Assembly: GCF_001194135.2 (NCBI RefSeq)
Contig: NC_068982.1
Location: 10,069,977-10,133,976, forward strand
Source of the DNA: Octopus bimaculoides
Taxonomy: Eukaryota
Direction of reading: 5' to 3'
Length of the DNA: 64,000 nt
The position numbers were made by a program, and so were the translations under genes. Positions within the stretch are counted from its first letter, which is position 1. Every line of letters begins with the position of its first letter. Of this stretch, positions 1-64,000 are shown in pieces. Below the pieces are notes generated by a model, which was not told where the DNA came from, made no database searches, and was given only the letters and a program-made list of their open reading frames with translations.

Positions 1-1152
1 TATATATATATATAAATATATATATACATAAACACACACACACACACAGATATATGTATGTATATATATATATGAATGTATATAAGTATTTTATTAAGTC
101 TGTAAAGCTATATAAATGACCAGGGACTTCAAATTTTTCTGTATTGTATTTAGCAATCTTACCTGCTTAAGTGTGTGTTTATGTACCAGAGCATATATAC
201 TTACACACATACACACACAAATAATTTACATATATTTGTGTGTGTGTATGTGTGTATCTGCTTCTTTGTATATGTATCTGTCAGTCACTCTCCGTCTCAT
301 TCACTACCTTCATCTTTTCTTTTACCTTTCATTTCATTTTCGCTACACATAAATATATAAACACACACATACAAATACATCAATGTATAATTCTCAGTCT
401 ATGAATATGTACATATTTCATAACCACATATATCACTATCTATGTATGTAAACCTATATATATATACAAACACACACACACACATATATATATATATGTA
501 TGTATGTAAACCTATAGATACATACATTATATATGTATATATACACTATATATATATATATTTATATATTCGTATATATCTTTAGATGCATATATGTGTG
601 CATATTAAGTATATGCATCGTCTAATGTGTTCTTTTCTTTATCTGTTTTACTGTAAAGCAGGTTTTAAAGATCATCACAGTCATTGCACCTCAGCGTTTG
701 TTTATGCAGTATAATTGATGGAAACAAAAACATAAATTTAAAGTCAAATTTTTATGCTAATTTAAACCTACAGAAGAATATTGGGATTCAGGGAAGCTGC
801 AGTAAAAAAAAATAAAAATTAAAGAATAGCTCTCTGATAATATATATATGTATATATAAATATATATACTAGTTCACCAGGTAACACACCTGTTTGATCA
901 CACCTGATATGGCACATGGACAGTGAAATTTACTATCCTCACACCACACTTCTATGCATCACAAATATATGCAAATGCTGCAGCACACAAATTTACGACA
1001 TGGTGTGCATTGATCTACATTGCACAGAATTATACATACATTCATATATATATATTTACGTGTGTGTGTGTGTGTGTGTGTGTGTGTTAAGTATGCATTA
1101 TATAGATGTACGTATGCAACTACATATATATACATATATATATATATATATT

Positions 1153-1194
<42 letters not shown>

Positions 1195-1562
1195 TTATAT
1201 ATATATGTTTATTACGGTGGTACTGTTGTATTTCAATACTCTTATGACAGATATTAGTGCAACATATGCATACATAGATGTATGCGTGTGTGTGTGTGTA
1301 TATATATATATATGCATAAAGGTCTAAAATATGAAAAGAATGCACTGGCTTTTACACACTCACATACATACACGCACACACACATTTATACATATATATG
1401 TATGTATATTTTATCTTTTATATACATATGCATATTTTGATGCACATTTTTAGCACAAACTAGTGTTTATACATACATATACCTACATATATATATATAT
1501 TTACAGTAATATGCAATTTTGTTCAACAGTTCGTTTAACCAGTCATTTCACCTACATGCAAT

Positions 1563-1612
<50 letters not shown>

Positions 1613-1620
1613 CTCACAGA
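1..1620. repeat. Dense (TA)n/(TG)n/(CA)n microsatellite field
   Basis: Continuous dinucleotide and degenerate TATG/CATA repeats. They generate the [12 protein letters not shown] ORFs in the track. Confidence 0.95.
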
Positions 1621-3369
1621 TACGTTCATGCATTCTAACGCACATATGTTATGCATGTATATTTACAATTTTACACACCATTATACATTTACAGATATAT
1701 GCATGAGTAGAGATGTCATATAAAGAAGTCGACTTACCCTTTTACTACAAGTGACAGTAAACCACTAATGCAGCTGTAGAAAATGAGTGAATGGTAACAC
1801 TACTAAGCGAACGTGAAGTAGCAGCGATGATATTTCTTTAGAATGAGACAAAGTACAATTGACAGTAGCTGTAGTAGTCGTAGTTTGTTGTTGTCGTGGC
1901 AAAGATAGAGTTATGGAACCGTGTGCTACTACAGATCTCTGGACATTCCTCAATAACTCAGAAAAGGCATATTGATGTATGACGAGTCTACAAAGATATT
2001 GTCATCTATACGTATACATTTACATATACTTATGTATGTATATGTGCGTCATATGATTTTCATATGTGTACGTCTGTGTTGATATATATACATACACATA
2101 TATAAGTATATATATATATATGAATATATATATATATAAATTTATATATATATATGTATATATATATGTATATACATACAGTAGTAGCTTTATCTAGTTA
2201 CTGCTGTTGTTATGATAGCACCTTAAACGACAACAACGACCATCAGCTTGTGAAAACAAATCAAGCTTCAATTGCATTCAGTTTAGTTTCGTTACCATGT
2301 TTCCCTGCTGAACAAGGTGGTAGTAAACTATAGCACTGTTGCAACAAAAAGACTGTCAGACTGGATGAGGGGGAGGGAGAGAAGGAGAGAAGGTTAAGGG
2401 AGAGAGGACTAAAGAGAGAGGGGCAGTAGGAGAGTGTGAGAGAGAGAGAGACTATGTATGCGCACAAGAAGTGGATAGAGATAGACAGACAGGAAAAGTC
2501 AGGGAGAAAATTAATGAGAGATATAGATTGGTAGAGAGACAAAAGGAGCAGAGTGGTTTTGCCAGACAGACAGTCAGTCAGTCAGCACAGCATATATAGA
2601 TAGCAGTAGATATTGATCAGGCAAAGCATCACAGGCTCTGTTTCAAAACACATACTTCCTAGCTCTGTATGTTAGATAGAATATTACCAAACAGTATTCG
2701 CTAATACATTCTGCCGTCCAATTGTTCATTCATTCAATTTGTTGGTTGTACAACCAACAACAACAACGTTACAAGAATAATAGCAAAAATTCACAGCAGA
2801 AAGTAGAAAAAAAAATTAACAAAAAAAAATGGATTTGGTGATAGTTAATGAAATCTAAAAAAAAACAACAAGAATTATAAGAATATTTTATATTTCATTT
2901 ATATATGAAAGATAGTATTTAAATGAGAGGTGTGATTCTCTGCCGTTTCTAAATACCAAAAAGTGCGAAGAATGCAACAGAGGAATTCATTCTTCAAAAA
3001 CCATTGATTTTTTTGTTTTGTTTTGTCTTTTTTCTTCCACTTCTGCTTGAGAGAGGAAGGATTGGTAAAAAGAGTACTATGATGCTCATATTTCTGAATG
3101 TAATGGGTTAACAATTCATGTTAAATTCAAAATGGAGGCATTGAGTTCAAATTCTACCACAATATAATATGATATGATACATATACCGAAGAACAGAGAA
3201 AGATTACTATTATTGTGTTTATAAAATTATTTATGTATTTATGTCGTTTATTCATAATTGATTCCGAGTAATTTCTCAGTATGTTTACACTGAACACACA
3301 GACACATTCATGCATACATCTCGCTTCTATCCCCTACTCCTCTGTGTGTGTCTGTGTGTGCGTCTACAT

Positions 3370-3422
3370 ATAGATATATAAATATATGTATGTATATATA
3401 AATTATATCTATGTATATGTAC

Positions 3423-3468
<46 letters not shown>

Positions 3469-3705
3469 TGAGAAAATTGGTATTATATATATATAAACTA
3501 TATCTATGTATATATACATTATATATATATATATACATTATATATATATATATATATATGTATGTATATAAATATATATATGTATGTATATATATGAATA
3601 TATATATGTATGTATATATAAAAATATATATATGTATGTATATATATAAATATATATATATGTATATATATATAAAAATATATATATATGTATGTATATA
3701 TAAAG

Positions 3706-3738
<33 letters not shown>

Positions 3739-3960
3739 AATATATATATATATGTATGTATAAATATATGTATATATATATATATAAATATATAAATTCA
3801 TACGAGTGATACAACAAGGTACCGATATTTACTGGACAATAGCAATCGATATAAATACGACGCTATTGTATAGCTTCACTGCATATATACTGGCAAAAAT
3901 ATATATGTATGTATGTATGTATATATATAAATATATATATGTATGTCTGTGTATGTGTGT
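3370..3960. repeat. Degenerate (TA)n/(TATG)n microsatellite field
   Basis: About 600 bp almost entirely TA/TG repeats. Confidence 0.95.
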
Positions 3961-4249
3961 CTGTGTTTGTCCCCACCCAATATCGCTTGACAACCAATGG
4001 TGGTGTGTTTACGTCCCCGTAACTGAGCGGTTCGGCATAAGAGACCGATAGAATAAGTACTAGGCATCCAAAGAATAAGTCCTGGGGTCGATCTACTCGA
4101 CTAAAGGTGGTGCTCCAGCATGGCCACAGTCAAATGACTGAAACAAGTAAAAAAAAAAAAAAATATATATATATATTAAAAATTATATAGAGATATGAAT
4201 ATATCTATAAATATATATACATATCCAAGCCACAATGGAAAATGAATGT

Positions 4250-4385
4250 TAAATGACAATGGTGATGATGATGATGATGATGATGGTGGTGGTGATAATA
4301 ATCATAGTGATGATTATGATGATGGTGGTGATGATGGTGATGGTGGTGACGATGATGATGGTGGTGATGATGGTGGAAGTGATAT
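4250..4385. repeat. Degenerate (GAT/GGT)n trinucleotide repeat
   Basis: gatgatgat...ggtggtgatgat run. Confidence 0.9.
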
Positions 4386-4509
4386 AATGTCAGCCGTCCT
4401 GGTAATTGTTCAACAGTCTTTTTTCATCTCTTATAATATCTGATATAAATGTTTGGTGGAGTCAGAAACTAACAGGCCTCAATATAAATGGAACTGTTAA
4501 TTGCATTAT

Positions 4510-4550
<41 letters not shown>

Positions 4551-4744
4551 NNNNNNNNNNTATGTGTGTGTGTGTATATATAAACATATATACACATACA
4601 TAAATGTATACATAATTTGCAGCATATATATGTAAATACGGCGGTCTCTCCCGTCGTTAGACAATGTATAAAGGTTTGACAATTTTTTACCAAACAACCA
4701 AACAGATGATTTGTTTTTATAGTTTATAGTAATGAAATGTTTGT

Positions 4745-4950
4745 CTAGACATAAGCTCACTCTCTCTGTCAAATCAACATTACCTGTACAGGTGCAACTG
4801 GGTGCTACATGTCAGATGTCAAAATGATCACACAGTAACAGGATTCGAAGCACTTTGCTCAAGAACACAACACAATGCCTGGTCTGGGAATTGAACCCAT
4901 GATCTTGCAATTGTGAGTGCATCTCAGTAACCATTAGGCCATGCTCCTTC
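4745..4950 (-). mobile_element. tRNA-headed SINE, family F (same family as 16515-16720)
   Basis: The reverse complement matches 16515-16720: B-box gggttcaattcccagacc, ttcttgagcaaagtgctt, catctgacatgt, cctgtacaggtaatgt. Confidence 0.7.
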
Positions 4951-4980
4951 ACTTATATGTGTATATATATACATATATAT

Positions 4981-5195
4981 TCTTTTACTCTTTTATTCTT
5001 TTATTTGTTTCAGACATTTGATCGCAGCCATGCTGGAGCACAGCCTTCAGTCGAGCAAATTGACCCCAGGACTTATTCTTTGTAAGCCTAGTACTTGATC
5101 TATTGGTCTCTTTTTGTCGAACCGCTAAGTTACGGGGACGTACACACACCAACATCAGTTGTTAAGCGATGGTGGGGGGACAAACACAGACACAA

Positions 5196-5238
<43 letters not shown>

Positions 5239-5400
5239 CAACAGGCTTCTTTCAGTTTCCGTCTACCAAATCCTCTCACAAGGCTTTGGTTGGCCTGAGG
5301 CTATAATAGAAGACACTTGCCCAAGATGCCACAAAGTGGGACTGAACCCAGAACCATGTGGTTGGGAAGCAAGCCTCTTAGTACACAGCCACTCCTGCAC
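4981..5400 (-). mobile_element. tRNA-headed SINE, family A (full length)
   Basis: Reverse complement gives the head gagtggctgtgt...gggttcagtcccact, ccttgggcaagtgtcttct, a central TA/CA microsatellite and the tail gtcaatttgctcgact...gctccagcatggc. More than 15 homologous copies in the window. Confidence 0.9.
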
Positions 5401-5554
5401 CTTGAAAATACTGGTAAATATTTTCTGCTGAGTAATAATATTGTAAGTGGAAAGTGGAAAAATTTTTTGGTATTATTNNNNNNNNNNNNNNNNNNNNNNN
5501 NNNNNNNNNNNNNNNNNNNNNNNNNNNNNNNNNNNNNNNNNNNNNNNNNNNNNN

Positions 5555-5840
5555 TGCCAGTTACGCCAGACTGGCTCCCATGCAGGTAGCACGTAAAAAA
5601 CACCTTTTGAATGTGGTCGTTGCCAGAACCGCCTGACTGGCCCTCATGCCGGTGACATGTAAAAGCACCCACTTCACTCTTGGAGTGGTTGGTATTAGGA
5701 AGGGCATCCAGCTGTAGAAACTCTGCCAGATCAGATTGGAGCCTGGTGCAGCCTTCTGGCTTGCCAGTCCTCAGTCAAACTGTCCAACCCATGCCAGCAT
5801 GGAAAGTGGACGCTAATCGATGATGATGATGATGATGATT
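5555..5840 (+). mobile_element. RTE LINE 3' UTR fragment ending in (GAT)n
   Basis: tggttggtattaggaagggcatccagctgtagaaac...ccaacccatgccagcatggaaag...gatgatgat. The same 3' end follows RTE ORF2 at 51916-52620. Confidence 0.85.
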
Positions 5841-5909
5841 ACACACACACATGTATATGTAATCTTACCCTCTCTGTCTCTGCACACATGTGTGTAAGTG
5901 TAAAAGTAT

Positions 5910-6867
5910 GTACAACGAGAAGCCAAAAATTATCTGCACTTTTGCCATTGCTTTCTTTAGGTTGGATGCACTGCTTTCAGTGCTTACCAACTGACAGTTG
6001 TAAATGTAATTACATAACTCTTGTAGTCACATGACCAGGAACTGACCTTGGTCAGTCCAGTCTATTTTTGTTTTACAGAGTAAACATGGCCGTTCTACTG
6101 GTAGTGTCCACTATGGAAGAACACAGATCAGTGATCTGATTTCTCTGGTCTGAATGTGTGTCAGACTGAAATTTGTCGCAGGGTTTCTGTACAATATAGG
6201 GACATATAGAGGTGTGTATGAGTGTATTGAAAAATTTATATATGTCTGGATAAGAGGGGCAGACACCTGTCAACATGAAGATTCGACAAGCTGATGAGAT
6301 GGTTCTGGTGAAGCAACAAGTGATCATTGATGAAGTGGCATATTCTCTGAAAATTATTCATGGTTCTGCGTATGAAATCATCCATGACGAGGTTCACTTC
6401 TGTGAAGCCTGTGCAAGGTGGATGCCAAGAAGAGCTTACCAAAACATCTAAGTGCAATTGTGTCGAAGCCTGTCACTACGTATTCAACCGCAACAAGGGT
6501 GAAGGGGAAGTTTTCTCGGAGAATATAGTTACAGAGATGAAGTCTAGTTCATAACTTTAAGTCAGGATCCCAAAAGCGAAGTATGACATGAAAACACCCA
6601 GAATCACCAGTGAAAAAGAAATTCAAGACTCAACTTCCAGCAGAAAAAGCGATGCTAACTGTTTTTTGGGATGCAAGAGGGCCCATACAGGAACATTATC
6701 TGGAAAAAGGGGTCTACAGGCACCAGTGTAGGCTAAAGTGAAATGCTGACCAATGAACTAAAACTAGTAATTCACCTCAAATGCCAAGGTCTGTTATCAA
6801 AGTATTATTGTTGCACAATGATGCATGTGAACATATGGCTGCTCACACCATTGAAACCACTGAAAAT
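5910..6867 (+). mobile_element. Decayed mariner transposon, 5' part with transposase remnant
   Basis: ATG at 6086 (MAVLLVVSTMEEHRSVI*FLWSE). Frameshifted segments give HGSAYEIIHDEVHFCEACARWMP, IVT-DE, KHPESPVKKKFKTQLPAEKAMLTVFWDARG and VLLLHNDACEH. Truncated by a family D insertion. Confidence 0.85.
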
Positions 6868-7037
6868 TGTTACATTATTTACATTATTTACATTTGACGG
6901 ATATTTGTCTTCATCTTCTTTGTTGTTAACCACAATGTTTCAGCTGATATATCCTTCAGCCTTCATCAGGTGTCTTGGGGAAATTTCGAACCTGGGTTCT
7001 CATTCCTAAGGTATTTTTCGATTTTATTATTATTATG

Positions 7038-7094
<57 letters not shown>

Positions 7095-7113
7095 ATCACT
7101 GCCTGGAATTGAA
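6868..7113 (-). mobile_element. Family D SINE-like element with hammerhead-like motif (left member of inverted pair 1)
   Basis: Reverse complement: ttcaattccaggcagtgatctg(aat)n...aagacacCTGATGAaggctgaaggatatatcagctGAAAcattgtg...tcaaatgtaaataatgtaaataatgt. Confidence 0.85.
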
Positions 7114-7145
7114 ATATACCTTAGGAATGAGAACCNNNNNNNNNN

Positions 7146-7185
<40 letters not shown>

Positions 7186-7204
7186 ATCACTGCCTGGAAT
7201 TGAA

Positions 7205-7345
7205 ATATACCTTAGGAATGAGAACCCATGTTCGAAATTTCCCCAAAACACCTGATGAAGGCTGGAGGGTATATCAGCCGAAACGTTGTGTTAACAAACA
7301 AAATGAGGACAAATGTCAATCAAATGTAAATAATGTAAATAATGT
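7205..7345 (+). mobile_element. Family D element body (right member of inverted pair 1)
   Basis: ataccttaggaatgagaaccc...cctgatgaaggctggagggtatatcagccgaaacgttgtgtt...aatgtaaataatgt. Inverted relative to 6868-7015. Confidence 0.85.
7247..7292 (+). ncRNA. Minimal type I hammerhead-ribozyme motif (best-preserved copy)
   Basis: AACAC(7247-51) / CTGATGA(7252-58) / extra A / GGCTG-10 nt loop-CAGCC / GAAA(7280-83) / C-GT-T / GTGTT(7288-92). Stem I and stem II are 5 bp perfect; stem III is the palindromic ACGT. Activity untested. Confidence 0.6.
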
Positions 7346-7544
7346 CTTAGATTTGTCCAGGATTTTTCGTTTGTTATTATTCAAACTTGGTTTAAATGTA
7401 GGAAACAGGGTAATAGAGAAAAATAGACGATTACTAAATAATGTAAAAAGGACCCATGTCAGTGCCACATAACAGTGGGACAGAACCCAGTACGATTTGG
7501 CTGGTAAGCTAACTACTTACCGCACAGCCATGCCTGTGCTTATA

Positions 7545-7767
7545 TTCTTTTATTTGTTTCAGTCATTTGAACATGGCCATGCTGGAGCACCGCCTTTAGT
7601 CGAACAAATTGACCCCAGGACTTATTCTTTGTAAGCCTAGTACTTATTTTATCGGTCTCTTTCACTGAACCACTAAGTTACGGGGACATAAACACACCAG
7701 CATTGGTTGTCAAACGATGGTGTGGGGACAAACACAGACACACAAACATACACACACACACACACAT

Positions 7768-7835
<68 letters not shown>

Positions 7836-7997
7836 GACAGGCTTCTTTCAGTTTCCATCTACTAAATCCACTCACAAAGCTTAGGTCGGCCCGAGGCTAT
7901 AGTAGAAAACACTTGCCCAAGGTGCCATGCAGTGGGACTGAACCCGGAACCCTGTGGTTCGTAAGCAAGCTACTTACCAAACAGCCATGCCTGCGCC
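7545..7997 (-). mobile_element. Family A SINE (full length)
   Basis: Same modules as 4981-5400. Confidence 0.9.
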
Positions 7998-8261
7998 TAT
8001 GTATAATTTAATGACTGTCTCCTTGCTTTTCCATATAATTCTTCCAATAAGTCTTGCATATTCTATTGGAGAAGAAGCTTTCCAGCTGGTTGTACGATCA
8101 TTTATGCCTTGCTTCTTGTGCTTTTTTGACCATAGCAAATCGACATCATTGTAACAGATGTCTGAGCCAATGAAAGAGGATGATAGTCAGAAGGGTCAAG
8201 ATCTGGTCTATATGCAGAGTGTTCAAATAACTGAAAACCCAATTTTCAGTGGTTTCAATGG

Positions 8262-8540
8262 TGTGGGCAGCCATTTGTGCAGGTGCCATGTAAAAAACAC
8301 AGATGCTTGTGCTATGTAAATGGTACTCATGCCAGTGCTATGTAAAAAGCAATGGAGCCGGTGACATGTAAAAAGCTCCCAGCACACTCTGTAAAGTGGT
8401 TGGCATTTGGAAGGGCATCCAGCTGTAGAAACCATGCCAAAATAGATAACTGGAGGCTGGTGTAGCTTTGTGGCTTGTTAGCTCCTGTGAAACCACCCAA
8501 CCCATGCCAGCATGGAAAACAGACATTAAAGGATGATGGC
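8262..8540 (+). mobile_element. RTE LINE 3' UTR fragment
   Basis: gtgccatgtaaaaaacac repeats, ggaagggcatccagctgtagaaacc, ccaacccatgccagcatggaaaacagacattaa. Confidence 0.8.
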
Positions 8541-8544
8541 AATT

Positions 8545-8755
8545 CTTTCTACTATAGACAAAAGGCCTGAAATTTGAGGAAAGGGGATGAGGTGATTACA
8601 TCAACCCTAGTGCGTAACCGGTACTTAATTTCTCAACCCTGAAAGAATGAAAAGCAAAGTCGACTCCAGCAGCATTTGAACTCAGAACGTGATGACAGGC
8701 GAAATACCACTAAGCGTTTCGCCTGGCACACTAATGATTCTGCCAGTTCACCGCA
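8545..8755 (-). mobile_element. Family B tRNA-headed SINE
   Basis: Reverse complement contains gagttcaaat (B box), gtcgactttgcttttcattctttcagggttgagaaattaagtacc. Confidence 0.8.
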
Positions 8756-9018
8756 TTTTTGATGATGACAATGATGGTTAGTGTAATGCTCCAATTACAA
8801 AAGCAATGAGAAAAGATATAATAATGGGATAGAATCATTTCAGAAAGCACAGTAACACAGTTTGCTATGAAACTATTATCCTTATCATTAATATAGGAAA
8901 TGTTCAACCAATACATATCACCAGCAATTGTACACAGGAGTGGAAGATGGAACGTGAACCAGAAGATGAAAAAGAGAATCGCAACAATACAATATGCTGT
9001 GAAAAGTAAAATACAGAA

Positions 9019-9250
9019 TTAACTCTTTTGATACTAACCTGCTTGATACTGTTGCTGCTGCTTTTTCTCATACAAAACAGGCTATTTTGAAGTGTTTATA
9101 TTTATGCTTAAGCCTGTTCTCATAATTTTATCAAAGAACATTTTTATTAAGTTATGTTCCAAGCAACAGTTTAATAATGAAGTTAGTTTTTTTACTGTAT
9201 CATTTTATGGACAGTGAATTTCATCATAAATACAGTGACGAAAGGGTTAA
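9019..9250. mobile_element. piggyBac-type MITE (TTAA flanks, CTCTTTTG...AAAGGG ends), divergent interior
   Basis: TTAA at 9019-22 and 9247-50. The left end tactaacctgcttga resembles the 10171-10858 copies. Confidence 0.55.
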
Positions 9251-9659
9251 GTGTGTAGAGATATGAAGGAAAAAGCAAGGTTTGAGATTATGGTTGATGA
9301 AATAGCAAAAATAAAGTGGAGGAGATGAAGACAGGTAATTTAGGCAGAAGAGAGGACAATAGATGGATGAAAAGAACCATGGGATGGATTTAATGGGAGG
9401 AATTGAGGAGTGGCAGCCAGAAAATGAGTTTGGGGGATAACATCGAAGAATACATGAGGCCAATGAGGGGAGGAACAGGACTAGTTTGGAGCAAAGTAGC
9501 AACGGACAGGAAGAAGTGGAAGAATGATGTGACCAACAGAGGATTGCTTATATCTTAAGAATAAAGACAGCACACACACACACACACACACACACTATTT
9601 GTGCCAAAATTTGAAACAAATATTGTTATCAAGATTACGCCATCAATGTAAAACGCTTA

Positions 9660-9940
9660 CTTTAATATTTCTTATTTAACATTGTGTTTGTCATGAATTG
9701 TAAAAGTACTTTTGCTTGATAAATCTTAGGAATACTCTTATTTTTAAGATCATTTTCCACAGTCAGTTCAAAAGAATATCTCCCAAACTGTCTTTCTAAG
9801 AAAGTTAGGTCAAACTATTTTTGTCAAACTATGCAATTTTTTGAGTGAATACAAAGAGTCTGTGTGTGAAATTGCTTTTAATGTTTTCATAAATTTACTT
9901 GTTACCAGCTGAAAAGCCCATCATTTATGGGAAATTTTTA
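9660..9940 (-). pseudogene. Highly decayed Ty3/Gypsy pol fossil (RNase H end to integrase zinc-binding start)
   Basis: Minus-strand translation: *WAFQLV...HTDSLYSL (compare RWALxL...HADALSRL), then YSFELTVEND..SIPKIYQAKVL and, after a frameshift, HDKH. Confidence 0.45.
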
Positions 9941-10170
9941 CAATAGAATACTTTATTTCAATTTATCTTTTGTTCCAGGTCATGCCATGTCTTCCTTGAA
10001 AGATAAGCCTCTTGATCAAGAATGGATTTCTCCATTATTTGGAGCAATTTAAAATGTTTTGATAAACAAAGCTTTTTGCTTTTCCATTTGGTGCATAGAT
10101 TTAAAGATTTTCCTTACCCCCTACTCTTGAACACCCAACATAAAGCTGACCATTGGTGAAGCATGGTTCT

Positions 10171-10858
10171 TTAACCATTTTGTTACTAACCCAGCTGAAA
10201 CTGCCTCTGTAATACAATTGTCTTGTTTTCATAAGTTTTGAATTAAAATCTTCCACCAAACCTTAGTCACAATTTACGTTCTTAACACTAGTTTAATAAT
10301 AACTAAGTTATTTTAATAAATTCTTTGTTATATTTAAAATTAATTGAAAGAAACACAGAGCATCTCAACAGAAATATGGTACCAAAAGGGTTAACAAGTG
10401 ATTAATTTAACCCTTTTGATACCAACCCAGCTGAAACCAGCTCTGGCTCTGTAGTACAAATGTCTTGTTTTCATAAGTTCTAAATTAAAATCTTCCACCA
10501 AACCTTAGTCACAATTAATGTTCCTAACACTAGCTGAATGATAACTAAGTTATTTTACTAAATTCTTTGTTATATTTAAAGTAATTGAAAGAAACACAGA
10601 GCATCTCAACAGAAATATGTAATGAAAGGGTTAAAATGTATAATAGAGATACAATTCTTAACCCCTTTGATACCAATCTGCCTGAAACTGGTCCTGGCTC
10701 TGTAGTACAAATGTCTTATTTTCATATGTTTTGAATTAAAATCTTCCACAATTTACATTCCTATCACTAGCTTAATGATAATTAAGTTATTTTACTAAAT
10801 TCTTTGTTATATTTAAAGTAATTGAAAGACACACAGAGTGTCTCAACAAAAGGGTTAA
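10171..10858 (+). mobile_element. Three adjacent ~200-228 bp piggyBac-type MITEs
   Basis: Copies 10171-10394, 10407-10634 and 10658-10858. Each is bounded by TTAA with CC(C/A)T...AAAGGG termini and has a homologous interior (aaatgtcttgttttcata...ttaaaatcttccac...gaaagaaacacagagcatctcaac). Confidence 0.85.
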
Positions 10859-11249
10859 GGTGTAAACTAGCAATCAAAAATGTTTGCCTTTGTGATTTGT
10901 TGATGGTCGTGGAAAAACTAAGGCTTGCTGGAAATTGAAGTTGTTTGAAATGAAATGAGACATCGTCTCCTGAGTCTGTGCAATGGAACCTTTTGTGTGC
11001 ATTTCATTTAAACAAATGCATCCTAAGCTCAGGTCACCTCAAAGAACAAGAATTCATATCAGCATCGGATCAAAGAACTGGTAGAAATGTGGCTTCGGAT
11101 GACGCAACACAATGGCTTCTACTTTGAATGCTAGGCTGCTTTTGTTGGAACTTGACAGATAAAATAAATTAAGTTACCAGAATATAGTAAAATCTTTGAC
11201 TCAGTACAATATAAACATATACACGCTCAGCATACAAGATATATATACA

Positions 11250-11295
<46 letters not shown>

Positions 11296-11599
11296 TGAAT
11301 ATATACAGAGAGGGAGAAATTTTGCATTGAGAAAGCATAAAAGGCAGAGAGAGAGAGAGGTAGACAGGCAGACAGTTATAGGATGCAATAAAAATACAGT
11401 CAGGTAATCATGAGTTGAATGTTGTTGATCTGGAATTGTGTTGTTTCTCGTTACAAAATATATTTTTTGAGTACTAATAATCTAAATCCTTTCCCTTGGG
11501 ATGCAGATTTGGAAAATCAAATTTAGTTTTCTCTAGGACGTACAGTTTCAAAGACTTTTAATGGCATACACGAATACATACACAAATACACACTTGCTT

Positions 11600-12480
11600 A
11601 CATAGTAGATTATCATTAGTTTGCTCAGAGCATCAACATGCCTGATGAATTATTAGACATGTGAGTGATTTCAACATCTTAAATCTTATTGGGTTAATAT
11701 CAAAGTCGATCTTGCAATTCACAGAAAAAAAAATCCCCTTTAAGATTCAAGCTCCTTCAAAGGATGAATTGTGATGGCTGATGACCAGAATCCAGTGAGA
11801 AAGATTTTTCTGATAGAAAAGGTTTCATTCTTTGAAGATTACATCAGAATTACCTTCTCCAACGTCTCCAATATCTTTGAAAACTATCAAGTTTATGATT
11901 AACATTTTGTCGAGGCTTTCCCTTTTGAGATAATATTCTTGCTGTGGCCAATTGTATGACATCAAAAATAACAGCTGTTTCACACACAGCAGAGAACATT
12001 GTTAAAAATGTATTGTGTATGAATTTCTATTGTTTTCTTAAAAACCTGCTCTTGGTGTATTTCTCAAAAATATTCTTTTCACTACAATATGAGGTCTGCA
12101 ACATTTGGTAAAAACTGACAATGGTAGTTAATTAATCCTAAATATTTTGCAGATTCTTCTTTCAATTTAGGGATAATATTCCATTGGATTTCTCTATTAG
12201 ATAATGGTTAGATCACATCAATTCTCAGGGAATGTATGGAAGATAAATAATGAATGCATTTATTTAGATCAATCAATGCATCAGCTTCTTTCAATTTCCT
12301 TTCAATAACTACATTTTTTTCACTGCTTCAGTTATTCCAGGTTGTTGTAAAGATTAGTATGTCATCCTCATAGATAAAGTATATACCGTTAATTCTTTTC
12401 AATGGAAGCTTAACACAATGTGGTGGAAATGGAGCTGCTATTTCAAAGAGCCATTGACCAAGTGAAGACCATCATGGGTA
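11600..12480 (-). pseudogene. Decayed Ty3/Gypsy pol fossil (RT - RNase H)
   Basis: Motifs in correct order on the minus strand: IYEDDILIFTTTW (YxDD, 12361-72), RKLKEADALIDLNKCIHYL, ILSQKGKP...KLDSFQRYW, MKPFLSEKSFSLDSGHQP, IARSTLILTQ*DL, HVDALSKL (11617-40). Confidence 0.75.
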
Positions 12481-12754
12481 TTTATTGCATGCAATATATT
12501 CTTAAAACCAGTCTGGGAATCACCACCACCACCACCACCATCATCATTTAATGTCTATTTTTCCATGTTAGCATGGGTTGGACGGTTTTGACAGCCACTG
12601 GCAATGTCAGAAGTACTAGGCTCCTATGTTTGTTTTGGCATGGTTTCTACAGCTGGATGCCCTTTACAGTAAGTACCGGGTGCTATTTACATGACTCCAG
12701 CACCAACAAGTTTAATAAATATCTTGCAAACAAATGAATAAGCACAACCTCCGA

Positions 12755-13502
12755 AAATTAGGCCTCACCGAGGCAATGACTTGTGACCGAGATCTTTGGA
12801 AATATGCTGTGCATGTGAAGACCCGGCAAGCCAAGTGAGACCAAAATCCAAGGCCTCTGCCAGGGATGTAGCCAGTCCACTTACGCATAACATTCCTTCA
12901 TTGGACACTAAACTCCACTTGCGAAGACCTGTGGAGGCAAGTGAAATTGAAATCGAACTAAATTTGTAGACTGGCACACTTGCCAACGTCTTCATTGAAC
13001 ACTAAACTCGGCTTGCAAAGACCTGTTGGGGAAAGCGAAATCGTGATGGCACATGTACCAGTAGAGCACTAAGAGCACCGTTTGAGCATGATCGTTGCCA
13101 GAGCAGCTGTCTGGATTTTGTGCCAGTGGCATGTAAATAGCACCATTTGAGCGCAATCGTTACGAACATCGCCTTCCTGGCACTTGTGCCAGTGGCACGT
13201 GAAAAGACATTTGAGCGAGATCGTTGCCAGTGTTGCTGGACTGGCTCCTGTGCAGGTAGCACGTAAAATACACCATTTCGAGCATGGCCGCTGCCATTAC
13301 CGCCTGACTGGCCTTTGTGCCGGTGGCACATAAAAGCACCCACTACACTCTCGGAATGGTTGGCGATAGGAAGGGCATCCAGCTGTAGAAACACTACCAA
13401 ATCAGATTGCAGCCTGGTGTAGCCACCTGGTTCCCCAGTCCTCAGTCAAATCGTCCAACCCATGCTAGCATGGAAAGCGGACATTAAACGATGATGATGA
13501 TG
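12755..13502 (+). mobile_element. RTE LINE 3' end: ORF2 C-terminus plus full 3' UTR with five ~65-bp repeat units
   Basis: KLGLTEAMTCDRDLWKYAVHVKTRQAK* followed by the UTR ending ggacattaaacgatgatgatga. Confidence 0.9.
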
Positions 13503-13559
13503 TATATATATATATATAGATATATATTAGAATATATATGTATCATCATCATCATCATG

Positions 13560-13603
<44 letters not shown>

Positions 13604-13623
13604 TATATATTAGAATATATATG

Positions 13624-13654
<31 letters not shown>

Positions 13655-13733
13655 GTATATATATGTATATAGATATATATTAGAATATATGTGTGTGTAT
13701 ATATATATAGATATATGTTAGAATATATGTGTA

Positions 13734-13764
<31 letters not shown>

Positions 13765-14000
13765 CAAACTATANNNNNNNNNNNNNNNNNNNNNNNNNNN
13801 NNNNNNNNNNNNNNNNNNNNNNNNNNNNNNNNNNNNNNNNNNNNNNNNNNNNNNNNNNNNNNNNNNNNNNNNNNNNNNNNNNNNNNNNNNNNNNNNNNNN
13901 NNNNNNNNNNNNNNNNNNNNNNNNNNNNNNNNNNNNNNNNNTATATATATTAGAATATATGTGTGTGCGTGTGTGTGTGTATATATATATGTATGTATGT
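13503..14000. repeat. (TA)n/(GA)n microsatellite field spanning an assembly gap
   Basis: TA-rich repeats on both sides of the N run 13774-13941. Confidence 0.9.
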
Positions 14001-14017
14001 TATTAAAGGAAAAAAAT

Positions 14018-14119
14018 CAAAACCAAGATTTCAAGTCATTTAGAATAATTTAATTAGGGTAAGGTGAATTCACCCTACCCTAATTAAATTATTCTAAATG
14101 ACTTGAAATATTGGTTTTG
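14018..14119. repeat. 102-bp near-perfect palindrome centred on GAATTC
   Basis: 49 of 51 positions pair about the centre 14068/14069. Mismatches at 14062/14075 and 14027/14110. Confidence 0.95.
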
Positions 14120-14312
14120 CCTTGTTTTTGATTTTTCCATTGAATTAAATATATACATGCTATAATGGTACCCTAAAGGGGATCCCGAGATCCAACCTTA
14201 GCTGTGATCTTGGAACCTAATGACTGACCAACTATAGCACTTACCCAGGGTACCTATTCATTTAGATCACAAGGGAATTAAACTTCTCATATTCTATGTA
14301 TATATATATATA

Positions 14313-15141
14313 TTCTTTTGCTTTTCATTTGATTGTAGCCATGCTGGAGCACTGATTTTAGTCGAACAAATTGGCCCCAGGACTTATTCTTTATAAGCAT
14401 AGTAGTTATTCCATCAGTCGCTTCTGCTGAACCACTAAGTTACAGGATCGTAAACACACCTACATTGATTGTCAAGTGATGGTGGGGGACAAACACAGAC
14501 ACTCAAATATCATCATCATCGTCATCATCGTTTAACGTCCGTTTTCCATGCTAGCATGTGTTGGACAGTTCGACTGGGGTCTAGCAAGCCATGAGGCTGC
14601 ACCAGGCCCCAATCTGTTCTGGCAATGTTTCTACAGCTGGATGCCCTTCCTAACACCAACCAGAGTGTAGTGGGTGCTTTTATGTGCCACTGGCACAAGA
14701 ATCACAGGAGCTGGCATCGACCACGATCGGATGGTGATATTTATGTGCCACCGGCATGGAAGCCAGTGAAATATATACACGGATATCTCATTTTTTTGTC
14801 TCTCCTTTTTTTACTCTCCCTTTTTTTTCTCTCTTTGTTTCTTTCTGTGGAAGAGCATAGGCTCAAAACATTAAAGATTTTTTCAATTCCCGAGCGTTAT
14901 ACTAATACATCTATTTGTTTTCTACACCACCTGTCTTCATCTATTGTTTTTTTTGTGAATTCTCCATATATATATCTACGACAGGCTTCTTTCAGTTTCC
15001 ATCTTCCAAATCTGCTCACAAGGCTTTGGTCGGCCTGAGGCTATAGTAGAAAACACTTACCCAAGTTGTCATGCAATGGAACTGAACCTGGAACCACATG
15101 GTTGGTAAGCAAGCTACTTACCACACAGCCATTCCTGTGCC
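14313..15141 (-). mobile_element. Family A SINE interrupted by an RTE 3' end (14510-14775) and a Penelope-pLTR-like piece (14790-14980)
   Basis: The SINE tail half (14313-14510) and head half (14985-15141) are collinear and flank the two inserts at the central microsatellite. Confidence 0.8.
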
Positions 15142-15499
15142 TAGAAATTCTAGTCTGTGCATTTTCTTTGTTGTCAGTCAGCAAATATTGTTTTTTTCTT
15201 CTTTTTCTGCAACTAAATCCCTTTGATTTGGAAAACTTTGTCAAGAAATCAACTTTTTACGTTAGATTGAGTTTGGTTCTTTAAGTGGGAGGAAGAAAAC
15301 ATTCATTGGAGAAATTGGTAACAATTTTCTGATGGTAATTTAAAATAAACAACATTTAATACAACAGTTGGTTCTTAATTAAAGGTTGCCCAAAGATATT
15401 TTGATTACACAACCATTAGCAACGTTCAGTGAAGTTAATTGGCAAAATGGAAGAGTAAATGAGAGTAGAAGATGCCAAGATGATGAAGAAATGCCATAG

Positions 15500-16040
15500 C
15501 AACAAAAGAGTCAGTGAATCATCATCATCATCATAACCATCATCATCATCATAACCATCATCACCATCATCGTCATCATCATCATCATCACCACCACCAC
15601 CATCATCATCATCATCATTAGCATCACCATCATCATCGTCACCATCACCAAGTTCATCCTCATTCTTGTCAATGTNNNNNNNNNNNNNNNNNNNNNNNNN
15701 NNNNNNNNNNNNNNNNNNNNNNNNNNNNNNNNNNNNNNNNNNNNNNAATGTCGTCTTTATCCTCATCAGTGACATCATCATCATCGTTGTCATTGTTGCC
15801 ATTGTCATCGTTCTCTTCAGCATCATCACTGTCATCATGATCATTGTCATTATTCTTGTCACTGTTGTTGTCCTCATCAGTGCCACTGTCATTGTTGTCA
15901 TCATCAATCATTACTCTTTTACCATTGCTGTCCTCACCATCGTTTTCATTATCCTCTGAACCTCTGTCATCAGCATTCTTATTGACATCGTTATCATCAT
16001 CATCATTGTAATTATCATCATCATCATCATCATCTTCAAG
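15500..16040. repeat. Degenerate (CAT)n/(ATC)n trinucleotide array
   Basis: Long catcatcat/cgtcat/cattgt run spanning a gap. Confidence 0.9.
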
Positions 16041-16240
16041 AATAGTAGTGATAGCACAAGCAATATTTTCGTGACCCTTAAGGTACCAACCTAGCAGAAT
16101 TGTTACCATGCCAGACGTGGCTGTGTGGTAAGGAGCTTGCTTCCTAACCACATGGTTCTGAGTTCAGTCTCACTGCATGGCATCTCAAGTCGACCAATGC
16201 CTTGTGAGTCGATTTGGTAGACAGAAACGGAAATAAGCCC

Positions 16241-16466
16241 AGCAAGATGGCAGAAACGTTAGCATGCTGGGCGAAATGCTTAGAGGTGTTTTGTCTGTCA
16301 TTATGTTCTGAGTTTAAACCCAGCTGAAGTCGACTTTGCATTTCATCCTTTTGGAGGTTGATTAAATAAGTACCAGTTATGCACTGGAGTCAATGTAATT
16401 GACTTAAGCCTTTTGTCTGTCCTTGTTTGTCCCCTCTAAGTTTAACACCCTGTGGGCAATAAAGAA

Positions 16467-16470
<4 letters not shown>
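16241..16470 (+). mobile_element. Family B SINE with tail type 1
   Basis: ggcagaaacgttagcatgctgggcgaaatgcttag...gtcgactttgcatttcatccttt...gtccttgtttgtcccctc...gtgggcaataaagaaata. Confidence 0.85.
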
Positions 16471-16498
<28 letters not shown>

Positions 16499-16514
16499 TT
16501 ATGTGTGTGTATAA

Positions 16515-16720
16515 AGTCCCATGGCTTAGGGGTTAGGGTGTTGCGCTCATGATTGAGAGATCATGGGTTCGATTCCCAGACCGGGCATTGTGTTGCGTTG
16601 TGTTCTTGAGCAAAGCACTTCATTTCAAGATGCTCTACAATAATTTCAACATCTGACACGTGGCACCTGTTGCGCCTGTACAGGTAATGTCAATTTGACA
16701 GAGGAAGTCTAATGACTGAA
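16515..16720 (+). mobile_element. Family F tRNA-headed SINE
   Basis: A-box-like tggcttagggg, B box gggttcgattccc, then gttcttgagcaaagcactt. Confidence 0.7.
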
Positions 16721-17640
16721 ACAGATAAAAGAAAAAACATGAACAAATATCTGCCGACCAATAATCTCACAATAAACCAGAACATTGCATAAACATTGTC
16801 AATGATCAGACAATGTTAATAATAAAATAATGAAAGCAATATTTACTAAGCAAGTGAGAACTATTATGCAAAGAAATAATTAGATGTAAAATATAAAAGT
16901 TATTAGAATTGGGAATCAAATGTGAAAATATTATCAAGGGGCCAACAGAAAACCACCCGGAGGGCAGTCTTTCTGCTAGTTGTTAATAATAAGTATAAAG
17001 TGTCAAAGAAAATGCTTTCCAATATTTAGTCTTGGTAGGGCAGCGAGCTGGCAGAAACGATAGCATGCCAGGCGAAATGCCTAACGGTATTTCGTCTGCC
17101 ATTATGTTCTGAGTTCAATTTCCACCGAGGTCGACTTTGCCTTTCATCCTTTCAGAGGTTTATAAATTAAGTACTAGTTGCATACTGCGGTCAATCAAAT
17201 NNNNNNNNNNNNNNNNNNNNNNNNNNNNNNNNNNNNNNNNNNNNNNNNNNNNNNNNNNNNNNNNNNNNNNNNNNNNNNNNNNNNNNNNNNNNNNNNNNNN
17301 NNNNNNNNNNNNNNNNNNNNNNNNNNNNNNNNNNNNNNNNNNNNNNNNNNNNNNNNNNNNNNNNNNNNNNNNNNNNNNNNNNNNNNNNNNNNNNNNNNNN
17401 NNNNNNNNNNNNNNNNNNNNNNNNNNNNNNNNNNNNNNNNNNNNNNNNNNNNNNNNNNNNNNNNNNNNNNNNNNNNNNNNNNNNNNNNNNNNNNNNNNNN
17501 NNNNNNNNNNNNNNNNNNNNNNNNNNNNNNNNNNNNNCAATGAGGTTAACTTAGCTTTTTATCTTATCGAAGGTGGAGTGATAAAAAATAAAAAGAAAAA
17601 AAGCTCTCAACAAATTGCATTGATTTAATCAACAATTTGC

Positions 17641-18295
17641 ATTCTTTTCTACTCTAGGCACAAGGCCCGAATTTTTGGGGAGGGGGGAGCCAGTCGATTA
17701 GGTCGACCGCAATTTGCAACTGGTACTTAATTTATTGACCTTGAAAGGATGAAAGGAAAAGTTGACCTCAGTGGAATTTGAACTCAGAACGTAAAGTCAG
17801 ACGAAATACTGCTCAGCATTTTGCCCGGCATGCTAACAATTCTGTCAGCTCACTGCCTTAAAATATTTTTTTCTACTCTAGATACAAGGCCCGAAATTTT
17901 GTAGAGGGGACCAGTAGATTAGATCGACCCCAGTACACAACTGGTGCTTAAGTTATCGACCCTGAAAGGATGAAAGGCAAAGTCGACCTGGGCGGAGTTT
18001 GAACTCAAAACATAAAGACAAACGAAATACCACTAAGCATTTTGCTTGGTGTGCTAACGTTTCTTATTTCTTTATTGCCCACAAGGGGCTAAACATAGGA
18101 GGGACAACCAAGGACAGACAAAGGGATTAAGTCGATTGCATCGACCCCAATGCGTAACTGGTACTTAATTTATCGACATCGATAGGATGAAAGGCAAAGT
18201 CAACCTCGGCAGAATTTGAACTCAGACCGTAGCAGCAGACGAAATACCGCTAAGCATTTCACCCAGCATGCTAACGATTCTGCCAGCTCACCTCT
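17641..18295 (-). mobile_element. Three tandem family B SINEs
   Basis: Copies 17641-17861, 17868-18060 and 18061-18295, each with aaaggatgaaagg(a/c)aaagt...atttgaactc. Confidence 0.9.
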
Positions 18296-19377
18296 TTCAA
18301 CAATTTGCATTTACCAAATGTAAGATCTTGAGCTTAACTTTGAAATAATCACAATTATTATTCTAAAAGACAATCCTAATGGATTTTTAAACTCTTAAAT
18401 AATTTAATATGTTGCGCATATGCAGTTCTCATTAATATACAATGTTTAATATATTATCATCGATCTCACATGAATTATCTAACTGAAACCTCTGCAGTTT
18501 AGTATTCTGTAACTTTTAACATCTGAACTTGACTTGTACACTTATATCTCTATCGAGATCTTTTCTGTAACAATTGCCTTATTGTTCACTCAGTACCTAG
18601 AGTGATATAATTGCTACAATCTATGTCCTTTGAATCTTCTGGCCCTGCAAATTAGCTAATTGGTTTGAAATTTCCTAACTCTTTGTCAAATAGACTTAGC
18701 TCTAGTCAAATATAATGATGCTAATATTAAAAAATAATCAAAACAAAACAAAGCAAAAAAACCCCTGAAACTTACCAGAGAAACAAAAAGAGAATGAATG
18801 CAAATAAAGGATATTTTTTTGTTTTTTTAACTGCAAGCTAAACAGCTGTAAGTTTTTTTTTCTGTTTATTCCTTTTTTTATATTATTGGAACACGTTCAC
18901 TTAAGCTAATGGTCTTTTCCCCCATTGCCAAGGGGGAATGAATACATGCGGATTATTAATTTGTTAATTGTATAAATGATCAATTCATATTAAACATAAT
19001 GTTCCAGTCAGGCTAATATAATGTGCATCCATGCGTGAGTACATTCATTTATTTATATTTTCTTATCAATTAAACCTTAGAATCCAATTTTGGTCTGATT
19101 GTAGTAATTGCAGTTAATTAAGCCTAGCTGATTAATGGAAAGTAATGTTTTCTCGCAGGAAAAGGGGCCTCACATTTTAAGGGTGGATACTGCAGTCAAT
19201 TGGTAACTTATTTATCATTTGAGAGGCTTTCTGATGGGCACGGACATGCCTGTGGACTTAAGGGTCTTCTATTACAACCCAAGCTGATTAATGTCTTTGG
19301 AGTGAATTTGGCTTGGGTGACAGAAACTGTGCAGAAGCCTAGAGGAATTGGTAAAGGGTTTGAGGCTTTTGTTGCTC

Positions 19378-20080
19378 TTCTACTTTTTTACTCTTTTACT
19401 TGTTTTAGAAATTTGACTGCAGCCATGCTGGGGCACTGCCTTTAGTCAAGCAAATCGACCCCAGGACTTATTCTTTGTAAGCCTAGTATTTATTCTATCA
19501 GTCTTTTGAGCCGAACCGCTAAGTTACTGGGATGTAAACACGTCATCGGTTGCCAAGCAATGTTGGGGGGGGGGGTGACAAACACAGACACTCAAACATA
19601 CATTCACATACATGCATATATGTTTTATATACATATATTTGGCATTAGGAAGGGCATCCAGCTGTAGAAACTCTGCCAAATCAAATTGGAGCTTGGTGCA
19701 GCCATCAAGTTCACCAGTCCTCAATCAAATCGTCCAACCCATGCTTGCATGGAAAGCGAACGTTAAACGATGATGATGATGATAATGATGATATATAAAG
19801 TAAAAAGTAAGAGTCAATAGGAAGAGATAGCTTTTTAATCGCTAGAAATGTTTCGATATATACAGATCCTCGTATATACAGGATCTAAGTTTAAATCCTG
19901 TATATTTAAAGTTTAAATTAGTTTAAATTAAATTATGTAACGATTTACCTGTATAAGAAGATCAATATGTATCTCCTGAGGCGATACTCAGATGCTGTTT
20001 CCGTAAGTAAATTTAGATTTCCATGCTACAACATCCATGTGGTTGGTAAGCAAGCTACTTACCACACAGCCACTCTTGTG
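19378..20080 (-). mobile_element. Family A SINE pieces interrupted by an RTE tail (19630-19790, +) and a fold-back element (19800-20030)
   Basis: SINE tail 19378-19615 and head remnant 20030-20080 (catgtggttggtaagcaagctacttaccacacagccactc). Confidence 0.7.
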
Positions 20081-20114
20081 CTATTGTTTCTTAAAGAATC
20101 ACAGTGTTTAGGGT

Positions 20115-20420
20115 TTTCACCTGAGTGGTTAGGGGATTTATGATTGTGAGGCCAAGAGTTCGATTCCCAGTGACATATTATGTCCTTGAGCAAAGCACTT
20201 TACTTCATGTTGCTCCAGTCCGTTTGGCTGGCCAAAATGAATAGCATTTCAAAGAACCAGTTTTTTTGTCACATTCTGTGTCATGCTGAATTTCCCTGAG
20301 AACTACATGGACGGTGTGCATCTCTGTGGAGTGCTCAGTCAGTTGCAGATTAAGTCTATGTGCAGGCTCTTCTGTTGATCAGATTAACCGGGACCTCATC
20401 ATAGTAACCAATAGGGTGCC
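20115..20420 (+). mobile_element. Old tRNA-headed SINE related to family F
   Basis: gagtggttag...gagttcgattcccag...gtccttgagcaaagcactttacttcatgttgctccagtcc. Confidence 0.6.
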
Positions 20421-20439
20421 TGTCACTGCAATGTAGTGA

Positions 20440-20760
20440 GAGATTTGGGCCTTACATGTGGAAGACCTGAGAGGAGCTAGAGAGGAGTAAGGCAAGCATG
20501 GTCCAACGAATGTACAATGTTTGTGAACTGAGAGAAAACTTGAGTGTAAGAGAAATCAGGTGTTGTATACAAGAGAGAAGATTGCATTGGTCTGGACATA
20601 AATCATATGGAGGAATGACTGCAGCATTAGAAAGTCTTGTGTGCTTCTGATTAGCAGGAACTTACAGAAACCAAAGTAGAAAAATCGAATGAAGAGAGAA
20701 AGGCTGAGCAAAGGACCACACTGACTGGCAATGTGTTGTACTACAAAAGACCAGTACATC
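20440..20760 (+). pseudogene. Decayed RTE LINE ORF2 C-terminal fragment
   Basis: WALHVEDLR...ASMVQRMYNV...LSVREIRCCIQERRLHWSGH, homologous to LQERRLHWYGH at 52379-52620. Confidence 0.75.
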
Positions 20761-21339
20761 AATGGTGACATATACCCTAACTCAAGGGTAGTGTTTAAGG
20801 CTGCAACAGTTCTAGGTCGTACCCATATTTCCTGTCCTCTCTCTTCACATCCTTGCCACCAGTGATGCACCCCATTTTTTCCCCATCTCCTCCTCATTCA
20901 CAGCCTTCCATCTTTCTTCTCCCCACCATTTATACTTATACTTGTTCCATTATCCGTATGTGATACATTCCGAAAAATTCTTCATAAGTACCGCATATTA
21001 GACTATTTCCTGCTAAGAGTTAAACTAAACGAATGTGACAGCCATTATGTCATTTGCTTAATGTTAATGTTAAATGCATTTAAATATATACATCTGTATG
21101 TATGTATATATTATCATCATCTTCATTTTACGTCTGCTCTCTATGTTAGCATCATCATCATCATCATCATCATAATAATCATTGTTCATTCGTCTTCCTA
21201 TAAAGTGTCTCGCCATGTTGTAGCTTTCACCTTTTCTGTGTATTTCTTTTTCTGTCTGCCTACTTTGCTGGTCCTTCCAGTATGGATGTCCTGATACTCC
21301 TTTAGCAGTCAGACATCATCCAAACCTATTTATCTATCC

Positions 21340-21408
<69 letters not shown>

Positions 21409-21410
21409 CC
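21340..21410. repeat. (TATC)n tetranucleotide microsatellite
   Basis: Direct observation. Confidence 0.95.
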
Positions 21411-21434
21411 TACCTTCCTACCCACACATACACA

Positions 21435-22292
21435 CAGTGTGCGATGGGTAAATTGTCGTCATTTTATATTTTTAATTTCGTGAATGCACATTTGTTTGTT
21501 TTTGATTTTGTTGACTACACAGTATAATAGGGTCAGCTGGGTACTGCCTGTGAGAAAGGCAGCACAATGACACAATTCACTCTGCCAGAAATTTGGAAAC
21601 GACATGCTGTACTGCTTGGCATTTGTGCCAGAAGCTCTAATACAAACATTTCAGAGTGTCTGGATGTCAATCAGAGGACATGTACTGAGAGTGATAAAAA
21701 TCAAACATCCAGTCAACATCATGGTGTTTGGAGTGATCACTAGTGATGGCGACGTCATGCCTCCATTCATCTTCCCACATGGCCTCACACTCAACATAGA
21801 GACCTACATCAACTGCCTGGAGGAGGTAGTGCTGCCCTGGGTAAAGAGGATGGCTGTTGGAACACCCTATGTCTGGCAACAGGACTCTGCACCATGCCAC
21901 ACAAGCAGGAGAACCCAGTCATGGCTGTCAGACAATTTCTGCATCCACATCACCCCTAACATCTAGCCACCTAGCTCCCCAGACTGCAAACCCCTTGATT
22001 ATTATGTGTGGGGCGCAGTTAAGCGAGAGACCAACAAAACTCCTTCTAACACCAAAGATGAACTGAAGACAAGGATTATGGCAGCATTCCCCAACTTAAA
22101 TGAGGAGATCGACCAGAAGAGTTGCAGGATATTCCGAAGTCATCTGGAGGCCATGGTTGGAGCCAATGGTGATCTTATTGAATAAATTTACTCTTTAGTA
22201 TTTCAAGATATTTTAATGTAATTTTGGTAAATGTATCTGTTGAAATGAGATGTCAGTGTTATTTTCATTTTTGTGTAATTTAGACAACAATA
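21435..22292 (+). mobile_element. Internally deleted Tc1/mariner-superfamily DD37D (maT-type) transposon
   Basis: ATG 21567 (MTQFTLPEIWKRHAVLLG), then IMVFGVITSDG, YVWQQDSAPCHT and I*PPSSPDCKPLDYYVWG, with 37 residues between the second and third Asp. Stop 22183-85. Left TIR cagtgtgcgatgggtaaattgtcgtc and partial right TIR gacaacaat. Confidence 0.9.
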
Positions 22293-24570
22293 TATTCACT
22301 TTTTTATTGTGTCTGGGGTGGGGGTCATTCTCTTTTAGTGCCTTACTAATTGAATATATTCACCGGTCTGATTTCCACTCATTTACTTATTATATTTTAC
22401 TTATATTTTCGTTGTGACTTTTTAATAGTCGTTGATTCTGTCCATTACTGGAATTGTATTCTTTTTGTTTTAGTAAAAGATAATAAGTAAATGAGTGGAA
22501 ATCAGACCAGTGAGTGTATTAAATTAATAAGGTACTAAAAGAGAATGACTCTCCAGACAAAATAAAATATGCTTCAACACACGAATTCACATAAAGAATC
22601 TTGTAAACCAAATAGAAAAACGACATACATTCACTGCACCTTGTGTGTGTGTATATGTTTATGTGTCTCTGTTTGACAACCGATGTCAGTGTGTTTACAT
22701 TCCCCGTGACTTAGCGGTTTGGCAAAAGGAACTGATAGAATAAGTACTAGGCTTACACAGAATAAGTCCTGGGGTTGATTTGCTCAACTAAAGGCAGTGC
22801 TCCTGCATGGCCACAGTCAAATGACTGAAACAAGTAAAAGAATAAAATTATATAGATATATGTATGTATGTATGTATGTATGTATATGATCATTTTGAAT
22901 TAGCTACATTTTTGGAAAACATATACAGTTTTATTGCTATATCAATGGAATGCAACTATATTTTACCAATATTCAGACTTTTCAAAATTTAAATTAATTG
23001 AAATACATCAGAGAACACAGACAAAATATATCATGAAATTAATAATAATTTCCAACATAAAGAGATTGTAAAATAGCTATGGCTGATTGAAATGTCGTTA
23101 ACGCTTTATTAAATCATACCCAAATGTCTAAAGAAACCAAGGAATGAAGAATTTGGTCATGTAGTTCCATCATACAGGAAGATGGAATTTCTGTGGTTGT
23201 AAAGTTTCCAACTATAAATCTGCTTCAGCATGAAGTAAGCATTAAATATTCATTTCGAATTTTGGCACAAGGCCAGCAATTTTGAGTAATGGAGGTAAGT
23301 TGATTACATCAACCCCAATACTCAAGTGGTGCTTATTTTGCCTACACCAAAAAGATGAAAGACAAAGTCAACCTCAGCCAAATTTGAACTCACAAGGCAC
23401 TGAATTGAACTCACAAGAACTCTGAAGGCACAAATTCGAACTCATTCTCAGACCGACCAAAGCCTTGTGAGTGGATTTGGTAGACAGAAACTGAAAGAAG
23501 CCCCTCCTATATATGTATATATATCTGTGTGTTTGTCTGTTTGTGTGTCTTTTGTGTCTGTGTTTGTTCTTCACCATCGCTTCACAAATTGTGTTGGTTT
23601 GTTTACATCCCCATAACTTAACAGTTAGGCAAAAGGGACTAATAAAACAAGTACCAGGTTTTAAAAAATAGCAAGTACTGAAGTTGATTCATTGCCCCAG
23701 CATGGCCACAGTCTAATGACTGAAACAAATAAAAATAAATAAAAGTTCCTATGTTTGAGATTTGGTTCCTACCAGCAGAACGGTTATTCATCTGAAGTAT
23801 CATCAAACATACGCAGGAAAGATCAATAAACCGTTTTGGATATTTCTATTTTCTTCCTGCCTTTGTAACAGAAGACAGGATAATAGGATAACCCTGTCCA
23901 CATTATATTTTTTAGGGCCTCCATGGCTGATAGGAAGTTACCCTTAGACCAAAGATGAGTCTGAATTCTTACAACAAACTAGATTTCACTAAAAGCATTT
24001 AAGGGCTGGACATTGGTGTTAAATTGGGTGAAAGATTGAGTTTACCATCCAAGATCAGGAATGTTCCTTTCAACAGGCTTCCAAAGTTTCTGTACATCCA
24101 ATTCTCACTGACCAGGCTTCGATCAGCTTAAGGCTAAGTGGGGGATACTTGCCCAAAGTGTTGTGCAGGGAGACAACTCCAAATGCCAGACTTGTAAAAA
24201 CAATTTCTGAACCCAATATCCAAATCTGTATGTGTAGCTATAAAATAAAAATGGTTTGGTTGTTATATCATAAATAAAAAGGAAGACATGTAGTCTTTAG
24301 TAGAAATTAACCTAACCATACATTATTCCAATCCATCATATATCTTTTTGGTATCATTCATTTCAGTTAACTACTTGTAAAGGCATGAACCTATGCTGGA
24401 TAAAAAGATGCCAGCTATGTGTTAGTAGTGGAAGTAAAACAGCTTCAGCAGGTATGATAAAATCTATATTTTATTGATGAGATAAACATTGCCAGAACTG
24501 CTCAAGAAATCATTTCTTGTAGAAGGAATGATAAAAATAAGGATGCTCTTACTTTGAGATGAAACCAGAA

Positions 24571-25060
24571 CAGTGTATCCAGCTCAGCTCTGCTGCGTGA
24601 CTTTTAGAGACCCCATCCCTTCAATCAAAATTCATAATCTACGCACCTTTTATTCATAGCTATATTTTATTTTATTCTATCTGAAGTTCAATGTTTCACA
24701 TTATCCTAAAGAATATCTTTAAAAGTACAACAAGTTCAATTTATTTAGGTCTATTACAAATTTCAATAAGTAAAACTTCCAGACATGAATAAAAGAGCAT
24801 TTTTATAATCCAGGAAACTTTCAAAGACAAACATGGCACACTTTTCGCTTCATGAAATTGCCGATCAGTTCTGAATAATCAAGCTGATAGCTAAGTTCAC
24901 GTTCAATAGATATCATAGACAATTCCACAAAGTTTGGTACATGTTTGTGGCACAATGTAATATCTTTACAAGAACTTTTGCAGGTACAATGTATTACCAT
25001 TTTATTTCTTGAAATTTTCAGCTAACATAAATAGTTTAGTTAAGATGTTGAAAAAGAATT
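24571..25060 (-). mobile_element. hAT transposon 3' end with dimerisation-domain remnant
   Basis: Minus-strand translation gives SFS...NYL and ELSMISIERELSYQLDYSELIGNFMKRKV (24821-24925). TIR-like cagtgtatccag at 24571. Confidence 0.6.
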
Positions 25061-27244
25061 AAAGTAAATAGATGACTCATCTATGTACTTTGATCTTAAC
25101 ATGGGGTCCCTCGACCACGGAGGACCCCTGCAATCCCCTGTGACCGCAGGGACTTAGCGATGGCCCAGATCCAGCTTCTCTTTGCAAGGATCAGCTGGAC
25201 TCATTGGTTGTACCTACATGTGTACACTACTCCAACCTCTTGCCAGAAACTACTGTCCCTCAGAGATCCCTTCCACCCACACATTTGTTCCCCTCAACGT
25301 CCTGATGAGGAAAGGGTTGTTCAAATGCCTTGCTCCTTGATGTGACATCAGTTCCCCTCCTTTCTGGCCCCTGATCTCACTCTTCCTCCTCCACTTCGAA
25401 GCAGCCTCTCTCTTCACATTTCTCTTAACATTTCTAGTTTTCTACAACTAATTAACAATTTTATACACGTTGTAATTATTCTTCCTTCTGTGTTTCATTA
25501 ACAAGGTCACAACACTGAAACAATGTCTAAGGTTGTCTCCTGTATTAACGAAATCAATAAAAAAAATATTCGATGACATATTGTTTTCCTCCTCACAATA
25601 TAATCCTTTCCAATTCATTTTTGAACCATTAACATAGCTGTTGGTAGAATATAGGTGAGACTGGAGAATATTAGGATTCACAGAGGAATCATTCAGGTAA
25701 CACAGTGCGTATAAAGATGCACTGCAGATCTAACCAATCTATGCCGGCAGCATGGAAACATTTAACGCAGTAATGATGATGATGATGGTGACGCTGCTGT
25801 TGATGATGATGATGATGATGAAGGTGATGGTGGTGGTGACAGCAAAAACAAAAGTGGTGGTAATGATGATACCGATAATAATTGCAGGCAAAATAAAGAT
25901 GCTTGCCAATTAGACAACGTGAAGAGGACTATACAATTAGTGATAAGTTGAATCAGTTGAAAAACATGGATGTGGCTGCTGAGAAGAAACGTTTTACCAT
26001 TCTGGCAAGAAACAGATACAAAGAACAGCAGCAAAAGGCAACATTCTACACTTTGTTGCACATCTTGTTGATTTTAGCTTTTCCCATTGATTTACAAGTT
26101 GTTGTTGTTGTTGTTGTTGTTGTTTGTAGTGGCTTAGGTACTTATTTTGTTTGTCTATTAATCATGGTTGTATTTTTTTTATACTGCTATTTTGTTTTTG
26201 TTGTTGCTGCTCATGGTCGTGAATTGTGCTTTGTTTTTTTTTTCTTTTTTCCTTTGTCACATTGTTTTGTTAACTGTTGTTGCTGTCATATTTGTAATTA
26301 GATTTGATAAGAAATAAGTCTTCGATATATACACATACCTACATGCACACACGTTTTTATATATATATATATATATATATCCACATATACACACGTGTAT
26401 TTTTGTGCATGGATGTATTCATGTATGTGCACACACACACACACATAAACGCACATGCACACACATATAAGGCTGCATAGGTTTTCTTTCTAATAAGCAA
26501 AAGAAATTTGATTTTTCATTGGTCAATCTAATGGAAACAAATGGAAACAAATTTATAATGATGCAACAATTTCTTTTGACGAGGTACAAGAACAATTTCT
26601 TAAGTGCCATGAATCAAAAAAGACAATCAAAAACTCCAGTCTATTGCCTTTCAATATCTTGTGTTTAATTTCTTATCCTGAGTGATACAAGACAAGAAAT
26701 TTGTAGGAATTCACAATGCCGAAACTGAATTTCCATTTCACAGAGCTTCAGCTGGGGAACTTGATCTGCAGAAAGTAGCAGCCAACTCTCCCTTAAATAA
26801 CACCTGAACATTTTAGATAAAGGAAACATTTAGTCGAGGATTTACCATTTGTGCAACTCTACCAACTTAGACCCTTTATAATAAAGGAATATAAAATATG
26901 GGGGATTAGTTCACAGGTGATCCAAATGACTAGGTACGCTGGGTAAGTGCTGTAATGGATTACTAGGGCTCCAAGGTTGTAACCGAGATGGGAGTTATGG
27001 AACCATTATAGATTTCTAATATAGCAGATATATAATTGTTAAAGAGGACAACAAATGTTAAAGCAAGGCAGATATCTCAAGTCTTATATGTTATTATTAT
27101 TGGAAAAATTCAAAGTCTTACAGCTGTTTCTGGGATATCCCAAAGTTTGAGATATTCCGTCATCAGAAACAAATAGGGAAAATGAGAAGGGTATAAATTA
27201 ATGAAACGATGACACAGAGGACAGAAGAAAGGGGATAAGGATAT

Positions 27245-27315
27245 GAAGAAAAAGAAGAGAAGAAAAAGAAGAGAAGAAAAAGAAGAGAAGAAAAAGAAGA
27301 GAAGAAAAAGAAAAG
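27245..27315. repeat. 14-bp purine minisatellite (AAGAGAAGAAAAAG)n
   Basis: About 4-5 units by direct observation. Confidence 0.85.
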
Positions 27316-27729
27316 ATTCCAATAATAATAGCGTACATGACTTGAGATGTTTGTCTTGTCTTAATATTTGTTGTCCTCTTTAACAATTGTAATATAAAAA
27401 TATCCGCACATTTCACATACTGAGCCAAAAAATAATTGAAATTTTATCCTTAGTGATAAAAAAAGTACATTTTTTAAATGGCTGATTAACAAAAAGTTTA
27501 TACAAGGAACACACAATTCAGAAATTTGAATTGAGGGTAACAAGATATATTATGCGGTTATGAATGAATTTGTTCAATAGCATAGAGTGACAATTCCAAA
27601 CATGTTTCAGTCATATTAAACCTCCTCAGTGAAACACAGTGTAGTTACTATGGCAGATGTCAGCTGAGGAAAGAAATATCGAGGATCTGTGCAAATGACC
27701 ACTGAGGAATACTATATAATAAAAGAATG

Positions 27730-28255
27730 AAGCATGATTTTTGAGCTTTGAGCTTCAGGGAGGTAATGACTAGTGACTGAGGCCTTTGGCAATATGTTGT
27801 GCTTGTGAAGACCCATCAAGCCAAGTGACATCATAGTCATGGCTGAAGCTGGTGTCACATAACTGGCACTCATGTTAGTGGCATATAAAGAGCATCTTTT
27901 GAGCAAATACTGTGAGCTTATCATTACACTATTTCAATTTGTAGGAGGAAAAGTGGCTGAGTTCCTTTTGAGTGTTGGGCCTCACGGAGGCAATGACTGA
28001 GACTTTGGCATAATGTCGTGCTTGAGAAGAAGACCCAGCAAGCTGAGCAAAATCGCAGTTGTGGCAAATACTGGCATCACGCAAACAGCACCCATTACAC
28101 TCTTGGAGTGGTTGGCATTAGGAAGAGCATCCAGCCGTAGAAAACCATGCCAAATCAGACTGGAGTCTGGTGCAGCCTTCCAGCTTACCAGCCCTGGTCA
28201 AACCATCCAACCCATGCCAGCATGGACAACAGATGCTAAATGATGATGATGAATG
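27730..28255 (+). mobile_element. Two consecutive RTE LINE 3' ends
   Basis: MKHDF*ALSFREVMTSD*GLWQYVVLVKTHQAK*, then a second ttgggcctcacggaggcaatgac...agaagacc followed by the UTR and (GAT)n. Confidence 0.8.
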
Positions 28256-30311
28256 ATTGGTAAAGATTTATTCAAGGATAACTGTTGTCTGAAAAAACTA
28301 ATATTAAAATGAACAATGATATAATGTGGTAATCTAAGAAATATTGGTTTTAAATTTTGGCACAAGGCCAGTGATTTCTGAGGAATTGGTAGGTTGATTA
28401 CATTGACCCCTGTGTTCAGCTGGTGCTTATCTTATCGACCCTGAAAAGATAAAAGGTTAAGCAGGCAGGATCGACTTGGTCTTTCATCTAAGAAGTGTTA
28501 ATTATCTACAAGTATGGCCTTCATAAAAAAAAAAGAAGCATGTTATAAATCACTGATTTTGGTTAAAAACAAAAAATAGTCAAAGGAGAAAACCAAAATT
28601 TTAATTAATTAAATTAAATAGAGTAAGGAGTATAAATTTATAAAATCAATGCATAAGGAACATGTTCACTTTTCCTCTGTGATAATATAGAAAAATTAAA
28701 TTTATTTCACCATATTACCGACATTAATTGTTTTAAATAGTGATTGATTAAGGGTTAAAAGATTTCAGAGATAGTTTGAACTCAAAACAATGAAGCTTTG
28801 AATATTGGAGATAATTAAATTTTGCTCTGTGGTGTCTCTATTTCAAATATATGAGACAAAGAAAGAGTCAATCTGTGGTCATCTAATCTGCTAGAAATAG
28901 CCAATTCTCTCTCTAATCACATCCTAGTTTTTTTTTAAGAAAAGACACAATAACGAGTGCATCGTTTCTTGGAAATAAGTTGGGATAGCACTAACTGATA
29001 TGTCTTCAACTATAGATCTACTGAATCAGATGTGCCCTAAGGGCCATGCAACAATATCAACAAATATTTCAGACTGTGAGGTTATTGCAGTTTTTGATTA
29101 CTGTACTCTTGTTAATTTTTGTTCTGCTTGGTAAACCCTACAGGTGCTGGTGCTGTGTAAAAGACATCCATGTTGGTACTACTTAAGAAAGCCCCCATGC
29201 TGTTACCACAAAGAAGGAACCCATGTTGTTGTCATTATAAAGTCCTTGTACTGGCACCACATATACCCATGTTGGCACCATGTAAAAAGAAGCCAGTACA
29301 GTCTGTAAAGTGGTTAGTGTTAGGAAGGGCATCCAGCTGTAGAAACCATGCTAAAAGAGACAACTAGAGTCAGGTGCAGCCCTCTGGCTTGCCAGCTCCT
29401 GTCAAACCCATATCAGCCGGAAAAAAGACATAAATGATGACAACAACGGTGATGGTGGTGGTGGTGGTGGTGGTGGTCTGCACATTGAACCATCCGTGGA
29501 TATTTCAGTAGCACATCAGATTTTCCTTTACGAAGGGTTGCTTGCCATCTTGCTCAACCCACCTGCTGTGAGGGCTTCTTTTCATGATATAACATAACCA
29601 ATTTAAGAGAAATAGGGAAAACAGGCATGCAGGGAAAGAAACAGAGGAGGAGGGAGAGGAAGAGGAAGAGTGATCAGAGAAAAAAGACAAACCAGGAAGG
29701 AGCAAAGAATTTAACCAGTAAATGACTGGTACTTTGACACAATAAGGATGAAAATCAAAATTGACTATGGCATGGGTTGAACTCATCATAGAGAGCTAGA
29801 CCAAATACTCTAAGGTATTCACAATAGTCTAAGCTGTAACAATTCTATCAATCTTCCATCTTTGAGCACTTTTGTGGTGATATAGAAATTATCTAAACCA
29901 AGAATTTACAAGTCTGCAGTAATGGAAAATATATAAAACAAGCGTGAAATTGTCAGTAAATAATATGATAACCATTATAACTTTTAACTAAAGCAAAAAG
30001 AATAACCGTAAAAAATATATCAAATAATATAGTTAATCTCCTGAAAAACAGAGAGAAAAACACATTTTTCTTATTAAATGGTTTCTTTTTCTATGTTTTA
30101 TGTCTTACATTTGCAAGTAATAAAATACAAATTGAAATAGTGTAATGATAAGCTCACAGTATTTGTTTCTTGGCTAAAACAATTCATGCAACTAATTCCG
30201 ACTTGCAATTTCTAATGTGAATCAATAGATCAGGAAGTTTTGGCTGCAGCAAGTCTGACCTTCTCTTACCATTTCATTGAGTCTTTGGTGACTCAATATT
30301 TTATTCAATGA

Positions 30312-30532
30312 AGGCAACGAGCTGGCAAAAATGTTAGCACACCGGGCAAAAGGCTTAGCGGTATTTCATCTGTCTATAGATTTAGTTCAAATTCCGCCAT
30401 GGTTGACTTTGCCTTTCATCCTTTCGGGGTCAATAAATTAAATACCAGTTGCATACTGGGGTAGATCTAATCGACTGCCCCCCGCCCACCATCCATCAAA
30501 ATTTCAGGTTTTGTGCTTAGAGTAGAAAAGAA
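30312..30532 (+). mobile_element. Family B SINE with tail type 2
   Basis: aaggcaacgagctggc...gatctaatcgactgccccc...ttgtgcttagagtagaaaagaat. Confidence 0.85.
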
Positions 30533-30813
30533 TATTTTATTAAATGCTTTAAAGCAAACAGTTTTCTCCAATTGTTGTTTTTTTTAATGGTTTGTTCTGG
30601 AGGTAGGGCTACATCCGTGACCTTCATAGACATTACCAGGTCAATGATATTGGTTTCAAATTTTGGCTCTAAGCCAGGAATTTTGGGAAAGGAGACTAGT
30701 CAATTACATTGACACCCACCCGTACTCAACTGGTACTTATTTTATCAACCTCAAAAGCATGAAAGGCTAAGTCAGCCTAGGTGCAACTTGAACTCAGAGC
30801 ACAAAGACAGGAT

Positions 30814-31326
30814 AATTGCACATTATTATTTACATTATTTACATTCGACAGATATTTGTCCTTATCTTGTTTGTTGTCAACGCAACATTTTGGCTGATAT
30901 ACCCTCCAGCCTTCATCAGGTGTCTTGGGGAAATTTCAAACCCGGGTTCTCATTCCTAAGGTATTTTTTGATATTATTATTACTATGCCCACGGGCATAT
31001 GGCATAGTGGTTCAGAGCGTGGGCTACTAACCCCAAGATTCCGAGTTCAATTCCAAGCAGTGACCTGAACACTAATAATAATAATAATAACATCGAAAAA
31101 AATACCTTAGGAATGAGAACCCAGGTTTGAAATTTCCCCAAAACACCTGATGAAGGTTGGAAGGTATATCAGCCAAAACGTTGTGTTAACAACAAACAAG
31201 ATGAGGACAAGTATCTGTCAAATGTAAATAATTTACAGTATTCCTCATCTCTTAAATATAGAACAATAATAATAACATCGAAAAATACCTTAGGAATGAG
31301 AACCCGGGTTCAAAATTTCCCCAAGT
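30814..31326. mobile_element. Family D inverted pair 2: minus body 30814-30990, full plus copy 30991-31264 with tRNA head, plus a partial extra copy
   Basis: Junction palindrome TATGCCC-AC-GGGCATA (30984-30999). A box tggcatagtgg, B box gagttcaattcc. The hammerhead-like motif at 31142-31187 has G12 mutated to A. Confidence 0.9.
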
Positions 31327-31449
31327 CAAAGAATTTGGACCAAGATAGAAAAGAGTGCAATTAAGGAAGAGTTAGAAAGGCATTGTAAGTAGTAATATGA
31401 AATATCAAACAGTCTGGCTGATATAGATGATATGTAAACAGTAGGAGAA

Positions 31450-31750
31450 GAGTTAAATGGTAACAGCACAGGAAAATGGTAAAAACAGAGCTAAACGGTA
31501 AAAAAGACTGTTAAATGCCATAATGTTAAATTTACCAAAATGCTGAATGGTAAAATGCAATCAAATGATGAAAGGTACAGCTAAACAATAAAGTCTAGAT
31601 GGAGGCAAAAATTAGAGCTAAATAGTCAAGGACACAGTTGAATATTAAAACATTTAAATAAATTATAAAACAAAATCTAAATGGTTGTACCACAGCTAAT
31701 TGTAAAATGTACAGCTAAATTGTAAAAAAAGAAAAAAAGATTAGCTTAAT
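31450..31750 (+). repeat. Degenerate ~18-20 bp A-rich minisatellite (ACAGCTAAAT(G/T)GTAAAA-like)
   Basis: Recurring agagctaaacggtaaaa, tacagctaaacaataaa, cacagctaattgtaaaa, tacagctaaattgtaaaa. Confidence 0.6.
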
Positions 31751-32158
31751 GGAAGTGTAATTTTCTTGTTTTATTCTTTGCCTTATGGATCGCATTGCTT
31801 TACAGCATCATTTGGCAATGCTACAGATGTAAATTTTGGCATTAGAGCAATTGTATATTTACACAACTTATGCTGTATATGCCAATTCTGAAGATGTCAT
31901 TCATTTCTATTGGCCATATTTCCTTATAGTCTAAGAACTTGAAAAATATGTTCCCAAAATTAACACAGCACAGTAATTTGACTTTTCAATAAGCATGTTG
32001 GCATCTTTCAATGAAGAACTTTTGATGGCTTGTGTATCTGAAGATGTTTATTTTATTTTTTATGGCATAATATGTGAATAATAACAACACTGGTTACAGG
32101 TTCCAACAGACTAATTTGTAAGGCACTGCATTTCTGATAATCAGAGTATTTGTAAATT

Positions 32159-32507
32159 GGCGCAGGAGTGGCTGTGTGGTAAGTAGCTTGCTTCCCAACC
32201 ACATGGTTCTGGGTTAAGTCCCACTGCAAGGCACCTTGGGCAAGTGTCTTCTACTATAGCTTCGGGCCAACCAAAGCCTTGTGAGTGGATTTGGTAGACG
32301 GAAACTGAAAGAAGACACAAAGACACATGTGCACCCCACCTCCACACTCACATATGATGGGCTTCTTTCAGTTTCTGTCTACTAAATCCACTCACAAGTT
32401 TTTGGTTGGCCCGAGGCTATAGTATAAGACACTTGCCCAAGGTGCAATGCAGTGGGAGTGAACCTGAAACTATGTGGCTGGGAAGCTAGCCACTTACCAC
32501 ACAACCA
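32159..32507. mobile_element. Inverted pair of family A 5' halves (32159-32315 +, 32355-32507 -)
   Basis: Both copies end at gaaactgaaagaag and are separated by about 40 bp. Confidence 0.85.
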
Positions 32508-32889
32508 TATTAACATGAGAGCTTCTTTCCACGCAGCTACACATGCCCCCTATAGAGCCACACCTGCTTTATAGGCACAGTAGTATTCTTACTTCAATCA
32601 ACCCTAAAGGGATAAGAGGCAAATGTAACCTTGCAAGGATGTACTCACAGGAAGTTAAAACAAATACCACAAGGCATTCTATCCAGCATACTAATGACAT
32701 TGCTAACTTAATATAAATTTGAGTGATGTTTCTCTGTCCATTACATTTTTATGTTCGTTAACTCCTCCAAGACTATTGGTGCAAGGACAATGAAATTCAA
32801 ACCAGCAACTCCCCTAATCCCAGGGAATGTCTTAAGGGAGTCTATTTTCTTTTAAGGGCCACCTAATTGGGGTGCCAACTGACCCCACT

Positions 32890-33090
32890 AGTTTTACTGC
32901 ATTTACCTTGACCCTATGCTTATTGACTAAACCCTGATCAGCATCAGTGCTTAGCATATTTGCAGAAATAAGCTCCATTACACAATGGTAGAGGGCCACA
33001 AAGCAGCTCAATAGTAGGGCTGAAGGCCTCAAAGTTGCCCTCTGAAGGAGCTAGCTTGAATGCCACCTGAAGGGCGGCTTCAAGGCTAGT
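32890..33090 (+). repeat. Unclassified dispersed repeat; inverted copy at 43665-43865
   Basis: ctgatcagcatcagtgcttagcatatttgcagaaataag...attacaca...gggctgaa...ttgaatgccacc...ggcttcaagg matches the reverse complement of 43665-43865. Confidence 0.75.
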
Positions 33091-33859
33091 ATATTAAAAG
33101 ACCCCATGCTGGTTCCACACAAAACCCACCAGACAAATGATAGAAACGATAAAAGATAAAAGATGAAAGAACACAAAAATAAAACATCGGATTCCGGAAA
33201 AGTTAGTTGAGAAAAAAAAATTGGATGAAAAAAATGATGGTGAATTGATTTACCACAAGGAGTGAAAAATGCAATTCTTCAGACTCTTGAACTCCTTCAG
33301 AGAGGAAAACTCATTCAGGCTAATTGCAACTGGTTTTCAGAGAACTGAATAAGACAAGAAAAAGTGAAAGTGTAATGTTGAGAAATAGATGAGGAGAGAG
33401 AGAGAGAGAGAGAGAGAGAGGCAGGAACGACTATGAGTAGTGAGGTAGAAGTGTGATGTGGGAGGAAGAAAGTGAAGCTGGGGAAATGGTAAAAGGATGC
33501 AGGAAGATAGCAAGAACCAGATCATGTGGATTGAGCAAGCAAAGCAGCAAATGAAAGAATTTCAGTATAAAACAGCCTGAAACATACAAAATCCGAGAAA
33601 GAAGAGAAAGAGAGAAATAATCAATTTTGACAAACAGTGGAAGAAGAAAGACAAAAAACTTTCTTCTAGAAACAGAATTTAGAGAAGATTATTGGATGAT
33701 AACTTGATCCCCCCACCCCCACCTTATTTTCAAATCATTTTAATTTTTAATATCAAGTTCAGTATTTTATTGTGGTATTTTAAAACGACCTCTATATATG
33801 AAATCATTCTGGTAACAATACACTTACCAAAAATCTAGAATCCAAGTTAGATGGAACTT

Positions 33860-34039
33860 ACAGTTCTATATTTAAGAGATGAGGAATTATGTACATTATT
33901 TCCATTTGACGGATATTTGTCCTCATCTTGTTTGTTGTTAATACAACACTTTGGCTGATATACCCTCCAGGCTTCATCAGGTGACTTGGGGAAATTTCGA
34001 ACCTGGGTTCTCATTATTATTATTATTATTCAGGTCACT
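33860..34039 (-). mobile_element. Family D body, single copy
   Basis: gttctatatttaagagatgagg...ggctgatataccctccaggcttcatcagg...ttattcaggtcact. Confidence 0.85.
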
Positions 34040-34418
34040 TTTGCCAAACTGCTAAGTTACGGGGATGTAAACACACTAATATCGGTTGTCAAGCAATGTT
34101 GGGGAGACAAACACAGACACACAAATACATACATACATATATATATATACATGACAGGCTTCTTTCAGTTTCTGTCTACCAAATCTACGCACAAGGCTTT
34201 GGTCGGCCAAAAGCTATAGTAAAAGACACTTACCCAGGGTGGTGCCACGCTGGAGGACTGAACCCGGGATCATGTGGTTGGGAAGCAAGCTACTTACTAC
34301 ACAACCAATCCAGACATTACTGCTATGATACAATGATTTTAAGATAAGTACTTAACACACAAATTAGTTAACAACTGATGTCATTTGTACTTTAAGAAAG
34401 TGGTTATACACCATTAGG

Positions 34419-34813
34419 TGTATACCCGCTTCGGTACATTAAATTTCTTGAAGAAACAACGGAACGCAGATTCTGAACTATCAACACAACAATATTTATT
34501 TACAGAGGAAATAGGCAGCACTTCGCCCTTTGGTTTCTGAGACGCCGTCAATGATGTTGAGTGGTTATTTGTCTAGCTCCAGAGTTGGAATGTTGGAAAG
34601 AGCTGTCTCCAGAGTTGGAATGCTGGAGACAGACTGCTTGTACGTCTGAGCTCTCCGCCGGCCAGCGAGAAAAGAGAATGAATAAGGGCGCGAAACTTGG
34701 ATGTCGAATGACCACGCATGCGTACGAGACTCTTCCTGTATTCCTTCCGGAACTAGTCCCTGCGCATGCATGGATAAGCTTTCCGGAACGTCTGCTATTA
34801 AGGCGTCACTACA
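34419..34813 (-). mobile_element. LTR-like segment (TGTA...TACA), CpG-rich
   Basis: TG...CA termini, minus-strand AATAAA near its 3' end, an internal 30-bp-spaced duplication ctccagagttggaatg, and many intact CpGs. No matching TSD. Confidence 0.5.
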
Positions 34814-36044
34814 GTACTTTGAAGCTGACTGGTAAGAATCTACAACTACAATATTCATTGTTCCACAATTCTAAGCAAGAATGCAAATTTGCAAAGACCC
34901 ATGTTTGTAATGAAATCTAGATATGAAATAACAAAAGTTAAAAGAAAAATATGACATTGTAGGAAAATAGTTTCAGGGTGAAAAGTTAAAATAAATGGAG
35001 GAATAAAAAAAATTTAATTCTATCTATAAATAAATCAATATTCAATAAAACTAAGTGTTCAGTTGATGTCTTCCAAAGCAAATAATTTTGGATTCTGAAA
35101 ATATTAAGAAAAAAAAGGTATAATTTTTGGCTTAGAAAGAAAGTTAGTGGAATGTTAACCTGAAGTAATATCTGAAATTGCACAAATTATATTTAAGAAA
35201 TACAATACTTAATTTGCTTTGAAACATTAACAAGGAAAAGGGAAAAAAATTGGTGTCACATTTGCATCACAGGTAAATGGATAATTGGTAAAGAGAGCAT
35301 TTATTTCTAGAAAAACAAGTTCCTAGCATTCATTCATGTGACTATGTATGTACAATACTATATTAAATTGCTTAGAAGCCGTATATTTCTATTTGATATA
35401 ATCTGATATTTTCATTTAAGTTTTAGACTTTAAAAATAGTCTCTCTAGTCAGATTTTATCTATCAGTCGAGTCTAGACATAAAACTAATAAACTGTCTCT
35501 AATTTAGTCATCTACCGTTACAATACATCTGCCTCTTTGTGGAATTGAATTATCACGTTGAGATGAGGAGGAACTGTATGGACAAGTGTTACATTGTTAG
35601 AAACACCACTTTAATTTATTTGGTTGGAAAGATATATTTCTGGAACAGTCTCTAATCAGCTCAGTTTAATTAGTTGTAAAATTACAAGAATTCTAGGATA
35701 CTCTTCTTACATCAACCTACTTACAAGAAAAGTTAATTACTTCTCATAATTCATGGTTGTGTACTTTGCATTTAAAAGGATATCTAGGATCGTTAACCCT
35801 AGTGATTTATGTAAATCTTATATGATTCTCTAATCTAGTTTCATCTAAACATGGAAGTTTTAAATGAAGATAATATCGTTAAGTATCATACAAGATGTTT
35901 TGTGGTATTATGGGAAGCAGCATTATGTATGTGCTGTTTCAAGACAAAGTCCTCCACTGACCAGTGGCAACAGTCACACAATACAAGATCTACAGACTTA
36001 CAGACATTAATAATTCACATTTTAAAGTGTATTTATTTCTAAAG

Positions 36045-36830
36045 TGTATAGACTCAGTTACAAGAGTCATTTCAGAAGTTTTCAGACATTTTCAGGGGAG
36101 ATATTAATTTCAAAGAAGTACGAACTTCTAATCTCCTTCAAAGTAGGATCTTTTGACTTTGATACACTGGTTGTAGTGTTCCAACCAATTTATGAAGTGA
36201 CCACTGGTATTCTGGTGACCACTGGCATTCTAGCAGGAAAGCAAAATGAAAATGGGATCTAATGAGAGTAATCTCCCTCGACCTTCTTGAAAATTCTCAA
36301 ACATTCTAGAAGCTTCCAATTAACTTCTTGATGATGCGGAAGTCCCATATATAAAGGAACACATTTCTAATTTCGCGGTTGCCAGTTCCTAGACATGCAT
36401 TGAGTCATGCCACTCACATACACACCTGCACGCATGGATGTTTGCCTTATTTGCTTTGAGACATGCGGTTGCAAAATATGTCCATGTGATATTACAAACC
36501 TTCTCCTTCAATTAACCTTATATATTAACACATTACACCCAGTAATAAATATGTTAAGACTCATTACGAACGTCTTACAAGTTCTTCTTTTCTTGTCGTT
36601 TTACGTACAAGATGGTGACCCCACTTTCTCGCATGCAATTAAACATTATAGAATGTCACTTACTGACATCACTCTACCCCCCATTGAAGTGCTCCAAAGT
36701 GAAGGCATCCAGGACCCTTGTCACAGCCTCTTTTATCTTCAGAACGGTTGCCCTTTCTGGCTCTCCTTCAGCTTGGGAAACAAAAGAGACAGGGAGCAAG
36801 GCCAGGATGATGGAGAGGATGAGGGATAGT
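36045..36830 (+). mobile_element. Putative 5' LTR plus tRNA-Trp primer-binding site of an LTR retrotransposon
   Basis: TATATAAA at ~36347, AATAAA at ~36544 and end TACA at 36609. Three nt later comes TGGTGACCCC (36613-22), complementary to the 3' end of tRNA-Trp. The left boundary at TGTA (36045) is a guess. Confidence 0.5.
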
Positions 36831-36907
36831 TCTGTTTAGTTAGTTATGAGGATGCTCATTACTGGACACCATGGAAACAAATTTTGTACAAATTTTGCAC
36901 AGGTTTA

Positions 36908-37230
36908 GATCATCATCATCATTGTTGCTTAACGTCCTCTTTCCATGCTAGCATGGGTTGGATGGTTTGACTGAGGGCTGGCAAGCCAGAAGGCTGTACC
37001 AGGCTCTAATCTGATCTGGCAGAATTTCTACAGTTGGATGCCCTTCCAGCCACTCTGAGAGTGTAGTGGGTGCTTTTTACATGCCACCGGCATGAGGGCC
37101 AGTCAGGCAGCACTGGCATCGACCATGCTCGAATGGTGCTTTTTACATGCCACCGGCATGGGACCAGTCAGGCAGCACTGGCATTGACCACACTCAAATG
37201 GTGCTTTTTACATGCCAGTGGCACATAAAT
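36908..37230 (-). mobile_element. RTE LINE 3' UTR with three hairpin repeat units
   Basis: catcatcatc...ttccatgctagcatgggttggat...gtgctttttacatgccac(c)ggc three times. Confidence 0.85.
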
Positions 37231-37287
37231 AATTATTTAATTCTTTGTACAGCTGGTACACAAACTCCAAACTGTATGTTTATTGAT

Positions 37288-37830
37288 CTATATTTTAGAG
37301 ATGAGGAATTCTATACATTATTTACATTGGATGGATATGTGTTCTCATCTTGTTTGTTGTTACAACAATGTTTCGGCTGATTTTCTCTCCAGCCTTCATC
37401 AGGTGTCCTGGCAGAATTTTGAACCCAACTCTGGGTTCTCATTCCTAATAATAAAAATAATAATGATGATTTCAAAAATGTTTGCCACAAAGGCAACTTG
37501 GGGGAGGGGATTAAATCGATTACATCGACCCCAGTGCATAACTGGTACTTATCCCCGAAAGAATGAAAGGCAAAGTCAACCTCAGCAGAATTTGAACACA
37601 GAATGTAGAAGCAGACAAAATACTGCTAAGCATTTCTCCCGGTGTGTTATCAGGTCTACAAGCTCGCCACCATAATAATAATAACATCAGCAAAAAATAC
37701 CTTAGGAATGAGAACCCAGGGTCGGGTCCAAAATCCCACCAGGACAACTGATGAAGGGTGGAGAATAAATCAGCCAAAACATGGTAACAACAAACAAGAT
37801 GAGGACATGTCCATCCAATGTAAATAATGT
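37288..37830. mobile_element. Family D inverted pair 3, with a family B SINE (37475-37672, -) inserted at its centre
   Basis: Minus body 37288-37470 has an intact CTGATGA/GGCTG...CAGCC/GAAA. Plus body 37673-37830. Confidence 0.85.
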
Positions 37831-38028
37831 ATGTGTATTGTTTTTAAAGACACAAAACAGCCTTCATTCAGAAAAGCAGATTACCTCAATCAGCTCTTGC
37901 GTTCTGATGTCCCTCTCTTTCCAACACCTTTCATCATCTCTCGCCTCCTCTCTACCACTTTTGAAATTCATGTGCCAGCAAAGTGCAGTTTGGAGCATTT
38001 CACAAGTTTCTGTAGCATTTTTGTCCAG

Positions 38029-38258
38029 TTAACCCTTTTGTTGCTGTATTTATTTTGAGATGGTTTGAGTTTCTTTCAATTAATTTTAAATATGACAAAG
38101 AATTTAGTAAAATAACTTAGTTATCATTAAGCTAGTGTTAGGAACATAAATTGTGACTAAGGTTTGGTGGAAGATTTTAATTCAAAACTTTTGAAAACAA
38201 GACATTTGAACTACAGAGACAGTGGCAGTTTCAGGTGGGTTGGTTACAAAAGGGTTAA
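38029..38258 (-). mobile_element. piggyBac-type MITE, inverted copy of the 10171-10858 family
   Basis: TTAA CCCTTTTG...CAAAAGGG TTAA; the interior is the reverse complement of 10407-10634. Confidence 0.85.
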
Positions 38259-38879
38259 CACACAGTTTTATTGCAAAACTAGCTTCCAAATCTTTCAACT
38301 GCCTTGTGCAAAAAAGCAATGGTTAGTAGAGTGTGTTCAAAGTGTTTCTAGAGCTATTTCCTTTAATCCGGAGTAACAAAAGTTGGCAAGTCAGCTTATT
38401 TGATGTTTAGTAACGATATACGAAAATTACTATGATTTAGAACAGTTATAACAGCTACTTCTGGAAAAGTTTGAAAACTTCTAGAATGCACCTCATACCA
38501 CAGGAATTATCTTAGAATCCCAACAAATAAATCAGAAAGATCAAAGGATCAAGGGTCCTTTCTGAGTCATAGAATTAAAAGGCCAGTTTCTCAGATTCTG
38601 TGGTGTATATATTCCCCACCCAGAGTGGGATGCTAGTCTGTTGTATGATTGCTCATTTTTGCCAACTGAAAGGATGGAGCAGTGTAAAAGGAAATGTTTG
38701 GCTCAGAAACACAACACATTGCTTGAACCAGGGATTGAAACCACAATCTTATGATCATGAGTGTAACACTCTAACCACTAAGTCTTATGTTTGCTCACAA
38801 GAAATAAGTACCAGCTAAATATTGGAGACATTATAATCAAGAAAAGAACATTTGAACGTTGGTGCAGGTGTGGTGAGTC

Positions 38880-39041
38880 ATCGGTTCAGGTGTGGATGAG
38901 TGGTAAGGAGTTTGCTCTCCAAACACGTTCTGGGTTCAGTACTACTGCATGGCACCTTGGGCAAGTGTCTTCTTCTATAGCTTTGGGCTGACCAAAGCCA
39001 TGTGAGTGAATTTGGTAGGGGGTAACTGAAAAAAGCTTGTC

Positions 39042-39077
<36 letters not shown>

Positions 39078-39780
39078 GAGCAGTTCAGCAAAAGACACTG
39101 ATAGAATAAGTACCAGACTTAAACGAAGACAATATGTACTGGTGGAGGGGTTCAATTTGTGTGTGTGTGTCCCTGAGCAGTTCAGCAAAAGACACTGATA
39201 GAATAAGTACCAGACTTAAACGAAGACAATATGTACTGGTGGAGGGGTTCAATTTGNNNNNNNNNNNNNNNNNNNNNNNNNNNNNNNNNNNNNNNNNNNN
39301 NNNNNNNNNNNNNNNNNNNNNNNNNNNNNNNNNNNNNNNNNNNNNNNNNNNNNNNNNNNNNNNNNNNNNNNNNNNNNNNNNNNNNNNNNNNNNNNNNNNN
39401 NNNNNNNNNNNNNNNNNNNNNNNNNNNNNNNNNNNNNNNNNNNNNNNNNNNNNNNNNNNNNNNNNNNNNNNNNNNNNNNNNNNNNNNNNNNNNNNNNTAT
39501 GTGTGTGTGTGTGTGTGTGTGTGTCCCTGAGCAGTTCAGCAAAAGACACTGATAGAATAAGTACCAGACTTAAACGAAGACAATATGTACTGGTGGAGGG
39601 GTTCAATTTGTGTGTGTGTGTCCCTGAGCAGTTCAGCAAAAGACACTGATAGAATAAGTACCAGACTTAAACGAAGACAATATGTACTGGTGGAGGGGTT
39701 CAATTTGTTTGGCTAAAACACTTCAAGGCAGTGCCTCAGCTTGGCTGCTGTCTAATGATTAAAACAACCAAAAGATAAAA
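38880..39780 (+). mobile_element. Family A SINE whose 3' module is amplified as a 97-bp tandem repeat
   Basis: Unit starts (ccctgagcag) at 39074, 39171, 39525 and 39622, with a gap at 39257-39497. Confidence 0.85.
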
Positions 39781-40069
39781 GACCGTGCACCATGCATTGC
39801 TGCCGTCCAATGGCTTTAACCCATCAAAGAGCAAATGCTAAATAAAATAGAATAATGAAAAACCACAATATTTTCCATGTTGATTATTACTCTGTATCAT
39901 TCCTTCTAAAACACACAAGATAGACAATTGATAAAACATTAACTAGTCGTGGTATGCGGTAACAAAACATACTTACAGATAAAACCACAATGATTCCCAT
40001 TGCTGACAAATATGAATGGAATGGAAATGTGCTGTTGCTTTTAATGGTGCATTGGTTTATTGGTAGAGA

Positions 40070-40570
40070 AGTTCTCTCTTTGTAGTAGTATGTCGACTCA
40101 CTCTGGTGGAACTTCTCACCAGGCTATTCATTACATCTAGGAAATGGTGGATACTTAGGTGAAAGGAAAGCAAACCGATTCAATAAGTTAATCAAATCTA
40201 TGCTCAGTAGGAGCCTTCAAGCAAATATATTTACTTTTTAAGGATAATGTTGTTAAATCACAATATTGTAGAAAAGAATAAGATCGACATTAATATATCT
40301 AATTGAAATCTCCTCCAATACAATACCCAACTGACTTGTATTTCTCTCTACACTATTCTAAAATGTTTGTACATAGTGGCTGCTGCTCAAAAAGTGTGTG
40401 TTCAGTTATTATAGCCGTGTTCTTTGATACCGAAGCATTAGATATCTGCTGTTGAAAGATATTGTTGATAATAGTATTTGAGGTGCTGATGGCTATATTT
40501 CCATGATGTTATGCTTCCTATTGTATGAATTTAAGACCCTCACACTCACCATTCTTTCCCCAAGGGTTGG
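40070..40570 (-). pseudogene. Possible decayed non-LTR apurinic endonuclease fragment
   Basis: Minus-strand translation gives RMVSVRV...YCIGGDFN (GDFN motif) and a later VDILL. Weak; several stops. Confidence 0.35.
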
Positions 40571-41123
40571 TAAGGATTTTAGTTACATCATGTTACCACA
40601 ATATTAATCTTTTATATATTACAAAAAATATTTTAAATTTTTATCACGCAAACCTCATCCTATTACACACCACTGTGATTCAGACTTGTTTCAGAATTGA
40701 TGCCACAAAAGCTTATTGTTCAGATTAAAGCTAGACATTCACCAAACATAAATTCAAATTTTTGTGAAGCAGAAAAAAACAATTCCCAAGTCAATTTCTT
40801 TCAGACAGCCCCACACTTTCATACCCTGTGAGGTGTCATGTCTATGTCCACACACACACACACACACACACATGTGTATGTATATGCATATGTATATGCA
40901 CAAATATATATATATTCTTTTTTCAATCGTTTGACTGCGGCCATGCTGGAGCACCGCCTTTAGTCGAACAAATCGACCCTGAGGACTTATTCTTTGTAAG
41001 CCTAGCACTTATTTTATATTTTATCACTTTATTTTGCCGAACCGTTAAGTGAAGGGAACATAAACACAACAGCATCGGTTGCCAAGCAATGGTCAGGGAA
41101 AACACAGACACACAAACATACAC

Positions 41124-41157
<34 letters not shown>

Positions 41158-42212
41158 NNNNNNNNNNNNNNNNNNNNNNNNNNNNNNNNNNNNNNNNNNN
41201 NNNNNNNNNNNNNNNNNNNNNNNNNNNNNNNNNNNNNNNNNNNNNNNNNNNNNNNNNNNNNNNNNNNNNNNNNNNNNNNNNNNNNNNNNNNNNNNNNNNN
41301 NNNNNNNNNNNNNNNNNNNNNNNNNNNNNNNNNNNNNNNNNNNNNNNNNNNNNNNNNNNNNNNNNNNNNNNNNNNNNNNNNNNNNNNNNNNNNNNNNNNN
41401 NNNNNNNNNNNNNNNNNNNNNNNNNNNNNNNNNNNNNNNNNNNNNNNNNNNNNNNNNNNNNNNNNNNNNNNNNNNNNNNNNNNNNNATATATATATATAT
41501 ATATACACACACGCATATTGGCACAGACAGGGCTGCCATGGCTCTGTGGTTAAGCATGCTTCCCAACCATTTGTCTCTGGTTCTGTCCCACAGCTTTGGC
41601 ATCATAGGATTTGTCCCCTATTGCAGCCCTATAAATAGGCTCATTTCAAGTGTGTGATGTCCGTTTATCTCACAGATTTCTCACTGACACTGTTCAAATG
41701 GAAGTGACATTTGTTTAAAGCACACAAACAACAAAATGCTCCAATCTATGATTTAATATGCTAAGACCCTTAGAATAAAGTCCTTTCAATGAAAACATGT
41801 AAGGGTTGACAAAGAAGGGCGTCTGGGTCCAGAATGCTGCTTCAAATAGTTTTGATTACAGCATCACAATATTGGCCAGACCATCAGGTGTTGTTATACA
41901 CTGCTGATCACAATACACTTCCAATTCTGTCTTATTTGTTCCATTCTTTTCTTTTTTAACTTGAATTTCGTGACTAAATCATCTTCCCATCATCATGGAG
42001 GTTTTCCAAAGGACCTTTTCTGTCTGAATTATGATCATAAAAAAGAAAAATTCCTTATTACAAGGTTGTCACCAATTTGTTGTTTTTCATAAAATACTAC
42101 CTCAAATAGTATCCACCCGACTCATGCCAACACTGCAAAAACAGATGTAAAAGATAGAAAGAAACTGAATAATATGCTACCATGTCTAGAAAGTGATTAT
42201 TAGTGGTTATAG

Positions 42213-42299
42213 GTGCATGGTAAGTGTCCTCTACCATAGCCTCGGGCCAACCAAAGCCTTGTGAGTGGATTTGGTAGACAAAAACTGAAAGAAGACTGT

Positions 42300-42355
<56 letters not shown>

Positions 42356-42572
42356 CGTATATGTTTGTGTGTCTGTGTTTGTCACCCCACCATCACTTGA
42401 CAACCAATGTTGGTGTGTTTACGTCCCCATAACTTAGCGGCTCAGCAAAAGAGACCAATACAATAAGTATTAGGCTTACAAAGAATAAGTCTTCAGGTTG
42501 ATTTGTTCGACTAGATGCGGTGCTCCAGCATGGCCACAGTCAAGCGAATGAAACAAACAAAAGAATAAAAGA
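42213..42572 (+). mobile_element. Family A SINE
   Basis: ggtaagtgtcctctaccatagcctcgggcc...gatttgttcgact...gctccagcatggccacagtc. Confidence 0.9.
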
Positions 42573-42792
42573 ATTAGAAAAAGATGAAAGTTTTCTTCTT
42601 TCTGAGAATGTTCAGCTAATAACCTCGACCAAATGGTTGGAGTTATTAATTTAAATGTCTTACAATACAATATTTAGTTGTGTATCTCTGTAAGAATCAG
42701 TGTTGGAGTCATGCAAGTTTTATTTTTGATTTATGTCTCATCAGGATAATAGATATCAGTCATACTGTGAGGTTGATTCAATCAGTTATACT

Positions 42793-42830
<38 letters not shown>

Positions 42831-44649
42831 TCACACACACACACACACTCTTTGCTCTTTGTCTTTCTCTTTCTATTTCATCCTCACATCGTGTTAAAGC
42901 CAAACTAAAGCTAATTCAAAATGAAATCAAAATAAACTAATATTGTCCAAATTTTCAGTATTCTTCTTCTTGTCATCACCATTACTGTTGTTGTTGTTGT
43001 TGTTGCTACCAGTAGTAGCAGTGGTATTTTCACTTCTGTTGTCATCACTACTTAGCCCCAGGTCATCTCAGATCAAACAGACCTCTGATCAAAGTCATTC
43101 CAGCTGTGCTACTCTCATCATTTTATTTCAAACGAATATCCAGAACTACATCTCCCTGTGTGACCTCTTTTCCTTTAATGATGACAATATATGAGTTAAG
43201 AAGATTTTTGGGTGCTATTTCTAGCAAATCGAGTGAGCATGTGGAAGCTCCATTGTAAACATAAAATAGATAGGAAAACCGAAATCGCACTCAACTAGAT
43301 TCATACCATAAATCAAGAAATCTTTACAAGTTCAAAATTCTACTGGGTTTAAACTACTTTGCATATCAACGTTTGTAGGCATAGCAGCTTGGATCTCTAT
43401 ACAGTAGGGTGTGTGTGTGTATGTTTATACGTAACATATGGTATAATTATAAACAGGGCAAATTTTAACCCTTTCTCTGCCGACTGAAAAAGTGACAAAC
43501 AACCTTAATCAATTTTCGAACCTTATTGGGTTCTCATCAGGGGCAGTCCACATCATTCTGACAGGCTTCAGAGAAAAAAGCAGCCAAACTGTTTCTATAC
43601 TCAACAAATGCAGCAGTTACTCCGTGAAGGAGTCCCTAATTTGCATACTGAGTGTTTAGCACTCTATAAACCAACCTTGAAGCAGCCCTTTGGGTGGCAT
43701 TCAAGGTAACTCCTGTAGGGGCACATTTGAAGCTTTCAGCCCCACTACCGGGTTGCTTCGTAGCCCTTGTGTAATGAAACTTATTTCTGCAAATGTGCTA
43801 AGCACTGATGCTGATCAGAGTTTAATCAATAAGTATAGGAGTGAAGTAAATACAGTAAAAATGTAAATACAAATTGTGACGTACTTCTGAACTTAGAGGA
43901 AAATATTTTGCAGCTGATTTTTAATAACACGATGACTTACATTAGATACCTTAGCCTTCAAGTAACAGGAGGTTTAGTCGAATGCATTGCATACTGCACG
44001 TGTCCTCAATGAAATCCAATGTCTCCAGATCATAGTCATAGAAGTAGTGGTCCTCATGACTAACAGAGCCAACAAATGAGCCTCTTTGTGTGCTGGAAAT
44101 ACTAGCTACATCTCCATCAGATTCCTCTTGCTATTTTACAAAAGAACAAAAGGACACATTGGATATGGTCTTAGAAAAAAGATGGGATGGTTATTGCTAG
44201 ACTGCCTTTGTTTGTAGGTATTTAGGCTACTACTGCTTCTAATCCTACTTTATGGAAATTTTTTGTCCAGAAGCTGCCTAATTCTGGGGGCAAAGTGACA
44301 AGGTGCACCATGATACTGAAACACTGTGTCCCCTATTACTTCTGACTGGATAATTTATGAAAATTTTAAATTGTACAAGAATTATATAATAATCCTGTCT
44401 ATTTTTACTAAGTCAGTGGTGTAACGTTTACATCGTCTTCACAGTTAAAACTACTTCCTCCCTAATTAGTTGAATTTATACAAGGCTTAATTATGAGCTA
44501 TGTGAGGGTATGACTGATATATTTTAGTCAGGAGATGGCTGGGATGCGGTATAAGCATCAAACTGTTTAAGGTAAAAGAATTTTCAAATACGGCTGTAGT
44601 AGAACATAAGTCTGAGTTAGAAAGCTACCTACTACATCCATTATCACTC

Positions 44650-44860
44650 AACCATCAGACAAACCCATCTTCAAACCAAATAGAGAGCTTCTAATTGGCT
44701 TTTTCTCTTGTACCAACAAGACAGCCTTTATATAGTTGTTAGACCTGCTGGAAATAGAAGCTAAATTTCTTGCCACTGCCTTAAAACAGAACACCTTGGA
44801 TAATGTGGTCCTAGATTTTATGAACATAGGTAAAAAATATGGGATAGTCACGGCTTGAAG
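44650..44860 (+). pseudogene. Possible piggyBac transposase C-terminal remnant
   Basis: One frame with a single stop: FFSCTNKTAFI*LLDLLEIEAKFL...LDFMNIGKKY, resembling YSCxRKT...FxxLLDxxxINAxxL. Judged by eye only. Confidence 0.35.
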
Positions 44861-45046
44861 CATATTCAGAAGGGGCTGTCTCTTCTGTATTTTCCAAAAG
44901 AAAATAATGTCAGTCATTGATTAATATTTTTCTTCCTCAGAGCATAATTATTTCTAATCAGTAACTTAATGTTGCAATTAAAATGTTAACTCCCAGCAGA
45001 CAATTATTGGCCATCAGCGATAGAAACACAAATACTTAAATACACC

Positions 45047-45183
45047 TACTAGGGTAGCTGGACGGGGTGGCAGTAAGGGACAGCACTTTTGGGTCTGCTG
45101 TAGGCAATATTTGTTTTTTGTGGGGTCTGGCGTGGCAAACGAAGGGGCTGCTCCAGGCAGCACACATTCTAGCTACACTAGTA
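45047..45183. mobile_element. 137-bp hAT-type MITE
   Basis: 13-bp TIRs tactagggtagct / agctacactagta (12/13 match). 8-bp TSD aatacacc (45039-46) / tatacacc (45184-91). Confidence 0.75.
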
Positions 45184-46384
45184 TATACACCACAAGTCCA
45201 TACGAGAGGTCCTCTCATATTAACCACTAAAGTATTTTGAGTTCTAACACAGCATCCATTTAAATGAGTGATAAATATTACCATTTGGTATTAATACTTC
45301 TCCTGTTGATATTAATTACTTACTAAATATAAAGATTGATTTGAAACTAAGACTAAGAGAACAAGTTGTTTAAGTAATAGATATTTATGAGAGGCTGTGC
45401 AAAAGCTGATAGGAAACAAACACATCCTGTATAACTTGTTATGTTTTCTTTTTATATTTTATTGACAAGTAACCCCCATTGAATTCTGTAAAGCAGAGCA
45501 AAGGCTCAGCTGCTTTCAATCAATCACTTGTAGTTAAAACAGAGATGCCTGATGCTGGGTGTGTAGTCTTGTCTAGAATCTTCTTTTGTATTCCATCATG
45601 TAAAGTTATACTCAATAGGCAAAGGTTGCTCTGAGTTTTGTTGGGGTTTATTATAAGAGATTAGCAATTCTCAAAAGAGTTTCAGCTTACAAATGAAATT
45701 TACTTTGTGTCTATTTGATGAGTTTGGGGAGTTTATCTTGTATCCATGGTAACATAGTTTGATGGACTGTTATTGTTTGGTTGTGGAATAAACAGTTGTT
45801 ATGATTCCAGACCTCTTAACTAATCAATTGTTGTATTGGTTATTGATCTTGATGCATCATATACTTTTCGCAGTGAGGTATCACTACCATCCTCCTTCCC
45901 ACTGCCACTTTTTCATGCTTGAACGGATTGGAAAAAATTCATTGAAGCAAATCTTTTTATGGCTGGATGCCTTTCCTGTTGCCAATCTTCACCTTTTTCC
46001 AAGCAAGGTAATACTTCTCCAAGGCCAGACATATCTTAGAATATTGGAAAGGAACAACCCTGTATCACTGTGACAATCATTTACAACTATCACATGATAC
46101 AACAACAAAGTGACACAAACACACAGAAAAGTATATTTTACATTCCACATACACACACACACACACACATGAACACATGATGAGCTCCTTTCAGTTTCTG
46201 TCTGCCAAATCCACTCACAACATTTTGGTTGGGCCAGAACTATGGAAGAATATACTTGCCCATAGTAAGAGACACTTGCCCAGGGTGTCATGCAGTGGGA
46301 CTGAACTCAAGAACACATGGTTGGAACATGAGCTTTCTAACCACACAGCCACATCTGCACCCATTGTATACATACACACACACA

Positions 46385-46716
46385 TAAAAGGAGATATCTA
46401 TGGACAATTGCTTTGAAGCCTCCAGCTTCCATATCCAGACTATGAATTCATATTCATACCAATAATAACTGGAGCATTAGGTTTTGTTAGTAAATGCTTA
46501 AAGGATAATCTGGATAATCTGGGATTTTCAGGTACAGAAATCGACCAGCTGATTCGTACATTACAAGTACAATCTGCGAGTGGAACAGTAAAAATATGCA
46601 AGACTTTTCTCAAATTCCAAATGTGAATTCGTCTGTGTTAAGTACATCCCAAAGATGGAGCCTTGTATCTTTGTTGGAAACCGGCTCCCTCCTCAGTGGA
46701 AGATTTATAATAATCA
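46385..46716 (+). mobile_element. 5'-truncated R4/Dong-like non-LTR retrotransposon end (restriction-like endonuclease C-terminus)
   Basis: KGDIYGQLL*SLQLPYPDYEFIFIPIITGALGFVSKCLKDNLDNLGFSGTEIDQLIRTLQVQSASGTVKICKTFLKFQM* (open 46417-46626). The IPIIxGALG motif is typical of this clade; the short UTR ends in ataataat. Confidence 0.7.
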
Positions 46717-46879
46717 AAAATAGAAGAGACATGCATACATACATATAGTGTGTGTGTGTGTACATATACACTTATTCAGACAGATAGAGAGAAAAACTAG
46801 TCTTATAAATGGACTTCTTAATGGAAAATCAAATTGAAAATAATTTAATGCCATTGATGCTGGTTAAATAAAATAATGT

Positions 46880-47230
46880 CTGAGGATTTCATTTCATTAA
46901 ATGGCAATTGTATTGATAGACAGGACTTTGTTCTTCATGACTTATATTTAATGAATGCCAATCAATAATCAATGTTAATCTCTGTTCACAATAATTTCCC
47001 ACTATCATAATGTATTGAAACAATTTCTCATGGCAGGCTGACATTCCATAGTTCCCTTCCTTCTTCAATATATCTATGGTGATGCATTCAACAAAAAAAC
47101 CAAGTAATGGTGGGCGAGGATAAAGTCGTAAGTTTTTCTCTCTGTTGTGATGTAACATTGAGTTGAAATATTTCCTGGCTGGGATGATCATTTGCATATC
47201 TCTGGATAGGAAGAAACCATAATTATAAAT
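46880..47230 (-). pseudogene. Possible piggyBac transposase fragment (first catalytic Asp region)
   Basis: GRELWNV...HYDSGKLL*TEINIDY*LAF resembles RELW...YxPGxxLTIDEQLxxF. Very decayed. Confidence 0.3.
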
Positions 47231-48769
47231 TTGTGCAGCTGCTGCTACTGAAAATGAACATCATTATTATCACATGTCTAAATTATCAAAACGCTGTAGA
47301 TATTGGTTATTTCATGGTGTGTTTAAAACAAAAGAAAATAATAACTGTATATACAAACATTCATACATTACTCTAAATGTATGAGTAGATGCATCTTGTG
47401 ATTTAAGCTCTCATTGGACCCAATGATTAAGAGAGAAAACTAACAGAACCATGTTGCAGAACTGTATTGATAATTCTTTGGAATTCTCAGTATCTTTCGG
47501 TCAGCCATTGCAAGTACCATGAATCACATCTGTTTTGCATCTGTTCCTGCTGAAGAGAAACAGTTGTTAGCTTAAAAATAATAGAACTCTTGAAAGCATC
47601 CTTAATAACTATGTACACACACCCACACACTTTTGTATTGGATAAGACATTTCTTAACATCATATAGGATCCCAAAAGATTTGAAAATAGCTTAATGGGA
47701 TTTGGGGACAATATTCATCATCATCATCATCATCCAGTGTTTTAAATCCAGGTTTTGTCCCCATTAACGGGGGTGGCTGGATCTACTTAAATGCCATAGC
47801 AACTGAGGTAGACAGGTGCAGCCTACCCCAACCTTTGGGCTGGCTGGTGCCCATTCTCCTTTGCTATCATGAGGCTTTTTGGAGCTGGATTTTCTACAGG
47901 GAGCATGCCCTTGCTTACCCCTAATCTCAGTTTTTAGACAGGAGTGGTCCCAAGACCAAGGCCTCTACCAGGATTTGTAAGAAATGTGGTGGAAAACTAG
48001 CTCAGGAAGGCAGGGACGCTACTCCCTGAGAGGCCTTTCGGAGGCCCCCCCCCCCACTACCTAATACTCAAACATAAAAATGATAGACAGCTGCCAATAG
48101 GCAGGGCTAGGGATGAGAGTTAAGACACCTTAAATCTCTATAAAATTCAATTTTGAAAAAAATGTGCCAACAACTCACCAGTGTTACTAATTCATTCAGA
48201 TGAGAAGAATTAGGTTTCGTAAAAGAGTAATATCAAAATGCGAATTAAACACAAACTCAGTCATGTCTGCGATACATACATACATACACACTCATATATA
48301 GATATATATACACACATATACCACACAACTTTATCTTTTACAGAAAGGAAACAGACCAATGAACACGGTTATATATACCTACACCCCCCAGTAAAAATTA
48401 TGCATATGACACTGCTAGCATACCACACACCCATCCCTGCAGGGAAACCACATTAAATAATACAAGCTTTCCCTACTTCAAGATAATTCTTGCCGGCTTC
48501 ATAACATACCCAACAAAGGGGCATAACTCCTAGCTTAATCACCTGGTCCCTTCTTCATTTCACCACTTTTTTCACAGCAGACACTGACCAGTTGTGCTAA
48601 TCCACTTCCGACAATGGAGAGCAGTCACCATATTCCCTTCCATATCAGCTACCTCTGATGAGCGTAACTATATAACTGGATTGTTAACTAACACTCCATT
48701 GTATTTTTTGTGCAAAACCGATTGGTATAACCAGCCGTGATGGATACTTAATACTATAAAATTCAGATA

Positions 48770-48885
48770 ATTATATATATATATATATATGTATGTATAT
48801 ACATACACACGGAGACATATGTATATACATATATATACACTCATACATATGTATATATACACTCAGACATATATATATGTCTATA

Positions 48886-48946
<61 letters not shown>

Positions 48947-49003
48947 GGACAGACATGTATATACATATATATGTATATAGACATATATATACACACAGAC
49001 ATG

Positions 49004-49042
<39 letters not shown>

Positions 49043-49134
49043 ACAAATATATATACATACAGACATGTATATATATATATAGACATATATATGCACACTG
49101 CACACACAGAGACATATATAATATATATATATAT
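48770..49134. repeat. (TA)n/(CATA)n microsatellite field
   Basis: Direct observation. Confidence 0.95.
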
Positions 49135-50915
49135 CATCATCATCGTTTAACGTCCGCTTTCCATGCTGGCATGGGTTGGACGATTTGACTGAGGACTGGT
49201 GAAACTGGATGGCAACACCAGGCTCCAATCTAATTTGGCAGAGTTTCTACAGCTGGATGCCCTTCCTAACGCCAACCACTCCGAGAGTGTAGTGGGTGCT
49301 TTTACGTGTCACCTGCACGAGGGCCAGTCAGGCGGTACTGGCAATGGCCACGCTCAAAATGGTGTCTTTTATGTGCCACCCGCACAAGAGCCAGTCCAGC
49401 GGCACTGGCAATGATCTCGCTCGAAAATCCTATGAAGGCCAGTCAGGCGGTACTGGCAATGGNNNNNNNNNNNNNNNNNNNNNNNNNNNNNNNNNNNNNN
49501 NNNNNNNNNNNNNNNNNNNNNNNNNNNNNNNNNNNNNNNNNNNNNNNNNNNNNNNNNNNNNNNNNNNNNNNNNNNNNNNNNNNNNNNNNNNNNNNNNNNN
49601 NNNNNNNNNNNNNNNNNNNNNNNNNNNNNNNNNNNNNNNNNNNNNNNNNNNNNNNNNNNNNNNNNNNNNNNNNNNNNNNNNNNNNNNNNNNNNNNNNNNN
49701 NNNNNNNNNNNNNNNNNNNNNNNNNNNNNNNNNNNNNNNNNNNNNNNNNNNNNNNNNNNNNNNNNNNNNNNNNNNNNNNNNNNNNNNNNNNNNNNNNNNN
49801 NNNNNNNNNNNNNNNNNNNNNNNNNNNNNNNNNNNNNNNNNNNNNNNNNNNNNNNNNNNNNNNNNNNNNNNNNNNNNNNNNNNNNNNNNNNNNNNNNNNN
49901 NNNNNNNNNNNNNNNNNNNNNNNNNNNNNNNNNNNNNNNNNNNNNNNNNNNNNNNNNNNNNNNNNNNNNNNNNNNNNNNNNNNNNNNNNNNNNNNNNNNN
50001 NNNNNNNNNNNNNNNNNNNNNNNNNNNNNNNNNNNNNNNNNNNNNNNNNNNNNNNNNNNNNNNNNNNNNNNNNNNNNNNNNNNNNNNNNNNNNNNNNNNN
50101 NNNNNNNNNNNNNNNNNNNNNNNNNNNNNNNNNNNNNNNNNNNNNNNNNNNNNNNNNNNNNNNNNNNNNNNNNNNNNNNNNNNNNNNNNNNNNNNNNNNN
50201 NNNNNNNNNNNNNNNNNCCCTGGAATGAGATAGAAGTTGTTTCCTGTTTGTTTACAGTCTTTATTGCACCTGAACATCTGCCACATACAAAAACTAACTT
50301 CGTAGTTAATCTGCCTTTGATATTGCTGCACTCTTATGTGTCCATAGCTTGCACTGGGTACATCTTATAGAGTTACTACCTACTCCTTTTCTACATACCA
50401 AGCAGGGCCATATACCTGAAGGGCTTTGTGTTTTATCTACCTTCCTACTTATTAGGATTTTGGTTTTTGCTAGGTTGACTCTAAGGCCCTTCGATTCTAG
50501 TCCTTGCTTCCACACCTGAAACTTCTCCTCTAGTTCTGATAGTGACTCTGCAATTAGTGCAAGGTCATCAGCATAGAGGAGCTCCCAGGGACAAACTGTC
50601 TTGAATTCCTCTGTGATCGCCTGGAGGACTATAATAAATAGGAGGGGACTGAGGACGGAACCTTGGTGGACCCCTACCTCTACCTGGAATTCATTACTGT
50701 ACTCATTTCCAACCCTCACCTTACTGGCAGCATCTCTGTACATGGCTCGCACAGCTCTCACTAACCATTCTTCTACCCCAAGTTTCCTCATTGACCACCA
50801 GATAAGGGATCGGGGGACCCTGTCAAAGGCTTTTTCCATGTCAACGAAGGCCAGGTACAGAGGTTTATCCTTGGCTAGGTATTTCTCCTGCAGCTGTCTC
50901 ACTAGAAATATGGCA
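49135..50915 (-). mobile_element. RTE-clade LINE: RT domain, zinc-finger insert, gap, 3' UTR and (GAT)n tail
   Basis: 50306-50902 encodes FVDMEKAFDRV, GVHQGSVLSPLLF, LLYADDL and RVNLAKTK. After a 1-nt frameshift it continues as CSNIKGRL...CGRCSG...SFQG. The 3' UTR at 49135-49462 is on the same strand across a 755-N gap. Confidence 0.92.
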
Positions 50916-51392
50916 NNNNNNNNNNATGAATATAGAGCTCAGCTTGCTTGTCATTATAATCTAACTATCAAATTATCCACTGACATTATTTACTATTCTT
51001 CAACTCTCAGTTGACGTCTAGTGTCTACATTAAACTACAGATATTATATGTTCTGATTATTAAGTATACCTATTTCCTGAACTAAATTGTCATAGTGAGT
51101 AATTTTAATTGATTTACTAAGAGTTTTTACAACAGAGATTACAGTTCCAAGAGAACATTCCACAAGATATCCATAAACATTATAACAACTGCCAGACATT
51201 TCCTACAATTTCTTCTTCCTAATTTCTTAACATAATTGTCGTTGGATTTGAGAGAAGAAGCATGAGACGGTAGTTGTATTTCGTTTTTCTATCCATCAGG
51301 AATCCTCTCAATGGCTGTATATTAGACAGCTAGAATACAGTCAATGTTATATTTTCTGATGGTTAATCGTGATCATTATAATGACGTTACCC

Positions 51393-51793
51393 TAGGAGTG
51401 GCTCTGTGGTAAGTAGCTTGCTTATGAACCACATGGTTCCGGGTTCAGTCCCTCTGCGTTGCACCTTGGGCAAGTGTCTTCTTCAATAGCCTCAGGCCGA
51501 CCAAAGCCTTGTGGGTGGGTTTGGTAGACGGAAACTGAAAGAAGCCTGTCGTATATATGTATATATATATGTATGTGTGTGTGTCTGTGTTTGTGCATCT
51601 GTGTTTGTCCCCCCAACATTGCTTGACAACCGATGGTGGTGTGTTTATGTCCCCATAACTTAGCGGTTCAGCAAAAGAGACTGATAGAATAAGTACTAGG
51701 CTTACAAAAAATAAGTACTGTGGTCGATTTGCTTGGCTAAAGGCGGTGCTCCAGCATGGCCACAGTCAAAATGCCTGAAACAAGTAAAAGAGT
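51393..51793 (+). mobile_element. Family A SINE (full length)
   Basis: ggagtggctctgtggtaagtagcttg...gggttcagtccc...gcggtgctccagcatggccacagtc...aagtaaaagagt. Confidence 0.92.
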
Positions 51794-51915
51794 ATACTTT
51801 TCAGTTATTGCATTCTGTTAATGATTAAATGTATAGGTGCAGCAGGTGTGGTTGTGTGGTAACAAATTTGCTTCTAAGCCTTTCATGCTTCTAGGTTCAA
51901 CTCCACTGTGTGGTA

Positions 51916-52620
51916 CATCATCATCATTGTTTAACGTCCGTTTTCCATGCAGGCATGAGTTGGATGACTCAACTGAGGTCTGGGAAGCCAGGAGGCTGCA
52001 CCAGACTCCAGTCTGATCTGACAGCGTTTCTACAGCTGGATGCTCTTCCTAACGCCAACCACTCCGAGAGTGTAGTGGGTGCTTTTTACGTGCTACTAGC
52101 ACAGGGGTCAGAGGAGTCTGGCAATAACCACGATCGGTTGGTGCTTTTTGCATGCCACCGGCACAGAAACCAATCAAGGTGGCGCTGGCATCAGCCATGT
52201 TTCGATGATGCTTTTTACGTGCCACCGGCACAGGGATCACAACTACAATTTCCATTTGATCTTGATTTACTTGACTCAATAGGTCTCCACAAGCACAGCA
52301 GATCGCCCTACGATCTAAGGTATTTTTGAGTGGGCTGGGACTGGTTAAACAACACTGGTGTAGGATAAAACTGTGAACTCACTTTATTTGCCGGGTCTTC
52401 GCAGTCACAACATATCTCCAGAGGTCTCTGTCTTTCGTCATTTCCTCTGTGAGGCCCAACGTTCGAAGGTCATGCTTCACTACCTCATCCCAGGTCTTCC
52501 TGGGTCTACCACTACCCCGGATTCCTTCAACTGTTTGGGAGTGACACTTCTTCACACAGCTCTCCTCATCCATCAGAAGTACATGACCATACCAGTGCAA
52601 ACGTCTCTCTTGTAAATATC
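51916..52620 (-). mobile_element. RTE LINE 3' end: ORF2 C-terminus plus 3' UTR
   Basis: YLQERRLHWYGHVLLMDEESCVKKC...GRPRKTWDEVVKHDLRTLGLTEEMTKDRDLWRYVVTAKTRQIK* (stop 52379), then the UTR with three hairpin units and (GAT)n. Confidence 0.92.
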
Positions 52621-53483
52621 TCCAATCTTCTACTATGCCTCCAGGCCAACCAAAACTTTGTGAGTGCATTCGGTAGACAAAAATTGAAAGAAGCCCATTG
52701 TGTATGTGTATATGTGTGTTTATCACCCACCACCACTTGAAACCAGTGTTGGTTTGTTTATGTCCCCATAACTTAGTAGCTTGGCAAAAAGAGATTGATA
52801 AAATAAGCACCAGACTTTAAAAAGAAAATTAAGTACTGGGATTGAATTATTCTATTAAAACTCAAGGTGGTGCTCCAGCATGACCACAGCCTAATGATTG
52901 ACAAAAGTAAAAGATTTAATACGTTACTCAGATGAATTAAGGTTGTATTGTATGGGTTCACCTGCTTCTGTCAATGTTACTGTTCCTGTTGTTTAGTGCC
53001 CAGACAGCCCAGATGATACAGACCTATGATCAAAGACACTCCATTTTCTGACCTCTACGACTGTGTTTGCCTACATCCACCACTTAACAATGGGTGGCGA
53101 TGTGTTTACATCCTCTTAACTTAGTGGTTCGGCAAAAGAGACCCATAGATTAAGTATCAGGTTTAAAACATGATAAGCACCGAGGTCGATTCACTTGACT
53201 AAAATTCTTTGAGGTGGTGCCCCAGTATGGCCACAGTCTAATGACTGGAATGAACAAAAGATAAAAGAGTCTCTGGTGATTTGGCATTAAACATTGAATG
53301 TAGTTTTACACACAAAAAAACATTATTGTTTGACAGCTACATTATTGTTGGACATGCCTATAAATTGATGATTTTTGACGGTCTGTATATTGTCATCTTG
53401 CCTTATGTTATGTGCCTTAGGTCAAAGTAACTGAGGATAGATATAGATAATTGAATTTCTTGATTTTTGGTAATAAGCAAATA

Positions 53484-53524
<41 letters not shown>

Positions 53525-53827
53525 TATATGATTAAAATAACAATAACAAACGGCAAAAACAATGATAGTATCATCAGTAACAAGATCAATACTTGCATTT
53601 ATATGTATAGAAACATGTAGAGTGACACATAGGCCGTATGAATAATATATAGCAAAATCAATTTTGCTGTAAGGATGAATATGTAATTATATAAGTTATG
53701 AAATAATTATATATTAATAAAACAGAAACCTATCCAATACACAACAGAGAATATACAAATATGTCCATATATATGTGTGTGTGTGTGGTGTGTGTGTGCA
53801 TGTATGTGTGTGTGTGTGTGTATATGT

Positions 53828-54172
53828 ATATCATCATCATCATCGTTTAACGTCCGCTTTCCATGCTAGCATGGGTTGGACGATTTGACTGAGGACTGGT
53901 GGACCAGGAGGCGCCACCAGGCTCCAATCTGATTTGGCAGAGTTTCTACACCTGGATGCCCTTCCTAATGCCAACCACTCCGAGGGCATATTNNNNNNNN
54001 NNTGTATATGTATATCATCATCATCATCGTTTAACGTCCGCTTTCCATGCTAGCATAGGTTGGACGATTTGACTGAGGACTGGTGGACCAGGAGGCGCCA
54101 CCAGGCTCCAATCTGATTTGGCAGAGTTTCTACACCTGGATGCCCTTCCTAATGCCAACCACTCCGAGGGCA
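53828..54172 (-). mobile_element. RTE 3' tail present twice across a 10-N gap (probable assembly duplication)
   Basis: 53828-53990 and 54013-54172 are near-identical, including their flanks. Confidence 0.8.
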
Positions 54173-54176
54173 TATT

Positions 54177-54245
<69 letters not shown>

Positions 54246-55419
54246 GAGTGTATCTGAAGTAATTTAGCAAACCGGGGCCAGAGATGAAGGATTTTGTCAC
54301 GACACCTTCCATTCTTGTTCTCCATACGCACTCTTTTAGTACTGCAACTGTACAGAGAAAACATGCCTCACCTTCCTTTGAAAGTCCGGCTGGTGGTACC
54401 ATCTTTATTATAGATCCACGTCTGCTAAACATGATAGCAGCTCACTTCTGCACGCAATATATATATTTCAAGCAAACACACAGTCACTAATTTTGAAACA
54501 ATCAAAAAGGCTACCTCTAAAATCTCTCTAAGCGATCAACGCAGTAGTTGTACTGACAAATAATATTCGTAGCCACTTCAACAGGGCTGTCCGTTCGAAT
54601 GGACTCTGTGATTTTTTAACCCCAAGTGGACATCTCCTCTAAATGGTTAATGATGCACAGCTGCATCTGACAAATTGGTTTTTATGTTTGGAATAGAAGC
54701 GATATGATCAATGGCTCATTATTTCAAATCTGTTGTCAGTATTTTGTCAGGTTCTCTTATTTGTTTAGCACCGTAAAACTCTCTACCAAATGTCAGCTCG
54801 GAACATACATAGTTGTTGGGTAGCCTTAGTCAGGTTAGTTTAAACAGTTCAATGATATGAAGGAAACAACTGATCAAACAAATTGTTCAATCATAATTGT
54901 TAGCTGCAACCATAACTTTTTTTCTTTTTCCCTTTTTATATTTTCCTAATGTTTACCTTTTTTGAAGGTAAACGAGTCAGCTGGAGATCAAATTGGCAGT
55001 TAAATTGAGGAAGTTGAACAGCTTTGAAAATGCTTCCTTGAATTTAGTTCATTAGAGTTAATTCAACTGAATATAGTTAGTCTAATTGAGAACTATGCAT
55101 GATCAAGTGAACAGGGCATCAGATAGCCACAACTAGTTCATATGAAAACAGCATATAAAGTAGTGTAGCTCTATAGGTGGGTGTATGGGCAGAAAAAAAA
55201 AAAAACCCGATGCAACAGCAAACCTGTAAAGACAAGAGCACTAAAGGCAGAGGCCTTGAGAATCTAATTGACTAAAGTATAAACGTCATTATTGGCAGTT
55301 ATGAAATCCATTGTGGATACATACAATGGTAAGTGTTAATTTCAGCAACACAAAGGCAGAGTGTGATTAAGTACTTTGGTTTAAAAGAGATTAATTTAAA
55401 AGTCAACTGGTATTCTTTT

Positions 55420-56015
55420 ACTGGTTTCAGTTATTTGACTGTGGCCATGCTGGAGCACCGCCTTTAGTCGAACAAATCGACCCCAAGACTTATTCTTTGT
55501 AAGCCTAGTACTTATTCTACCGGTCTGTTTTGCCAAACCGCTAAGTTATAGGGACGTAAAAACACCGACAATGGTTGTCAAGCAAAGGTGGGGGGACAAA
55601 CACAGACACACAAACATACATATATACATATATATATATGTATACGTGATTCATCCCAGGCCTGCCTGACTGGCTCCTGTGCTAGTGGCATGTAAAAAGC
55701 ACCCAGTGGTTGGCATTAGGAAGGGCAACCAGCTGTGGAAACTTTGCCAGATCAGATTGGAGCCTGGTGTAGCTGCTGGCCCTCCAGACCTCAGTCAAAC
55801 CGTCCAACCCATGCCAGCAGGGAAAGCAGACGTTAAACGATGATGATGATGATGTTGAGCTTCTTTCAGTTTCCATCTACCAAATCCGCTCACAAGGCTT
55901 TGGTCAGCCCGAGGCTATAGTAGAAGACACTTGCCCAAGGTGCCACGCAGTGGGACTGAACCCAGAAGCATGTGGTTGGTAATCAAGCTTCTTACCACAC
56001 AGCCACACCTGTGCC
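55420..56015 (-). mobile_element. Family A SINE with an RTE tail (55655-55855, +) inserted at its central microsatellite
   Basis: Collinear SINE halves flank the insert. Confidence 0.85.
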
Positions 56016-56386
56016 TTAGTGCAAAGAAAAAGTAAATACACACACACACACAAAACAAAACTCAGTGTAGACTTTTATTATAATAGTTACCGAAAAAATG
56101 TGTTGCTTACATAGCAAAATTTAAACATCATAGAATTATCTGAAAAGTGCAATTTGAATGAAATTTGAAAAGAACATCTGGATATGTATAAAGGACAAAG
56201 CCTAAGAACTGAAATGCCAAGCAGTGAAGAATATCTGAGGGGGAAAAACTGACACACTAACCAAAAAATGGAGAAAGTATTGGCTGAACAGATGAAAGAC
56301 AGGAGAAAATGTAGATGCAGTGTGACAACATGGTATGTAAAGTTACAAGCAAAGATAAGCTAAATCTAAAAGAGTGACAATAGTTC

Positions 56387-56815
56387 AGTTCTATATTTAA
56401 GAGATGAGGAATTATGTACATTATTTACATTACTTACATTTGACGGATATTTGTCCTCATCTTGTTTGGTGTTAACACAATGTTTCGCCTGATATACCCT
56501 CCAGCATTCATCAAGTGCCTTGGGGAAACTTCGAACCTGAGATCTCATTCCTAAGGTATTTTCCAATGTTATTATTATTGTTATTATTATTCAGGCATAG
56601 TGTTTAAGAGCATAGGATACTAACCCCAAGATTCTGAGTTCGATTCCAGGCAGTGACCTGAATAATAATAATAATAACATCGAAAAATATGTTAGGAATG
56701 AGAACCCAGGTTCAAAATTTCCCCAAGACACCTGATGAAGGCTGGTGGGTATATCAGCCAAAACGTTAACAACAAACAAGATGAGGACAAATATCCGTCA
56801 AATGTAAATAATGTA
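56387..56815. mobile_element. Family D inverted pair 4
   Basis: Minus body 56387-56595 is joined through gg to a plus copy starting catagtgtttaagagc (tRNA head), with B box gagttcgattcc and cctgatgaaggctggtgggtatatcagcc. Confidence 0.9.
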
Positions 56816-57088
56816 GTAACAATAGTTATTTCCAAAATAAAAAAAATTTCTTCAGAATCTGTATTTCTGTTTGTATATATCTTGAATTTTTACAAATTCA
56901 GTCTATTTTAACAAAAACGTATTTTCAATAATATACTCCTAATGAGAAGCTCTTCTACCTAAAATATATTTCTGGGCTTATAAAGCACATTTCTAGCTAA
57001 TAGAACCATGAAAAGTAATGACTGATATTATTTTATTAAAGTAATTTTCAAGTCATTCTGGAAGGAAGACGGTTCATGAATATACATA

Positions 57089-57435
57089 GGCGCGGGAGTG
57101 GCTGTGTGGTAAAGTAGCTTGCTTACCAACCACATGGCTCCGGGTTCAGTCCCACTGTGTGGCACCTTGTGCAAGTGTCTTCTACTATAGCCTCAGGCCG
57201 ACCAAAGCCTTGCGAGTGTATTTGGTAGAAGGAAACTGAAAGAAGCCCGTCGTATATATGTATATGTATATATATATATGTGTGTGTGTGTGTGTCGGCA
57301 GTTTGGCAAAAGAAACCGATAGAATAAGTACTAGGCTTACAAAGAATAACTACTCTGGTCGGTTTGTTTGACTAAAGGCAGTGCTCCAGCATGGCCACAG
57401 TCAAATGACTGTAGCAAATAAAAGAATAAAAGAAT
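57089..57435 (+). mobile_element. Family A SINE (internal deletion)
   Basis: Intact head and tail modules. Confidence 0.9.
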
Positions 57436-57539
57436 ACTGAGAACGAGAGATGCAAAAAGTCAAAGATTGGAAGGATGAGTAGCGTCTTTAATATGTAATG
57501 ATGAAAATAGATTTAAGAGTGAAGGATACATTTAGGCTA

Positions 57540-58250
57540 AGAAGACACAGTTGGCAGAAGGGGCTATTTTGCAAGCATTTGTGATCACCTTAATATTTTG
57601 TAAAATAAAGGCCATTGAAATAATTCAGGTGCATGTTTTCTTTACTAAGATTTATCCAAGAATCCATTTTTGAACTCAGATGAATTTTCAAGTGATTTTG
57701 ACTTCTGACTTTTACATTATGTGTCAAGAGAAGAATGAATATAAGAATTGAAATTACAGTTCTTTCAATGGCAGCAGCAATTCTTTGAAATAAATATGAA
57801 CAGTCATAATATATTTCTATGCTGAACTGGCCATATACATTAGAAGCTTTACTAATGGGATTAAGATTACCATAATTGTCTCCATGATATGTAAAAGAAC
57901 ACAAGTCTGTATGATAAGCACTGTATGAATTCATTATAGTCTGCTAATTACTAATATATTTCAAAGACCAGGAAATGGAATTGCTTCACAGTATTATTGA
58001 ATGGAATTTTGAAAGAACTGAAGACTAGTTTTGCATGTATTTTGAATGTCAAACATGAAGTAATTTTTTCTTTTGTTTTTAGAGAACAAAGTTTGGTAGT
58101 GCGGCATGATGCAATTTGACCTACGATATTGATTCAAAATCAAATTTCTTTTCAACATGGAAATTAGAAATCTTCATGAAATGTTTTTCAATTCCCCAAA
58201 AAATTAGTTATAGTTTTACCATTGAGTAAGTGAAGAAGGAACTAGACCGT
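57540..58250 (+). pseudogene. Possible decayed hAT (Buster/SPIN-type) transposase
   Basis: WQKGYFASICDHLNIL*NKG (compare AYLxDIFxHLNxLNxxLQG) and LKELKTSF. Many stops. Confidence 0.3.
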
Positions 58251-58329
58251 GCACTTGGTAAAGAAAAGAAAATTTTAATCAAAGACAAGTAGTTTACAAG
58301 TAAAAGATAAATAGAAAATTAGATTATGA

Positions 58330-58566
58330 GATGGTGAGCTGGCAGAAACATTAGCACACCGGGCGAAATGCTTAGCGGTATTTCGTCTGCCGTTACGTTC
58401 TGAGTTCAAATTCTGCCAAGGTCAACTTTGCCTTTCGTCCTTTCGGGGTTGATAAATTAAGTACCAGTTATGCACTGGGGTTGATGTAATCGACTTAATC
58501 CCTTTGTCTGTCCTTGATTGTCCCCTCTATGTGTAAGCCCCTTGTGGGCTATAAAGAAACAAGAAA
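58330..58566 (+). mobile_element. Family B SINE with tail type 1
   Basis: Near-consensus copy. Confidence 0.9.
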
Positions 58567-59889
58567 ATTAGATTATAAGTGTTATGATGAACAAATGAAA
58601 ATAAAATCCAAATAATTATGTGTTTAAAATTCCTTACAAGGGGAATTCTTTAGTGGAAGAAAAGCTTTCTGTAAATAAAGTATGGAAACCACTCAAAGAG
58701 TTGGTAAGGAAGCAACAACTGAGATGCAGGCAAACTGCAGGATGGTATAAAGAAATTTCAATGGATGAACAAATTGATGTATCTAGGTCCTGTGCTTGTA
58801 CTGAGTAAAAAAAAAAAAAAACACCCATGCTGGCATCACATGAAAAGTGTTTGGTATTAGGAAGGGTATCCATTTGAAGAAACCATACCAAAAGTGACAA
58901 CTGGATCCTGGTGCAGCTCTCCAGTTCCTGTCAAATCATCCAACCCATGCCAGCATGGAAAATGGATGTTAAATGATGATGATGATGAGGAGTACGAGGC
59001 TATTAGGACTCTTGTTAACATGTTGTGATGATAGTGATAACAGAATAGTAGGGGAAAATTTGTTCAGTAATGAAAAAGTTACAGTGCTGGAATCTTTAGT
59101 TGGTCAGAAGAAAAAGGAAGTTGAAATCTCATATTTTTGGAAGCTGAAAAGTGAAAAGTTCAGCAATATATTTGTGAAAAATTGCATGTAATGTAAGACT
59201 AGCCTGACACCAGGGAAAAAGTAAGAACTACAACATAAGAAAATACTAAGGAAAATTCACCATAACTGCTGCCATTTAATAAACTATAGTGGAAATGAAT
59301 TTTGGAAAGGCAAATTTTATAGGTATACACACCCTCTTTATTATAGAGGTTATTTCTTCAGAGGGAAAAGTAAATGTCGAATTATATGAAATGTATTCCA
59401 AGGACTTAGATGCTTTTTCGTAGCAGCTCCTTCCCATAAGTAATAAATAAACACCTTCAAGGCCCACTTTGCACAAGGTTCATGGTTACAGCTGGGAAAT
59501 AATTGAACTAAATGGCAGTTTTTAGGACTCTGGATGACTTGGTGCTAGAAGGTTATCATTAAATCATATAAGCTGTGTGAACCAATCTAACACACAAAAT
59601 CATTGAAAGCACAAACCGTCTTAACACAATCAGTAGATTTTGGGTTCCCTATGATCCTGAAGTTAATGCAGGGAAGAGAAAATGACAGCCTCACTGCAAA
59701 AAATGTTGTATACAAGGACATTCGACCCATTACTACAATTAAAATAAGGTAGAAACCGAAATTCCTGACAACGAAAGCCCTTTCAACATTGAACACCTGT
59801 GTGATTATTACAATGTCATTGTTGACATCAACGTCTTCTTTTTCTGCATGTCTTCGGATGGTATATTCTTTTATTCCTTTATCTGTTTC

Positions 59890-59955
59890 AGGAATGATAA
59901 CCCAAGTTCAAAATTTCCCAAGATGAGGACAAATATCCATCAAATGTAAATAATA
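59890..59955 (+). mobile_element. Family D fragment lacking the hammerhead segment
   Basis: aaaatttccccaaga|tgaggacaaatatcc: deletion between two caaga microhomologies. Confidence 0.7.
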
Positions 59956-60234
59956 TCCATTTAGTCTGGTTTCTGGATGTCCATTTGTAAATTTCTGAAA
60001 TTTATGTTTTGGGATTAAGATTGGTGGGTATAAAATTTATTAAGTAGAACAGCTTTCATGGGGTCTTGAGCTCCACTAAAATTGTTTTTTGCCCCAGGAG
60101 ATTTTCTCATTACATTTTAGATGGATGTATTTTAGTGCATTTGTCACAGATTAAATACATTAAGTTCAGTATTGGTTGAATCAGTTCAATTTTTTTTTTT
60201 TTTTTAAATTTAAATGCTTTTATTTTTTTAATTC

Positions 60235-60602
60235 TTTTCCTTGTTTCAATCATTTGACTGTGGCCATGCTGGAGCACTACCTTTATTCAAACAAATCGAC
60301 CCCAGGACTTATTCTTTGCAAGCTTAGTACTTATTCTCTCAGTCTCTTTTGCTGAACTGCTAAGTTATGGGGACATAAACACACCAACATCGGTTGTCAA
60401 GCGGTGATAAGGGGACAAACACAGACACACACACACACATATATACGACAAGCTTCTTTCAGTTTCTGTCTCCCAAATTCACTCACAAGGCTTTGGTCAG
60501 CCTGAGGCTATAGCAGATAATACTTGCCCAAAGTGCCATACAGTGGAACTGAACTCGGAACCATATGGTTGGAAAGCAAGCTTCTTACCAAACAGGTACG
60601 CC
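60235..60602 (-). mobile_element. Family A SINE (full length)
   Basis: Same modules as 4981-5400. Confidence 0.9.
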
Positions 60603-61254
60603 TACTCAAATTTTGAAATTCTGAAATACTCTAGATGCAAGCTAATGTTTCTCACATTTGCATTTACATTTTACCTTTATCTTTAAAACCAGAAAAAATT
60701 CAATATTAAAACCTGCTTTTTCTGAAAGCTACTGGGATTCACCTGTTTATCAAATTATTTTCACATATGCATCCAAAAATACCTACAAATGCACAATTTT
60801 CCTGGTTTCGCAGTAGATCTTCAACAAATTCACAAAATTCACATAATCTAAGAAACGAAGCTCAAAACATCAAATTTGATGTGTTTTCGGCAGTGAATAT
60901 GAAATTATTAGCAGTTATGGGGTTTATCATCAATTTATGGCATTAAGAATTATAACTAAATATTGTTTTCTGAATTCTCAATAAATTTTTGATTCATTTT
61001 CTAATGAAATTTGGATACTCTTAAAAAATTGGATAAAAGTGTAAACATAAGGTTCTTTTTTCTTATTTTTTGCTGAACAGCAAATTTATTCTTGTTTTTG
61101 TAAATTCTAAAAATATATGCATTTGGAAGATTTGATGTTTTGTGTCTATGTCTTCCGGTTGCCCATTGTGTAAGATTAGGACAGGAAAGGAATTTTCGAT
61201 GCTGTGAATTCTATCCTCCAACAGCTGGTAAGTTATAGAATGCTATCCTTAGCA

Positions 61255-61650
61255 GAATGAAAGGAAAATTATATTCTTTAACATTTGTTTTCGATGCTGG
61301 CACGAGTTGGGCGGCTTGGCAGGACTGGTCAGCTGAAGAGCTGCTAAGACTCCATGTCTGTTTTGGTATGGTTTCTACGTATGACTGGGCGCCTTTCCTA
61401 ATGCCAAACACTACACAGCACCAGTACGGGTGCATTTATGTGGCACCATCACCCATGAGCCCACAAGATTAGGAATGCTTGGCTCGAGAGGGATGCAGGG
61501 GACATGTCTGCATGCAAGAATAACCTTGATTTTATTTAGCTCAACATGTCTTCTGAAGTACAGCAAATGACAAAGATTCTCGGTTCCCCGTCATCCCATC
61601 GTACTCCTGTGATCCAGATAATACTGTTGAGTCTGTGCAGCCCTCTCTCA
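61255..61650 (-). mobile_element. Divergent RTE LINE 3' end
   Basis: YDGMTGNRESLSFAVLQKTC*, then tttggcattaggaaaggcgcccag...gtagaaaccatacc...gccagcatcgaaaac. Confidence 0.7.
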
Positions 61651-61940
61651 CATATACTCTCACCCACATCCATAAAATCTTTAAACTAGGAAATATCCAG
61701 ACAGGATTGAAGCAGACAGGGAGTAGAGTGGGCACGTCATTGACAATGCCAGGAATAGCAACGAAAGGAATTTACAAAACACCTAGACAATTGAACAATT
61801 AATCAAACAATCAATTAGTTAATAGGTTAAATGCTAACAAATTGATTAATAAAGAATTGAAATAGAGCCAATGCATGTGTTTGTTATTAGCAAAATGAAC
61901 CTCCTGTTTCAATATCTGTTTCAATATATAAGTTTGTAGA

Positions 61941-62535
61941 AGGCGGCGAGCTGGCAGAAATGTTAACATGCCGGGCAAAATGCTTAGTGGTATTTCGTCT
62001 GTCTTTACGTTCCGAGTTCAAATTCCGCTGTGGTCGACTTTGCCTTTCATCCTTTCAGGTTGATAAATTAGATACCACTTGTGTATTGGAGTCCATCTAA
62101 TCGACTGACCCCCCCCCCCAAACAAAAAATTTAGAGCCTTGTGCCTAGAGTAGAAAAGAATATTTTAAGGCGGTGAGTTGGCAGAAACGTTAACGCGCCA
62201 GGTGAAATGCTTAGCGGTATTTCGTCTTTACATTTCTGAGTTCAAATTCCACCGAAGTCGACGTTACCTTTCATCCTTTCAGGATCGATAGCCTAAGTAC
62301 CAGTCACGTACTGGGTCGATCTAATCGACTGCCCCTCCCCCAAAATTTCAGGCCTTTTCTATTTATAAGGCAGCGAGCTGGCAGAAACGTTAGAGGTGTG
62401 TCTTTACGTTCTGAGTTGAAATCCCGCCGAGGTCAACTTTGCCTTTCGTCCTTTCTGGGTCGATAAATTAAGTACCAGTCGACTGGCCCCCTCCCTCCTC
62501 AAAATTTCAGGCCTTGTGCCTAGAGTAGAAAAGAT
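61941..62535 (+). mobile_element. Three tandem family B SINEs (tail type 2)
   Basis: Copies start with aaggc at about 61941, 62168 and 62368. Confidence 0.9.
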
Positions 62536-63079
62536 CATTAGCAAAATGATCCTCCTGAGATACAAAACCTGTTTAAAAAATGTAGCAAATCAAACACGAA
62601 AAGGAAATCTGACAGGGAATACTCTTGTGCGATGATTGTAAGGGTAAGAATTTACCAAATATGATGCCAGATTTTTTATTGCTAAAAATTAGAAATATTA
62701 GAAAGATAGTTAGTGTTTCTTGAGAAATAAACCACTCAGCTGAAATTGTAGAATGTGATAAATTTATTACAAACAATGTTTTTATTATCTGTGACAAAAA
62801 TACGCCGTTCATCTTTATCTCACGGAAATTCTATTTGCATTTCAATGAACTACAATAGGAAGGTAATATATTTCATATATCTGCTTATGACATCCCATCA
62901 ACGGTGATGACAGCGTTGATCCAAGACATTCATCGTCTACTGCCTCCGGTTCATCGTTTCTCATGGGGGCAGACGTGGCTGACAAAACCGATATGAGATA
63001 GGCACATCCTGTGTCACTTGAGAGACCAGAAAGTGACCCTGAACAACAGGCAGTGTCCTGTGTTCAGTTTCAAAGCGCC

Positions 63080-63290
63080 CTACTCCAACACAATAGACGG
63101 ACCTCTATGCTTTCCAGTTAACCGACCAGAGTCTCCAACCGATTGGGTAGGACACTGCATAAAATGAGAGAGGGTTGGAGATGATCACGAAAACGAAGTT
63201 TTGGACATCCATGTGGCCTTCTTCCAGTCTCGATCTCACTGAAGTGGATCGTCTTTGAGAGCTGGTTGTCAGGATATATATACCTACACT
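63080..63290 (+). pseudogene. Decayed Tc1/mariner (DD37D-like) transposase fragment
   Basis: YAFQL.D, then KFWTSMWPSSSLDLTEVDRL* (compare WPxxSPDLNPLDYxxW). Confidence 0.45.
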
Positions 63291-63441
63291 ACGTAAAATG
63301 TATATAGATACACAATAGTTATAAATATTGTATGAAATTGTACATTAATTCATCATTCATTCCCGAACTTTATTATTTATTTACTTATATTTTTGGTATT
63401 ATTTTATCATTACGCTCATCTTGTGTTATGGGAGTAAACCC

Positions 63442-63655
63442 TTTTTTACTCTAAGCACAAAGCCCGAAATTTTAGAGGAGGGGGCCAGTCGATTAGATCG
63501 ACTCCAGTACGCAACTGGTACTTAATTTAACAACCCCGAAAGGATGAAAGGCAAAGTCGACCTCGGTAGAATTTGAACTCAAAACATAAAGACAGATGAA
63601 ATACCGCTAAGCATTTCGCCCGGCGTGCTAACGTTTCTGCCAGCTCGCTGCCTTA
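63442..63655 (-). mobile_element. Family B SINE with tail type 2
   Basis: Near-consensus reverse copy. Confidence 0.9.
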
Positions 63656-64000
63656 TGAGAGTAAAAACTTTCTTTATATTTGAGATTGCATCGTATTAAA
63701 ATAAATAAAACACTTTTAAGTTGACTGAAATGAAAGTATTACATCTCTCTTAGGAAAACGAGAAATGGGCTTTCAGTATTTTCAGGTACTTGTAAGGACA
63801 AAAAAAATTGTAAAATAAAATGAATTTACTCAGTCAAAGCACTTTACCACTCTTGTAAAGATTTGAACTTGACAGTTTAGAAGTTTGAAACTTTTTATAT
63901 CGAAAATTAAAGTGGTACTTATACTTATTTCTAAGGAGAATATTCTGAACATTGGTTATACATTAAAACTGTTGATTTCTCATAATGTAAATTAAATTAA

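Follow-up and report, generated by a model that had tools for sequence, protein, structure and literature searches.

The locus at positions 30,814 to 31,326 carries a short repeat, here called family D, as two copies set head to head, and it raises the question whether such a pair is a chance neighborhood of two insertions or the product of one, and by which machinery it was made. We addressed this question in the window, that is, the whole 64-kb stretch of DNA that was analyzed, which is AT-rich, eukaryotic and densely filled with SINE-like repeats, and whose eleven N gaps mark it as a short-read scaffold. A BLAST search of the window with the plus copy 30999-31260 as query, followed by an nhmmer search with a profile built from all copies, returned the same six family D loci and no others. 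Four of the six are head-to-head inverted pairs and two are single copies, which reproduces the inventory given by the first-pass annotation. The 5' ends face each other in all four adjacent pairs. The reading that we favor, with a probability of roughly 0.7, is that D is a non-autonomous, SINE-like octopus retroelement that would be copied by the reverse transcriptase (RT)/GIY-YIG endonuclease of a Penelope-like element (PLE), each pair being the trace of a single event.

Family D loci in the window

The first pair (L1) consists of a minus-strand arm at 6871-7113, which retains the body, (TAA)n and ~24 nt from the end of the head (5' truncation at ~q48) and closes with a short 3' end without tail (decayed hammerhead at 6928-6974), and a plus-strand arm at 7203-7345, 5'-truncated at ~q100 and also closed by the short, tail-free 3' end. 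The two arms meet at a (T)GAA microhomology. A partial head at 7113 had been taken for a feature of this junction, but the same ~55 nt stand before (~7080-7135) and after (~7146-7228) a scaffold gap of 10 N at 7136-7145, and this repeat is an unmerged contig overlap. The second pair (L2) combines a minus arm at 30825-30983, which is 5'-truncated within (TAA)n (~q80), has a decayed hammerhead at 30879-30924 and ends in the short 3' end without tail, with a plus arm at 30984-31264 that is the longest D copy. This full-length arm runs from a palindrome (30984-30999) through the tRNA-like head, (TAA)n and the body, with a decayed hammerhead at 31142-31187, to a tail at 31235-31264, and an inverted-repeat search gave 139 nt at 92% complementarity between the two arms. 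Directly adjoining the tail is a third, partial copy in direct orientation (31265-31326, plus strand), which comprises (TAA)n and the ~50 nt upstream of the hammerhead, stops just before helix I, and may have arisen by a template jump or as a partial tandem.

The third pair (L3) opens with a minus arm at 37287-37455, which has its tail at 37287-37315 and a decayed hammerhead at 37362-37407 and is 5'-truncated at ~q112, and closes with a plus arm at 37666-37827, which starts in (TAA)n (q78) and terminates in the short 3' end (...TGTAAATAA). The AT-rich junction between the arms is occupied by a plus-strand SINE of family B (FAM3; ~37475-37665), unrelated to D, which is the later insertion at 37475 that had been noticed earlier. 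The minus arm of the fourth pair (L4, 56386-56595) carries its tail at 56386-56417 and a decayed hammerhead at 56474-56519, is 5'-truncated at ~q66 and includes CTGAA from the head end; the plus arm at 56594-56814 contains the head from tRNA position ~10 (q10), (TAA)n and the body, and has the short 3' end. These arms join at the GG microhomology that had been described at 56594. Of the single copies, S5 (33861-34039, minus strand) bears a tail at 33861-33892 and is fused at its 5' end to a 3'-truncated FAM1 SINE (34023-34310) at the microhomology GTGAC(C)TGA, and S6 (59884-59954, plus strand) is 5'-truncated, has the short 3' end, has lost its hammerhead by an internal deletion, and shows a possible but marginal target-site duplication (TSD) of ~16-18 nt with indels.

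Pairing on this scale is not expected by chance. For ten random points in 62 kb, the probability of at least four close neighbor pairs is ~0.0014, and that of all four pairs being head-to-head is 0.0039. The comparison with control families proposed in the first-pass annotation was made within the window, where 8/10 D copies belong to inverted pairs as against 4/58 copies of four other families (Fisher p = 2.7e-6). None of the adjacent inverted pairs of these other families in the window is clearly head-to-head, and the FAM1 SINE, although abundant, has a single inverted pair, which is arranged tail-to-tail with 3' truncation, unlike the D pairs. The arms within a D pair are 86-92% identical, so that the pairs are not read-level or assembly palindromes and the insertions must be old. 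The sample behind these and the following statements is one 64-kb window and a few loci fetched from other assemblies.

Anatomy of the element and its hammerhead motif

Alignment of the family D copies gives the order 16-nt palindrome, tRNA-like head, (TAA)n linker, ~50 nt, hammerhead, ~50 nt and an optional tail. The head (span 31000-31054) contains a perfect A box, TGGCATAGTGG (31000), and, after 34 nt, a near-perfect B box, GTTCAATTCC (31045), a tRNA-like spacing; only three such A/B box combinations occur in the window, all of them within SINE heads. The head was not recognized as a tRNA by ARAGORN or by the Rfam tRNA model, even at E < 10, and its similarity to the FAM1 SINE heads, the only one found, is weak (profile, E ~0.02). 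The ~50 nt upstream of the hammerhead include the invariant block TTAGGAATGAGAACCC. The hammerhead motif itself has a length of 46 nt, and the ~50 nt after it close with 1-3 copies of TGTAAATAA, which we call the short end. The tail is a further 29-32 nt, ACATAATTCCTCATCTCTTAAATATAGAAC, and a 9-bp stem, AGAUGAGGA/UCCUCAUCU, pairs it with the body (folding, z = -2.25). Hammerhead, ~50 nt downstream and the optional tail of ~30 nt would together make up a 3' module of ~125 nt that is probably of Penelope type.

Among named proteins, the peptides that can be derived from D match two only, both of them from Octopus bimaculoides, which marks the host as an octopus. The palindrome TATGCCC-AC-GGGCATA (30984-30999) had been regarded as a one-off product of the L2 junction, but it is also encoded, with one CpG transition, at the N-terminus (MPMGIWHSG) of a gene model of O. 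bimaculoides whose source is a different D copy. Its presence in another genomic copy makes the palindrome an inherited part of the 5' end of the element. A reading frame of 52 codons begins at an invariant ATG and stays open across the hammerhead as far as the end of the tail; a 6-nt insertion at L3 is in frame with it. This arrangement resembles the pLTR-ORF junction of PLEs. Metagenome matches to an invariant 20-mer of the element, TACCTTAGGAATGAGAACCC, came from two unrelated prokaryote-like contigs and were discarded as chance.

The majority consensus of the D body contains GACAC-CUGAUGA-A-GGCUGG-AGGGUAUA-UCAGCC-GAAA-CG-UU|GUGUU. A descriptor scan of the window found one intact minimal hammerhead, AACAC-CUGAUGA-A-GGCUGG-AGGGUAUA-UCAGCC-GAAA-CG-UU|GUGUU, at 7247-7292 on the plus strand, in the plus arm of L1. 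It is the only intact one among the nine hammerhead regions of the window, the two core CpGs having decayed to CA or TG in the other D copies. The same descriptor gave no match in 300 dinucleotide-preserving shuffled windows, and a relaxed version of it gave none in shuffles either. In both the motif at 7247-7292 and the consensus, the CUGANGA box, the GAAA box and a UH cleavage site are arranged in type I order. An extra A stands between positions 9 and 10.1, a G10.1-C11.1 pair is present, positions 15.2-16.2 are palindromic (CG) with no helix III, helix II has 6 bp and helix I has 5 bp. These are the features that mark the minimal hammerheads of metazoan PLEs according to Cervera & de la Pena (2014), namely an additional nucleotide separating 9 from 10.1, a G10.1-C11.1 pair, palindromic 15.2-16.2 with helix III missing, and a short helix I beside a long helix II.

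Judged by its sequence, the D body consensus is a PLE-type minimal type I hammerhead and a putative ribozyme which, lacking helix III and being palindromic at 15.2-16.2, would act as a dimer. The Rfam hammerhead models, which expect helix III, gave no match at any threshold, neither over the whole window at gathering thresholds nor in three sub-regions with E up to 10. Covariation in the hammerhead helices showed no excess over shuffles among 11 copies or among 17 copies. One compensatory difference was observed at pair 4 of helix II, which is U-A in octopus D and C-G in the related family of locus L016 described below.

Insertion signatures and the origin of the pairs

At L3 and L4, TSDs of 13 bp with one mismatch each directly adjoin the pair as a whole at its outer 3' termini. 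They lie at 37273-37285 (TGTATGTTTATTG, left) and 37828-37840 (TGTATGTGTATTG, right) for L3, and at 56373-56385 (AGTGACAATAGTT, left) and 56815-56827 (AGTAACAATAGTT, right) for L4, the null probability of a TSD of at least 13 nt being ~0.003 per locus. The search for TSDs that had been recommended for the pairs was thus rewarded at two loci, and at L1 and L2 it detected none. At L3 and L4 no more than 1-3 nt separate the left TSD from the tailed minus-arm terminus, and there is no second TSD and no remnant of a resident copy outside the pair.

The two 3' termini of D are both genuine and are used alternatively. Exactly one arm is tailed (29-32 nt) in L2, L3 and L4, and L1 is tail-free on both arms; the short end terminates, besides these two arms of L1, the single copy S6, and the tailed end also terminates the single copy S5. 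The inner ends are asymmetric at every pair locus in the window. Since they differ between arms and between loci, each arm appears to be its own truncated cDNA. Twelve derived states, including the 6-nt insertion, are exclusive to both arms of L3, which indicates that these arms had the same source. The four pairs had been proposed to be separate insertion events, and the flanks, TSDs and inner truncations, which differ from locus to locus, together with the exclusive states of L3, bear this out.

Related DNA was fetched via the D reading frame. Logan contigs (runs SRR118693xx) contain D-like copies at ~77-83% identity, with one at ~69%. Among them, L004 is again a head-to-head pair, here with its two heads retained; its arms differ strongly in the helix II segment and so cannot be copies of a single identical template. 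L012 and L015 each hold one copy, and the other contigs break within the head or the (TAA)n linker. A related family, with more than 1,700 ORF matches, occurs in the long-read assembly ERZ21867824, where tandem units of 129 nt are 98% identical. At locus L016 of this family, a full-length minus copy with tRNA-like head and short end is followed by 2.7 tandem plus units that end in a tail, and the composite is flanked by a TSD of ~12-15 bp. Two of its units have an intact minimal hammerhead, CAC-CUGAAGA-A-GGCCGG-AGGACAUA-UCGGCC-GAAA-CG-UU|GUG. At L017, a perfect 12-bp TSD encloses an inverted junction whose center of symmetry is the helix II hairpin and, next to it, three tandem units with a tail. 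In both L016 and L017 the inverted copy has the short end and the tail is present on the direct end only. Head-to-tail tandems are clear, as 129-nt units, at these two loci, and the window shows one atypical partial copy (31265-31326). The insertion architecture of D thus recurs across genomes.

This architecture can be set beside what is known of PLEs. PLE inserts are heavily 5'-truncated and often partially tandem, carry an inverted 5'-truncated copy directly upstream with the whole insert enclosed in a TSD, have a tail of 30-40 bp at one end only (31 bp in Adineta), and show palindromes at the 5' end or at the inverted junction; their pLTRs can mobilize unrelated sequence in trans (Craig 2021 PMC8557442; Arkhipova 2013 PMC3846280). 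The statement in the first-pass annotation that PLE insertions often come with an inverted 5' copy agrees with both of these papers. In vitro, a PLE protein nicks and extends both DNA strands, and its RT starts at two adjacent internal sites whose spacing equals the tail (Frangieh 2024 PMC11167929).

For D we propose that both target strands would be cut ~13 bp apart and that RT would start at one of two adjacent sites, producing either the short end ...TGTAAATAA(TGT) or, ~30 nt further, the tailed end. A second, inverted copy, independently 5'-truncated, would then be made, either by the other DNA strand priming on a second RNA, which we favor, or by the first cDNA folding back, and the inner ends would finally be joined at a few bases of microhomology. 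The signatures point to a PLE enzyme as the likely partner and to this as the likely order of steps. Priming on both strands would give outward 3' ends, either start site on each arm, independent truncation and a TSD around the pair.

The autonomous partner was sought in several ways. No PLE RT/GIY-YIG ORF was found in the window or beside the related loci, and ten long ORFs of the window gave no Pfam match and hence no PLE ORF. The D reading frame (52 codons), run as a profile against 1.84 billion proteins, retrieved short spurious ORFs and the unrelated low-complexity P0009 only, and profile and word searches found no long ORF carrying the N-terminus of the D frame. An RVT_1 ORF at L017 (3162-5243) was considered as the PLE partner and rejected, being L1/RTE-like in comparison with solved structures.

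The alternative that deserves most attention leaves the PLE machinery in place and changes only the origin of the second arm, which would arise by snap-back of the cDNA at a hairpin or microhomology, or by a template switch, with no second target-primed start. A fold-back route of this kind was proposed for the inverted copy by Arkhipova et al. 2013 (PMC3846280), and we hold it to be possible but rather unlikely for the D pairs. The inner ends, asymmetric at every window locus, weigh against it, whereas the L017 junction, exactly symmetric about the helix II hairpin, is what snap-back predicts. The 16-nt palindrome at the 5' end of the longest D copy, like the palindromes reported at Penelope inverted junctions, would suit this route, but its recurrence in another genomic copy shows it to be inherited. 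The GG and (T)GAA junction microhomologies are as compatible with internal annealing as with end joining. If the untailed arm were run-off synthesis from a first arm with a tail, it would not be expected to stop, as it does, at the defined short terminus, the one of S6 and of both arms of L1.

We prefer priming on both strands over fold-back, as it fits the two genuine 3' termini at least as well; judging from the symmetric junction of L017, fold-back probably also happens. Of the Penelope-type mechanism put forward in the first-pass annotation, the mobilization is supported by the hammerhead, the tail on one arm and the composite TSD. The specific route that it named, self-priming by a 5' hairpin or a template switch, is less well supported, since both-strand priming accounts for the pairs at least as well and the palindrome cited in its favor is encoded by the element.

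The remaining explanations fare worse. That a pair records two separate insertions, with D or its enzyme homing to the 5' boundary of a resident D in the opposite orientation, is quite improbable. The position of the tailed minus-arm end, 1-3 nt from the left TSD at L3 and L4, would need base-precise homing twice, these loci lack any second TSD or outside remnant of a resident copy, and the arms of L3 have their 12 exclusive states in common. Such homing could draw on the report that the PLE ribonucleoprotein nicks AT-rich DNA including its own pLTR (Frangieh 2024 PMC11167929), on the strong difference between the arms of L004, and on an arm-to-arm identity that is not above the identity between loci. 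It is very improbable that an APE-type LINE (RTE, CR1 or L2) mobilizes D, with the hammerhead fortuitous or irrelevant and the inversions a twin-priming-like accident. In its favor, many LINE RT ORFs lie close to the related loci, PLE ORFs did not turn up, and the short tandem 3' unit (TGTAAATAA)n is of a kind found in many LINE-dependent SINEs; against this, a one-ended tail, tandem units of 129 nt and a minimal hammerhead are PLE hallmarks, and the other SINE families of the window are not paired head-to-head. Twin priming in the LINE element L1, as Ostertag and Kazazian reportedly described it in 2001, inverts part of a single RNA without duplicating it. It resembles D in the head-to-head arrangement, the outward 3' ends, the TSD around the whole and the microhomology at the inner junction, but both D arms carry the same 3' module of ~140-200 nt. 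The module is thus duplicated whole as well as inverted, as had been stated in the first-pass annotation, and twin priming of the L1 type is rejected for D.

A MITE or foldback element with terminal inverted repeats (TIRs) of ~150-200 bp, an inverted duplication at the DNA level, or an assembly artefact is extremely improbable. Long inverted arms and TSDs flanking the unit would agree with a foldback element, and Rfam returned a sub-threshold match to the MIR2606 hairpin (58 bits against a gathering score of 139.7), which arises because the locus is an inverted repeat. Such an element would have symmetric TIRs and a constant internal region, neither of which is seen in D: the outer termini are asymmetric (one arm tailed, the other not), internal region and arm lengths vary from each locus to the next, and the same two 3' termini are also found on single copies. 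A length of 13 bp is, moreover, atypical for the TSD of a cut-and-paste superfamily, and an arm divergence of 8-14% excludes an assembly palindrome.

Known relatives and biological meaning

The likeness of D to PLE insertions extends to the inverted 5'-truncated copy at the 5' end, the tail of ~30 nt at one end, the TSD around the composite, the palindrome at the 5' end, which we liken to the 5' palindromes of the pLTRs of Adineta Penelope, the minimal hammerhead within the repeat and, at the loci related to D, the tandem units. It is a likeness of layout and motif. Unlike a PLE, D has no RT/GIY-YIG ORF between or beside its repeats, and its unit of ~270 nt opens with a tRNA-like polymerase III head and (TAA)n.

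The closest precedent for a tRNA-headed hammerhead SINE is Sm-alpha of Schistosoma, which, like Sj-alpha, is a tRNA-derived, SINE-like retroposon that bears a hammerhead (PMC2770079). In S. mansoni, "dual min-HHRs" have been described ~100-700 bp apart on opposite strands (PMC4209133). Both schistosome elements are comparable to D in architecture, with a tRNA-derived head and a hammerhead body in dispersed copies at high copy number. The Sm-alpha hammerhead is canonical, detected by Rfam and active, whereas that of D is minimal, lacks helix III and goes undetected by Rfam; the hosts also belong to different phyla. Metazoan non-LTR retrozymes, which are tandem hammerhead repeats of 150-300 nt, have been proposed to be non-autonomous derivatives of PLEs (PMC7761336; bioRxiv 10.64898/2026.07.22.740005). 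They share with D a non-coding sequence, a type I hammerhead and a presumed dependence on PLEs, and the 129-nt tandem units of the ERZ21867824 family, at 98% identity, are close to them in form. D differs in occurring as dispersed single copies and inverted pairs, with no tandem arrays in the window, and in its polymerase III-type head, retrozymes being described as promoterless.

Inverted copies of pLTRs and hammerhead repeats that depend on PLEs were therefore already known, and what is new is a cephalopod, SINE-like member with the full PLE insertion signature in miniature. As an observation the D pairs are confirmed, and their Penelope-type reading is supported. PLE insertion is still poorly understood, and its tandem and inverted structures and tails are known mostly from long autonomous copies that are hard to assemble. 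A passenger of ~270 nt that reproduces the whole signature leaves many small, fully readable insertion scars, which could reveal the junction rules genome-wide, including dual-strand priming versus fold-back, the use of microhomology and the choice of start site.

The pairs also have consequences at the RNA level. Computed folds of D pair transcripts reach -243 and -209 kcal/mol (z = -26 and -20), which confirms the potential for the double-stranded RNA hairpins that had been predicted for them. The excess of A>G over T>C differences in the orientation of the element, a possible trace of edited templates, was not significant (22 versus 5, p = 0.10). The coleoid lineage is known for heavy A-to-I editing, and each new D insertion would give every transcript running across it a long hairpin, which may be relevant to editing by ADAR. 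A broader and tentative idea, which we consider unlikely on present evidence though worth stating, is that coleoid cephalopods and at least one other organism, that of ERZ21867824, may carry a polymerase III-driven SINE superfamily that parasitizes PLEs. If so, the insertion mode of PLEs would create perfect inverted duplications of 140-200 bp by default, a family-specific source of double-stranded RNA for ADAR and small-RNA pathways. A large fraction of "unclassified SINE" sequence has been reported for octopus genomes (PMC13282606), and our findings suggest that part of this fraction depends on PLEs rather than on LINEs.

Inverted pairs and the gap in L1

The inverted pair on Logan contig L004 (positions 6-442), which is D-like and independent of the pairs in the window, has arms whose hammerhead regions are completely different in the segment of helix II. 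The two arms cannot derive from one identical template. Within the window, L1, one of the four head-to-head inverted pairs of family D, contains a repeat of ~55 nt at 7080-7228, composed of (ATT)n plus cagatcactgcctggaattgaaatataccttaggaatgagaacc and present both left and right of a 10-N gap. This duplication is a contig overlap left unmerged within the inverted repeat. The window holds 11 N gaps in total, several of which adjoin repeats.

An inverted pair is also formed by two copies of the SINE family FAM1 (32166-32507), arranged tail-to-tail, spaced 38 bp apart and cut at about position 150, with the 5′ head retained in both. This is another type of inverted pair than that of family D.

Single copies, 3′ ends and substitutions

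At 33861-34310, the 5′ end of the single copy S5 is joined to a 3′-truncated FAM1 SINE with microhomology GTGAC(C)TGA, and the remaining part of FAM1 is absent on the other side. The fusion could be a chimeric retrocopy that arose via template switching, or could reflect an insertion plus deletion of the target. In S6, the other single copy (59884-59954), an internal deletion running from ...AAAATTTCC to CAAGATGAGG... takes out the hammerhead region.

The short 3′ end of family D carries one to three copies of a 9-nt unit, TGTAAATAA (e.g. 6871-6895, 7318-7345, and 56418-56445), and this copy-number variation could result from slippage as reverse transcription starts. Across all D copies in the window, read in the element orientation, 22 A>G and 5 T>C substitutions were counted (4.0% vs 1.8% per site), an excess that is not significant (p = 0.10).

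Other repeats in and beyond the window

Matches to FAM2 and FAM4 (5555-5825, 13081-13496, 14523-14767, 36929-37223, 49138-49425, 51922-52230, and 55653-55845) are invariably adjacent and in constant relative arrangement, and the two are therefore halves of one longer repeat. Family B (FAM3) is clustered at 17644-18291 and 61940-62533, with two to three consecutive copies in equal orientation. A further repeat with a tRNA-like head (4887-4941, minus strand; 16522-16576, plus strand) has a 55-nt A-to-B box layout, as in family D.

Over ~730 nt, window positions 21420-22159 match positions 19041-20126 of L017, a locus of the long-read assembly ERZ21867824, at 72-76% identity, with no D copy involved. 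The matching stretch is either a conserved element or a repeat in common, a hint that an octopus relative is the source of the assembly.

The family D reading frame

An invariant ATG (AGGAATGAGAACCC) opens a frame of ~52 codons that runs across the hammerhead up to the tail end in D copies at 7218-7355, 33856-34014, 56381-56548, and elsewhere. The 6-nt insertion of the pair L3 is in frame with this ORF, which corresponds to UniProt A0A0L8FV75 (O. bimaculoides), and the start of the ‘dystrobrevin beta isoform X1’ gene model falls within a D copy. Annotation noise is one possible reading of this ORF; the other is a relic of the ORF start of a Penelope-like element, the proposed mobiliser of family D.
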